Positions 1 through 44,173 of a stretch of 44,173 nt of DNA are shown here, one piece after another; position 1 is the stretch's first letter, and every line of letters begins with the position of its first letter. This DNA is from Planctomycetota bacterium (lineage in GTDB: Bacteria > Planctomycetota > Planctomycetia > Pirellulales > UBA1268). Where the stretch lies: NCBI GenBank assembly GCA_027592945.1, contig JAQCJP010000003.1:1-44173 (forward strand), in the 5' to 3' direction. A model generated the notes under the pieces. The model saw only the letters and a list, made by a program, of their open reading frames with translations, ran no database searches and was not told the DNA's origin. A program made the position numbers and the translations under genes.

Positions 1-96
1 ACTCGCCGCGATGGCCGGCGGCACCACGCGACCCCGCCGGAAAAGCTGACCAGCGTGAACGGGACGCCGATTCAGGCCGTGGTTGATCGTGGCCAT
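1..96 (-). CDS. possible N-terminal fragment of a CDS running off the left edge
   Basis: ATG at 96 (minus) opens a frame MATINHGLNRRPVHAG... that is still open at base 1; no recognisable domain. Confidence 0.2.
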   Translation of the reverse strand, partial: MATINHGLNRRPVHAGQLFRRGRVVPPAIAAS

Positions 97-111
97 GTGA
101 TCGTGGCCATG
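84..111. repeat. perfect 14-bp tandem duplication (TGATCGTGGCCATG)x2
   Basis: Read directly at 84-97 and 98-111. Confidence 0.9.
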
Positions 112-160
112 AAGGCTAGTTCGGTGGAACGAAGCAGCACCAACCACACCCAGTGAGCCT

Positions 161-1324
161 TTATCGCCCGTTCCGCTCCATGATCTGGTCGATCGCCTCC
201 TGGCTGGCCGCCAGGACCTCGACACACTCCGGATCGACCTTGCCGGCGGATGCCAGCCCGCAGAGATGCTCGAGCGCCGCCGCGGCCGTCCATGCCCGCT
301 TGTAGTCACGCTGGCTCGTGAGGGCGTCGAAGATGTCGGCCACCGTCACGATCCGGGCCTCGAGCGGGATCGCCGTGCCGCGGAGCCCGCTCGGGTAGCC
401 GCTGCCGTCGAGGAGCTCATGGTGGGCGGCCACGATGTTCCGCAGCACCTCGATGCCTGCCATCTGCTCCAGGCGGAAATGCCGGATCAGCTTCTCGACG
501 AGGTCGACGCCGAGCTCCACGTGGGTCGCCATCACGGTCCGTTCCTGCCGAGTGAGCGACTGCGGCTTGTGGAGAATCCCCTCGGGGATTCCGAGTTTGC
601 CGATGTCGTGCAACGGCGCAAACAAAAAGACCTGCTCCACGAACTCGTCGCTCAGGTCGTGGCGGGCCGTCAGCTGGCGGGCGATCAGTCGCGCGTAGCG
701 GGCCATCCGCTCGAGGTGCCCGGCCGAGTCGGAGTCGTGCAGCCGGGCAAACTCCCGGGCCACCCGCACCGAGCCGACTAACGCCCGCATGGCCGTCAGC
801 TGATGGCAGATCAGCATCCGGAGGAGGTTGACGTAGACCGCCAGCCGGTCGATGACCGCCTCACTAAAGACCGCCGGCTGGCGGGAGTCCATGAACAGGA
901 AGCCCTGGAGCTGATCACCGTCGAAGAGCGGCACGGTGTAGGACGAGCGGAAGCCCGCCTCGATGATGCGCCTGGAGTGGACGCTGCCGCCTGATGTCTG
1001 GGCCGGGATGTCGTCGAGCACCCTGCTGCTGCGGGTTGCCGCAAGCTCGCTGAGGCTGCGGCTGCCGCTCAGGGAAAACTCGTATCCCTGCAGCGGCGTG
1101 CCCGCCCGCGAACTGTCGACATAGGTCTTGAGGAGATCGGTGTCGGGGTCGTAGAGCACGCAGGCGATCTGGTCGACCTCGGGCACGACGCCGACGATCT
1201 GCTGATGGAGGCCGGCCAACCGCTCGCTCATCGTGACAGCCGGCTCGAGATCGAGCGACTGCAGCCGAGGCGGTTCTGGTCGTGGGGATGGCGTGGTCAT
1301 CAGCCGGTCGCTGCGGGTGGTCAT
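161..1324 (-). CDS. GAF + HD-GYP cyclic-di-nucleotide phosphodiesterase
   Basis: LHDIGK, HHELLDGSGYPSGL and ARIVTVADIFDALT motifs; N-terminal GAF-like region (RSSYTVPL...GFLFMDS). Start at 1324 (ATGA overlap with upstream gene) or 1300. Confidence 0.9.
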   Translation of the reverse strand: MTTRSDRLMTTPSPRPEPPRLQSLDLEPAVTMSERLAGLHQQIVGVVPEVDQIACVLYDPDTDLLKTYVDSSRAGTPLQGYEFSLSGSRSLSELAATRSSRVLDDIPAQTSGGSVHSRRIIEAGFRSSYTVPLFDGDQLQGFLFMDSRQPAVFSEAVIDRLAVYVNLLRMLICHQLTAMRALVGSVRVAREFARLHDSDSAGHLERMARYARLIARQLTARHDLSDEFVEQVFLFAPLHDIGKLGIPEGILHKPQSLTRQERTVMATHVELGVDLVEKLIRHFRLEQMAGIEVLRNIVAAHHELLDGSGYPSGLRGTAIPLEARIVTVADIFDALTSQRDYKRAWTAAAALEHLCGLASAGKVDPECVEVLAASQEAIDQIMERNGR

Positions 1325-2271
1325 GGGTCGGGCTGTTCTGGCAGGGCCGCGCAGGCGACGCGATTCCGTCCGGTCCGCTTGGCGGCATAGAGCCCGCGAT
1401 CGGCCAGATCCACGAGGCTGGCCGCTGAAGCGACGGCCTCGGGTGTCGCGGCGGCGGCGCCGGCCGAGATGGTCACGCCGCCGCCGGCTTCGGAGCAGCC
1501 GCAGGGGAGACGAGCGGTGCGGACGGCCGCCACGATCCGCTCCGCGGTGGCCACCGCTTCGTCGAGGTTCGCATCGGGCAAGACGGCCAGAAACTCCTCG
1601 CCGCCCCAACGCCCCAGCACCACCCCGGAACCCTCGCAGGCCTCCCGGATCGCGGCAGCGACCGCCACCAGACAGGCATCGCCGGCGAGGTGGCCGGAGG
1701 CGTCATTGAGCGCTTTGAAATGGTCGATGTCGGCCATCACGACGGCGAGCGATCCTCCCGTCTGCCGGCATCTCGTCCATTCCGCTTCGAGCACCGCATT
1801 GAGTTGCCGGCGGTTGACGAGGCCGGTGAGCGGGTCGGTCTCGGCCAGCGACCGAAGATCGCGGGTGGCCGCCGCGTCGCGGGAGTGCTTGGTGACCGCC
1901 AGGTCAATGGCGACCTTGAGATCACGGGCCCGAAACGGCTTGATCAGGTATCCAAAAGGGGAGACATCCAAGGCCCGGGCGAGGGTCGACTCGTCGGAGT
2001 GAGCCGTGAGAAAGACGATCGCCGTGTCGTGCCGGCTGCAGATCACCCGGGCCGTTTCGATTCCGTCGCCTCCGTTGGCTAACCTGACATCCATCAGCAC
2101 CAGGGCCGGCCGCTCCTGCACCGCCATCTCGACGGCATCATCGGCCGTATCGACCACGCCGCAGATCTCATACCCGAGCCCGGTCAGTTCGTTCGAGAGA
2201 TCGAGCGCGGTGACCGCCTCATCCTCGACAATCAGTACCCGAGGGCCCCGTTCGCTGTTGCTCGCCATCAT
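1321..2271 (-). CDS. response regulator (REC) - diguanylate cyclase (GGDEF)
   Basis: REC: LIVEDE, LMDV, FLTA, YLIKP; GGDEF: TDPLTGLVNRR, DIDHFKALND, RWGGEEF, ADRGLYAAKRTGRN. Confidence 0.95.
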   Translation of the reverse strand: MMASNSERGPRVLIVEDEAVTALDLSNELTGLGYEICGVVDTADDAVEMAVQERPALVLMDVRLANGGDGIETARVICSRHDTAIVFLTAHSDESTLARALDVSPFGYLIKPFRARDLKVAIDLAVTKHSRDAAATRDLRSLAETDPLTGLVNRRQLNAVLEAEWTRCRQTGGSLAVVMADIDHFKALNDASGHLAGDACLVAVAAAIREACEGSGVVLGRWGGEEFLAVLPDANLDEAVATAERIVAAVRTARLPCGCSEAGGGVTISAGAAAATPEAVASAASLVDLADRGLYAAKRTGRNRVACAALPEQPDP

Positions 2272-4259
2272 TCACTCCACCGGATCAGGACACCGTTGAT
2301 TCCATCTCGGGCGGCGACCGTTGCCGCGCCCCGAATCTGCCGGGTCAGCGAATCAATCAACTGCAGGCCGGTGCCGCGGCTGCCGCCGCTGGCCGGGCCG
2401 GGCCCGTCGTCCCCCACGAACAACTCGCAGGCATCGCCGCGGCGATGCAGGTGGGCCACGATCTGGCCCCGCTGGCGGGTCCTGAGGCCGTGCTTGAGGC
2501 CGTTGAGCACGAGCTCAGAGGCGATCAGCGAAAGGGGCACGGCATGATCGACCGAGACATGGAGCGGCTCGGCGGTGAGTGTGATGGCGACGTCGCAGCC
2601 GTCGGGCTTGTTGGAAGAAACCGTCAGCGAAAGCATCTCGCGGAGGAAGTCGGCAAAGTCGATGGCGGCGTAGTTGCCCGTCGAGTAGAGCCGATCGTGG
2701 ATCAGCGACATCGCCCGGATCCGTTCCCGGCACTCGAGAAACACCGCCCGGGGCCGGTCACCCTCGAGCTTGCCGGCCTGGATGCTCAGCAGGCTGGAAA
2801 TGACCTGCATGTTGTTCTTGATCCGGTGATGGACCTCCTTGAGCAGCGTCTCGGACTGAAAAAGTAGCCGCTGCTGCTCCTCGAACCGCTTGCGTTCGGC
2901 GATGTCGCGGAGGAACGCACAGGAGCCGGCCCCCGTGCTCGAGGGCACCGTCCAGGCGACCAGTTCGGCCGGGAAGGAGGAGCCGTCGGGCCGGGTCACG
3001 AGCACCTCCCGGGGGCCGGTATCGCTGGCCATTCCATGGGTGACATCGAGCAGCCCGACGGGCTTGCCGTCAGGCCATGTCAGGTGGAGCACGTCGTCGA
3101 CGGGCCGACCGATGGCCTCGGCCCGCGAGACTCCCAGGGAGGCTTCGGCTCGTCGATTCCATTCCTTCACGGTTCCGTCCGGCCCGACCTCGATGAAGCA
3201 GTCCGCAGCAGTCTCCAAGATGGACCGGAGCCGGTTTTCTTTTTCGGCCAGGGTGGCCGCTGAGGCCTGCTTCTCGGCCTCGAGGCGGGTCGCCTGGATG
3301 AGCGAGGCCGTTGAGGAGGCCAGCGGCGTGACAAGGTCGACGAGGTCTTGGGAGTAGCCGGATTCCCTATTGGCCAGACCGATCAGACCGACCATCTTGC
3401 CACCGTAGAAGCAGGGCAGCCCGAGAAACGAATGCATCGGAGGATGGCCCGGCGGCAGCCCACCTCGGCGGGAATCGGTCGCGGCCTGATTGGCGATGAC
3501 CGGCTCGTTGGTCGTCAGGGCGGCCCCGAAGAGCGTCTTGAGGTTGCGGAACTCGAAGCCGGTCAGCCGATTGGCCTCGTACAGGGCCCGGGTTTCCGGG
3601 TTCCAGGCGATGTTGGTGATCGCATGCGTCTTCAGGTAGGGCGTGCCGGCTTCGTCCTGCAGCACCTCGCCGATGAAGCCATATTCGCTGTCGGTGAAGC
3701 CGAGTATCCGATTCAGGAGGTCGGCAAAGAGCTGCTGCGATGCCACACCGGCAATGAACCGCTCCTGACTGGTGCGGACGATGTAGGCCATCTCCGCTGT
3801 CGCCTGCTCCTTGGACAACTGCTTGAAGTAGGCGGAGCGATCGCGAGCCACGCCGAGGTAGCCGACGGCCGTTCCGGCCTCGTCTCGCAGCCTCGAGACC
3901 GTCAGCAACACCGGAATCCGGCTGCCGTCCTTGCGAATGTAGGTCCAGGCCTCGGTGTGGGCCGCCTGATCCTGGAGCGGTCGCACAAAGGTGGCAAAGC
4001 CCGAGATCGGCTCGCCGTAGTGGCTGCTGAGACGGGCCGCCCGAGAGGCCACCTCGTCGGCGTCGTGAAAGGCCATTGGCGTGGCGACCCCGACCATTTC
4101 CGACTCGCTGTAGCCGAGCAAATCCTCAGCGGCCGGATTGAAGGCGGTGATCGTGCCCGTCGGCGAGGTCGCAATGATCGCCACCCCGGCATGGGCGATG
4201 ATCGCCTGGCTGATTTCAGCCGGGGTAGCCGTGGGGTCAGCCGGCGGGACAGTCATCAT
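2268..4259 (-). CDS. cytoplasmic PAS-GAF-PAS sensor histidine kinase, HisKA_2 type
   Basis: LLKEVHHRIKNNMQVISSLL H-box, ELVLNGLKHG N-box, DDGPG; two PAS/PAC regions and a GAF (FLGLP...GLIGLAN); no transmembrane segment evident. Confidence 0.93.
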   Translation of the reverse strand: MMTVPPADPTATPAEISQAIIAHAGVAIIATSPTGTITAFNPAAEDLLGYSESEMVGVATPMAFHDADEVASRAARLSSHYGEPISGFATFVRPLQDQAAHTEAWTYIRKDGSRIPVLLTVSRLRDEAGTAVGYLGVARDRSAYFKQLSKEQATAEMAYIVRTSQERFIAGVASQQLFADLLNRILGFTDSEYGFIGEVLQDEAGTPYLKTHAITNIAWNPETRALYEANRLTGFEFRNLKTLFGAALTTNEPVIANQAATDSRRGGLPPGHPPMHSFLGLPCFYGGKMVGLIGLANRESGYSQDLVDLVTPLASSTASLIQATRLEAEKQASAATLAEKENRLRSILETAADCFIEVGPDGTVKEWNRRAEASLGVSRAEAIGRPVDDVLHLTWPDGKPVGLLDVTHGMASDTGPREVLVTRPDGSSFPAELVAWTVPSSTGAGSCAFLRDIAERKRFEEQQRLLFQSETLLKEVHHRIKNNMQVISSLLSIQAGKLEGDRPRAVFLECRERIRAMSLIHDRLYSTGNYAAIDFADFLREMLSLTVSSNKPDGCDVAITLTAEPLHVSVDHAVPLSLIASELVLNGLKHGLRTRQRGQIVAHLHRRGDACELFVGDDGPGPASGGSRGTGLQLIDSLTRQIRGAATVAARDGINGVLIRWSE

Positions 4260-4274
4260 TGCCTGGCGGCCTTG

Positions 4275-4676
4275 TCAGGGCGACTGGAGAGGATCTCCTG
4301 CGATCGCCGCAGCCTCATCACCGGCAGGCGATGCAAGCCGATCCTGCCAGTGGCGATACGCCATGTCCAGCAACTCCCATTTCACCGCCGGGTCAGCGTT
4401 GCGAAAGGCGATCCCAAGCGTCCAGCCCAGGGGTGTTTTCTGCCGCTGCACGACCTCCCCCACGATGATTCCCGTCGGAGCCCCGGGAGGCGTGGCAAAG
4501 TGAATCTCAACCATCTCGGTGGGCTTGCCGAGGTCGTCACCAGTCTCCAAGGAGCAACCCTGGCGGGAGACATCCCGGATTGTCCCGGCAGCCGGTTCCA
4601 TCACGATTTCGTGGAGTCGGAAGGCACATCGGAGGCCGAGCGGATAGCGAATACTGCGGCGGTCGTCGGCGTTCAT
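4275..4676 (-). CDS. single-domain PilZ c-di-GMP receptor
   Basis: RxxxR (RRSIR) and D-x-S-x-x-G (DVSRQG) motifs; C-terminal LGIAF strand. Confidence 0.85.
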   Translation of the reverse strand: MNADDRRSIRYPLGLRCAFRLHEIVMEPAAGTIRDVSRQGCSLETGDDLGKPTEMVEIHFATPPGAPTGIIVGEVVQRQKTPLGWTLGIAFRNADPAVKWELLDMAYRHWQDRLASPAGDEAAAIAGDPLQSP

Positions 4677-4935
4677 GTCGATGTCCTCCCTGCCAGGCTG
4701 CCGAAGGAATACAGCCTATCTGTCATCGAATACTACGCAGGCCCCGGTCGCGAGGTCGTGCGATATCAGATCCACCCGCTTCAAGGCAGCCATCGGGCAG
4801 GGGACAGTTTCGGTGAGTGGAGCCCTGGCCCCCGCACGACCGTCCGTCATAATGGGTGGCGGATTCGGCACGGCATCGGCCGCCCCGCGGCGGTTTCCTG
4901 AACGAGAACCCACTCCGGCTCGCCCCACCCCATTT

Positions 4936-6000
4936 ATGCTCAACCCGCCCGGCGGTTCACCCCGCATCGATGACGTCCGGATCAGGAACCTCCGGCCGCT
5001 GCTGCCGCCGGCGATCCTCCACGAGGAGATGCCGGCCGGCGACGAAGTCGCCCGCCGGATCAGCCGGCATCGCGAGGACGTGCAGGCGATCCTGCAAGGA
5101 GCTGATCCCCGGCTGCTGGTGGTGGTGGGGCCCTGCTCGATCCACGACGTCAATGCTGCCCGGGAGTATGCCGCTCGCCTCGCGCCGCTGGCTGCCGAGT
5201 TTGCTGACCGGCTGAAAGTGGTCATGCGGGTCTACTTCGAGAAGCCCCGCACGACCGTCGGCTGGAAGGGGCTGATCAACGATCCGGGCCTCGACGGCAG
5301 CTTCCAGATCAACAACGGTCTGCGGGCGGCTCGCGGGCTGCTGGCCGACATCGCCGGCCTCGATCTGGCCGCCGGCTGCGAGTTTCTCGACACGATCACG
5401 CCCCAGTTCATCGCCGATCTTGTCAGCTGGGGGGCGATCGGCGCCCGTACCACCGAGAGCCAGGTGCACCGGGAACTGGCCAGCGGCCTCTCCTGCCCGG
5501 TCGGCTTCAAGAACAGCACCGATGGCCGCGTTGGCATCGCGATTGACGCGATCCGGGCCGCCGCGATCGGTCACCACTTTCTGTCGGTCACCAAGCAGGG
5601 CCTGGTCGCCATCGTCGAGACGACCGGCAACCCCGACTGCCATTTGATCCTGCGGGGCTCCGACCGGGGCCGCAACGACGACCCCGAGTCGGTGGCAGCC
5701 GCGGCGGCCGCCCTCCGAGATGCGGGGGTTTGCGAGCGGCTGATGGTCGATTGCTCCCACGGCAACAGCGGCAAGGATCACCGTCGCCAGCAGGATGTCG
5801 TTGCGAGCATCACGTCGCAGCGGGCAGCGGGCGGCTCACCGATCGTCGGGGCCATGATCGAGAGCCACCTGGTCGCGGGGCGGCAGGACTGCCGCGATCC
5901 GGCCGGCCTCGCCTACGGCCAGTCGATCACCGACGCCTGCGTCGGCTGGGAGGACACGGTAGAACTGCTCCACCGACTGGCCGAGCCGTCCTTCCGCTGA
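4936..6000 (+). CDS. aroG: 3-deoxy-7-phosphoheptulonate (DAHP) synthase, class I-alpha
   Basis: [62 protein letters not shown]; start at MLNPP. Confidence 0.95.
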
Positions 6001-6058
6001 CCGGCTGCGGCAGGCCGGCCAGGCAGCACGCCGAGCCCTGAGGTTCCGAAAGATCGCC

Positions 6059-7012
6059 ATGACCGCCGCCCTGAGATCCCGTTCGTTCGCCAGGAATCAC
6101 CGTTCGCCTCGGGTCGGCTTCACCCTTGTCGAGCTGCTGGTGGTGATCGCGATCATCGCTACGCTGATCGGCCTCCTCCTGCCTGCCGTCCAGAGCGTCC
6201 GGGAGGCGGCCCGGCGGAGTGCCTGCAGCAACAATCTCCGCCAAATCGGCCTGGCGATCGCCGACCACGAGGTGGTTCGAAAAATCTTTCCCACGGGTCG
6301 GACCGTGCGGGATCCCTTCGGCTACTCCTGGTCGTTTCGGCTGTTGCCGCATCTTGAAGGGGGGTCGATCTTCGACAGTTATGTCGCCGAGGTGCCAGTC
6401 TGGGACGAGCGGAATGCCACCGCGATGCGCACCCCTGTGGCGACCTACTTCTGCCCGGGTCGCCGGGCTCCGGCGGCCGATCGCAACTTTGACAACAACG
6501 ACCAGCCGCCGGTGGTGCTTGGCCAGGCGGCCGGTGGAGACTACGCCGCCAATGCCGGCACCTACTTCAACTACGCTCCTCCCGAGGGCGGCGGCAGCGA
6601 CCCGCGGCTGGCCGGGCCGATCCACACCCTTTCGCGGGTGCGGGCCGCTCAGGTGAGCGACGGCCTGAGCAAGACCTTCGCCGTGGGCGAGCGGCACCTT
6701 CCGCCAGTCGATCCCTCCTGGCCGCCGGCCATGGTGCATCACCGGCAGGGCGATACCGCCTTCTTTGCGGCCGACACGCCGGCCACCCAGTTTCGCGACA
6801 CCTACCGCGGGCTTGCCTCTGCGCCGGACGATCGCAACACGCGGAAGTTTGGGAGCATGCACCCGGGCGTCGTGAGTTTCGTCTTTCTTGACGCCCACGT
6901 GCAGGCGATCTCGATCGACACCGATCTGAACGTGCTCCGCTGGTACAGTGCGATTGGCGACGGCAACGACCCCACTGCCCCGGGCGACGGCACCGACGAC
7001 GGGGGGAGTTGA
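6059..7012 (+). CDS. DUF1559 prepilin-type N-terminal cleavage/methylation protein
   Basis: [47 protein letters not shown]; DGLSKT...GER; FGSMHPG...FLDAHV. Confidence 0.95.
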
Positions 7013-7854
7013 ATCGCCCGGCTCGGAGGCACGCCCCGAAGGCGTTGCCCGCCCGGCAGCCCTGCCGGAGGATCACCACGATTTCCATCGACCTCGCCTT
7101 CAGCGACACTGGCTCCGGCCGTCCGCTGGTCATCCTGCACGGCCTCTTTGGCTCGAAGCGGAACTGGGCCGGTATCGCCCATCGGCTGGCAGCGGTCCGT
7201 CGGGTGGTGGTGCCCGATCTGCGGAATCACGGGGAGAGCCCCTGGGATCCGCGACACGACTACCCGGCCATGGCCGACGACGTGGCCGACCTGATCGCGC
7301 GGCGGATCGGGCCGCCGGCCGACGTGATCGGCCACAGCATGGGGGGCAAGGCGGCGATGACCCTCGCCCTCACCAGGCCGGAACTCGTCCGGCGGCTAAT
7401 CGTGGTCGACATCGCGCCGGCTCCCTCCACGGGCACGCCCGTTGAGTATGTCCGGGCGCTCAAGGCGGTGCCGCTGGGCGAGTACAGCCAGCGGCTCGAC
7501 GTCAAGGAGGCGTTGGCGACGGCGATCCCCGATCCGGCCGTGCGGGGCTTTCTGACGCTCAATCTCACCTCCGGACCAGACGGCTTTGCCTGGACGGTGA
7601 ATCTCGACGCCCTGGAGTCCAACTTTGAGGCGATCCTCGGCTTCCCCGAGGTGCCCGCCGGCTGGCGGTTCACGGGGCCGACCCTCTTCCTGACGGGCGG
7701 CCGCTCACCATATGTCCAGCCGGAGCACAGGCCCGAGATCGAGCGGCTCTTTCCGGCAGCGACATTCGAGGTGATCGCGGACGCCGGCCACTGGGTGCAC
7801 GCCGACGCGGCCGACGCGTTCGTGGCCGCCTGCGAGCGTTTTCTCGGCTACTGA
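7009..7854 (+). CDS. alpha/beta hydrolase (YbfF/ABHD11-like esterase)
   Basis: LHGLFGS, DLRNHG, GHSMGGK nucleophile elbow, AGHWVHAD; start uncertain (TTG). Confidence 0.9.
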
Positions 7855-8053
7855 GCAGTTTTGGCCCCGTTGGGCTGTGTTCCAGGAAGGGCCGTGCGGG
7901 GCAAATCGCCGCCGACTGCCCGTCGCGGCCAAACAAAAATCTAACTCGCTACGTATCAAATTCTCTTGCAGGATGATTGGACAGCCTCCCTACGATTTCA
8001 TCGATTCGAGGGTTGCCACACGCCACCGACTACCAGGGCCAAGGAGGGACGTC

Positions 8054-8338
8054 ATGCGACGTGAAGAGTTGCTTTCGCTCTGTGACCGGTTTGCCAGCCG
8101 CCGCCGGCAGTTGCTCGTCGGCCGACTGAGTGTTGAATTGATCGATCCGGTGGGCGATCCCGTGCCGGAGATTCTCCGGAGTTTTCGCGAGGCGGAAATC
8201 TCCGAAAGCGAGAAGAACGCCCTGCTTTCAATGGTCTGCGACGAGGACGAGCCGGGCTTCTGCGACGATGAGGTCTGCATCACAGATCCCTACGCCGACG
8301 AACTGGCCGTCGCCTGCGACGACGACGACCTCCCCTGA
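8054..8338 (+). CDS. small hypothetical protein (94 aa) with Cys/Asp-rich acidic tail
   Basis: Strong SD AAGGAGG at 8041-8047 before ATG 8054; fills the gap between genes. Confidence 0.7.
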   Translation: MRREELLSLCDRFASRRRQLLVGRLSVELIDPVGDPVPEILRSFREAEISESEKNALLSMVCDEDEPGFCDDEVCITDPYADELAVACDDDDLP

Positions 8339-8382
8339 GCAGCCCCACCTCTCGCGAGCCCGGATTCCGCGCGTCCTCGAGT

Positions 8383-8433
8383 TGGAAAAGGGTACAGGCA
8401 CCTCGCTTCGCTCGGAGCCAGTCCCCTTTTCCA
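8383..8433. repeat. imperfect 17-bp inverted repeat (REP-like element / possible bidirectional terminator)
   Basis: TGGAAAAGGGTACAGGC ... GCCAGTCCCCTTTTCCA (2 mismatches), between convergent genes. Confidence 0.75.
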
Positions 8434-8455
8434 TAGGCCTCCCGGCCTCACCCGG

Positions 8456-11332
8456 TCAATCAACAAACTCGAACTCGGCCGTGGCCAAAACCGCCTGGGC
8501 AAGCCGCTCCCGCGGTCCGAAGCCGGCGGTCGCCGCGGCGTTCTCTTCGGTCCCGTGGCGTTCATGCTCGGCGTCGAGCCAGGCGACCGCCAGCGAGTGT
8601 TCCGACTCGCTGGGGTCCCGGCTGAGGGCAGTCCGCCAGAGCCCGCGGACAAACGCCGGTTCATCGTTGGCCGCCGCTTCCGACACCCGGGCCGCCAGCC
8701 GGCGAGCAGCCTCCACCACCAGCGGCGCGTTGAGGGCGGCCAGGGCTTGTTGGGGGATGGTTGTCCGCACGCGACGGTGCACCGCCGTGTCGGGGTTGGC
8801 GATGTCGAAGGTCCGCATGATGCCTGGCACCTCCTGGCGATCTAGCCTGGCGTAGAGCGAGCGGGTCGTCATCTGCTCGATCGCCAGCGGGTCGATCCCG
8901 GGCCCGCCGGCTTGCTGCTGCTCGAGCGCCCCCGCCGCGGCACAGAGCGCGTCACGCCAGGACTCCCAGCCGAGCCGCCGCCGATTGGCTCGGGCGAAAA
9001 GCCGATTGTCGGGGTCGGCGGCAGTCAGTTCAGGCCGCAGCGTGCTGGCCTGCCGCCAGGCCCGGCTGGTGACGATCTCCCGATGCAGCCAGCGAAGACT
9101 CCAGCCTCCCTCCTCGACGAAGCGGGAGGCAAGGTCGTCGAGCAGCTCCGGATGGCTCGCTGGGTCTCCGCGGAGGCCGAGGTCATCCGGCGTCGCCACC
9201 AGCCCGCGGCCAAAGTGATGGGTCCAGACCCAGTTGACGATGACGCGAGCCGTGAGCGGATTGGTCGGCGCGACGATGGCCCGGGCGAGTTCCAGCCGGC
9301 CGCTGGCATCGTGATCGACCGGCCTGCCGCCAAGCACCGCCGGCAGCCGCCGGGGCACCACCTCGCCCGGCCGGTCGGCGTTGCCCCGCACCAGGATCGG
9401 GCTGTCGTGCGGACTGGCATCGCGAAGCACCATCGCCCGCGGTGGCCCGCCTGGGGCCTCCGCCTGGTGTCGGGTGATCGCCCGCTTCCGCTTGCGGTGC
9501 TCCGTCCGCTCTTCCCGACGGGCCACCCGCATTGCCTCCTCGGGCAACACCACCAGCGGCTGGCCGGGCTTCAGGAAGGCTCGCTGGATGGCCCGCAGGG
9601 AGGCGGCGTCGGCGGGCTGGGTATCGGTTTCCTCCATGTCAGCGGCCCGCTGAATTAGGCGGGCGTAGACTTCGGCCAGCTGTCGCGGGCCGGTCGGCCG
9701 GGCGGCAAGCAGTTCGGCGCGAACCGCCGCGTTGACACCCGCGCCGGCAGCTCCCTCCCAGTCGGCCAGTCGGCTGGCGACGGCTGTTGCAAAGGCCTCG
9801 TCGGGAAGGCTTCGTACCTCCACCCAGAGCCCGCTGATCGGGTCGACCGGCGAACTACCATCGAGCTTGCGGGTCAGCCGATCGACGAGAAGCTGCTCGA
9901 TCACATAGCCGTCGTCGAGCCGGGGCGGCCGGCCATCGGGCCGGGGCAGCGGCCGGGACGTTTCCATCAGATAGTCGGCGGCATGGGCGATCGCCTCCCG
10001 ACTGGCCCGCTCGTGGACAGCCCGCTCGTGATCAGCGAGCCGCTGCTCGAGCTTTGCCATCTTCCGCGCGAAGGCCTCGGCCTCGGAGCCGGGCGGCGGC
10101 TCACCAATCACGGGCAACTCCTCGGGGACGACGCAGCTGGCGAAGATGCCATGCAGGGCGTAGTAGTCGGCCATCGTGATCGGCTCGTACTTGTGGTCGT
10201 GGCAGCGACTGCAGGCCACGGTCAGCCCCATCAGTCCGCGGGTGACCAGATCGATTCGGTCGTCGATGATGTCATGCTGGTTGCCGAGGAAGGTGCGGCC
10301 CACCGTCAGGAAGCCGAGCGCCGCAAGATCGGCGGGCGGTACCGCCGGCTCGACGAGGTCGGCGGCCAGCTGGAGCGTGACAAACTGATCGTAGGGAACG
10401 TCATCGTGCAGGGCCTGCACGACCCAGTCGCGGTAGGTCCAGGCAAAGGGATACCCGCTGGCCTGGCCATCAAGGGCGTAGCCCATCGTGTCGGCGTAGC
10501 GGGCCAGGTCGAGCCACATCCGGGCCCAGTGCTCGGCGTGTTCGCGGGAGGCGAGGAGCGTCTCGACGAGCTCGCGATAGGCGGCTTCGGAAGGGTCGCG
10601 GCAGAAGGCATCGGCCACCTCGGCCGACGGCGGCACGCCGGTGAGGTCAAAAGAGAGCCGGCGGACCAGCTGCCGGGGCGGGGCCTCGGGCGATGGCACG
10701 AGCCCCGCCGCTGCGATCTTCTCAGCCAGGAAGCGATCGCTGGCGTGGTGGGCCCAGGCTTCCCGGATACCCGCAGGAAACGACCCCGGCACCGCTGGCG
10801 GCTCGTGGCGGACGGGCGGCTGGAAGGCCCAATGGCCAGCCAGGGCCTCCCGGAGCCGAGCCTCCATGTCGGGCGGTCCGACCGCCGAGCCCAGCGGATC
10901 ATCCGCCGCGCCGCTGCCGGTTCCCGTCCAGGGCATTCCCTCGGCCACCCACCGCTCGAGCACCGTCACCTCGGCAGGCTCAAGCGGCTCGTCGGGCGGC
11001 ATCTGCAGGTCGCCGGTGCGGCGAACCGCCGCGATCAGCAGGCTTTGGTCGCTCTCCCCAGCAACCGCGGCAGGCCCCGACTGGCCCCCGGCGATCACGT
11101 TGGGCCGGCTGTCGAGCCGCAGCCCCGCCTCAGACATGGTCGCCCCGTGGCAGTCCTGGCACTTCTCCACCAAGAGCGGCCGAACCCGGTTTTCGAAGAA
11201 GGCCTCATGCTCGGGGGCGGCCGCGACGGGCCCGGCCGGGCTACAGAGCGCAGCGGCGGCTACCAACGGGTGAGCCCATCGGAAGCGTGGTTGCATGCTC
11301 ATTGAAAGACCGTCGGCTTCCCGCCGACTCAC
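8456..11332 (-). CDS. planctomycete cytochrome c domain protein (PSCyt1 + DUF1549/PSCyt2 + DUF1553/PSD1)
   Basis: FFENRVRPLL..CQDCHG, HWAFQPP, WLDLARYADT, CSRCHDHKYEPI, NPLTARVIVNWVW, SHPELLD, PQQAL; signal peptide; start may be 11303 or 11297. Confidence 0.93.
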   Translation of the reverse strand: MSRREADGLSMSMQPRFRWAHPLVAAAALCSPAGPVAAAPEHEAFFENRVRPLLVEKCQDCHGATMSEAGLRLDSRPNVIAGGQSGPAAVAGESDQSLLIAAVRRTGDLQMPPDEPLEPAEVTVLERWVAEGMPWTGTGSGAADDPLGSAVGPPDMEARLREALAGHWAFQPPVRHEPPAVPGSFPAGIREAWAHHASDRFLAEKIAAAGLVPSPEAPPRQLVRRLSFDLTGVPPSAEVADAFCRDPSEAAYRELVETLLASREHAEHWARMWLDLARYADTMGYALDGQASGYPFAWTYRDWVVQALHDDVPYDQFVTLQLAADLVEPAVPPADLAALGFLTVGRTFLGNQHDIIDDRIDLVTRGLMGLTVACSRCHDHKYEPITMADYYALHGIFASCVVPEELPVIGEPPPGSEAEAFARKMAKLEQRLADHERAVHERASREAIAHAADYLMETSRPLPRPDGRPPRLDDGYVIEQLLVDRLTRKLDGSSPVDPISGLWVEVRSLPDEAFATAVASRLADWEGAAGAGVNAAVRAELLAARPTGPRQLAEVYARLIQRAADMEETDTQPADAASLRAIQRAFLKPGQPLVVLPEEAMRVARREERTEHRKRKRAITRHQAEAPGGPPRAMVLRDASPHDSPILVRGNADRPGEVVPRRLPAVLGGRPVDHDASGRLELARAIVAPTNPLTARVIVNWVWTHHFGRGLVATPDDLGLRGDPASHPELLDDLASRFVEEGGWSLRWLHREIVTSRAWRQASTLRPELTAADPDNRLFARANRRRLGWESWRDALCAAAGALEQQQAGGPGIDPLAIEQMTTRSLYARLDRQEVPGIMRTFDIANPDTAVHRRVRTTIPQQALAALNAPLVVEAARRLAARVSEAAANDEPAFVRGLWRTALSRDPSESEHSLAVAWLDAEHERHGTEENAAATAGFGPRERLAQAVLATAEFEFVD

Positions 11333-11472
11333 ATGAGGGGGCTTCGTTGGGTGCTGCCGATTTTACTCGCTGCCGACGCGGGGCTCTCGGCCGGGGGGTT
11401 TTTATGGCGAGGGGACGGGAAGGGGCACGCGGGGGAGCCGGGTCGTATGCTTGGGTTCGTGAGGGCTCCCGA

Positions 11473-12897
11473 ATGATCCACCGATCCGCGTTCTTCACGC
11501 CCGCGGTCTCCCGCCGCCAGGTGCTCGTGCAATCGGGCCTTGGGGTCGGCTGGCTCGGGGCCGCGAGCCTGTTTGCCGATGAGGTCCGCGAGGGTTCCGC
11601 AGCCACGCTCGCGCCGCGGCCGCCCCACTTTCAGCCGCGGGCCAAGGCGGTGATCCACATCTTCGCCAATGGTGGTCCGAGCCATATTGATACGTTCGAT
11701 CCCAAGCCGGCCCTTACGCGATACGCCGGGCGGGAGATTCCCAATGCCCTCACGACCGAGCGGCGGACCGGGGCCGCCTTCCCGTCGCCCTTCGCCTTCC
11801 GGCGGAACGGCGAGAGCGGCCTCGAGGTAAGCGAACTGTTTCCCGCGGTGGCCCGTCATGCCGACCGGCTCTGCGTGATCCGCGGGATGCACGCTGATGT
11901 GCCCAACCACGAGCCCTCGCTGATGCTGATGAACTGCGGCGATGGCCGGCTCGTGCGACCGGCGGCGGGGGCCTGGGTGACCTATGGGCTGGGCACGGAA
12001 AACCAGAACCTGCCCGGCTTCGTGGCGATGTGCCCGGGAGGGTATCCAATCAAGGGTACTGAGAACTGGCGAAGCGCCTTCCTGCCCGGTGCGTTCCAGG
12101 CTACCTACATCGACACGGAGAAGCGACAGGCCGAGGAGTTGGTGGAATACGTCCGTCATCCATTGCTCGATCGCGATACCCAGCGGCGGCAGTTCGACCT
12201 GACCACCAGCCTCGATCGCAGTCACCTGGCCGCCCGCCAACAAGACCCGCTCCTGGAAGCGCGGCTGGCGTCCCTGGAACTCGCCTGGCGAATGCAGGCC
12301 GAGGCGGCCGAGGCCTTCGACATCTCCCGGGAGCCGCGGCACGTGCTGGCGCGATACGGCGGCAACGTTCAGGGGCGACAGTTGCTGATCGCCCGACGGC
12401 TGGTGGAGCGGGGCGTGCGATACGTGCAGATCTGGCACGGCAAGGGGCAGCCCTGGGACAGTCACGAACACATCGAGAAGAACCACCGTCGCCTGGCCCG
12501 GGAGAGCGACCAGGCGATCGCCGCCCTCCTCGACGACCTCGTCGGCCTGGGGCTGCTCGAGAGCACGCTCGTCCTCTGGGGCGGGGAGTTTGGCCGGACG
12601 CCGACCGTCGAACTTCCAAACGACGCCGGGGTCAAGGTGGCCAGCGGCCGCGACCACAACCACCACGGCTTCACCGTCTGGCTGGCTGGTGGCGGCGTCA
12701 AAGGAGGACACGTGCATGGGGCCACCGATGAGTGTGGCTTCAAGGCAGTCGAGGGCCGTGTGCATGTTCATGACCTGCAGGCGACGATGCTCCACCTTCT
12801 CGGCCTTGACCACAAGCGGCTCACCTATCGCCACAGCGGCCGCGACTTCCGGCTGACCGACGTCCACGGACGGGTGGTCCACGAGATCGTCAGCTGA
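11473..12897 (+). CDS. DUF1501 domain protein (Tat-like leader)
   Basis: SRRQVL leader, GGPSHIDTFDPKP, ARRLVERGVRYVQ, WGGEFGRTP, GRDH, HVHDLQATMLHLLG. Confidence 0.93.
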   Translation: MIHRSAFFTPAVSRRQVLVQSGLGVGWLGAASLFADEVREGSAATLAPRPPHFQPRAKAVIHIFANGGPSHIDTFDPKPALTRYAGREIPNALTTERRTGAAFPSPFAFRRNGESGLEVSELFPAVARHADRLCVIRGMHADVPNHEPSLMLMNCGDGRLVRPAAGAWVTYGLGTENQNLPGFVAMCPGGYPIKGTENWRSAFLPGAFQATYIDTEKRQAEELVEYVRHPLLDRDTQRRQFDLTTSLDRSHLAARQQDPLLEARLASLELAWRMQAEAAEAFDISREPRHVLARYGGNVQGRQLLIARRLVERGVRYVQIWHGKGQPWDSHEHIEKNHRRLARESDQAIAALLDDLVGLGLLESTLVLWGGEFGRTPTVELPNDAGVKVASGRDHNHHGFTVWLAGGGVKGGHVHGATDECGFKAVEGRVHVHDLQATMLHLLGLDHKRLTYRHSGRDFRLTDVHGRVVHEIVS

Positions 12898-12907
12898 CGA
12901 CGCTTGA

Positions 12908-14347
12908 TCAGGCGGCCCGGGCCACCTGGTCGGCCGCATCACCGGGAACCGGCAGCCGCACGACACGGGCGGTCGCCTCGCCGGACGACCGCAACTCGTC
13001 CAGCAGGCTCACCACAAACCAGGGGGTGAGCAGGGTGGTCGTCAGCGGTGCTAGCCACACCCCGCGGACGCCCGGAGCGAGCCTTCGGCCGAGCTCGTAA
13101 CTCCCGATGATGGCAATCGCGGCCAGCCAACCGCCGGCCACCACCACCCGGCGGGGAGGCCGGGCCGTTGCGGCCGCCGCCATCACCATCACGAGGGCCG
13201 GCACGATGCAGGCGTAGGTATTGTTCTCCGTGCGTGGCGACAAGAGCAGCAGCAGGGTGATGGTCAGCGTGAAGACGTGGAGCGTTGCCGACCCGGGATC
13301 GAGCCGCCGGAGGGCTTCCCGGCAGCCGAGCACGACGGCCAGGCTGGCGGCCAGTTGCACGGCGAGGCGAACCGGAGCCGGGACGGGATGCCCGGAGACG
13401 TTGAAGATGCCGAACAACGTGGCCCAGGCCTCCTGCCCCTGCATCTGCTGCGAAATCCGAAGCACCTCGAGAAAGCCCGCATTCTGCCGGTGCGCCCAGT
13501 CGGTATCAGTGATCAGGAAGGGCAGCCCGACCAGCAGCAGGCAGCCGGCTGCCAGGGGTGGGATCAGCCGCGGCCGCAGCAGGGCGAGCACCGCCACCAC
13601 CGGCAGCGCCAGAGGCTTCATGAGGATCGCCGCGGTGGCCGCGGCAGCGGCGATGCCATGACGCCGGGCCACGGTGGCGGCGATGGCCGCCACCAGAAAG
13701 GCCAGCATCGGCAGCGTGGCCTGGCCGTTCCGGGCGGCTGGAAAGGCGAGGATCACGCCCATGCCGCTCATGGCCAGAAAGCACGGGCTCCCGACACGTC
13801 GCTCGATCAGTCGGCCAGAGAACCAGAGGGCCAGGGCGAATGCGCCGATCGTGAAGACACGCCAGGCGATCTCGACGGCCGGGCCCGGCGTTGCCGCCAT
13901 CGGCACGAACAGCAGGCCGGAGATCGGCAGGTAGATGAAGCCGCTGCCGGCGCCGTTGTACATGTCTTCGCCGTGCAGCCAGCCATGCCCGCCCACGGCG
14001 TAGGCGCGGGTGACCGACTTCTGGTTGCCCGCCAGTTCGAGGCCGGCGGCCACGACGATCAGCAGGCCCCAGAGCGTCCAGCCGATGAGCTGGTCGTAAC
14101 GCTGCCACCAGGGTGCGACCGCTTTTGGTCGCAGCGCGAGAATCTCCCCGGCCGCCGCTGCGGGTTCGGCCGCACTGCCCAGGGCATGGTTGGAGATGCC
14201 GATCACAGGCTGTTCCAGATGAGAGATGCCGGTTTCATCGTCCACCAAGGAGGGGGATGCCGGCGATGGCACGGTCGGGGCACAAGGTTGCCCCAGATCG
14301 GCCAGGTCACGGCAAGCTGGGAAGGATGCGGGTAGAGTGCTGGGCAT
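12908..14347 (-). CDS. polytopic membrane glycosyltransferase, GT87/DUF2029-like (GT-C)
   Basis: SD GGAGGT before ATG 14347; FIYLP, RNGQAT, MKP, SPRTENNTY motifs; many hydrophobic segments. Confidence 0.75.
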   Translation of the reverse strand: MPSTLPASFPACRDLADLGQPCAPTVPSPASPSLVDDETGISHLEQPVIGISNHALGSAAEPAAAAGEILALRPKAVAPWWQRYDQLIGWTLWGLLIVVAAGLELAGNQKSVTRAYAVGGHGWLHGEDMYNGAGSGFIYLPISGLLFVPMAATPGPAVEIAWRVFTIGAFALALWFSGRLIERRVGSPCFLAMSGMGVILAFPAARNGQATLPMLAFLVAAIAATVARRHGIAAAAATAAILMKPLALPVVAVLALLRPRLIPPLAAGCLLLVGLPFLITDTDWAHRQNAGFLEVLRISQQMQGQEAWATLFGIFNVSGHPVPAPVRLAVQLAASLAVVLGCREALRRLDPGSATLHVFTLTITLLLLLSPRTENNTYACIVPALVMVMAAAATARPPRRVVVAGGWLAAIAIIGSYELGRRLAPGVRGVWLAPLTTTLLTPWFVVSLLDELRSSGEATARVVRLPVPGDAADQVARAA

Positions 14348-14583
14348 GGCACCTCCTGTTCGTCTGCCGCTTCCGCGCCGAGGCCGTGGGAGCCGCCCGC
14401 AGCGGCTGGTGCTGCTCATCGCCGCGGTGGTCTCGGCGGTGGCTGTGGGCAGACGATCATCCGCTGCCGCCTCGCCGTGGCGGGCGGCCCATCCACGCAA
14501 CGGAGGCGAACGAGCAGACTGACGGCGGCCCCGGCGGGTCCCACTTCCCCGCCTGGGCTGCGGTGGTTTACTGTCAGGGTCGT

Positions 14584-15846
14584 ATGAAGCATCCCCGCGA
14601 CATCGTCATTACCGGCCTCGGGGTCGTCAGCCCGATCGGGATCGGCTCCGAACCCTTCTGGGAGGCGCTCGCCGCCGGCCAGAGCGGGATTCGGCCGGTC
14701 GATCTCTTCGACGCCAGTTCCTTGCGGGTCAGGTTCGGCGGCCAGATCACCGGTTTCGACCCCAAGCAGTACGTGCGGCCGCGGAAGAGCCTCAAGGTCA
14801 TGAGTCGCGAAATCCAGCTCGGCTTCGCGGCGGCCGATCTGGCGATGGCCGAGGCGGGGATCGCCGCCGGCAGCGTCGATCCGGAACGGTTCGGCGTCGT
14901 GTTCGGCAGCGACATGATCTACGCCGACCTGGAGGATCTCGAGCAGACCTACCGCCGCTCCTCGCGCGACGGCCAGTTCGACTTCCTGCTCTGGTCGGAG
15001 GCGATCCACGAGGAACTCCATCCGCTCTGGCTGCTCAAGCATCTCCCCAACATGGCCGCCTCCCACATCGCCATCGCCCACGACGCCCGTGGCCCCAACA
15101 ACTCGATCGTGCTCGGCGATGTCTCGGGGCTGCTGGCCATCGCCGAGGCGGCCAGCGTCATCGGCCGCGGCTGGGCCGACGTGATGCTCGCCGGCGGCAC
15201 CGGCTGCCGACTCCATCCGACGGCCCTGGTGGCTCGGGGCGATGCGCTCCTCTCCCACCGAGCCGATGACTTCCGGGCAGCCTGCCGGCCCTTCGATCGC
15301 GACCGGGACGGACTGGTCAACGGCGAGGGCGCGGGAACGCTCGTGCTGGAGGCCCGCGAACATGCCGAGCGGCGGGGTGCGAGGATTCGCGGGGAACTGC
15401 TGGCCACCGCCGCTCGCTGCGAACCGGGAGCCCATCACCGGGGCCTGACCGGCAGCTCGGTGCGGCAGGCGATTCAGGCGGCCTGCCAGGCCGCCGGGCT
15501 CGACGCCAAGAGCGTGGGGCACGTCAACGCCCACGGTGTCAGCACCGTCGAGATGGATCGGGTCGAGGCAAAGGCGATCGCCGCCGAACTCGGCGACGTG
15601 CCTGTGACCGCTCCCAAGAGTAGCTTCGGGCACCTCGGGGCCGGCGGCGGGACCGTGGAGCTGGCCGCCAGCCTGCTGGGACTCGAGCGGGGCCTGGTGC
15701 CTGCGACGCTCAACTACGAGAATCCTGACCCCGAGTGCCCCGTCAACGTGGTCCATGGCGAGCCGCTGGCCGGCCGCCCCGCGACGGTGGTGAAAGTCAA
15801 CCTCTCCACGACTGGTCAGGCAGTGGCGGTCGTGGTGAAGACCTGA
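14584..15846 (+). CDS. FabF-like beta-ketoacyl-ACP synthase family protein lacking the catalytic Cys
   Basis: IVITGLGVVSPIG, CRPFDRDRDG, GEGAG, VNAHG, KSSFGH; Cys position reads RGPNNSIVLG-D-VSG. Confidence 0.9.
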   Translation: MKHPRDIVITGLGVVSPIGIGSEPFWEALAAGQSGIRPVDLFDASSLRVRFGGQITGFDPKQYVRPRKSLKVMSREIQLGFAAADLAMAEAGIAAGSVDPERFGVVFGSDMIYADLEDLEQTYRRSSRDGQFDFLLWSEAIHEELHPLWLLKHLPNMAASHIAIAHDARGPNNSIVLGDVSGLLAIAEAASVIGRGWADVMLAGGTGCRLHPTALVARGDALLSHRADDFRAACRPFDRDRDGLVNGEGAGTLVLEAREHAERRGARIRGELLATAARCEPGAHHRGLTGSSVRQAIQAACQAAGLDAKSVGHVNAHGVSTVEMDRVEAKAIAAELGDVPVTAPKSSFGHLGAGGGTVELAASLLGLERGLVPATLNYENPDPECPVNVVHGEPLAGRPATVVKVNLSTTGQAVAVVVKT

Positions 15847-15860
15847 GGCAGGCGGCGGCC

Positions 15861-17243
15861 CTACCAGCTCCCGTAGAAGCCAAAGGAGACACCGTTGTAG
15901 AAGGTCTGGCCGCCAACATCGATCGCGTTGTTGTCGCGGTTGTCCAGGTTGAACTGCCGCGTGGCGGTCGCCATGCCGGCAACCCAGAGGAAGTCGTAGC
16001 CGATCTGGAGCGAGAAGTTGGGGTTGATCTGCCAGCCGGCAAAGATGGTCAGGTCGCCGATGAAGCCGGCACCGGTTCGGGTCGCTTCGTCGCTGAAGCT
16101 GTAGGGGCCCTGCTGGCCGACGGGCTGTCCGGTGTTATTGATGCCGAGGGCCGATTGGGAGGTGCTTGCAAAGCTGAGGGCGGGCGCGGCCCGGCCTCGC
16201 AGGCCCCAGTAGTAGAACTCATTTTGACTGATGAGTTCGCTGCCGAGGTTGAGGCCCAACAGCCAGTTGGCGGCGCTGATATCGTAGCGGCCGCTGAAAT
16301 CACTCGTCGGGACACCCGGCCGGTCGCTGGTCAGCGAGAAGTCTTCGTTCACGTTGGCCAGCCGCACACCGAGAATCAGTGACGGCAGCCAGCCCCGTTC
16401 GGCGTGCCGGGTCCACTCCCCGTTCGGTCCCATGATCAACTGGTCGCGGCCCAGCCGGCGGCGGAGCTTGTAGTTCCATTCCCAGCTGTTGAAGTCGGAG
16501 TTGAAGGTGGTCTCGTAGCGGCCGGCGGCATTGAAGCCGGGAGCGCCGTAGAACAGCGGGGTCCAGAGCGTGTTGCCCCCGACACCGTTCCAGCCGTCGA
16601 CATCCTCGTAGCTCATGCCGCCGTAGTAGATGAACTCGATGGAGCGATCCCGGTCGAGGTAGTCGCGGCCGAGTGACTTGCCGATCGTCGCCCGGGCACC
16701 AGGGGCGACGTTGAAGGGCTGAGCGAAGGTGGTATAGGTGACAGTGCCGGTGACGATGTCGGCCGCGATCAGCGTCCGATTGTTGCGGCTGCGATCTATC
16801 CAGAGGCTCTCACCTCCGACATACCAGCCCCCGCTCCAAAACCAGCGTCCCGAGGAGGCCTCGAAGGGCATCTCGTCGAGGGCCCCGTCGTCGATCAGCA
16901 TCCCGTCGAAGGCGGAAACATCCATCAGGGCGGGGCCTTGGACAACCGCGTCGTCCATGTCGAGGGCCGCGGGGGCGGGCAAGGGCTCGGCGAGTGTCGG
17001 TTCCAGGGCCATCCCGGCGGCGGTCTCGGCAGCCGCGGGGAGATCGGGATCGAGCACGAGGGTCTCGGTGTAGGCCACTGGCTCGAGGGGTTCCTCGGAC
17101 GACTCGGTGGCGACGGCGGCCGGTTCCGGCGCGATGTGGGCGGCAGGCTCGGCCAGTTCGTCGGCCCGTGCCGCCGGGCAGGCGGTGAGGGCCAGAAGGG
17201 TGACGAGCGTCCGCAGGATCCAGGTCTTGAGTGAGGCGGTCAC
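15861..17243 (-). CDS. outer-membrane beta-barrel protein (BBP7-like) with acidic Pro/Ala-rich N-terminus
   Basis: Signal peptide ...CPAARA; alternating aromatic strands; ends YNGVSFGFYGSW; start GTG 17243 or TTG 17282. Confidence 0.75.
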   Translation of the reverse strand: MTASLKTWILRTLVTLLALTACPAARADELAEPAAHIAPEPAAVATESSEEPLEPVAYTETLVLDPDLPAAAETAAGMALEPTLAEPLPAPAALDMDDAVVQGPALMDVSAFDGMLIDDGALDEMPFEASSGRWFWSGGWYVGGESLWIDRSRNNRTLIAADIVTGTVTYTTFAQPFNVAPGARATIGKSLGRDYLDRDRSIEFIYYGGMSYEDVDGWNGVGGNTLWTPLFYGAPGFNAAGRYETTFNSDFNSWEWNYKLRRRLGRDQLIMGPNGEWTRHAERGWLPSLILGVRLANVNEDFSLTSDRPGVPTSDFSGRYDISAANWLLGLNLGSELISQNEFYYWGLRGRAAPALSFASTSQSALGINNTGQPVGQQGPYSFSDEATRTGAGFIGDLTIFAGWQINPNFSLQIGYDFLWVAGMATATRQFNLDNRDNNAIDVGGQTFYNGVSFGFYGSW

Positions 17244-17580
17244 TGTCGGAGCATCCCAGGAGGTCGAGGAGACGCCGGGCAATCCCGCGGCGCCGGCAAT
17301 GTCATCGTCATCGGCACGACCGTTTCCCCAGGAATTTTCGGCAGGATCGACGTGACTTGCCCCAGGCCCCCCAGCTTCTCAGGTCGGGGCGGCAGGGCGG
17401 CGGACCCGGCATCGTTGGAAAACGCCTCACAATCGACCGCCGGACGCTCGGGCTGCAGGCGAGAAGGGAGATTGATCGATCTCCGAGTAGCCGCGGTGGT
17501 CTGCAACCGTCGGCCAATGACCGGCTGGCTCGGACACGACGAGATGGAGCGGCCGGGGGATCACCGCCCCGGGCGAGACG

Positions 17581-17850
17581 ATGGGCATCAATCGAAATCA
17601 TCTGATCCTGGGCGGACTGCTGCTGTTCTTCCTGGGCGTCCAGTTCCGCGTGGTCGAATCCTTCACGCTCAGCGAGCGTTCAAGCAGCTTCGTGGCCACG
17701 CGTCTCGGGGCAGGCCCGACGGCGCAGCTCGCCTCCTGGCAGGCCCCGCCGCTTCGCAAGGTCGTCGAACCGCCCCGCTGGCTAGGGCTGGCGCTGATGA
17801 GCGTCGGAGCGGTCCTGACAATCAAGAGTCTTTCGACGAAGGGGGGGTGA
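17581..17850 (+). CDS. small two-TM membrane protein
   Basis: Hydrophobic helices at both ends (LILGGLLLFFLG; PPRWLGLALMSVGAVL). Confidence 0.75.
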   Translation: MGINRNHLILGGLLLFFLGVQFRVVESFTLSERSSSFVATRLGAGPTAQLASWQAPPLRKVVEPPRWLGLALMSVGAVLTIKSLSTKGG

Positions 17851-18313
17851 CCGGGCCGCCGGCCCCGTCTGCCTCATCCTCGTCGACAATCTCAATCTGA
17901 GTCGGGCTCTCGACCACGATCTGGGCCTTGCCCGCGTGTTCCTCGATTACGCCACGGACGCGGACCTTCAGTTCGAGGTATTCCAGTGCCGGGTTCTCGA
18001 TGCCCTCAGCGGCAAACCGGGCCAGCCCGGCGCGAAAGATCACCGCCGTGAAGTTGCTGCTCTCCCGGTGATCGCGCAGGGAGTTGAGGAAGCAGATTCC
18101 CTTGTCGTCGAGCTTCCGGCCGGCCTTGACAGTGAACTCGACGATGCACTCCTCGCCGATGTGCTCGATGGCCGCCGCGGCCGAAATAACCTCGGCTGCC
18201 CCAGCCTCTGACGGGCCAGCATCGGTGACTGCCGCGTCGTCACCGCGACCGGTCGCACATGCGATCGTGAGACTGAGGGTGCAGGCCATCAGCAGCAGGC
18301 GAGCAGGCGGCAT
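17822..18313 (-). CDS. exported OB-fold protein
   Basis: SD GGAGGA; signal peptide; HIGEECIVEFTV...FLNS...FTAVIF...VRVRGVI...QIVV OB-fold-like pattern. Confidence 0.7.
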   Translation of the reverse strand: MPPARLLLMACTLSLTIACATGRGDDAAVTDAGPSEAGAAEVISAAAAIEHIGEECIVEFTVKAGRKLDDKGICFLNSLRDHRESSNFTAVIFRAGLARFAAEGIENPALEYLELKVRVRGVIEEHAGKAQIVVESPTQIEIVDEDEADGAGGPVTPPSSKDS

Positions 18314-18399
18314 GGGATCCTCCACAGGGGGCGGGGGGCACGTGTCGAGAGGATACCGCACGGCCGGAACCGAGGCGAACGGCCGCCCCCGGCCCGCCT

Positions 18400-19134
18400 T
18401 CAGGCGGCCGTCACGCCGTGACTCTCGCCGAAGTAGTACTTCTTCGCGTCGGGATGGTTGAGCACCTCCTCGGCGCTGCCGTGGCAGAGGACCTTGCCTG
18501 CCCGGATGACGTAACTGCGATCGGTGATCGCCAGCGTCTCCCGCTCCCGGTGGTCGGTGATTAGGATCGAGATCCCGTCATCGCGGAGGCCCTGGATGAT
18601 CTTCTGGATCGAGTGGATCGTGACCGGGTCGATACCGGTGAAGGGTTCGTCGAGGAGGATGATCCGCGGCTCGGTGACCAGGCAGCGGGCGATCTCGAGC
18701 CGCCGCTTCTCACCACCAGAAATGTAGTGCGACTTCGACTTGCGGATCCGGGCGATGTCGAACTGTTCGAGAAGTTCCTCGCACCGCCGCCGCCGTTCCT
18801 TGGGCGGCATGCCGATCAGTTCCATGATGGCCAGGAGGTTCTGCTCCACGGTGAGCTTGCGAAACACGCTCTGCTCCTGTGCCAGGTAGCCCATCCCACC
18901 GTCCCGGGCCCGTTTGTACATCGGCCAGTTCGTCACCTCGGCGTCATCGAGGAGCACTCGGCCCGAGTCGGGGATCACCATCCCGCATGTCATCCGGAAA
19001 CTCGTCGTCTTGCCGGCACCGTTGGGCCCCAGGAGGCCCACGATCTCGCCGGGATCGACATGGAAATCGACCCCGTCGACCACCCGGCGGCGACCGTAGA
19101 CCTTGACGAGCCCTTCGACGGACAGGAGCGACAT
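18400..19134 (-). CDS. lptB: LPS export ABC transporter ATP-binding protein
   Basis: GLLGPNGAGKTT, MYKRAR, YLAQEQSVFRKLTV, SGGEKRRLEIAR, LLDEPF, ITDH. Confidence 0.93.
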   Translation of the reverse strand: MSLLSVEGLVKVYGRRRVVDGVDFHVDPGEIVGLLGPNGAGKTTSFRMTCGMVIPDSGRVLLDDAEVTNWPMYKRARDGGMGYLAQEQSVFRKLTVEQNLLAIMELIGMPPKERRRRCEELLEQFDIARIRKSKSHYISGGEKRRLEIARCLVTEPRIILLDEPFTGIDPVTIHSIQKIIQGLRDDGISILITDHRERETLAITDRSYVIRAGKVLCHGSAEEVLNHPDAKKYYFGESHGVTAA

Positions 19135-19171
19135 CCCTGCGATCCCTGGGGAAGCCGGCATGCCGGCTGAC

Positions 19172-20854
19172 TCACCTCACAAACCGCATCCTGGCGAAGT
19201 TTGGCAGGCAGGGCAATCGCAGTTCCCAGCCGCAGCGTTGGGCGACCCGCACATTCCAGGCGGTGGGCACGGCGTGGGGCCAGAAGACCATCAACGCCCG
19301 GCCCACCAGGAGCCGCCGGTCGACGTGATGCAGGGGCTCCTCGGGGGTGCCCCAGGCCCGGCTGTCCTTGCTGGCCGAGGAGTTGTCGCCCAGCATGAAG
19401 AACTGGTCCTCTTCAAGCGGGTAGGAGACAACCGGTTCCTCGGCTTCACGGCCCACCAGCGCTCGCTGGCTGCCGCTGCTGACGTAGTAGAGATCACGGA
19501 GTACCCGCAGGTCCGCGACGGTGACGTCAGCCCCCTCGGCCGTCACGCCGGCGGGAGCCAGGTCGTCGGGGTCGGTGTCGCCCGGCCGGCCCGAACCGAC
19601 AACCGGCCGTGAACTGCTTGCCAATCGGATCTCCCGCCGCCACGTGGTCGGCGTGGCGGTCGTGATTCGGCGGCCATCGACGAACAGGGAGAGTTCATCG
19701 TCGACGTTGGCAAACAGAATCTCCCAGCGGCCCCGCCCTTTGATGCCGCAGTCGGCCGTCGCAGCGGCGGCCCCGCCCGTCAGCGTGGCGATGCCCGTGG
19801 CCAGATCAAACCGACAGGTGTGCCGCTGCCCCGCCTCCACCAGATCGAACTCGACAAAGCCGGCCTCGCTGCGGCTCTCCAGTTCGCATTCCACCGCCAG
19901 ATCACCCACCCAGTGGGCTCCGTCGACCATCGCGCCCAGCTCGTCATCGTCATGGAGCGAGAGATACTCCGGCGCCTGGTTGTAGGGCTGATAGTCACCC
20001 ACCAGAATCGGCACGGCCTCGGGCAGCGGGCTGTCGGGTCCGTCCCAGCCGTCAGGCACGAAATGCCGCCAGCGGAGCATGGCCGGGTCGGTGTTGGCCG
20101 CCACCGAGAAGGATCGGCCGGAGTCGGCGGTCGTCCAGCGGGGCTGTTCGCCCTCCGCCGACCAGTCCCGCCAGGCCAGCGGCCAGCCGGCATCGACCAA
20201 CGCCTCGGCGACGTGCCGGCTGTCGTGAACGCACTGCAGCATGGCCCGCAGTTTGGCCGGCGGCTTGCGGGCGATGCCAGGCGCTTCGTCTCCACGGCTC
20301 GTCCAAATGTCACCTCCGGCGATCGAGACCGTCTCTTCGGGCAGTCCGATCAGCCGCTTGATGTAGTTGACCCGGGCATCCTCCGGATATTTGAAGACGA
20401 CCACATCCCACCGGCTCGGCTCGACAAAGTCGTAGGCAAACTTCTCGACGATGATCCGATCACCCGTGAAAGGTGGGTAGGCGTGACGGTAGCGGCCGGT
20501 GGCATCGGTTAGCCGGGCGATGCTCCCGCAGTTGGGGCAGCGGGCCTGGTTGACAAAGAAGTTGGGATTGAGCTGGCAGGAGGCCTCGTTCAGCTCCTTG
20601 CTGGAGCCGACCCGGAAGGCCGCCTCGCAGGATTCACAGACGACGTCGCGGTGCCGGCCCATCAGGGTCGGGGCCATCGAGCCGGTCGGGATCACGAAGG
20701 CCTCGGCCTCGAATGATCGAAACAGCAGGGCCAGCACGAACGCCACCACGATTGATTCGATCGTTTCCCGCCCACCGCTGAGCGGGTTTTGCACGATGTC
20801 GCCCTTTCCGGGCGGAGCAGCGGGGTGCTGAGGCGGCATGCTGGTCTCGTTCAC
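19172..20854 (-). CDS. lepB: signal peptidase I, large planctomycete form
   Basis: FVIPTGSMAPTLMG (Ser), NYIKRLIG (Lys), GDRIIVEK, MLGDNSSASKDSR. Confidence 0.92.
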   Translation of the reverse strand: MNETSMPPQHPAAPPGKGDIVQNPLSGGRETIESIVVAFVLALLFRSFEAEAFVIPTGSMAPTLMGRHRDVVCESCEAAFRVGSSKELNEASCQLNPNFFVNQARCPNCGSIARLTDATGRYRHAYPPFTGDRIIVEKFAYDFVEPSRWDVVVFKYPEDARVNYIKRLIGLPEETVSIAGGDIWTSRGDEAPGIARKPPAKLRAMLQCVHDSRHVAEALVDAGWPLAWRDWSAEGEQPRWTTADSGRSFSVAANTDPAMLRWRHFVPDGWDGPDSPLPEAVPILVGDYQPYNQAPEYLSLHDDDELGAMVDGAHWVGDLAVECELESRSEAGFVEFDLVEAGQRHTCRFDLATGIATLTGGAAAATADCGIKGRGRWEILFANVDDELSLFVDGRRITTATPTTWRREIRLASSSRPVVGSGRPGDTDPDDLAPAGVTAEGADVTVADLRVLRDLYYVSSGSQRALVGREAEEPVVSYPLEEDQFFMLGDNSSASKDSRAWGTPEEPLHHVDRRLLVGRALMVFWPHAVPTAWNVRVAQRCGWELRLPCLPNFARMRFVR

Positions 20855-21447
20855 TTGAGGGCAATGGTGGTCATGCCATTTTGGGGCAGCATCCCGCCGA
20901 CCGCCAGGCTCAGCGTGCTGGCGGCGTTGTACTTCGCTGGCAGCGGCTTGCGGTCGTTGCCCGTGCCGCTGATCTCCACGCGGTAGAGCCCGCAGTTGAC
21001 GCCGGGAAACTCACCGCCGGGAATTGTGGGGCTTCCCACGCCCGAGGCGTCGGTGGTGGCCACGGCCTCCTTGATCGTCCCGCCCATGCTGGCGTCGGGC
21101 ACGAGTTTCACCTCGACGCCCTCGAGGGGCCGGCCCAGGTGCGTCACCTGCACGGCGACGCTGGTGATGGCGACCTTTGATTCCCGGATCTCTTCCAGCC
21201 AGGCCGCGAGTTCGTCCCGAGAGACCTGCCCGTCGCCGTTGCCGTCCATCCCGCCCCGGCCGCCGGCGATGGCGGCGAGTTTCTCGAGGCCCCCGCTGCT
21301 GGCAACCGCGTCGGCGATCGCCGCCGGGTCGATCGCCGGGGCCGGAATCCGAGCCGGACGGGAGGAGCCGCAGCCGACTGCCGCGGCGAACAGAATCGCT
21401 CCGCCGACGCTGCAGGACAGAGCGAGAAGCCAGCGAGCCGAAACCAC
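20851..21447 (-). CDS. lipoprotein with EF-hand and carboxypeptidase-regulatory-like domain
   Basis: SD GGAGG before GTG 21447; lipobox AAVGC; EF-hand DGNGDGQVSRDE; TTDASG...GLYRVEI...LPAKYN. Confidence 0.75.
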   Translation of the reverse strand: MVSARWLLALSCSVGGAILFAAAVGCGSSRPARIPAPAIDPAAIADAVASSGGLEKLAAIAGGRGGMDGNGDGQVSRDELAAWLEEIRESKVAITSVAVQVTHLGRPLEGVEVKLVPDASMGGTIKEAVATTDASGVGSPTIPGGEFPGVNCGLYRVEISGTGNDRKPLPAKYNAASTLSLAVGGMLPQNGMTTIALK

Positions 21448-21644
21448 GAGAGAGCCTCCGGAGCGATTGCGTCGAAACCCCGAGACACGACGCTGGCGAT
21501 TGCCCGCCGGCGCCGCCCCACCGGGCCTGGAGTTTATGCTCCCCGGTGGGCGGTACTCAAACGGCTCGCCTCGGGCCTGCTGCACGCGACCCCGGCCCCG
21601 GGGGCACGCTGTCGCCAAGCCGTCTCGCCGCCCACCGCGGTGCC

Positions 21645-22259
21645 TCATTCGGCCAGCAGACGGTCCACCGTCGCTGCGACGTCGTCGTAGGTGAAGGGGC
21701 GGTCGAGTTCTCGGGCGGCGAAGTCGTCGTCGTAGCGGATCGCCAGGGTGCCGTCGGGCTTCCAGATGAAGATGGCCGGCACGCTCACGATCTCGAGCTT
21801 CTCGGAGAGGCTGTCGGCGTCCTCCGTGGCCAGCATGTTCACCACATCACCTGCCCCAACCCGCTCGAGAAAGCCCTTGACCGGGCCGACGAGATCATCC
21901 ACCGCTCCAATCCCGTCGTAGTCGAAGCAGAGCGACAGGCATTGCACCCGATCCGGGTGGGCGGCCGCCAGTTCAACAAGCCCCGGAAACTCTTTGACGC
22001 AGGGAGGGCAGGAGGTGCTCCAGCAGTCGAGTACCACCACCTTGCCGCGGTGGCGGGCCACCTCCTCCATCAGCCCGTTGTGGTCAACCAGGTGAAGGGC
22101 AATCGTCACCGAGGGGTCGGCTGCTGGGCGGTCGGCCGCGGCCGGCGGGGCATCGGCTGGACGGGGCGAGCCGCAACCTGTGAGGATCACGACCGTCGCC
22201 ACGAGTGCCGTGGCCTGTCTCCAGCGGTCTGAGCCTGCGATGCCGTCGTTCGAGCACAT
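21645..22259 (-). CDS. TlpA/ResA-like thiol-disulfide oxidoreductase lipoprotein
   Basis: Lipobox LTGC; GKVVVLDCWSTSCPPCVKEFP; SVP cis-Pro loop; start uncertain. Confidence 0.85.
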   Translation of the reverse strand: MCSNDGIAGSDRWRQATALVATVVILTGCGSPRPADAPPAAADRPAADPSVTIALHLVDHNGLMEEVARHRGKVVVLDCWSTSCPPCVKEFPGLVELAAAHPDRVQCLSLCFDYDGIGAVDDLVGPVKGFLERVGAGDVVNMLATEDADSLSEKLEIVSVPAIFIWKPDGTLAIRYDDDFAARELDRPFTYDDVAATVDRLLAE

Positions 22260-22758
22260 TCGTCACAAGCCTCCGGAGGTCCTGCCTGCCGGCCGCGAGC
22301 TGGTCGTGGCCTGCCCGCCGATGAGGAGCCAGGTCAATCTATCCCACATCGTACGAACCTGTGGTTGTTTCGGCATTCGGCGGGTCATCTTCTGCGGCGC
22401 GGCCAGGATCCGGGAGCGGATCGCCCGGAACGGCAGTGAGGCGGTGGCGATCGAGATCCATCGCAGCCTGCCGCCGGTGCTCGACCGGCTGCGGAGCGAG
22501 GGCTACGAGCTGGTCGGGCTCGAGCAGGCGACCGGGTCGGAATCGTTGCCCGCCTTCCGCTTCGCCGCCCGTACGGCGCTGATCGTCGGCAACGAGCGGA
22601 CGGGCCTCCTCCCTGAGGAACTTGCCAGGCTCGACAGGGTGGCGGAGATTCCGATGGCCGGCATGCCCCACAGTCTCAACGCGGCGACCGCCACAGCAGT
22701 GGCCGTTTACGAATACTGCCGACAGTGGCCGGGTGGCGGCAGCGAGGACACGCAGTGA
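22240..22758 (+). CDS. TrmH/SpoU family RNA methyltransferase
   Basis: NLSHIVRTCGCFG, LIVGNERTGL, EIPMAGMPHSLNAA. Confidence 0.9.
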   Translation: MPSFEHIRHKPPEVLPAGRELVVACPPMRSQVNLSHIVRTCGCFGIRRVIFCGAARIRERIARNGSEAVAIEIHRSLPPVLDRLRSEGYELVGLEQATGSESLPAFRFAARTALIVGNERTGLLPEELARLDRVAEIPMAGMPHSLNAATATAVAVYEYCRQWPGGGSEDTQ

Positions 22759-23705
22759 CCCTTGTAATCGGCACCGACGAGGCGGGCTACGGCCCCAACC
22801 TGGGGCCGCTGGTGGTCGCTGCGACGGCCTGGCGGCTCGAGGCCGGGCCGGCGGCCGTGGAACACCGCTTGGCCCGGGCGTTGGAGGAGGCCGGGCGGCT
22901 CGCACCGGGCGGCCGACTGTGGGGTGATTCCAAAGCGATCTACCGCGGCGGCAGGGGCCTCGAAGGGCTCGAGCGAGGTGTGCTTGTCGCGCTCGCTGTG
23001 GCCGGTCAGGGCCAGCCTGCCATCTGGCGGGATCTGATCGCAGGACTGACGGCCGACGGGCCGGAGCCGACAGCAGCACCGCCGGAACAGCGCTGCCTCG
23101 ATGACCTCTCGTTGCCGTGGCATCAGGCGGCAGGAGCCTGTCTGAAACTGGCCGCAGCCGTCGATTCCCGGCTGGCGGCCGCGGGCGTCAGCCTCGAGGC
23201 GGTCCGGTGCCGGCTGGTGCAGCCGGCCGAGTTCAATCGGCTGCTCGACGAGGGGCTCAACAAGAGCGACATCCTCTCGCGGATCACCCTCGAACTCGCG
23301 GCCCGGCTGGATGGCCGTGCCCACAACGAACCGGTGGTGATCTGGTGCGACCGTCACGGGGGTCGCCGCCGGTACGCGGCCCAGGTAACGCGGGCCTTCG
23401 ACACGCCGCTTGTGCAGCCGCTTGAAGAAACCCCCCGTTGCAGCCGTTATGCCTGCGGGCCGCGCCGCACGATCGAGTTCTCCGTGGCCGGTGAGTCACG
23501 GCTTCCCATTGCGGTGGCCAGCATGACTGCCAAATACCTCCGCGAACTGTCGATGCAGGCCTTCAACAGCCACTGGGGAAGCAGGCAGACCGGCTTGAAA
23601 CCGACGGCGGGCTATCCCGTCGATGCGGTCCGCTGGCGGAAGGAGGGGGCTGCCGCCGTCGAGTCGGCTGGCACGTCCTGGGATGCCGTCTGGCGACGGG
23701 CTTGA
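22755..23705 (+). CDS. ribonuclease HII-like protein
   Basis: GTDEAGYGPNLGPLVV, GDSK, CDRHGGR, VASMTAKYLRE, GYP; GTGA overlap with upstream stop. Confidence 0.8.
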   Translation: MTLVIGTDEAGYGPNLGPLVVAATAWRLEAGPAAVEHRLARALEEAGRLAPGGRLWGDSKAIYRGGRGLEGLERGVLVALAVAGQGQPAIWRDLIAGLTADGPEPTAAPPEQRCLDDLSLPWHQAAGACLKLAAAVDSRLAAAGVSLEAVRCRLVQPAEFNRLLDEGLNKSDILSRITLELAARLDGRAHNEPVVIWCDRHGGRRRYAAQVTRAFDTPLVQPLEETPRCSRYACGPRRTIEFSVAGESRLPIAVASMTAKYLRELSMQAFNSHWGSRQTGLKPTAGYPVDAVRWRKEGAAAVESAGTSWDAVWRRA

Positions 23706-23747
23706 GGGCCGCTTGCGACAGGCCGGCCTGCCAACCAGAATCCTGGG

Positions 23748-24248
23748 ATGGCCATCCTCACCACCCGGCTCTACGTCGTCAGACACGCACCTGCCGAAGA
23801 TGCCGGGCCGGGCATCAGTGATTGTGATCGGCAGTTGACCGAGAAGGGCCGGCGGCGGTTTGCCCGAATGGTGCAGCGGCTGGTGGAACGTGGTCTGGAA
23901 ATTGACCTGGTGGCGACGAGCCCGCTTGTTCGTTGCCGCCAGACGGCGGACCTGCTGGCCGACTCGCTCCCGGGCCAGCCCCGGGTTGCCGTGGTCGATC
24001 GGCTCGCGCCCGGGGCTGACTGGGAGGCGGTGGTGGCCTGGACGGTGCAGCAGGATGCTCCGCGGGTCGCCTGGGTCGGCCATGCCCCTTGTGTGGGAAG
24101 GCTGGTGGCCATGTCGATCGGCGACGGGTCGGCGGCGGTTCGGATGCAGAAGGGCGCCGTCGCCGCGATCGCCCTGGACGACGGGCCCGGCCAGCCCGGC
24201 GAACTGCTTTGGCTTGTCTCTCCCGATTTGCTCGGCCGGCGGCACTGA
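23748..24248 (+). CDS. sixA: SixA-like phosphohistidine phosphatase
   Basis: VVRHAPA, RQLTEKG, TSPLVRCRQTA, WVGHAP. Confidence 0.85.
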   Translation: MAILTTRLYVVRHAPAEDAGPGISDCDRQLTEKGRRRFARMVQRLVERGLEIDLVATSPLVRCRQTADLLADSLPGQPRVAVVDRLAPGADWEAVVAWTVQQDAPRVAWVGHAPCVGRLVAMSIGDGSAAVRMQKGAVAAIALDDGPGQPGELLWLVSPDLLGRRH

Positions 24249-24439
24249 TCGGCCCAAGAAACGCCCGCCCGGCGGAAGCCTCAGGGTGGTTTCCCCCGAT
24301 TCGCCAGCGGCCTATCATAAGAGGCCGTGGTGAGAGCGAATGTCTGGCGAGGCTTGTGCGTTCTTGCAGGCACCGTGAGGGCGGTTCGCTCTGCCCGCAT
24401 CCGATCACGAACACCCAGAGTATTGAAGGAGGCGTCGCC

Positions 24440-26008
24440 ATGTCGTGCCGCTTGCATGGTCTCACTCGATTTTTCACGGCAGGGGCACGATCGCTCGCAG
24501 CGATTGGTCTCCTGGTGGCCGGCTGCAGTCCCGAGGCCGGTCCTCCTCGGGAGGAAGTCGTCGAGATCGAGGAGATCGAGATCGCTCCGGCAGAGCCTTC
24601 TGAGCCTGAAACGCCGGCGGTCACCGGCGGCGAGGAGGCCCGTCAGGAGATCGACGAGGAAAAGGCCGCCGCCGACAAGGTAATCGACGAGGCCGCCGAG
24701 TCCGGTGCGTCAGAGCCAGAAATGAAGCAAGAGCCGGCGGAGCCGGCTGAGCCGGCAGGGGAGCCGGAGCCGGAGCCGGCTGAGCCCGCCGCCGAGCCCG
24801 CAGAAAGCCCAGAGCCGGAGATCGACCAAGAGGAGCCGGCGGAGGCTGTCGCGACCGACCCTGAACGCTTCATGCTTGGAGACCCTTCCCTCACGGCCGG
24901 CGTCCCCGGCTCGGGCCCGATCACGCTCGAGGAGATTGATGCCTGGCTGGCTGATCCCCGCAATCACGCGGTGCTGATCCCAGAGTTGCCGCTGGGGTTG
25001 TCGCAGGGAGCCGGCCAGATCCAGGGTCTCGAGGCCAACCCGCTGACGCGGGCCAAAGTCGAGCTTGGCCGCCAACTCTACTTCGACACTCGGCTGTCAG
25101 CGGATTCGACGGTCTCCTGTGCCAGCTGCCATGATCCGTCGATGGGCTACAGCGCCCGCACCAGGACGGGCGTCGGCATTGATGGCCAAGAGGGCGGGCG
25201 GAACTCGCCGGTTTCCTTCAACCGGATCCTCTCGGGAAAGCAGTTCTGGGACGGCCGGGTCGATTCGCTGGAGGCCCAGGCTGTCGGCCCCATTGCGAAC
25301 CCGATCGAGATGGGCTTCACGCACGAGGGTGTCGTCAAGCGGCTGGCCGGAATCCCGGCGTACGCCCGGCAGTTCGACCGGATCTTCGGAGAGCTGACGA
25401 TCGATCGTGTTGGCGAGGCAATCGCGGCCTTCGAGCGGGTGATCGTCACGCAGCCCTCGCCCTACGACTACTACGAGCAGCTCCTCCCCTTCACCCGCAT
25501 GGATGAGGAAGACATCGCTGATGACGAGGAGTTGGCGGAGCTCTATGCCGCCGCCAAGGAAGCCGCCGCCGCCCATCCGATGAGCGACTCGGCCAAGCGG
25601 GGCCGGGATCTCTTTTTCGGCAAGGCCAACTGCACCGCCTGCCACGTCGGCGCCAACCTGGCCGACGAGAAGTATCACAATCTCGGCGTCGGGATGGCCG
25701 CCGAGGAGCCCGATCTGGGCCGGTTCGTCGTCACCGGTGATGAAAAGGACAAGGGAGCCTTCAAGACCCCGACCGTCCGCAACGTCGCCCTGACGGCACC
25801 CTACATGCACGACGGCTCGCAGGCGACCCTCGAGGAAGTGGTGGAGTGGTACGACAAGGGCGGCCACCCCAATCCCTTTTTGAGCGACAAGATCAAGCCG
25901 CTCAACCTGACCGACCAGGAGCAGGCTGACCTGGTGGAGTTCATGCGGGCCTGCACCAGCCCGACGCCACCGGTGGAGACGGGGCGGTTGCCCGCCGCGG
26001 CCCTGTGA
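24440..26008 (+). CDS. di-heme cytochrome c peroxidase (CcP/MauG family) lipoprotein
   Basis: SD AAGGAGG; lipobox LVAGC; CASCH and CTACH; RNSP, QFWDGR, NPIEMG, FKTPTVRN, PYMHDG. Confidence 0.92.
   Translation: MSCRLHGLTRFFTAGARSLAAIGLLVAGCSPEAGPPREEVVEIEEIEIAPAEPSEPETPAVTGGEEARQEIDEEKAAADKVIDEAAESGASEPEMKQEPAEPAEPAGEPEPEPAEPAAEPAESPEPEIDQEEPAEAVATDPERFMLGDPSLTAGVPGSGPITLEEIDAWLADPRNHAVLIPELPLGLSQGAGQIQGLEANPLTRAKVELGRQLYFDTRLSADSTVSCASCHDPSMGYSARTRTGVGIDGQEGGRNSPVSFNRILSGKQFWDGRVDSLEAQAVGPIANPIEMGFTHEGVVKRLAGIPAYARQFDRIFGELTIDRVGEAIAAFERVIVTQPSPYDYYEQLLPFTRMDEEDIADDEELAELYAAAKEAAAAHPMSDSAKRGRDLFFGKANCTACHVGANLADEKYHNLGVGMAAEEPDLGRFVVTGDEKDKGAFKTPTVRNVALTAPYMHDGSQATLEEVVEWYDKGGHPNPFLSDKIKPLNLTDQEQADLVEFMRACTSPTPPVETGRLPAAAL
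24731..24845 (+). repeat. degenerate coding repeats GAGCCG(GC) encoding an EPA/EP linker
   Basis: EPAEPAEPAGEPEPEPAEPAAEPAESPEPE in the peroxidase N-terminus. Confidence 0.8.
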
Positions 26009-27054
26009 GCGAACGCAGTTTGTTGCCCCTGGCCGAGGCCCGCCGGCCGCTCTATGCCGGTGTTGATCTCGGCGGCACCAACATCAAGGCGGCCCTCGTT
26101 GACGACGAGGGCCGCCTGATCGTCTTCCACACCGAGAAGACCCACGTCGACCGCGGGCCTGAGGACGCCGCCGCTCGGATGGGGCAGAGCGTCCACGCCC
26201 TCGCTCACCAGGCCGGCATCGCCACGGCCGACATCACCGCTGTCGGGCTGGGGTCTCCAGGGCCGCTCGACCTTCCGGCGGGCACGATCGTGCGGGCAGG
26301 CAATCTCGTCGGCTGGGACAACTTCCCGCTCCGCGACCGCGTCTCGGCCCACTGCGGACTGCCGGTGACCTTCGCCAACGACGCCAACGCGGCCGCCTAC
26401 GGAGAGTTTTGGGTTGGTTCCGGCCGCGACTACGACTCGCTGATCCTGCTTACGCTCGGCACCGGCGTGGGCGGCGGGATCATCATCGGTGACTTGAACA
26501 TCGAGGGCGCTCACAGCCACGGCTCGGAGTGCGGCCACATGGTGGTCGATCCTGCCGAGACCGCCCGGATGTGTCCCTGCGGCCAGCCGGGGCACCTGGA
26601 GGCCTATTGCAGCGCCAAGTCGATCGTGGCCAGGGCCGAGGAGGCGGTTGCCGGCGGGGCAACCGGCTCCCTGGCCGCGGCAGTGAGGGGCGGTGAAAAA
26701 CTCACCCCGATCCTGATCGGCCGGGAGGCGGAAAACGGTGATCCGCTGGCGACCGAACTTGTCATGGAGACGGCCCGCTGGCTGGGCATCGGGATCGTAT
26801 CACTTGTCCACGCCATCGATCCCGAGGCGGTGATGATCGGCGGGGCGATGACCTTCGGCGGTGCGCGGACACCGCTGGGAAGAGCCTTCCTGGAGCGGAT
26901 GCACCAGGAGTTTCGGCAGCGGACGTTCCCATCGCTGGCGGACAAGACGGCGATCGGCTTCGCAAGCCTCGGGGGCGACGCCGGGTCCATCGGGGCCGCC
27001 GGGTTGGCCCGGCTGGCGACGCGGCAGGGCAGGAATCCCGCGTCCGCCCGCTAG
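26005..27054 (+). CDS. ROK family sugar kinase (glucokinase-like)
   Basis: GVDLGGT, NDANAAAYGE, TLGTGVGGG, ECGH, CPCGQPGHLEAY. Confidence 0.92.
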   Translation: MSERSLLPLAEARRPLYAGVDLGGTNIKAALVDDEGRLIVFHTEKTHVDRGPEDAAARMGQSVHALAHQAGIATADITAVGLGSPGPLDLPAGTIVRAGNLVGWDNFPLRDRVSAHCGLPVTFANDANAAAYGEFWVGSGRDYDSLILLTLGTGVGGGIIIGDLNIEGAHSHGSECGHMVVDPAETARMCPCGQPGHLEAYCSAKSIVARAEEAVAGGATGSLAAAVRGGEKLTPILIGREAENGDPLATELVMETARWLGIGIVSLVHAIDPEAVMIGGAMTFGGARTPLGRAFLERMHQEFRQRTFPSLADKTAIGFASLGGDAGSIGAAGLARLATRQGRNPASAR

Positions 27055-27064
27055 AATCTCTGCC

Positions 27065-28876
27065 ATGCCAATCGACTGCCACCACATCCGCAACTTCTCG
27101 ATCATCGCCCACATCGACCACGGCAAGAGCACGCTGGCGGACCGCCTGCTCGAGTCGACCGGTACGGTCGACAAGCGGCAGCTCAAGACCCAGATGCTCG
27201 ACGACATGGAACTCGAGCGGCAGCGGGGGATCACGATCAAGGCCCGGGCGGTGCGGATGGAATATCGCCACGAGGGCGAGACCTACGAACTCAACCTGAT
27301 CGACACTCCCGGCCACGTCGACTTCCACTACGAGGTCTCCCGGAGCCTGGCCTGTTGCGAAGGAGCCCTGTTGCTGGTCGATGCTTTTCAGGGGGTCGAG
27401 GCCCAGACGGTTGCCAACACCTATGCCGCCATGGAGCAGGACCTCACGATCGTGCCGGTGATCAACAAAGTTGATCTCGTGCATGCCCGGGTCGACGAGG
27501 TGCTCCTCGAAATGGAGCAGAGCCTGGCGGCCGACCCCGACGAGGTGATCAAGGTCAGCGCCAAGACGGGGGTCGGCATCCCCGAGTTGCTCGCGGCGAT
27601 CGTGAAGCGGATTCCGCCGCCGCAGGGCGACCCGGAGGCGACCCTCCGGGCAATGATTTTCGACAGTCATTACGACTCGTACCGGGGCGCCATCACCTAC
27701 GTGCGGCTGCTCGACGGCACGATCCGCAAGGGCCAGAAGATTCGCTTTCTCAGGCAGGGCACGACCCACGAGGTGCTCGAGCTGGGGCAGTTCGTGCCGC
27801 AGCGACGGCCCTGCGAGACACTGTCAGCGGGCCAGGTGGGCTATCTCGTCTGCAACATCAAGGACGTCAAGGATGTCCATATCGGCGACACGGTAACGGT
27901 CCCGGGGAACGAGGCGGCTCCCCCGCTGCCCGGCTATAAGCCGCCCCAGCGAATGGTCTACTGCGGCCTCTATCCCAGCGATGGTGAGAACTTCGAGGAA
28001 CTCCGGGACGCCCTGGAAAAGTTGGCCATCAACGATCCCTCCTTCGAATACTCACCGGAGAGCAGCGAGGCACTCGGCTTTGGGTTCCGGTGCGGATTCC
28101 TCGGCCTTCTCCACATGGAGATCATCCAGCAGCGGCTGGAGCAGGAGGCCGATCTCGATCTGGTTCAGACCGCTCCTAACGTCACCTACCAGATCCTCAA
28201 GAAGACCGGCGAGACGATCGAGATCACCAATCCTCAGGATGTTCCCGAGACCGGTCAGATCGAGGAGTTTCGCCAGCCGATCGTGCGGACCAACTTTCTG
28301 GTGCCCGTGGAGTTCATCGGGCCGGTGATGCAACTCTGCACCGATCGGCGGGGCGTCTACCTGAAGACGGAATACCTCTCGCCGACCCGCGCGATGCTCA
28401 CCTTCGACCTTCCGCTGGCGGAGGTGATCTACGACCTCCACGACAAGCTCAAAAGCGTGACCCGCGGCTACGGCACCATGGACTACGAGCTGGTCGGCTA
28501 TTTTCTGGCCGATCTCGTCCGGCTCGACATCCTGGTGGGCGGCAAGAAGGTCGACGCCCTCTCGATCATTTGTGATCGCCGCGACTCCGACCGGCGGGGT
28601 CGGGCAATCGTCAAGAAGCTCCGTGGTGAGATCGATCGGCACATGTTCGAGGTCGCCCTCCAGGCGGCGATCGGCACCAAGGTGATCGCCCGCGAGACGA
28701 TCTCGGCTCTCCGCAAGAATGTGACAGCCAAGTGCTACGGCGGCGACATCTCCCGCAAGAAGAAGCTCTGGGCGAAGCAGAAGGAAGGCAAGAAGCGAAT
28801 GAAGAGCGTCGGCAGCGTCGACATCCCGCAGAAGGCCTTCATGGCGGTGCTCGACACCGGAACCGAGCGGCAGTAG
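27065..28876 (+). CDS. lepA: translation elongation factor 4
   Basis: IRNFSIIAHIDHGKSTLADR, NLIDTPGHVDF, GFRCGFLGLLHMEI, KCYGGDISRKKKL. Confidence 0.98.
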   Translation: MPIDCHHIRNFSIIAHIDHGKSTLADRLLESTGTVDKRQLKTQMLDDMELERQRGITIKARAVRMEYRHEGETYELNLIDTPGHVDFHYEVSRSLACCEGALLLVDAFQGVEAQTVANTYAAMEQDLTIVPVINKVDLVHARVDEVLLEMEQSLAADPDEVIKVSAKTGVGIPELLAAIVKRIPPPQGDPEATLRAMIFDSHYDSYRGAITYVRLLDGTIRKGQKIRFLRQGTTHEVLELGQFVPQRRPCETLSAGQVGYLVCNIKDVKDVHIGDTVTVPGNEAAPPLPGYKPPQRMVYCGLYPSDGENFEELRDALEKLAINDPSFEYSPESSEALGFGFRCGFLGLLHMEIIQQRLEQEADLDLVQTAPNVTYQILKKTGETIEITNPQDVPETGQIEEFRQPIVRTNFLVPVEFIGPVMQLCTDRRGVYLKTEYLSPTRAMLTFDLPLAEVIYDLHDKLKSVTRGYGTMDYELVGYFLADLVRLDILVGGKKVDALSIICDRRDSDRRGRAIVKKLRGEIDRHMFEVALQAAIGTKVIARETISALRKNVTAKCYGGDISRKKKLWAKQKEGKKRMKSVGSVDIPQKAFMAVLDTGTERQ

Positions 28877-28892
28877 GGCGGGTTCTCCTCAC

Positions 28893-29044
28893 TCGCGGCT
28901 CGGGGTGGGCCCGTGCCATCTCGCCGGACGCTCGCTGCGGGCATCCATGCCCTCCGCTCGCTCGTGGGAAACCGAGCTTCGCCATCCTGGCTACGCTTCG
29001 GTTTCCCAACGCCGGCTCGACTGGCACGGGCTCACCCCTCGCGA
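28893..29044. repeat. nested palindromic intergenic element (REPIN/MITE-like or structured RNA)
   Basis: Outer 17-bp arms 28902-28918 / 29022-29038; inner 12-bp arms 28965-28976 / 28997-29008; small hairpins GGGCATCCATGCCC and GCCATCCTGGC. Confidence 0.7.
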
Positions 29045-29079
29045 ACCCTTGGTTCCGTTTCCGGCGGTCCCGTGATCCC

Positions 29080-29793
29080 TCACCGCCGCCAGAGCAACTC
29101 GGCGTCGGGGCCTGCCGGCGTCGCCAGGACATGCCAGCCGGCTCGACGGGCGGCGGTGATGTCGAGCTGGGGGTCGTCGCCGACGAGGATGAGCTCCTCA
29201 GGGCCGAGGCCAAGCCGCTGCTCGACCGCCCGGAAAAACTCCGCCGCCGGCTTCCGCCAGCCGAGTTCCGACGAGGCGAAGACATGGTCGGCCAACGTCA
29301 GCGGCTCGACCACCTTGGCGATGGACAGAAGCCGCTCGTCGAAGTTGCTGGCCAGGGCGACCGGCAGGCCAGCCGCCCGAGCCGCGAGCAGTAACTGCCG
29401 GCCGGCGGGCACCGCCCGCCAGGACGTCGGTTTGCCGAAGTGGTCCCAGAGATCGGCAAAGATCGCCTCGCTGGACGGGGCGTCATCAAAGACGTCGGCG
29501 ACGATCTGCCGCCAGCGATCAGCCTCCCTGGCTCTGCTGGTGGCAAAGGCGGGCCGGGCCGAGGCGTCCTCCAGTTCCTGCCTGCGCCAAGCGATCCGAA
29601 AGCGTTCCTCGATCACGGCCGGATCGAGCCGGATGCCATGGCGGCAGCCGGCCTCGGAGTAGGCCAGGGCCACCGATGGGGCAGGTTCCGCGAGCGTGTG
29701 GACGACGTCAAACACCACCGCCCGCACGCCCGGAGGCGGAAACGGGAGGCTGCCAGGACGATCAGCAGCTGCCGTGGAGAGAGCGACGCTCAT
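29080..29793 (-). CDS. HAD-superfamily hydrolase (subfamily IA)
   Basis: VVFDVVHTL, ASNFDER, WRKP, VGDD..LD. Confidence 0.88.
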   Translation of the reverse strand: MSVALSTAAADRPGSLPFPPPGVRAVVFDVVHTLAEPAPSVALAYSEAGCRHGIRLDPAVIEERFRIAWRRQELEDASARPAFATSRAREADRWRQIVADVFDDAPSSEAIFADLWDHFGKPTSWRAVPAGRQLLLAARAAGLPVALASNFDERLLSIAKVVEPLTLADHVFASSELGWRKPAAEFFRAVEQRLGLGPEELILVGDDPQLDITAARRAGWHVLATPAGPDAELLWRR

Positions 29794-29839
29794 GCAGGCA
29801 GCATAGGCCGCTCGCTTCTTGCGGGGATGGGCGAGCCGC

Positions 29840-31915
29840 TCACTGCCGGGGGATCAGCCCCAAATCCAGGCCGAACACGAACATCATCAGCGACAGGATC
29901 AGGGCCAGTCCCAGGTAGGACAGGATCCCCACGACATGCTCGCTTGGCGGCTTGCCACGGATCAGCTCATAGAGCAGAAACACCATGTGGCCCCCGTCAA
30001 GGACGGGAATCGGCAGGAAGTTCACGACGGCCAGATTCGCCGAGAGCATGGTGAGAAACAGCAGCAGCCGGCCGAAGCCCTCCTCGGCCGACTTGCCCGC
30101 CTGCTTGGCGATCTCGATCGGGCCGCCCAGCAGTCGCGGGCTGATGCGGTTCTCCCAGAGTTTGCCCAGGAAACTCGCCACGAGGGTGAGGTCCTCCCAG
30201 GCCTTCCGGCCGCCTCGTCGGAAAGCGTCGGCGAGCGATGCCGCCTGCACCTTCTCGAAGACCGGCTCGAAGACAAGTCCGCGATCGACGACGAACTGCT
30301 CGGTCGCGGCGACCGGTTCCACCTCGACCTGCCGAGGCTCACCGGCCGCGGGCTCGACTTCCAGCCGAAGCCGGGTGCCTTCCGGCAGTCGCTGGAGCAC
30401 GGCCATGGCGGCCGGCCAGTTGGGCTCCTCCGCAGAAAGCGGGATGCCTTCGCCCACCTCGGTCTCGCCGGGCACCAGGAACGTGACCCGGGTCAGCCGG
30501 TCGCCCGGCATGATGCCCGCCATGCCGCCCGGGCCGTCCGGGGTCACCTCGGCGACGACCGCCGAGACGGGGATGGCCAGTCCGAGCGATGCGATAGAGA
30601 CCGGACAGCCGCGGCCGGTCGTCTCGTCGTCTCGCCAGGTGACCTGGCGAGGCGTGATGCTGACTTGACGGTCGCCCCCGTCCGCGGCGCTCAGCGTGAG
30701 CGTGACCGACTCACCGGCACGTTTTGCGATCCGGTCGTCCAGCGTGAGTGGGTCGCCGAGGGGCTCTCCGGCGACCAGCGTGATGGTTTCACCCGGTTCG
30801 ATGCCGGCTGCTTCAGCAGGAGAGCCGGCTTGCACTGCCGCGACCGGCCCGGCCGTCATGACCAGGCCGGTCTCGAGCCGCCGCTGGGACGGAAGCACGA
30901 CCGACAGCCGCTCCGGGTCACCGTCGCCCGCCTGGCGATCGACGCCGAGGGTGACCGATTCGGCCTGGTTGAGGGCAAGGACCGCCAAGAGTTCGGCGTA
31001 GGTGCCAACTTCCTCACCGTTGACGGTCTGGATCGTGTCGTTGGGCTCGAGGGCCGGCTCGGCCTCGCCGGCCGCACCGGGCAGACCCCGGCCGAAGTCT
31101 TCAGGCAGGCGGAGCGAGAAAGGGCTCGTCACGCCGATCGTGGGCGCGCCGAGGTCGGTGTCGGGCTTGAGCAGAACCGTGCGGGTCGTCTCATCGGCAG
31201 GCCGGTGGACCACGAACTCGATGCCCTCATCCACGTCACCGACGGTGACGCCGTGCCGCAGATCGTTGAAGATCGGATTCTCCCGATCACCGATCCTGAT
31301 GATCTCGTCACCGGTCCGGAGGCCGGCCTTCCAGGCGGCGCCACCGGTGCGAACACTCGAAATCGTGCAGGTCAGTTCCTTCACGCCCAGGCCGTAGGCC
31401 AGTGAGGCCATCAGGACGGCGAAGATCACGTTCATGATCACGCCGGCCGAGATGATCGCCATCCGCTTGGGCACGTTCTGGGCCGGATAGCTGCGGGGAT
31501 CCCAGGCCGGGTGGACGTCGGCAGTCGGTTCCGGCGGGAGATCGCCGGCGGTGAGCGGATGGCCCGGCCCGGCTGCCCGGGCCCGCTGGGCTTCCGCGGC
31601 GGCCGCCGCCGGGTTGTCATCCTGGCCAAGCATTTTGACGTAGCCGCCCAGGGGGAGGATGCCGATGCCGTATTCCGTCTCACCCCAGGTGAAGGAGAGG
31701 AGTTTCAGGCCGCCCACGTCGAAGCCCAGGAAAAACTTCTCGCACTTCACGCCGCAGGCCTTCGCCACAAGAAAATGACCCAACTCGTGGACGAAAATCA
31801 CGAACCCGAGGCCGCCGGCCACCTGCAGAATCACGCCCCAACTCGCCGGCTGGAGAATCCATTCCAGCCAGGTTGCCGCCCCGAGCAGCCCGCCGCCTGT
31901 CAGACACACGCCCAC
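29840..31915 (-). CDS. rseP: site-2 protease (M50) with multiple PDZ domains
   Basis: HELGH, LPLGGYVKM, AGVIMN, NFLPIPVLDGGH; repeated AGLRTGD/AGIEPGE/AGIMPGD PDZ motifs; follows dxr. Confidence 0.92.
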   Translation of the reverse strand: MGVCLTGGGLLGAATWLEWILQPASWGVILQVAGGLGFVIFVHELGHFLVAKACGVKCEKFFLGFDVGGLKLLSFTWGETEYGIGILPLGGYVKMLGQDDNPAAAAAEAQRARAAGPGHPLTAGDLPPEPTADVHPAWDPRSYPAQNVPKRMAIISAGVIMNVIFAVLMASLAYGLGVKELTCTISSVRTGGAAWKAGLRTGDEIIRIGDRENPIFNDLRHGVTVGDVDEGIEFVVHRPADETTRTVLLKPDTDLGAPTIGVTSPFSLRLPEDFGRGLPGAAGEAEPALEPNDTIQTVNGEEVGTYAELLAVLALNQAESVTLGVDRQAGDGDPERLSVVLPSQRRLETGLVMTAGPVAAVQAGSPAEAAGIEPGETITLVAGEPLGDPLTLDDRIAKRAGESVTLTLSAADGGDRQVSITPRQVTWRDDETTGRGCPVSIASLGLAIPVSAVVAEVTPDGPGGMAGIMPGDRLTRVTFLVPGETEVGEGIPLSAEEPNWPAAMAVLQRLPEGTRLRLEVEPAAGEPRQVEVEPVAATEQFVVDRGLVFEPVFEKVQAASLADAFRRGGRKAWEDLTLVASFLGKLWENRISPRLLGGPIEIAKQAGKSAEEGFGRLLLFLTMLSANLAVVNFLPIPVLDGGHMVFLLYELIRGKPPSEHVVGILSYLGLALILSLMMFVFGLDLGLIPRQ

Positions 31916-33120
31916 TTGCCAACCTCCTGTCTGGCCCAGGCGTCGAGACGCGAGATGTCCTCGAGCGTGGGATTGTCTTGAAAGGGATGCTCGTCGAGCA
32001 CCCGGCTGCAGAGTTCTGCGATGTCGGTGAACCGGATGGCACCGTCGAGAAATCCGCGAACTGCCTCCTCGTTGGCCGCGTTGAGCACCGCTCCTGCGGT
32101 ACCGCCCCGGGCCGCTGCCTCATGTCCCAGCCGAACCGCCGGAAACCGCTCCAGGTCGGGTGGCTCGAAGTCGAGCTGAAGGGCAGCTGCGAAGTCGAGT
32201 CGCCGAGCCGGGCCGGAGATTCGATCGGGGAACAGGAGAGCGTACTGGATCGGAAGCCGCATGTCGGGGGGGCCCAGTTGGGCCATCACGGCACCGTCCA
32301 CAAACTCAACCAGCGAATGCACGATGGACTGGGGATGCACCACGACGGCGAGTTTTTCCGCCGGCAGCCCGAACAGCCACCTCGCTTCGATGAGTTCAAG
32401 CGCCTTGTTCATCATCGTGGCCGAGTCGATGGTGATCTTCGGGCCCATCGACCAGGTGGGATGGCAGAGGGCTTCAGCGGGAGTCGCCTCGGCGAGAGAC
32501 TCACGAGAACGGGTTCGAAACGGACCGCCGCTGGCGGTCAGCACGAGCCGCTCGACTTCATGGGGCTGGCCGCAGGCAAGAGCCTGATGAATGGCGGAGT
32601 GTTCGCTGTCGACGGGAATGATGCTTGCACCGGTCGCTGCAGCTCGTTGCATGACCAGCGGACCGGCCATCACGAGCGTCTCCTTGTTGGCCAGGGCGAT
32701 GGTCTTGCCGGCCTCGATGGCAGCCCAGGTGCTCCTCAGCCCGGCAGCCCCGACGATCGCCGAGACGACCCGGTCAATCGAGGGGTCGGCCACGAGTTCG
32801 TCGAGGGCGTCCGGACCCGCGGCCAGCCTCGTTCCCTCCGGGAGCGCCGTCGTGTCGATTTCGGCTGCGGCCTGCCGGTCGGTCACAACCACCCAGCGAG
32901 GCCTTGTCGCCCGGGCCTGCTCGAGGAGTTTTGCAGTGCTGGAATGAGCGGCCAGCAGCCAGGCCCGGAGGCGACCGCCCGAGTGGGCGATGACGTCCAG
33001 CGTGCTCTGGCCGATGCTGCCGGTCGAACCGAGCACGGCCACCCGCAGAGCGGTCTCGCCACGGCCAGCCAAGCCCTGGGGGAGAGCTTCGGCTGTGTGA
33101 TCGCGGTAGGAGGGGGGCAT
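31900..33120 (-). CDS. dxr: 1-deoxy-D-xylulose-5-phosphate reductoisomerase
   Basis: LGSTGSIG, LANKE, PVDSEH, TASGGPF, HPTWSMGPKITIDSATMMNK. Confidence 0.97.
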   Translation of the reverse strand: MPPSYRDHTAEALPQGLAGRGETALRVAVLGSTGSIGQSTLDVIAHSGGRLRAWLLAAHSSTAKLLEQARATRPRWVVVTDRQAAAEIDTTALPEGTRLAAGPDALDELVADPSIDRVVSAIVGAAGLRSTWAAIEAGKTIALANKETLVMAGPLVMQRAAATGASIIPVDSEHSAIHQALACGQPHEVERLVLTASGGPFRTRSRESLAEATPAEALCHPTWSMGPKITIDSATMMNKALELIEARWLFGLPAEKLAVVVHPQSIVHSLVEFVDGAVMAQLGPPDMRLPIQYALLFPDRISGPARRLDFAAALQLDFEPPDLERFPAVRLGHEAAARGGTAGAVLNAANEEAVRGFLDGAIRFTDIAELCSRVLDEHPFQDNPTLEDISRLDAWARQEVGKWACV

Positions 33121-33319
33121 GAAACGACAGCGGGGGGATCCGGGCGAACATACCAGTTTAAAAATCCCGGGCCGGAAGTTCCAACGGCCAAAACTGCCGG
33201 AATCGCGGCCTGTTCCAGCCGCGAAACAGTCTCAGGCCTGTTTGTCTGCCGATTTTTCCCGGCGTAGGATGCGAAAGTGATGGTCAGGAGCCCCCTGACG
33301 GCAGTCCCCTGGAAAGGTT

Positions 33320-35410
33320 ATGAGCAGCAAACGCGACACGCCCAAGCGGCCCACCGATAGGAAGCCCTCCCTGGGCGGTAACCTCCTCTGGTCGCTGCTG
33401 GCAGCCGGGGTGGCAGGCCTCTTTGCCATCAGCCTCATTGGCTCAGCCAGCGAGTTGAAGGTTTCCTACAGCGACCTGCAGCGGCTGATCCGGGCCGCGA
33501 CGGCCGTCGGCGAGGATCGCTTCATTACCATCTCCGCCGAAGACGGTGGGGGAGCTGGCCTCTACGGCGACCTCCACGACGTCGTGATCGGCGGCTACGA
33601 GGTGGCCGGCAAGATCCGCCAACTCCCCGATGGCAGCACGGCTGCCGAGGCGGCCGAGAGTCAGCCTCCGCTGCCGGGCGAGGCCGGGACGGCCGGAATG
33701 GTTCGTCGGTTTACCACCGCGAAGTTGCCAACGGAAAACTCCGAATCAGACCTGATGGGACTTCTCGAGGAGCATGGCGTTGCCTTCCGCTACGAGGATC
33801 CGCCGAGCCCCTGGCGGAACTGGATGCCGATGCTCCTGCTGACCGGTCTCTTTGGGGTGCTCTTTTTCCTGATGATCCGACGGCTCGGCGGGGCGGGCAG
33901 TCCGATGGCCTTCGGCCGCTCGCGGGGCAAGATGTATGCCCAGGAAGATCTGGGGATCACCTTCGACGACGTGGCGGGCATCGAGGAGGCGGTCGAGGAA
34001 CTCCGCGAGGTGGTCGAGTTTTTGCGGAGTCCGGAGAAGTATCAGGTACTTGGGGGCCACATCCCCAAAGGGGTGCTCTTGGTCGGTCCGCCCGGCACCG
34101 GCAAGACGCTCCTGGCCAAGGCGATCGCCGGCGAGGCGGGCGTGCCCTTCTTCGGCCTCTCCGGCAGCGACTTTGTGGAGATGTTCGTGGGTGTCGGAGC
34201 GGCCCGCGTCCGCGACATGTTTCAGCAGGCTGCCGCCAAGGCTCCCTGCATCATCTTCATCGACGAACTCGACGCCCTCGGCAAGACCCGCGGCTCGAGC
34301 GTGGTCGGCGGCCACGACGAGCGGGAGCAGACGCTCAACGCCCTGCTCGTGGAAATGGATGGCTTTGGCAGCAACTCCGGAGTGATCGTGCTGGCCGCCA
34401 CCAACCGTCCCGAGACCCTGGATCCAGCGCTCCTGCGGCCGGGCCGGTTTGACAGGCATGTCTTGGTCGATCGCCCCGATGTGCGAGGCCGGGAGGAGAT
34501 CCTTCGGGTGCATGTGGCCAACGTCAAACTCGATCCGGAAGTCGATATCGGCCAGATCGCCCGGATCACATCGGGGTTCGTCGGGGCCGACCTGGCCAAT
34601 CTCGTCAACGAGGCCGCCCTGCTGGCGGCCCGCAACGACAAGGAATCGGTCGGGATGGAGGAGTTCAACGAGGGCGTGGAGCGGGTCACCGCCGGCCTGG
34701 AGAAGAAGCGACGGGTGATCCACGAGGACGAAAAGAAGCGTGTCGCCTACCACGAGGCGGCCCACGCCCTGGTCGCCCTTTCCCTGCCCAACACGGACCC
34801 GGTGCACAAGGTCTCCATCATCCCCCGCGGGCTGGCGGCACTCGGCTACACGATGCAGCGGCCCGAAGACGATCGCTACCTGCTGACGCAGACCGAACTC
34901 GAGAGCCGCATCCAGGTGCTCTTGGCCGGCACGATCGCCGAGGAGATGGTTTACGCCGATGTCTCGACCGGGGCCCAGAATGACCTCGAGCGAGCCAGCG
35001 AGATCGCCCGGGCCATGGTGATGGACTACGGCATGAGCCGGCTGGGCCGGGTCGCCTACCGCGAAAGCCCGCGGTCTCCCTTCCTGGCGACCGGCGGGGC
35101 TGATCTGCCCGCGTCGCGGACCCACAGCGAGGAGACGGCCCGCGAGATCGACGAAGAGGTGCGGCGGATCGTCGATACCTCGATCGAGGCGGTACGGCAG
35201 ATTCTGGCATCGCGGCGGGCCGCCCTCGAGACGGTGACCAGCCGGCTGATGGAGGCCGAGGTGATCGATGGCGAGGAACTGCGGGCCCTCGTCGAGGCTT
35301 CCACCGGGACCCCCCAGCTCGTGCCGGGCACGGCGACTGACCGGCGGCCGGCTCGCCCGCAGCCGAAAGGCGAGCAGCCGGGGGCTGCCGCCGGCGGGGC
35401 CGACTCCTGA
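33320..35410 (+). CDS. ftsH: ATP-dependent zinc metalloprotease FtsH
   Basis: Two TM helices; [35 protein letters not shown]. Confidence 0.97.
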
Positions 35411-35557
35411 TCCGGCACGATCGCTACGACTGGCAGGGTTGCGGTTGCCGGTGCAGATTTTTGCCCCGCGTGACGAATACAACGACAGCGGTGCGGCGTC
35501 AGGGTGCCGCCGTTTCCAGCTGTCTCATGGCTGCCGGCAGCGACCGGCAGGTGGTCG

Positions 35558-35806
35558 ATGTGGAAGAGTGTGTTTCTTGCCTGCGGCATCTTTGCCTGCA
35601 TTCTGGGCGTTGAGTTGCTTGTCATCGATTCGGCCGTGCTCGTCCCGCTGAGCGGTCGGGGTGAGGCCTCGACGTTCCGGGCCCCTGACTGGGCGCCTTG
35701 GACGCTCCTCTCCGTGGGAGCCGCGACAATCCTCCATTTCTGCCAACTGCCTCGCTTCGGGTCGTCAGCGCATCGCTCGCACGTGCATCAAATGCAGTCC
35801 CATTAA
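35558..35806 (+). CDS. small two-TM membrane protein
   Basis: MWKSVFLACGIFACILGVELLV...APDWAPWTLLSVGAATIL. Confidence 0.7.
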   Translation: MWKSVFLACGIFACILGVELLVIDSAVLVPLSGRGEASTFRAPDWAPWTLLSVGAATILHFCQLPRFGSSAHRSHVHQMQSH

Positions 35807-35965
35807 GGTCTGGGGGCCACGGCTCCGGCCGTCGGCAAGGCCTGATCGGTTGCAGGACGCCGCGGGATGCGGTTCTTCTTGAGAGGGAATCTTGATTGAA
35901 GGCGGCAGCAAGGACTGCCCGCCAGCGGCTTGAGTCGGGTCGCCCCGGCAAAGAAGACCACACCC

Positions 35966-36370
35966 GTGCCCGCCATCCTCACCACCACCCGGCCTGACCG
36001 CGACACCGTGCTCTACGACGGCCAGTGCCGCTTCTGCCGGGGCCAGATTGCGGTCTTGCGGCGGTTCGACCTTACCGGCCGGCTGCTCTTTCGCTCGCTC
36101 CACGACCCGGCGGTATCCCGGGATTTTCCGGAACTTTCAGCCGACGACCTGATGCGGGAGATGTATGTGGTCGACCGGCAGGGCCGGGCCCGGCCTGGGG
36201 CGGAGGCGGTCCGCTATCTCTCCCGGCGACTGCCCTTGCTCTGGCCGCTGGCCGTGCCGCTGCATGTGCCGGGCAGCCTGCCGGTCTGGAAGTGGCTTTA
36301 CCGGCTGGTGGCCCGAAATCGCTACCGCTTGGCCGGCCGCTGCAACGAAGGAACCTGCCACCTGCACTAA
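35966..36370 (+). CDS. DCC1-like/DUF393 thiol-disulfide oxidoreductase
   Basis: VLYDGQCRFC (DxxCxxC), YRLVARNRY, C-terminal CNEGTC; start 35966 or 35930. Confidence 0.88.
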   Translation: MPAILTTTRPDRDTVLYDGQCRFCRGQIAVLRRFDLTGRLLFRSLHDPAVSRDFPELSADDLMREMYVVDRQGRARPGAEAVRYLSRRLPLLWPLAVPLHVPGSLPVWKWLYRLVARNRYRLAGRCNEGTCHLH

Positions 36371-36379
36371 GCAGGAAAC

Positions 36380-37438
36380 TCAGGCGTCGCCAGCGTCGGT
36401 CGACTTGTCCTCAAGTTCCTTGAGGAGCCGGGTCATCGTGTTGGCGTGAACGCCAAGCAGTTTCGCGGCTTTGGCCTTGTGACCTCGGGTGACATCGAGC
36501 GCCTCGCGGATTGCCCGCTCCCGAAGTTTGGCAAGATCGAGGCAGGGGAGCCGACCGGAGCCAGCAACCCGAGCCGTCGACTTGAGGGGGAGCTTCGGCT
36601 CTTCCTGGAGCACGTAGGCCTGCTCGATGCAGTGCTCCAACTGACGGACGTTGCCGGGCCACTCGAAGCTGCAGAACTCCGCGAGCTGCTCTTCGGTTGG
36701 CTCCCAGGTCGGTAGGTGATAGCGATCGGCAAATCGTTGGGCGAAGAACTCGATAAAGGAGGGGATGTCTTCGGGCCGCTCACGGAGCGGCGGAACCTCC
36801 AACTCGATCATGTTGAGGCGATAGTAGAGGTCTTCTCGGAAGGCGCCCTTCTCAACCTCCTGCTCCAGGTCGCGATTGGTCGCCGCCACGACCTGCACGT
36901 CAATCGGCACGGGCTCAGAAGAACCGACCGGCATAACCTCTCGCTGCTGCAAGACACGCAGGAGTTTCGGCTGCAACTCCGGGGGCATCTCACCGATTTC
37001 ATCGAGGAAGACCACGCCCCCTTCCGCGGCTCGGAAGATGCCGAGCGAGCGACCTGCGGCACCGGTGAACGCCCCCTTCTCATGTCCAAACAGTTGGCTT
37101 TCCGCCAGCGACGGCGTGAGCGCCGCGCAGTTGACCGGCACAAACGCCTTGTTGCGACGCGGTCCGCTGCGATGCAGCAATCGCGCCCAGAGTTCTTTGC
37201 CGGTGCCCGTCTCGCCGCTGACGAGCACGGTGCATTCCACCTCGGCAGCGCGTTCAATCGACTTGGCGATCCGCCGCATCCGCGGATTCGAGCCGAGCAC
37301 CCAGTTGGTGCCAAACATCGGTTCGGCAACGCAGGTCGAGGTGGCCACATCTTCGACGATGGCCGGATCGAGAGAGCCACCACGCGGATTCCGCGAGGCG
37401 GCATCAGCTGCACGGAAACTCATTGGGCGGATCGACAT
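36380..37438 (-). CDS. sigma-54 enhancer-binding protein (AAA+ and Fis HTH) without a sensory domain
   Basis: GETGTGKE, LFGHEKGAFTGA, FLDEIG, FREDLYYRLN, WPGNVRQL, AAKLLGV. Confidence 0.93.
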   Translation of the reverse strand: MSIRPMSFRAADAASRNPRGGSLDPAIVEDVATSTCVAEPMFGTNWVLGSNPRMRRIAKSIERAAEVECTVLVSGETGTGKELWARLLHRSGPRRNKAFVPVNCAALTPSLAESQLFGHEKGAFTGAAGRSLGIFRAAEGGVVFLDEIGEMPPELQPKLLRVLQQREVMPVGSSEPVPIDVQVVAATNRDLEQEVEKGAFREDLYYRLNMIELEVPPLRERPEDIPSFIEFFAQRFADRYHLPTWEPTEEQLAEFCSFEWPGNVRQLEHCIEQAYVLQEEPKLPLKSTARVAGSGRLPCLDLAKLRERAIREALDVTRGHKAKAAKLLGVHANTMTRLLKELEDKSTDAGDA

Positions 37439-37618
37439 GCAGCGGAACCTTTCGCTCTGGAGCGGTCAGTCGTCAGACCAACCCCCGATTTCTCCTTGCC
37501 CTACGCTCCCCAGTATCTCCGGCCCGGGGCCGGGATGCAACAGGCCGGGATCGATTTTCAGCCTTTTTCGAGCCGTCAGAAAACCGCTGGCCCGCGAGGA
37601 AAAACCCGATTTACCCGG

Positions 37619-38362
37619 TCAATCCGCCGGAACCCCCTCCCGGGAGGTAGCCTCCGCCCGGAAAAACATCAAATGTTGCCAGGGGAGGCGGTCGAACTCG
37701 CGAGCCAGTTGAAAACCTGCCGGCTCGAGTTCGGCACGCACCTGGGCCTTGGTCATCTTGTGAAGCGGCTTGATCGGCACGGCCGGATCCTCGCCACGGA
37801 ACTCCGCGAGCACCAGCCGCCCCTTCTCGGCCAGGCTCTCCCGAATCCGGGCGAGCATCTGCTCAGGGTGGGAGAACTCGTGGTAGACGTCGACGCACAG
37901 CACCATGTCAACCTCACCTGCCGGAAGCCGAGGGTCGACGATGGTCCCCAGGATCGGCCGGATGTTGGTCAGCCCGGCGGCAGCCGCTCGACGGGCGAGC
38001 ATGCGGAGCATCTCCGGCTGGATGTCGACGGCATAGACGAGGCCCTCAGGACCCACCTGGCGAGCCAACTGAAGGGTGTAGAAGCCGTTGCCGCTGCCGA
38101 GGTCGCAGACCCGCTGGCCCTGCTTGATCTCGAGGGCCTCGAGCAGCAGGCGGCAGTCTTCTTCCCGCTGGCGGCTTTCCCGCACCAGCCAGGGGGCACC
38201 GGTGTAGTGCATCGTCTGGGCGATCTCCCGACCATGGAAGCGGGTCGCTGCTGGCGGGATCACCACCGAGCGATCGATCTCCATGTCAATCGGCAGCGGG
38301 GGGGCCGCTGCCACCGGGAGCACCGCGACCAAAGCGAGAAGGGGGGCGAGGGATCGTCTCAT
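37619..38362 (-). CDS. class I SAM-dependent methyltransferase with N-terminal signal-like segment
   Basis: CDLGSGNG, YAVDIQPEM, DVYHEFSHP, EFRGEDP, LPWQH. Confidence 0.88.
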   Translation of the reverse strand: MRRSLAPLLALVAVLPVAAAPPLPIDMEIDRSVVIPPAATRFHGREIAQTMHYTGAPWLVRESRQREEDCRLLLEALEIKQGQRVCDLGSGNGFYTLQLARQVGPEGLVYAVDIQPEMLRMLARRAAAAGLTNIRPILGTIVDPRLPAGEVDMVLCVDVYHEFSHPEQMLARIRESLAEKGRLVLAEFRGEDPAVPIKPLHKMTKAQVRAELEPAGFQLAREFDRLPWQHLMFFRAEATSREGVPAD

Positions 38363-38405
38363 CCCCGCGAGTATACGTCGGCCGACTGATCGGGCGGCCC
38401 CGACC

Positions 38406-39326
38406 TCAGGCAGCCGCCTCGAGGCCGGCCTCGCCGGCGGCATCGCAGAGGCTGGCGATCGTGATGCCGGCCCGCGTGGCAACTTCGGCCAGCCGTTCTC
38501 GATCGACCAGGATCGTGCGACCGGCCTCGATCGCCAGCACCCGTGCGCCGGCAGCCCGCAGCGACTCGAGCGTGCCGACCCCGATCGTCGGCATGTCGAA
38601 GCGAAGATCCTGCCGAGGCTTGGCGACCTTGACCGCCGTCATGCCGCCGGCCGGGCAGAGCCGGCCGGCCCGGCGGATGCATTCGTCGGTGCCTTCGATC
38701 GCTTCCAGCGCCAGGGGTGCCCGGTTCTTGACCACGACGGTCTGGCCGATGTCGAGGCGGCCCAGCTCCTTGGCCAGTCGCCATCCGAAGGCGACATCGG
38801 CCAGCTGCCGCGGCGAGAGCGGCCGACCCGCCAGCACGCCCTCCTCGGCCAGCAACTCCGGCGCAAAGTCGGTCGCCGGGCAGATCGCCACGCCGCGGCC
38901 GTCGAAGGCATGGGCGATTGCTCCCAGCAGCGAGTCATCGCGGTTATCGCGGCGGCGGCTGATGAAGTGGGGCCAGAAGGTCCGCAGGCCGGTCCAGTCG
39001 GGAAGGTGCCGCAGCCAGGCGTAGCGGGAAAAGAGGGTCTTCTTGTGGATCTTGCCGGCCATCGTGGCCCGGCGGACGCCGTGCCGCCGAAAAAAATCGA
39101 CCGCTCGGCCGATCTCCGCCACGCCCACCTCGCCCGACACGTCGGCCAAGGAGTCGAGCGACTGATCGGCGTGGTCGCGGATGGCGAGGATCGCGGTGCG
39201 GCCGCCGTGACGGCGGATCGCTTCGGCCACCGCGACTGGAAAGCGTCCCCACCCGGCAAGAATGCCGATCGTCTCGCCATCGAGGCCGGCGGGGGCGTGC
39301 TCGCGTCGGAGATCCATGGGCGGCAT
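38406..39326 (-). CDS. lpxI: UDP-2,3-diacylglucosamine diphosphatase LpxI (DUF1009)
   Basis: GILAGWGRFP, DDSLL, LDIGQTVVV, LEAIEGTD, KPRQDLRFDMPTIG; next to lpxD. Confidence 0.9.
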   Translation of the reverse strand: MPPMDLRREHAPAGLDGETIGILAGWGRFPVAVAEAIRRHGGRTAILAIRDHADQSLDSLADVSGEVGVAEIGRAVDFFRRHGVRRATMAGKIHKKTLFSRYAWLRHLPDWTGLRTFWPHFISRRRDNRDDSLLGAIAHAFDGRGVAICPATDFAPELLAEEGVLAGRPLSPRQLADVAFGWRLAKELGRLDIGQTVVVKNRAPLALEAIEGTDECIRRAGRLCPAGGMTAVKVAKPRQDLRFDMPTIGVGTLESLRAAGARVLAIEAGRTILVDRERLAEVATRAGITIASLCDAAGEAGLEAAA

Positions 39327-39331
39327 TGCTG

Positions 39332-40393
39332 TCAGGCGGCGTCGGCAGTCGTGCCGGGTCCGGCGGTGGCTCGCTCGACGGCCTCAACCCGGGCGGCGAG
39401 TGCCTTGAGATCCTTCCGCATCTCGGGAAGCTTCGAGATCGTGGCCAGTTGGAGCTTGCGGTCTCGAAGGTCGACGGCCGGCTCACCGAGCACCGTTTTG
39501 CCCGCGGCGATGTCGCACGAGACTCCGGAGCGGGCCCCCAGGACCGCCTTGTCGCCGATGTGGACATGATCCCGGACACCCACCTGACCGGCCATCACCA
39601 CCCAGTCGCCGGTGGAGGTGCTACCGGCCACGCCCACCTGCGAGCAGATCATGTTGTGGCAACCGAGCCGGCAGTTGTGGGCGATCATGACCAGGTTGTC
39701 GATCTTCGTTCCCGCACCGATCATCGTCGGGCCGTAGGTGCCCCGGTCGATGGTGCTGCCCGCCCCCACCTCGACATCGTCGGCCAGTTCGACCCAGCCG
39801 AGTTGTGCCGAGAGCTGATAGCGGCCGTCGGCCACCTTGTAGCCGAAGCCATGGGCCCCCAGGACGGCGTTTGCGTGAATCGTGCACCGCTGGCCGACCA
39901 CGGTGTTTTCGTAGAGCACCGCGTTGGGATAGATGGTGGTGCCCGCAGCAATCCGGCAGCCGGCCAGCAGCCGGACACCGGAATGAATCGTGACGCCGGG
40001 GCCGATCTCGCAGTCAGGGCCGACCGTAGCCAGCGGGTGGATTTCGACGTCGGCAGCGATCCTGGCCGAGGGATCGACGACAGCCTGCGGACTCACGCCT
40101 CCGCGGCGGGCTTCCCGGGCGGGGCGGAACCGGAGGATCATCGCCGCGAAGGCGGCATGGACGTCGGGCACCTCGATCGTCGGAAGGTGCAGCGGTCCCG
40201 AGCCCACCGGCACAATGGCGGCGGTGGCGGCGGTCTTGGCCAGGAGGTGGAGTTTCTCCGTGGCGTCGACGAGCGTGATGTCCCCCGGTGACGCTGTTTC
40301 AAGCGTGGCGGCTCCGGTGATCGGCAGCGCGGCCCCGCTTCCGACCAGGCCGCCGCCGACGAGTGTCGCGAGATCCTCGAGCGTGATCGACAT
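39332..40393 (-). CDS. lpxD: UDP-3-O-(3-hydroxyacyl)glucosamine N-acyltransferase
   Basis: Hexapeptide repeats; GAHGFGY, IDRG, TKIDNLVMIAHN, AGQVG. Confidence 0.95.
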   Translation of the reverse strand: MSITLEDLATLVGGGLVGSGAALPITGAATLETASPGDITLVDATEKLHLLAKTAATAAIVPVGSGPLHLPTIEVPDVHAAFAAMILRFRPAREARRGGVSPQAVVDPSARIAADVEIHPLATVGPDCEIGPGVTIHSGVRLLAGCRIAAGTTIYPNAVLYENTVVGQRCTIHANAVLGAHGFGYKVADGRYQLSAQLGWVELADDVEVGAGSTIDRGTYGPTMIGAGTKIDNLVMIAHNCRLGCHNMICSQVGVAGSTSTGDWVVMAGQVGVRDHVHIGDKAVLGARSGVSCDIAAGKTVLGEPAVDLRDRKLQLATISKLPEMRKDLKALAARVEAVERATAGPGTTADAA

Positions 40394-40546
40394 GGCAAGG
40401 CCTCCCTGGGAGTCGCCGGCGGTTCCGGCGGGGCGGGGAGAATAGGGAGGCCCTCAGGGCGGGACAAGGTGAAATCACCGTCGGTTTTCGCGGCCACCCC
40501 ACCGCTCATCGCACGCCTGAGCGGTCCTCCAGCCGGCGTCCTGCTG

Positions 40547-41299
40547 TCAGCCCGAGCGGGTCTTGAGATCAGCCAGGCCGCCGTCGACACCGAGAACCTG
40601 TCCGGTGATCCAGTCCTGGGCCGGGTCGAGCAGGAAAGCGATTGCCCGGGCGACGTCCTCTGGTTCCCCGAGCCTGCCGAGCGGATGCATGGCGATTGAC
40701 GCCTTCTCAGCCAGTTCACTGGCGACCAGTCCGGCGGTCAGCGGGGTGCGGACGAGGCCGGGGGCGACGGCGTTAAACCGGATCTTCTGGCGGGCGTAGG
40801 TGGCGGCCGCGGAAAGCACGAGGCCAATGATCCCGGCCTTTGCCGCGGCGATCGCCTCATGGTTGGCCAGCCCGATTCGGGCGGCCGCACTCGAAACGAG
40901 CACGACGGAGCCCCCGCCTGCCTTGAGCAGCCGGCCGGCCGCCCGCACGCAGCCAAAGGCGGCGGTCAAATTGGCCGCAAGCGTCGCCTGCCACTCGGCG
41001 GTGGTAGTCAGATGGGCCGGCTTGAGCAGGAGCGATCCGGCGCAGCAGGAGATTCCCGTCAGGCCGCCGAGCTGCTCGGCGGCGGCGTCGGCGCAGGCAT
41101 CGATCGCATCAGGATCGGCAGCATCGACCGCCGCCCAACGTCCGTCCAGTTCGCCGGCAGTCGCCTCGAGTTTCGCGGCATCACGACCCGCCAGAAAGAC
41201 CCGCCCGCCGCCGGCGACGATGCTCCGGGCCACGGCCGAGCCGATGCCGCCGGCCCCACCGATGATGAAGACCCGCTGCGGGGCGGCTGCGGTCATCAA
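40547..41299 (-). CDS. SDR family oxidoreductase
   Basis: GGAGGIG, NAVAPG, HPLGRLG.PED, ITGQVLGVDGG. Confidence 0.9.
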   Translation of the reverse strand: MMTAAAPQRVFIIGGAGGIGSAVARSIVAGGGRVFLAGRDAAKLEATAGELDGRWAAVDAADPDAIDACADAAAEQLGGLTGISCCAGSLLLKPAHLTTTAEWQATLAANLTAAFGCVRAAGRLLKAGGGSVVLVSSAAARIGLANHEAIAAAKAGIIGLVLSAAATYARQKIRFNAVAPGLVRTPLTAGLVASELAEKASIAMHPLGRLGEPEDVARAIAFLLDPAQDWITGQVLGVDGGLADLKTRSG

Positions 41300-42303
41300 A
41301 GCCAGTTACCCACGGTCTGCTCGAGCTTCGCGTCCGCAGCGAGGCTGCGGAGCTTTTCCATCGCCCGTCCCTGAATCTGCCGAATCCGCTCCTTGCAGAC
41401 GCCCATCTGGCTGCCGAGTTCGCGGAAGGTTCGGGGCGGCTTGCCATCGAAGCCAAACCTGGCCACGACGATCCGCCGTTCCCGGGGCTCGAGTTCACCG
41501 AGAAATCCGGTGAACAACTCCTTGAGTGTCGCGATCTGCTCGCTCGAGCAGTAGTCGTGCTCCGGTTCCTGCTCGGGCCGATCCTTGAGCGCCTCGTCGT
41601 CGGCGATAAACCGCTTGCGAAACTGCCGGCCCCGTTGGGAGAGCCGATAGAAGTGACGCTGGATGGCGTAGGTGGCATACGTGCTGAACCGATTGCCGAG
41701 GGCGAAGTTGAACTTTTCGACCGCCCGCATCAGCGCCAGATTGCCCTCACTGACCAGCTCATCAAACGACCACGTGGGGTCGACGAACTTCTTCGCGATC
41801 GAGACAACCAGCCGAAGGTTGGAGGTGATCAGGATCGCCTTGACGGTTTCCGCCTCTGCGAGAAAGCCCTCGACAAGTTCGATCTGTCGCAGCGAGGCGC
41901 GGCGCCGGTCGTAGCGGCCCCGGGTTGTGGCAGCCTTGAACTTCAGCCAGTTCATCCGCCGGAAATAAAACTGCTCTTCCTCTTTCGTCAGGAGCCGGTT
42001 CTGGTAGAGGCTGGCGATGTAGGGAGTCATCCCGGAGCTGCTCGACGGAGCCGCACCGGACCGTTCCAGCGGAACCGCAGCCTCGGCAGGAGGCATCGTC
42101 GCCAGCCGCTCCGCGTTGCTCTTGAGAAACTCCCGGCACGGGATGTAGTCGATCTCTCGGGAGAAGAGCGCGGCTCGCCGAGACCGCACCTCGGCGAGTC
42201 GCTTTTGCCGGGCAGCCTCGCTGCGGCGAGCGGATGACGAACCCCGCTTCCCGTCAGACTTCTGTTTCGATGCAGCCTTGCGAGGCTTGGCGATGGCGAT
42301 CAT
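41296..42303 (-). CDS. sigma-70 family RNA polymerase sigma factor (regions 1.2, 2, 4; region 3 largely absent)
   Basis: LLTKEEE, SNLRLVVSIAKKF, EGNLALMRAVEKF, RFSTYATY, TFRELG..MGVCKERIRQIQ. Confidence 0.92.
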   Translation of the reverse strand: MIAIAKPRKAASKQKSDGKRGSSSARRSEAARQKRLAEVRSRRAALFSREIDYIPCREFLKSNAERLATMPPAEAAVPLERSGAAPSSSSGMTPYIASLYQNRLLTKEEEQFYFRRMNWLKFKAATTRGRYDRRRASLRQIELVEGFLAEAETVKAILITSNLRLVVSIAKKFVDPTWSFDELVSEGNLALMRAVEKFNFALGNRFSTYATYAIQRHFYRLSQRGRQFRKRFIADDEALKDRPEQEPEHDYCSSEQIATLKELFTGFLGELEPRERRIVVARFGFDGKPPRTFRELGSQMGVCKERIRQIQGRAMEKLRSLAADAKLEQTVGNWL

Positions 42304-42313
42304 GCAGAATCCT

Positions 42314-42398
42314 TGCGGTTTTCATGGAGGCGTGTCTCCTGAGAGAACCGCAGGCCGGCGGTCCGGCTAACCGCTCGAAGCGGATTTCCGGACCCGCC
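42314..42398 (-). promoter_or_regulatory. two adjacent stem-loops in the leader of the sigma factor gene (putative cis-regulatory RNA)
   Basis: Arms 42357-42366/42388-42398 with inner CCGCT/AGCGG; arms 42314-42323/42343-42352 with inner GGAGGC/GTCTCC. Confidence 0.45.
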
Positions 42399-42414
42399 AA
42401 TTTTTTCGCATGTT

Positions 42415-43242
42415 TCAGCCCCCTGCCACCGAGCAACCGCGACGGCGGAGCCGCGACAGGGGCACGACGGCCGCCGCCGCCAGGGCAGCCAGGGCGAGCG
42501 TGGAAGGCTCGGGGACAACCTGGAAGGTGTAGACGGCCGAGCCGCTCACCTGGGTCGCCCCGTTGAGGCCAGCGGCCTGGATGCCGACCTGGTAGAGGCC
42601 CGGCTCGGTGAAGAAGAGCGTCCGGTGAATGTGGCCGTCGGCCGGCACGGAGAAGGAGTCGCCCGTGAAGGTGGTGTCGCCATCCTGGAGCACCCAGAGC
42701 TGGGTCGAGCCGTCGTAGATCGCCATCGTGCCGCCGGCTGGCGCGGTGAAGGACGTCGGCGTGAAGGTGACGTTGCCGAAGTTCTCGCCGGCAAAGCCCT
42801 CCTCGGTGGCCCAGCCGAGGAAGGGGGTATCGTAGTGGTCGGCGTCGGCACCAGTGGGCGAGAGGACCCAGAGCGGACTGCCGACCGGCACGCCCAGAGC
42901 GTCGTATTGGGAGCCCGTGAAGTCGTAGCCCGTGGCCAGGCCGGTCCAGAAGCCCGTGGGGTTGTCGATCCGGCCCAGGTCGGCCGTCTGCGGGATGCGG
43001 ATCGTGACATCGGCCGGCTCGAAGGGCTGGCCGTCGGGATCGGTGACCACGACCCCGTCGATCGTCGCCCCCTGCTCGGCGTGGACCTCCATCTCGAAGG
43101 CCGTGGGATCGAGCGGGTCGTAGGCAACGCCAATGTCGCCGTGGCCCGCCGACCAGACTTCTCCGCGGGCGGTTGAGATGGGCAGAACTGCCAGTGCGGC
43201 CGGCACAAGCAGGGCTGGAAGCATCAGGCGACGGATCGTCAT
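42415..43242 (-). CDS. PEP-CTERM surface protein with His motifs (choice-of-anchor M/TIGR03769-like, putative metal binding)
   Basis: Signal peptide; GHGDIG; GHIHR..FTEPGLY; VVPEPSTLAL + TM + RRR; SD GGAG before ATG 43242. Confidence 0.85.
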   Translation of the reverse strand: MTIRRLMLPALLVPAALAVLPISTARGEVWSAGHGDIGVAYDPLDPTAFEMEVHAEQGATIDGVVVTDPDGQPFEPADVTIRIPQTADLGRIDNPTGFWTGLATGYDFTGSQYDALGVPVGSPLWVLSPTGADADHYDTPFLGWATEEGFAGENFGNVTFTPTSFTAPAGGTMAIYDGSTQLWVLQDGDTTFTGDSFSVPADGHIHRTLFFTEPGLYQVGIQAAGLNGATQVSGSAVYTFQVVPEPSTLALAALAAAAVVPLSRLRRRGCSVAGG

Positions 43243-43275
43243 AGCGGTTTTCTCCATGCAAGAAGGAAAGGTCGC

Positions 43276-43306
43276 GAATGTGCAAATGCAACACATTTGC
43301 GTATTC
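43276..43306. promoter_or_regulatory. second Fur/Zur-like box within a 13-bp imperfect inverted repeat
   Basis: GAATGTGCAAATG-CAACA-CATTTGCGTATTC; contains TGCAA-N5-TTGCG at 43287-43301. Confidence 0.5.
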
Positions 43307-43324
43307 TGGCGGCCCCCTCGAGAA

Positions 43325-43343
43325 TTTGCAATAGTATTGCAAA
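43325..43343. promoter_or_regulatory. perfect 9-1-9 AT-rich palindrome, Fur-family (probably Zur) operator
   Basis: TTTGCAATA-G-TATTGCAAA in a GC-rich genome, about 80 bp upstream of the PEP-CTERM gene. Confidence 0.7.
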
Positions 43344-43369
43344 AAAGAGGGTCGCTCTTCGGCCTGCCG

Positions 43370-44080
43370 TCAGGCAGCCCTTTTTCGTGACCGCCGGACG
43401 ACACGCCAGAGTCCGCCGGCTGCCGCGATTCCCATCAGCCCAAGCGTCGAGGGCTCCGGCACCGGGGCGAAGGCGACGTCGACCATTGCCTGGACACCCG
43501 CGGGCACGTTGCTGGCGAAGCCCTGCTCGAAGGTGACCAGAAAGGGCTCCGAGGTGGTGAAGCCCGTGCTGCCTGCACCTGGTCCGAGCGTCAGAACGAC
43601 TCCGTAGAGGCCGGTCGTCGCCCCGTCCGGCAGCGAATAGTCGATGTGTTCGTGGAAGGCGCCGGTGCTGGGCACCGAGGTGATCACAAAGCCCGGCGCG
43701 CCGGCGGTGTCGCTGCCGGTGATCGTCGCCGAACGGACGCCCTGGTAGTCGAGGGTCATCGCGGCCGGAGGGGGAGCCAGCGCAAAGCCGTCCCAGTAGA
43801 GAAGCTGCTTGGCGAAATCGACTCGGATCGTGGCCCCTGCAGGGAAGGTGCCCGCCAGGCTGTCAAAGCCGGGGCTTTCAGTGGTGTAGGGCGTGGCCAG
43901 CGGCATGAGTCCCTCGTCGAAGACCCGCCCGGCATACTCGCCGGACCAGGTGCCCCCGCTCGTCGCGATCGGCCCGTCGGCCGTCGGTACGGTCAGCAGG
44001 ATGTCTCCCTGATGCTGGGCCGCCGCCGGGATCGCCGGGACGAGCAGGCACGACAGGATGACGAAGGGAAGGCACCGCAT
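43370..44080 (-). CDS. PEP-CTERM surface protein with His motifs
   Basis: SD GAGGTGA; signal peptide ...PAAA|QHQGDI; FHEHIDY...TGLY; PVPEPSTLGL + TM + RRSRKR. Confidence 0.87.
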   Translation of the reverse strand: MRCLPFVILSCLLVPAIPAAAQHQGDILLTVPTADGPIATSGGTWSGEYAGRVFDEGLMPLATPYTTESPGFDSLAGTFPAGATIRVDFAKQLLYWDGFALAPPPAAMTLDYQGVRSATITGSDTAGAPGFVITSVPSTGAFHEHIDYSLPDGATTGLYGVVLTLGPGAGSTGFTTSEPFLVTFEQGFASNVPAGVQAMVDVAFAPVPEPSTLGLMGIAAAGGLWRVVRRSRKRAA

Positions 44081-44110
44081 GGGATCACCTCGCAACACGT
44101 AAAACACGAT

Positions 44111-44173
44111 TCACTGGGCGGGCTTGGCAAACTCGAAACCCGTTTCGACCCACTCCCCGATCTGCGACTCGGG
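44111..44173 (-). CDS. C-terminal fragment of an upstream CDS running off the right edge
   Basis: Open frame PESQIGEWVETGFEFAKPAQ* ending 30 bp before the next gene; family not assignable. Confidence 0.45.
   Translation of the reverse strand, partial: PESQIGEWVETGFEFAKPAQ

Follow-up and report, generated by a model that had tools for sequence, protein, structure and literature searches.

The window analyzed here, a stretch of 44,173 nucleotides, is a whole contig (G000:C92) of a 3.56-Mb genome (G000) that is 94.9% complete. Its right end carries the following features.

42415 to 43242, minus strand: P0001, 275 amino acids, with a hydrophobic N-terminus, a choice-of-anchor M domain, and a PEP-CTERM tail (42442 to 42516).
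43287 to 43301, strand not applicable: proximal box, TGCAA-N5-TTGCA with 1 mismatch, 45 nucleotides 5' of the P0001 ATG.
43325 to 43343, strand not applicable: distal box, a perfect 9-1-9 palindrome with its core at 43327 to 43341, 40 nucleotides from the proximal box.
43370 to 44080, minus strand: P0002, 236 amino acids, with a hydrophobic N-terminus, an unnamed beta-sandwich domain, and a PEP-CTERM tail (43391 to 43465).
44111 to 44173, minus strand: end of a DUF1559 prepilin-type gene, comprising the last 20 codons and the stop; this is the first gene of the operon, and the contig end cuts off the rest.

A first-pass annotation, made from the letters of the window, had described two tandem PEP-CTERM reading frames with a set of shared motifs, and all of these (GHGDI, GHIH, QHQGDI, FHEH, GLY, and the VPEP tails) are in place. 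It had also expected the locus to continue past the right edge, and the final 63 bases are indeed the end of a DUF1559 gene. The full DUF1559 gene, with a one-mismatch box on its 5' side, was found in a 99%-identical contig (L107) and in an 88%-identical one (L109). Among the neighbors predicted beyond the edge, DUF1559 was present, while Zur, COG0523, and ZnuABC were not; in contigs 88 to 99% identical to the window, the order is the DUF1559 gene, the one-mismatch box, and then a sulfatase gene. No transporter was found past the DUF1559 gene in the close relatives' continuation, nor was any linked ABC transporter found in or adjoining the operon in L105 to L109. Contig L109 spans from the window to contig C82 of the same genome, with a gap of about 1.1 kb. 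On the minus strand, no terminator-like site was found from P0001 to the sigma-70 gene (41296 to 42303), so read-through into that gene is possible; a scan for sigma-70 promoters gave no match. Sixteen DNA runs of estuarine, marine, aquatic, or oyster origin each contain at least 78% of the words of the window; four RNA runs yielded no more than scattered short contigs and do not bear on expression. The planctomycete origin proposed in the first-pass annotation is supported, as the homologs' source names indicate Planctomycetota/Pirellulales, with other taxa in some record titles.

The gene content of this locus varies. In the metagenome contig L107 (1129 to 1872, compared with window positions 42516 to 43443), P0001 and both boxes are absent, and from the PEP-CTERM codons onward the body of P0002 carries a tail resembling that of P0001. 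This arrangement suggests that the cassette may have been lost through recombination between the tails; the deletion form was not among the joints in 4 DNA runs. The slot 5' of the conserved sigma-70 gene holds boxed cassettes that differ between species of the genus (compared in L063, L064, L070, L088, L090, L091, L094, and L101), consisting of DUF1559 with a P0002-type gene, an anchor-M gene, or both, or of a longer His-rich DUF1559 gene alone. The same module was seen in L110, L111, L112, and L116, titled Candidatus Kuenenia or Chitinophagaceae; as L112 and L116 have a Pirellulales-type gene order, these titles look like mislabels.

Both PEP-CTERM proteins had been linked to the choice-of-anchor M family. 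This is correct for P0001, which matches NF038134 over model positions 2 to 184 of 184 (70.5 bits against a cutoff of 55), but not for P0002, which gave no match to NF038134 at an E value of ≤0.1 and profile-profile probabilities of 0.9% and 3.6%. P0001 also matches TIGR03773, TIGR03769, and TIGR03772, in each case below the cutoff. Its motifs GHGDI (H34 and D36) and GHIH (H204 and H206) form an HxD at 34 to 36 and an HxH at 204 to 206 that lie 167 amino acids apart, in agreement with the HxD/HxH pattern, in which about 150 amino acids are bracketed. H34, D36, H204, and H206 were present in all 93 aligned homologs, most of them close ones. The AF2 model of P0001 is a beta-sandwich (pLDDT, 89.8). 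Elsewhere, anchor-M domains are fused to NHL/ScyE-like propellers, and a P0002-family protein of 490 amino acids has a second domain before its tail (L053:7665-9272, L054:9714-11654, and L042:12360-13829, listed together).

P0002 matches Pfam and NCBIfam models in its tail only and has no named domain. Its motifs are QHQGDI (H23 and D26), PGF (70 to 72), and FHEH (H143 and H145), a variant of the HxD/HxH arrangement with HxxD at 23 to 26 and HxH at 143 to 145, spaced by 116 amino acids. The P0002 family comprises 348 representatives (clusters at 50% identity) at an E value of ≤1e-10, with the tail adding to the scores. After 151 sequences were examined and 41 dropped (40 N-terminally incomplete and 1 without a domain match), 110 were kept in the alignment; H23 was conserved in 103, D26 in 108, H143 in 107, and H145 in 108. 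A lack of His conservation in homologs would, according to the first-pass annotation, have counted against its proposal; the His/Asp residues of both proteins proved near-invariant. The tails of the 110 family members vary, with 53 PEP, 14 dockerin-like, and 43 other. The AF2 model of P0002 is likewise a beta-sandwich (pLDDT, 89.5). In the ESM Atlas, residues 22 to 205 gave a feature match of 0.91 to a "metallo-mystery pair four-Cys" cluster, which is a lead only, since mature P0002 has no Cys.

Both proteins match the PEP-CTERM model PF07589 above the cutoff, and G000 has one exosortase gene. A hydrophobic N-terminal segment, a PEP motif, a hydrophobic stretch, and a basic tail, as in exosortase substrates, were found in each, although the tail of P0002 is only moderately hydrophobic; judged by their residues, both N-termini are signal-like. 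The two had been called exosortase anchored. The exosortase is there, but the anchoring is uncertain, because ZepA also has this tail and yet is set free into the medium (PMC10957091). Among the 86 PEP-CTERM reading frames of the genome, only P0001 and P0002 have an HxH within 120 amino acids of the PEP motif, and a regular expression for the full signature, itself built from those two, returned the same pair. As had been stated, they have little overall similarity; BLASTP aligned their tails only. Homology of the mature domains was looked for with BLASTP and three hhalign comparisons, which gave either the tail alone or a weak HxH..G.Y match, and this candidate relationship was rejected. As the mature domains align neither with each other nor with ZepA, the shared signature is real but is perhaps convergent or very ancient, and the two domains may have a remote common ancestry. 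The GLY common to both is presumably the tyrosine corner of immunoglobulin-like sandwiches.

The intergenic repeats had been described as two Fur-type palindromes; palindromes they are, but their form, TGCAA-N5-TTGCA, is not that of the classical GATAATGAT-type Fur box. The 3.56 Mb of the genome contain 71 perfect 9-1-9 repeats, of which the one at 43325 to 43343 is the sole repeat with ≤40% GC, and its core is the only perfect TGCAA-N5-TTGCA of the genome. When the genome was scored with a matrix derived solely from sites of relatives, the two boxes took the top two places (32.9 and 23.6 bits), and the next site scored 16.2 bits. The boxes of relatives prefer C and G at inner positions. The pair is spaced 38 to 41 nucleotides apart in all 11 related loci checked, and the proximal position holds a perfect core in the close relatives L105, L106, and L109. 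For the 19 other one-mismatch cores in G000, no clear metal genes were seen on the 4 contigs inspected.

Perfect sites were enriched in 36 genomes of the genus, with 60 sites compared with 9 for a reversed-pattern control. Outside the family, 24 genomes showed only a mild excess of the perfect core over the control. The surroundings of all 60 genus sites were fetched and tallied by hand. P0001- or P0002-type PEP genes or their DUF1559 leader follow 22 sites, a COG0523 gene is first or second downstream at 15, other DUF1559 genes follow 5, and DUF58/transglutaminase or DUF1826 genes follow 4; the remaining 14 have no assigned target gene. Because the genomes compared are related, these counts do not represent independent events.

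The first-pass annotation had proposed a zinc-type regulon, and the company that the box keeps in other genomes supports this. A box was found within 600 nucleotides upstream of 12 of 16 ZigA-like genes (11 of them perfect); for one of the ZigA-like matches the upstream DNA was limited to 2 nucleotides, and for two the box precedes the adjoining upstream gene. ZepA genes are rare, with 3 in 61 genomes (G040, G044, and G047; 222 to 252 bits on NF040463, for which the cutoff is 75) and none in 37 genomes of the genus. All three ZepA clusters share the palindrome, which is perfect and directly upstream of the gene in two and has 1 mismatch at the head of the cluster in the third; two of the three ZepA genes adjoin a P0002-family gene. 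The complete genome G047 has five perfect sites, three of which lie within a single 5-kb stretch together with ZigA, ZepA, a Fur-family gene, and two homologs of P0002. As the box also precedes zinc-starvation genes of relatives, a zinc-repressed metal-scavenging module is likely. It is highly improbable that unrelated surface genes carry these palindromes and motifs by chance: the core has only 10 specified bases and almost a quarter of the genus sites are without an assigned target, but the perfect core is unique in the genome, its place and spacing are kept, and the His/Asp residues are retained across distant homologs. That reading is largely refuted by site enrichment, His/Asp conservation, the 11 loci, and the association with ZigA-like genes.

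Two further gene arrangements accompany the box. In a second boxed unit (L065:7996-14164, L077:1538-7677, and L216:1834-9032), genes for a COG0523 protein and a WD40 protein are divergent from those for a DUF58 protein, a transglutaminase-like protein, and an ArsP-type permease; where this permease is present, it is a candidate for the importer. At L041:10871-15022, in G017, the PEP module is separated from a boxed ZigA gene by genes of the DabAB-type inorganic carbon transporter.

The Mur/Fur-alpha box has a similar TGCAA...TTGCA core, and the module could serve a metal other than zinc (Mn, Fe, Co, Ni, or Cu), with a sensor of the Mur/Fur-alpha type or of a different type, which we consider unlikely. 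The Mur/Fur-alpha box is a 19-bp palindrome and its defining targets are Sit-type and Nramp genes (PMC1698941); however, no box was found within 600 nucleotides upstream of ZnuA/TroA(Sit)-type genes (0 of 30, these being 30 of 55 matches) or Nramp genes (0 of 15). Subgroups of COG0523 serve various metals (PMC2770081), whereas the boxed full-length COG0523 genes score 574 to 625 bits on the ZigA model (cutoff, 600), with CobW at about 143 bits. His/Asp sites are not zinc specific, and cupredoxin-type domains are among the weak fold matches of P0001 (Z ≤ 5.9); against this, ZepA, which is zinc specific (PMC10957091), shares the box, and an MntR/DtxR-type regulator is present separately.

That MntR/DtxR-type gene and two Fur-family genes are the metal regulators of G000. 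Of the Fur-family genes, one is at C36:9343-9846; the other, G000:C17:8682-9155, shares 46.8% identity with the regulator that has a box in G047. Among its best 30 orthologs, 5 have a perfect box nearby and 25 do not; 11 have one with ≤1 mismatch (control, 1). Genes for ZigA, for ZIP transporters, and for a P-type ATPase are among the neighbors of these orthologs. This gene is likely the repressor, and its context in related genomes appears to favor it. Neither Fur-family protein of G000 passes the Zur models, so that "Zur" is a functional inference here. The genome has one ZnuA/TroA-type ABC operon (ABC gene on C122) and a single ZIP gene, neither of which has a box, and gave no TonB-receptor, ZigA, or ZepA match at its 94.9% completeness.

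The leader of the operon has the features common in planctomycete DUF1559 proteins, namely, a prepilin-type N-terminus, an N-terminal DUF1559 (PF07596) match, and an H-X9-DG-like C-terminus. It differs from them in belonging to a short subfamily under the box that has its own conserved H64 and D188-H189-x-H191 (DHxH). Among 32 DUF1559 genes hand-picked as leaders of P0002-family or anchor-M genes, H64 was present in 30 and D188, H189, and H191 in 31 each; nine more DUF1559 genes are listed but uncounted, two of which flank anchor-M genes and lack the motif. DHxH was found in none of 27 other prepilin-type reading frames of G000, one of which has a DHxxxH variant. All three operon products thus repeat one logic, an early His and a later HxH. 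A similar trio without a box, in which a Cys-rich membrane protein is joined by a PEP-CTERM protein bearing Met/His and by a DUF1559 protein with the DHxxxH variant, was seen at G000:C253:5651-8094 (L215) and L051:9589-17522; it is possibly a module for another metal.

Several known systems resemble the operon in part. ZepA (All3515) of Anabaena PCC 7120 is zinc specific and has a signal peptide and PEP-CTERM tail, a predicted beta-sandwich, a conserved His site, Zur-type control, and COG0523 and Fur-family gene neighbors (PMC10957091). The box is common to the ZepA genes described above; however, the suggested kinship with All3515/ZepA was not supported, as P0001 and P0002 have no NF040463 match and no H-X2-9-H-F/Y-H motif and fail to align with ZepA profiles (probabilities, 3.3% and 0.2%). 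The predicted Desulfovibrio ZUR consensus, ATGCAACNNNGTTGCAT, has an identical TGCAA-N5-TTGCA core but precedes znuABC-zur (PMC545781), whereas here the box precedes surface-protein, DUF1559, and COG0523 genes and not an ABC transporter. No description of the box or operon in planctomycetes was found in the literature searched; the figures and supplements of PMC10957091, with zepA upstream motifs, may bear on this and lay outside the search.

ZnuE, ZnuF, ZnuG, and CmrA of Corynebacterium diphtheriae have HxD and HxH bracketing about 150 amino acids, as P0001 does, and a C-terminal sorting tail (PMC12445094). Zinc regulation is also common to both, here read from the box. We infer ZnuE, ZnuF, and ZnuG to be choice-of-anchor M proteins. 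In these zinc-regulated proteins, the HxD/HxH motif is predicted to form a pocket and was required for function in growth assays; deletions of znuF or znuG alone left growth unaffected, His-to-Ala mutants still shifted with Zn, and a need for the His residues was not demonstrated in vitro (PMC12445094). The planctomycete proteins differ from ZnuE/F/G and from the anchored-repeat ABC system (TIGR03769/03772/03773) in having an exosortase tail instead of a sortase or membrane anchor, a two-membrane host, a DUF1559 partner, and no linked ABC transporter.

An improbable alternative is that the proteins respond to zinc without feeding uptake, as surface storage or buffering or as adhesin-like beta-sandwiches with a structural metal site. 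ZnuF and ZnuG seem to sequester Zn, and storage has been proposed for them (PMC12445094), but induction under scarcity would suit capture better than storage, and mutants lacking ZnuE or ZepA grow worse under limitation (PMC12445094, PMC10957091). No relatives with solved structures were found by sequence, and fold searches with the two proteins gave generic matches (Z ≤ 6.9 and, for P0001, Z ≤ 5.9), the best being pilins, adhesin lectin domains, and cadherins; at Z < 8, however, a match reflects a common fold only. The 99%-identical contig L107 does entirely without P0001, and no co-regulated importer was found in G000, in its close relatives, or among the ZnuA/TroA-type and Nramp genes checked; both would suit storage or adhesion.

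Collectively, the genes and boxes point to a probable Zur-type-repressed zinc-capture operon of the DUF1559 gene, P0002, and P0001; the central idea of the first-pass annotation is upheld, with support added by the genome comparisons. The DUF1559 prepilin-like gene leads the operon, P0002 is second and P0001 third, and their products are likely to bind zinc outside the cytoplasm. When zinc is sufficient, a Zur-type repressor would occupy the box that precedes the operon and the pair that precedes P0001, silencing an internal promoter before P0001 together with the operon; when zinc is short, the genes would be expressed. The PEP-CTERM proteins would then be exported and cleaved by the exosortase, and would either stay on display or, like ZepA, be released; each is predicted to hold one Zn ion through four residues, namely, its first His, its Asp, and the two His of HxH. 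The weakest point of this scheme is the transfer to the cell, for which the inner-membrane DUF1559 protein with its His triad is a candidate acceptor. Another reading, which seems rather unlikely, is a relay in which two unrelated PEP-CTERM beta-sandwich zinc catchers pass the metal to a His-triad, pilin-like DUF1559 protein in the inner membrane, with neither ZnuABC nor a TonB receptor under the same control. The operon would work like ZepA and ZnuE, to which it would add its DUF1559 partner and the box found in planctomycetes.

These findings give planctomycetes a testable zinc-starvation regulon, with a box, a candidate repressor, and target genes. They place the large unnamed P0002 family and a DUF1559 subfamily in metal handling and add exosortase-sorted members from estuarine bacteria to the HxD/HxH proteins that Corynebacterium is known to have. 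How zinc crosses the planctomycete envelope is a question raised by the absence of a co-regulated importer. If the relay were true, it would be previously undescribed and would provide the first substrate for a DUF1559 subfamily, suggesting that DUF1559 and PEP-CTERM gene pairs may be ligand-capture modules in general.
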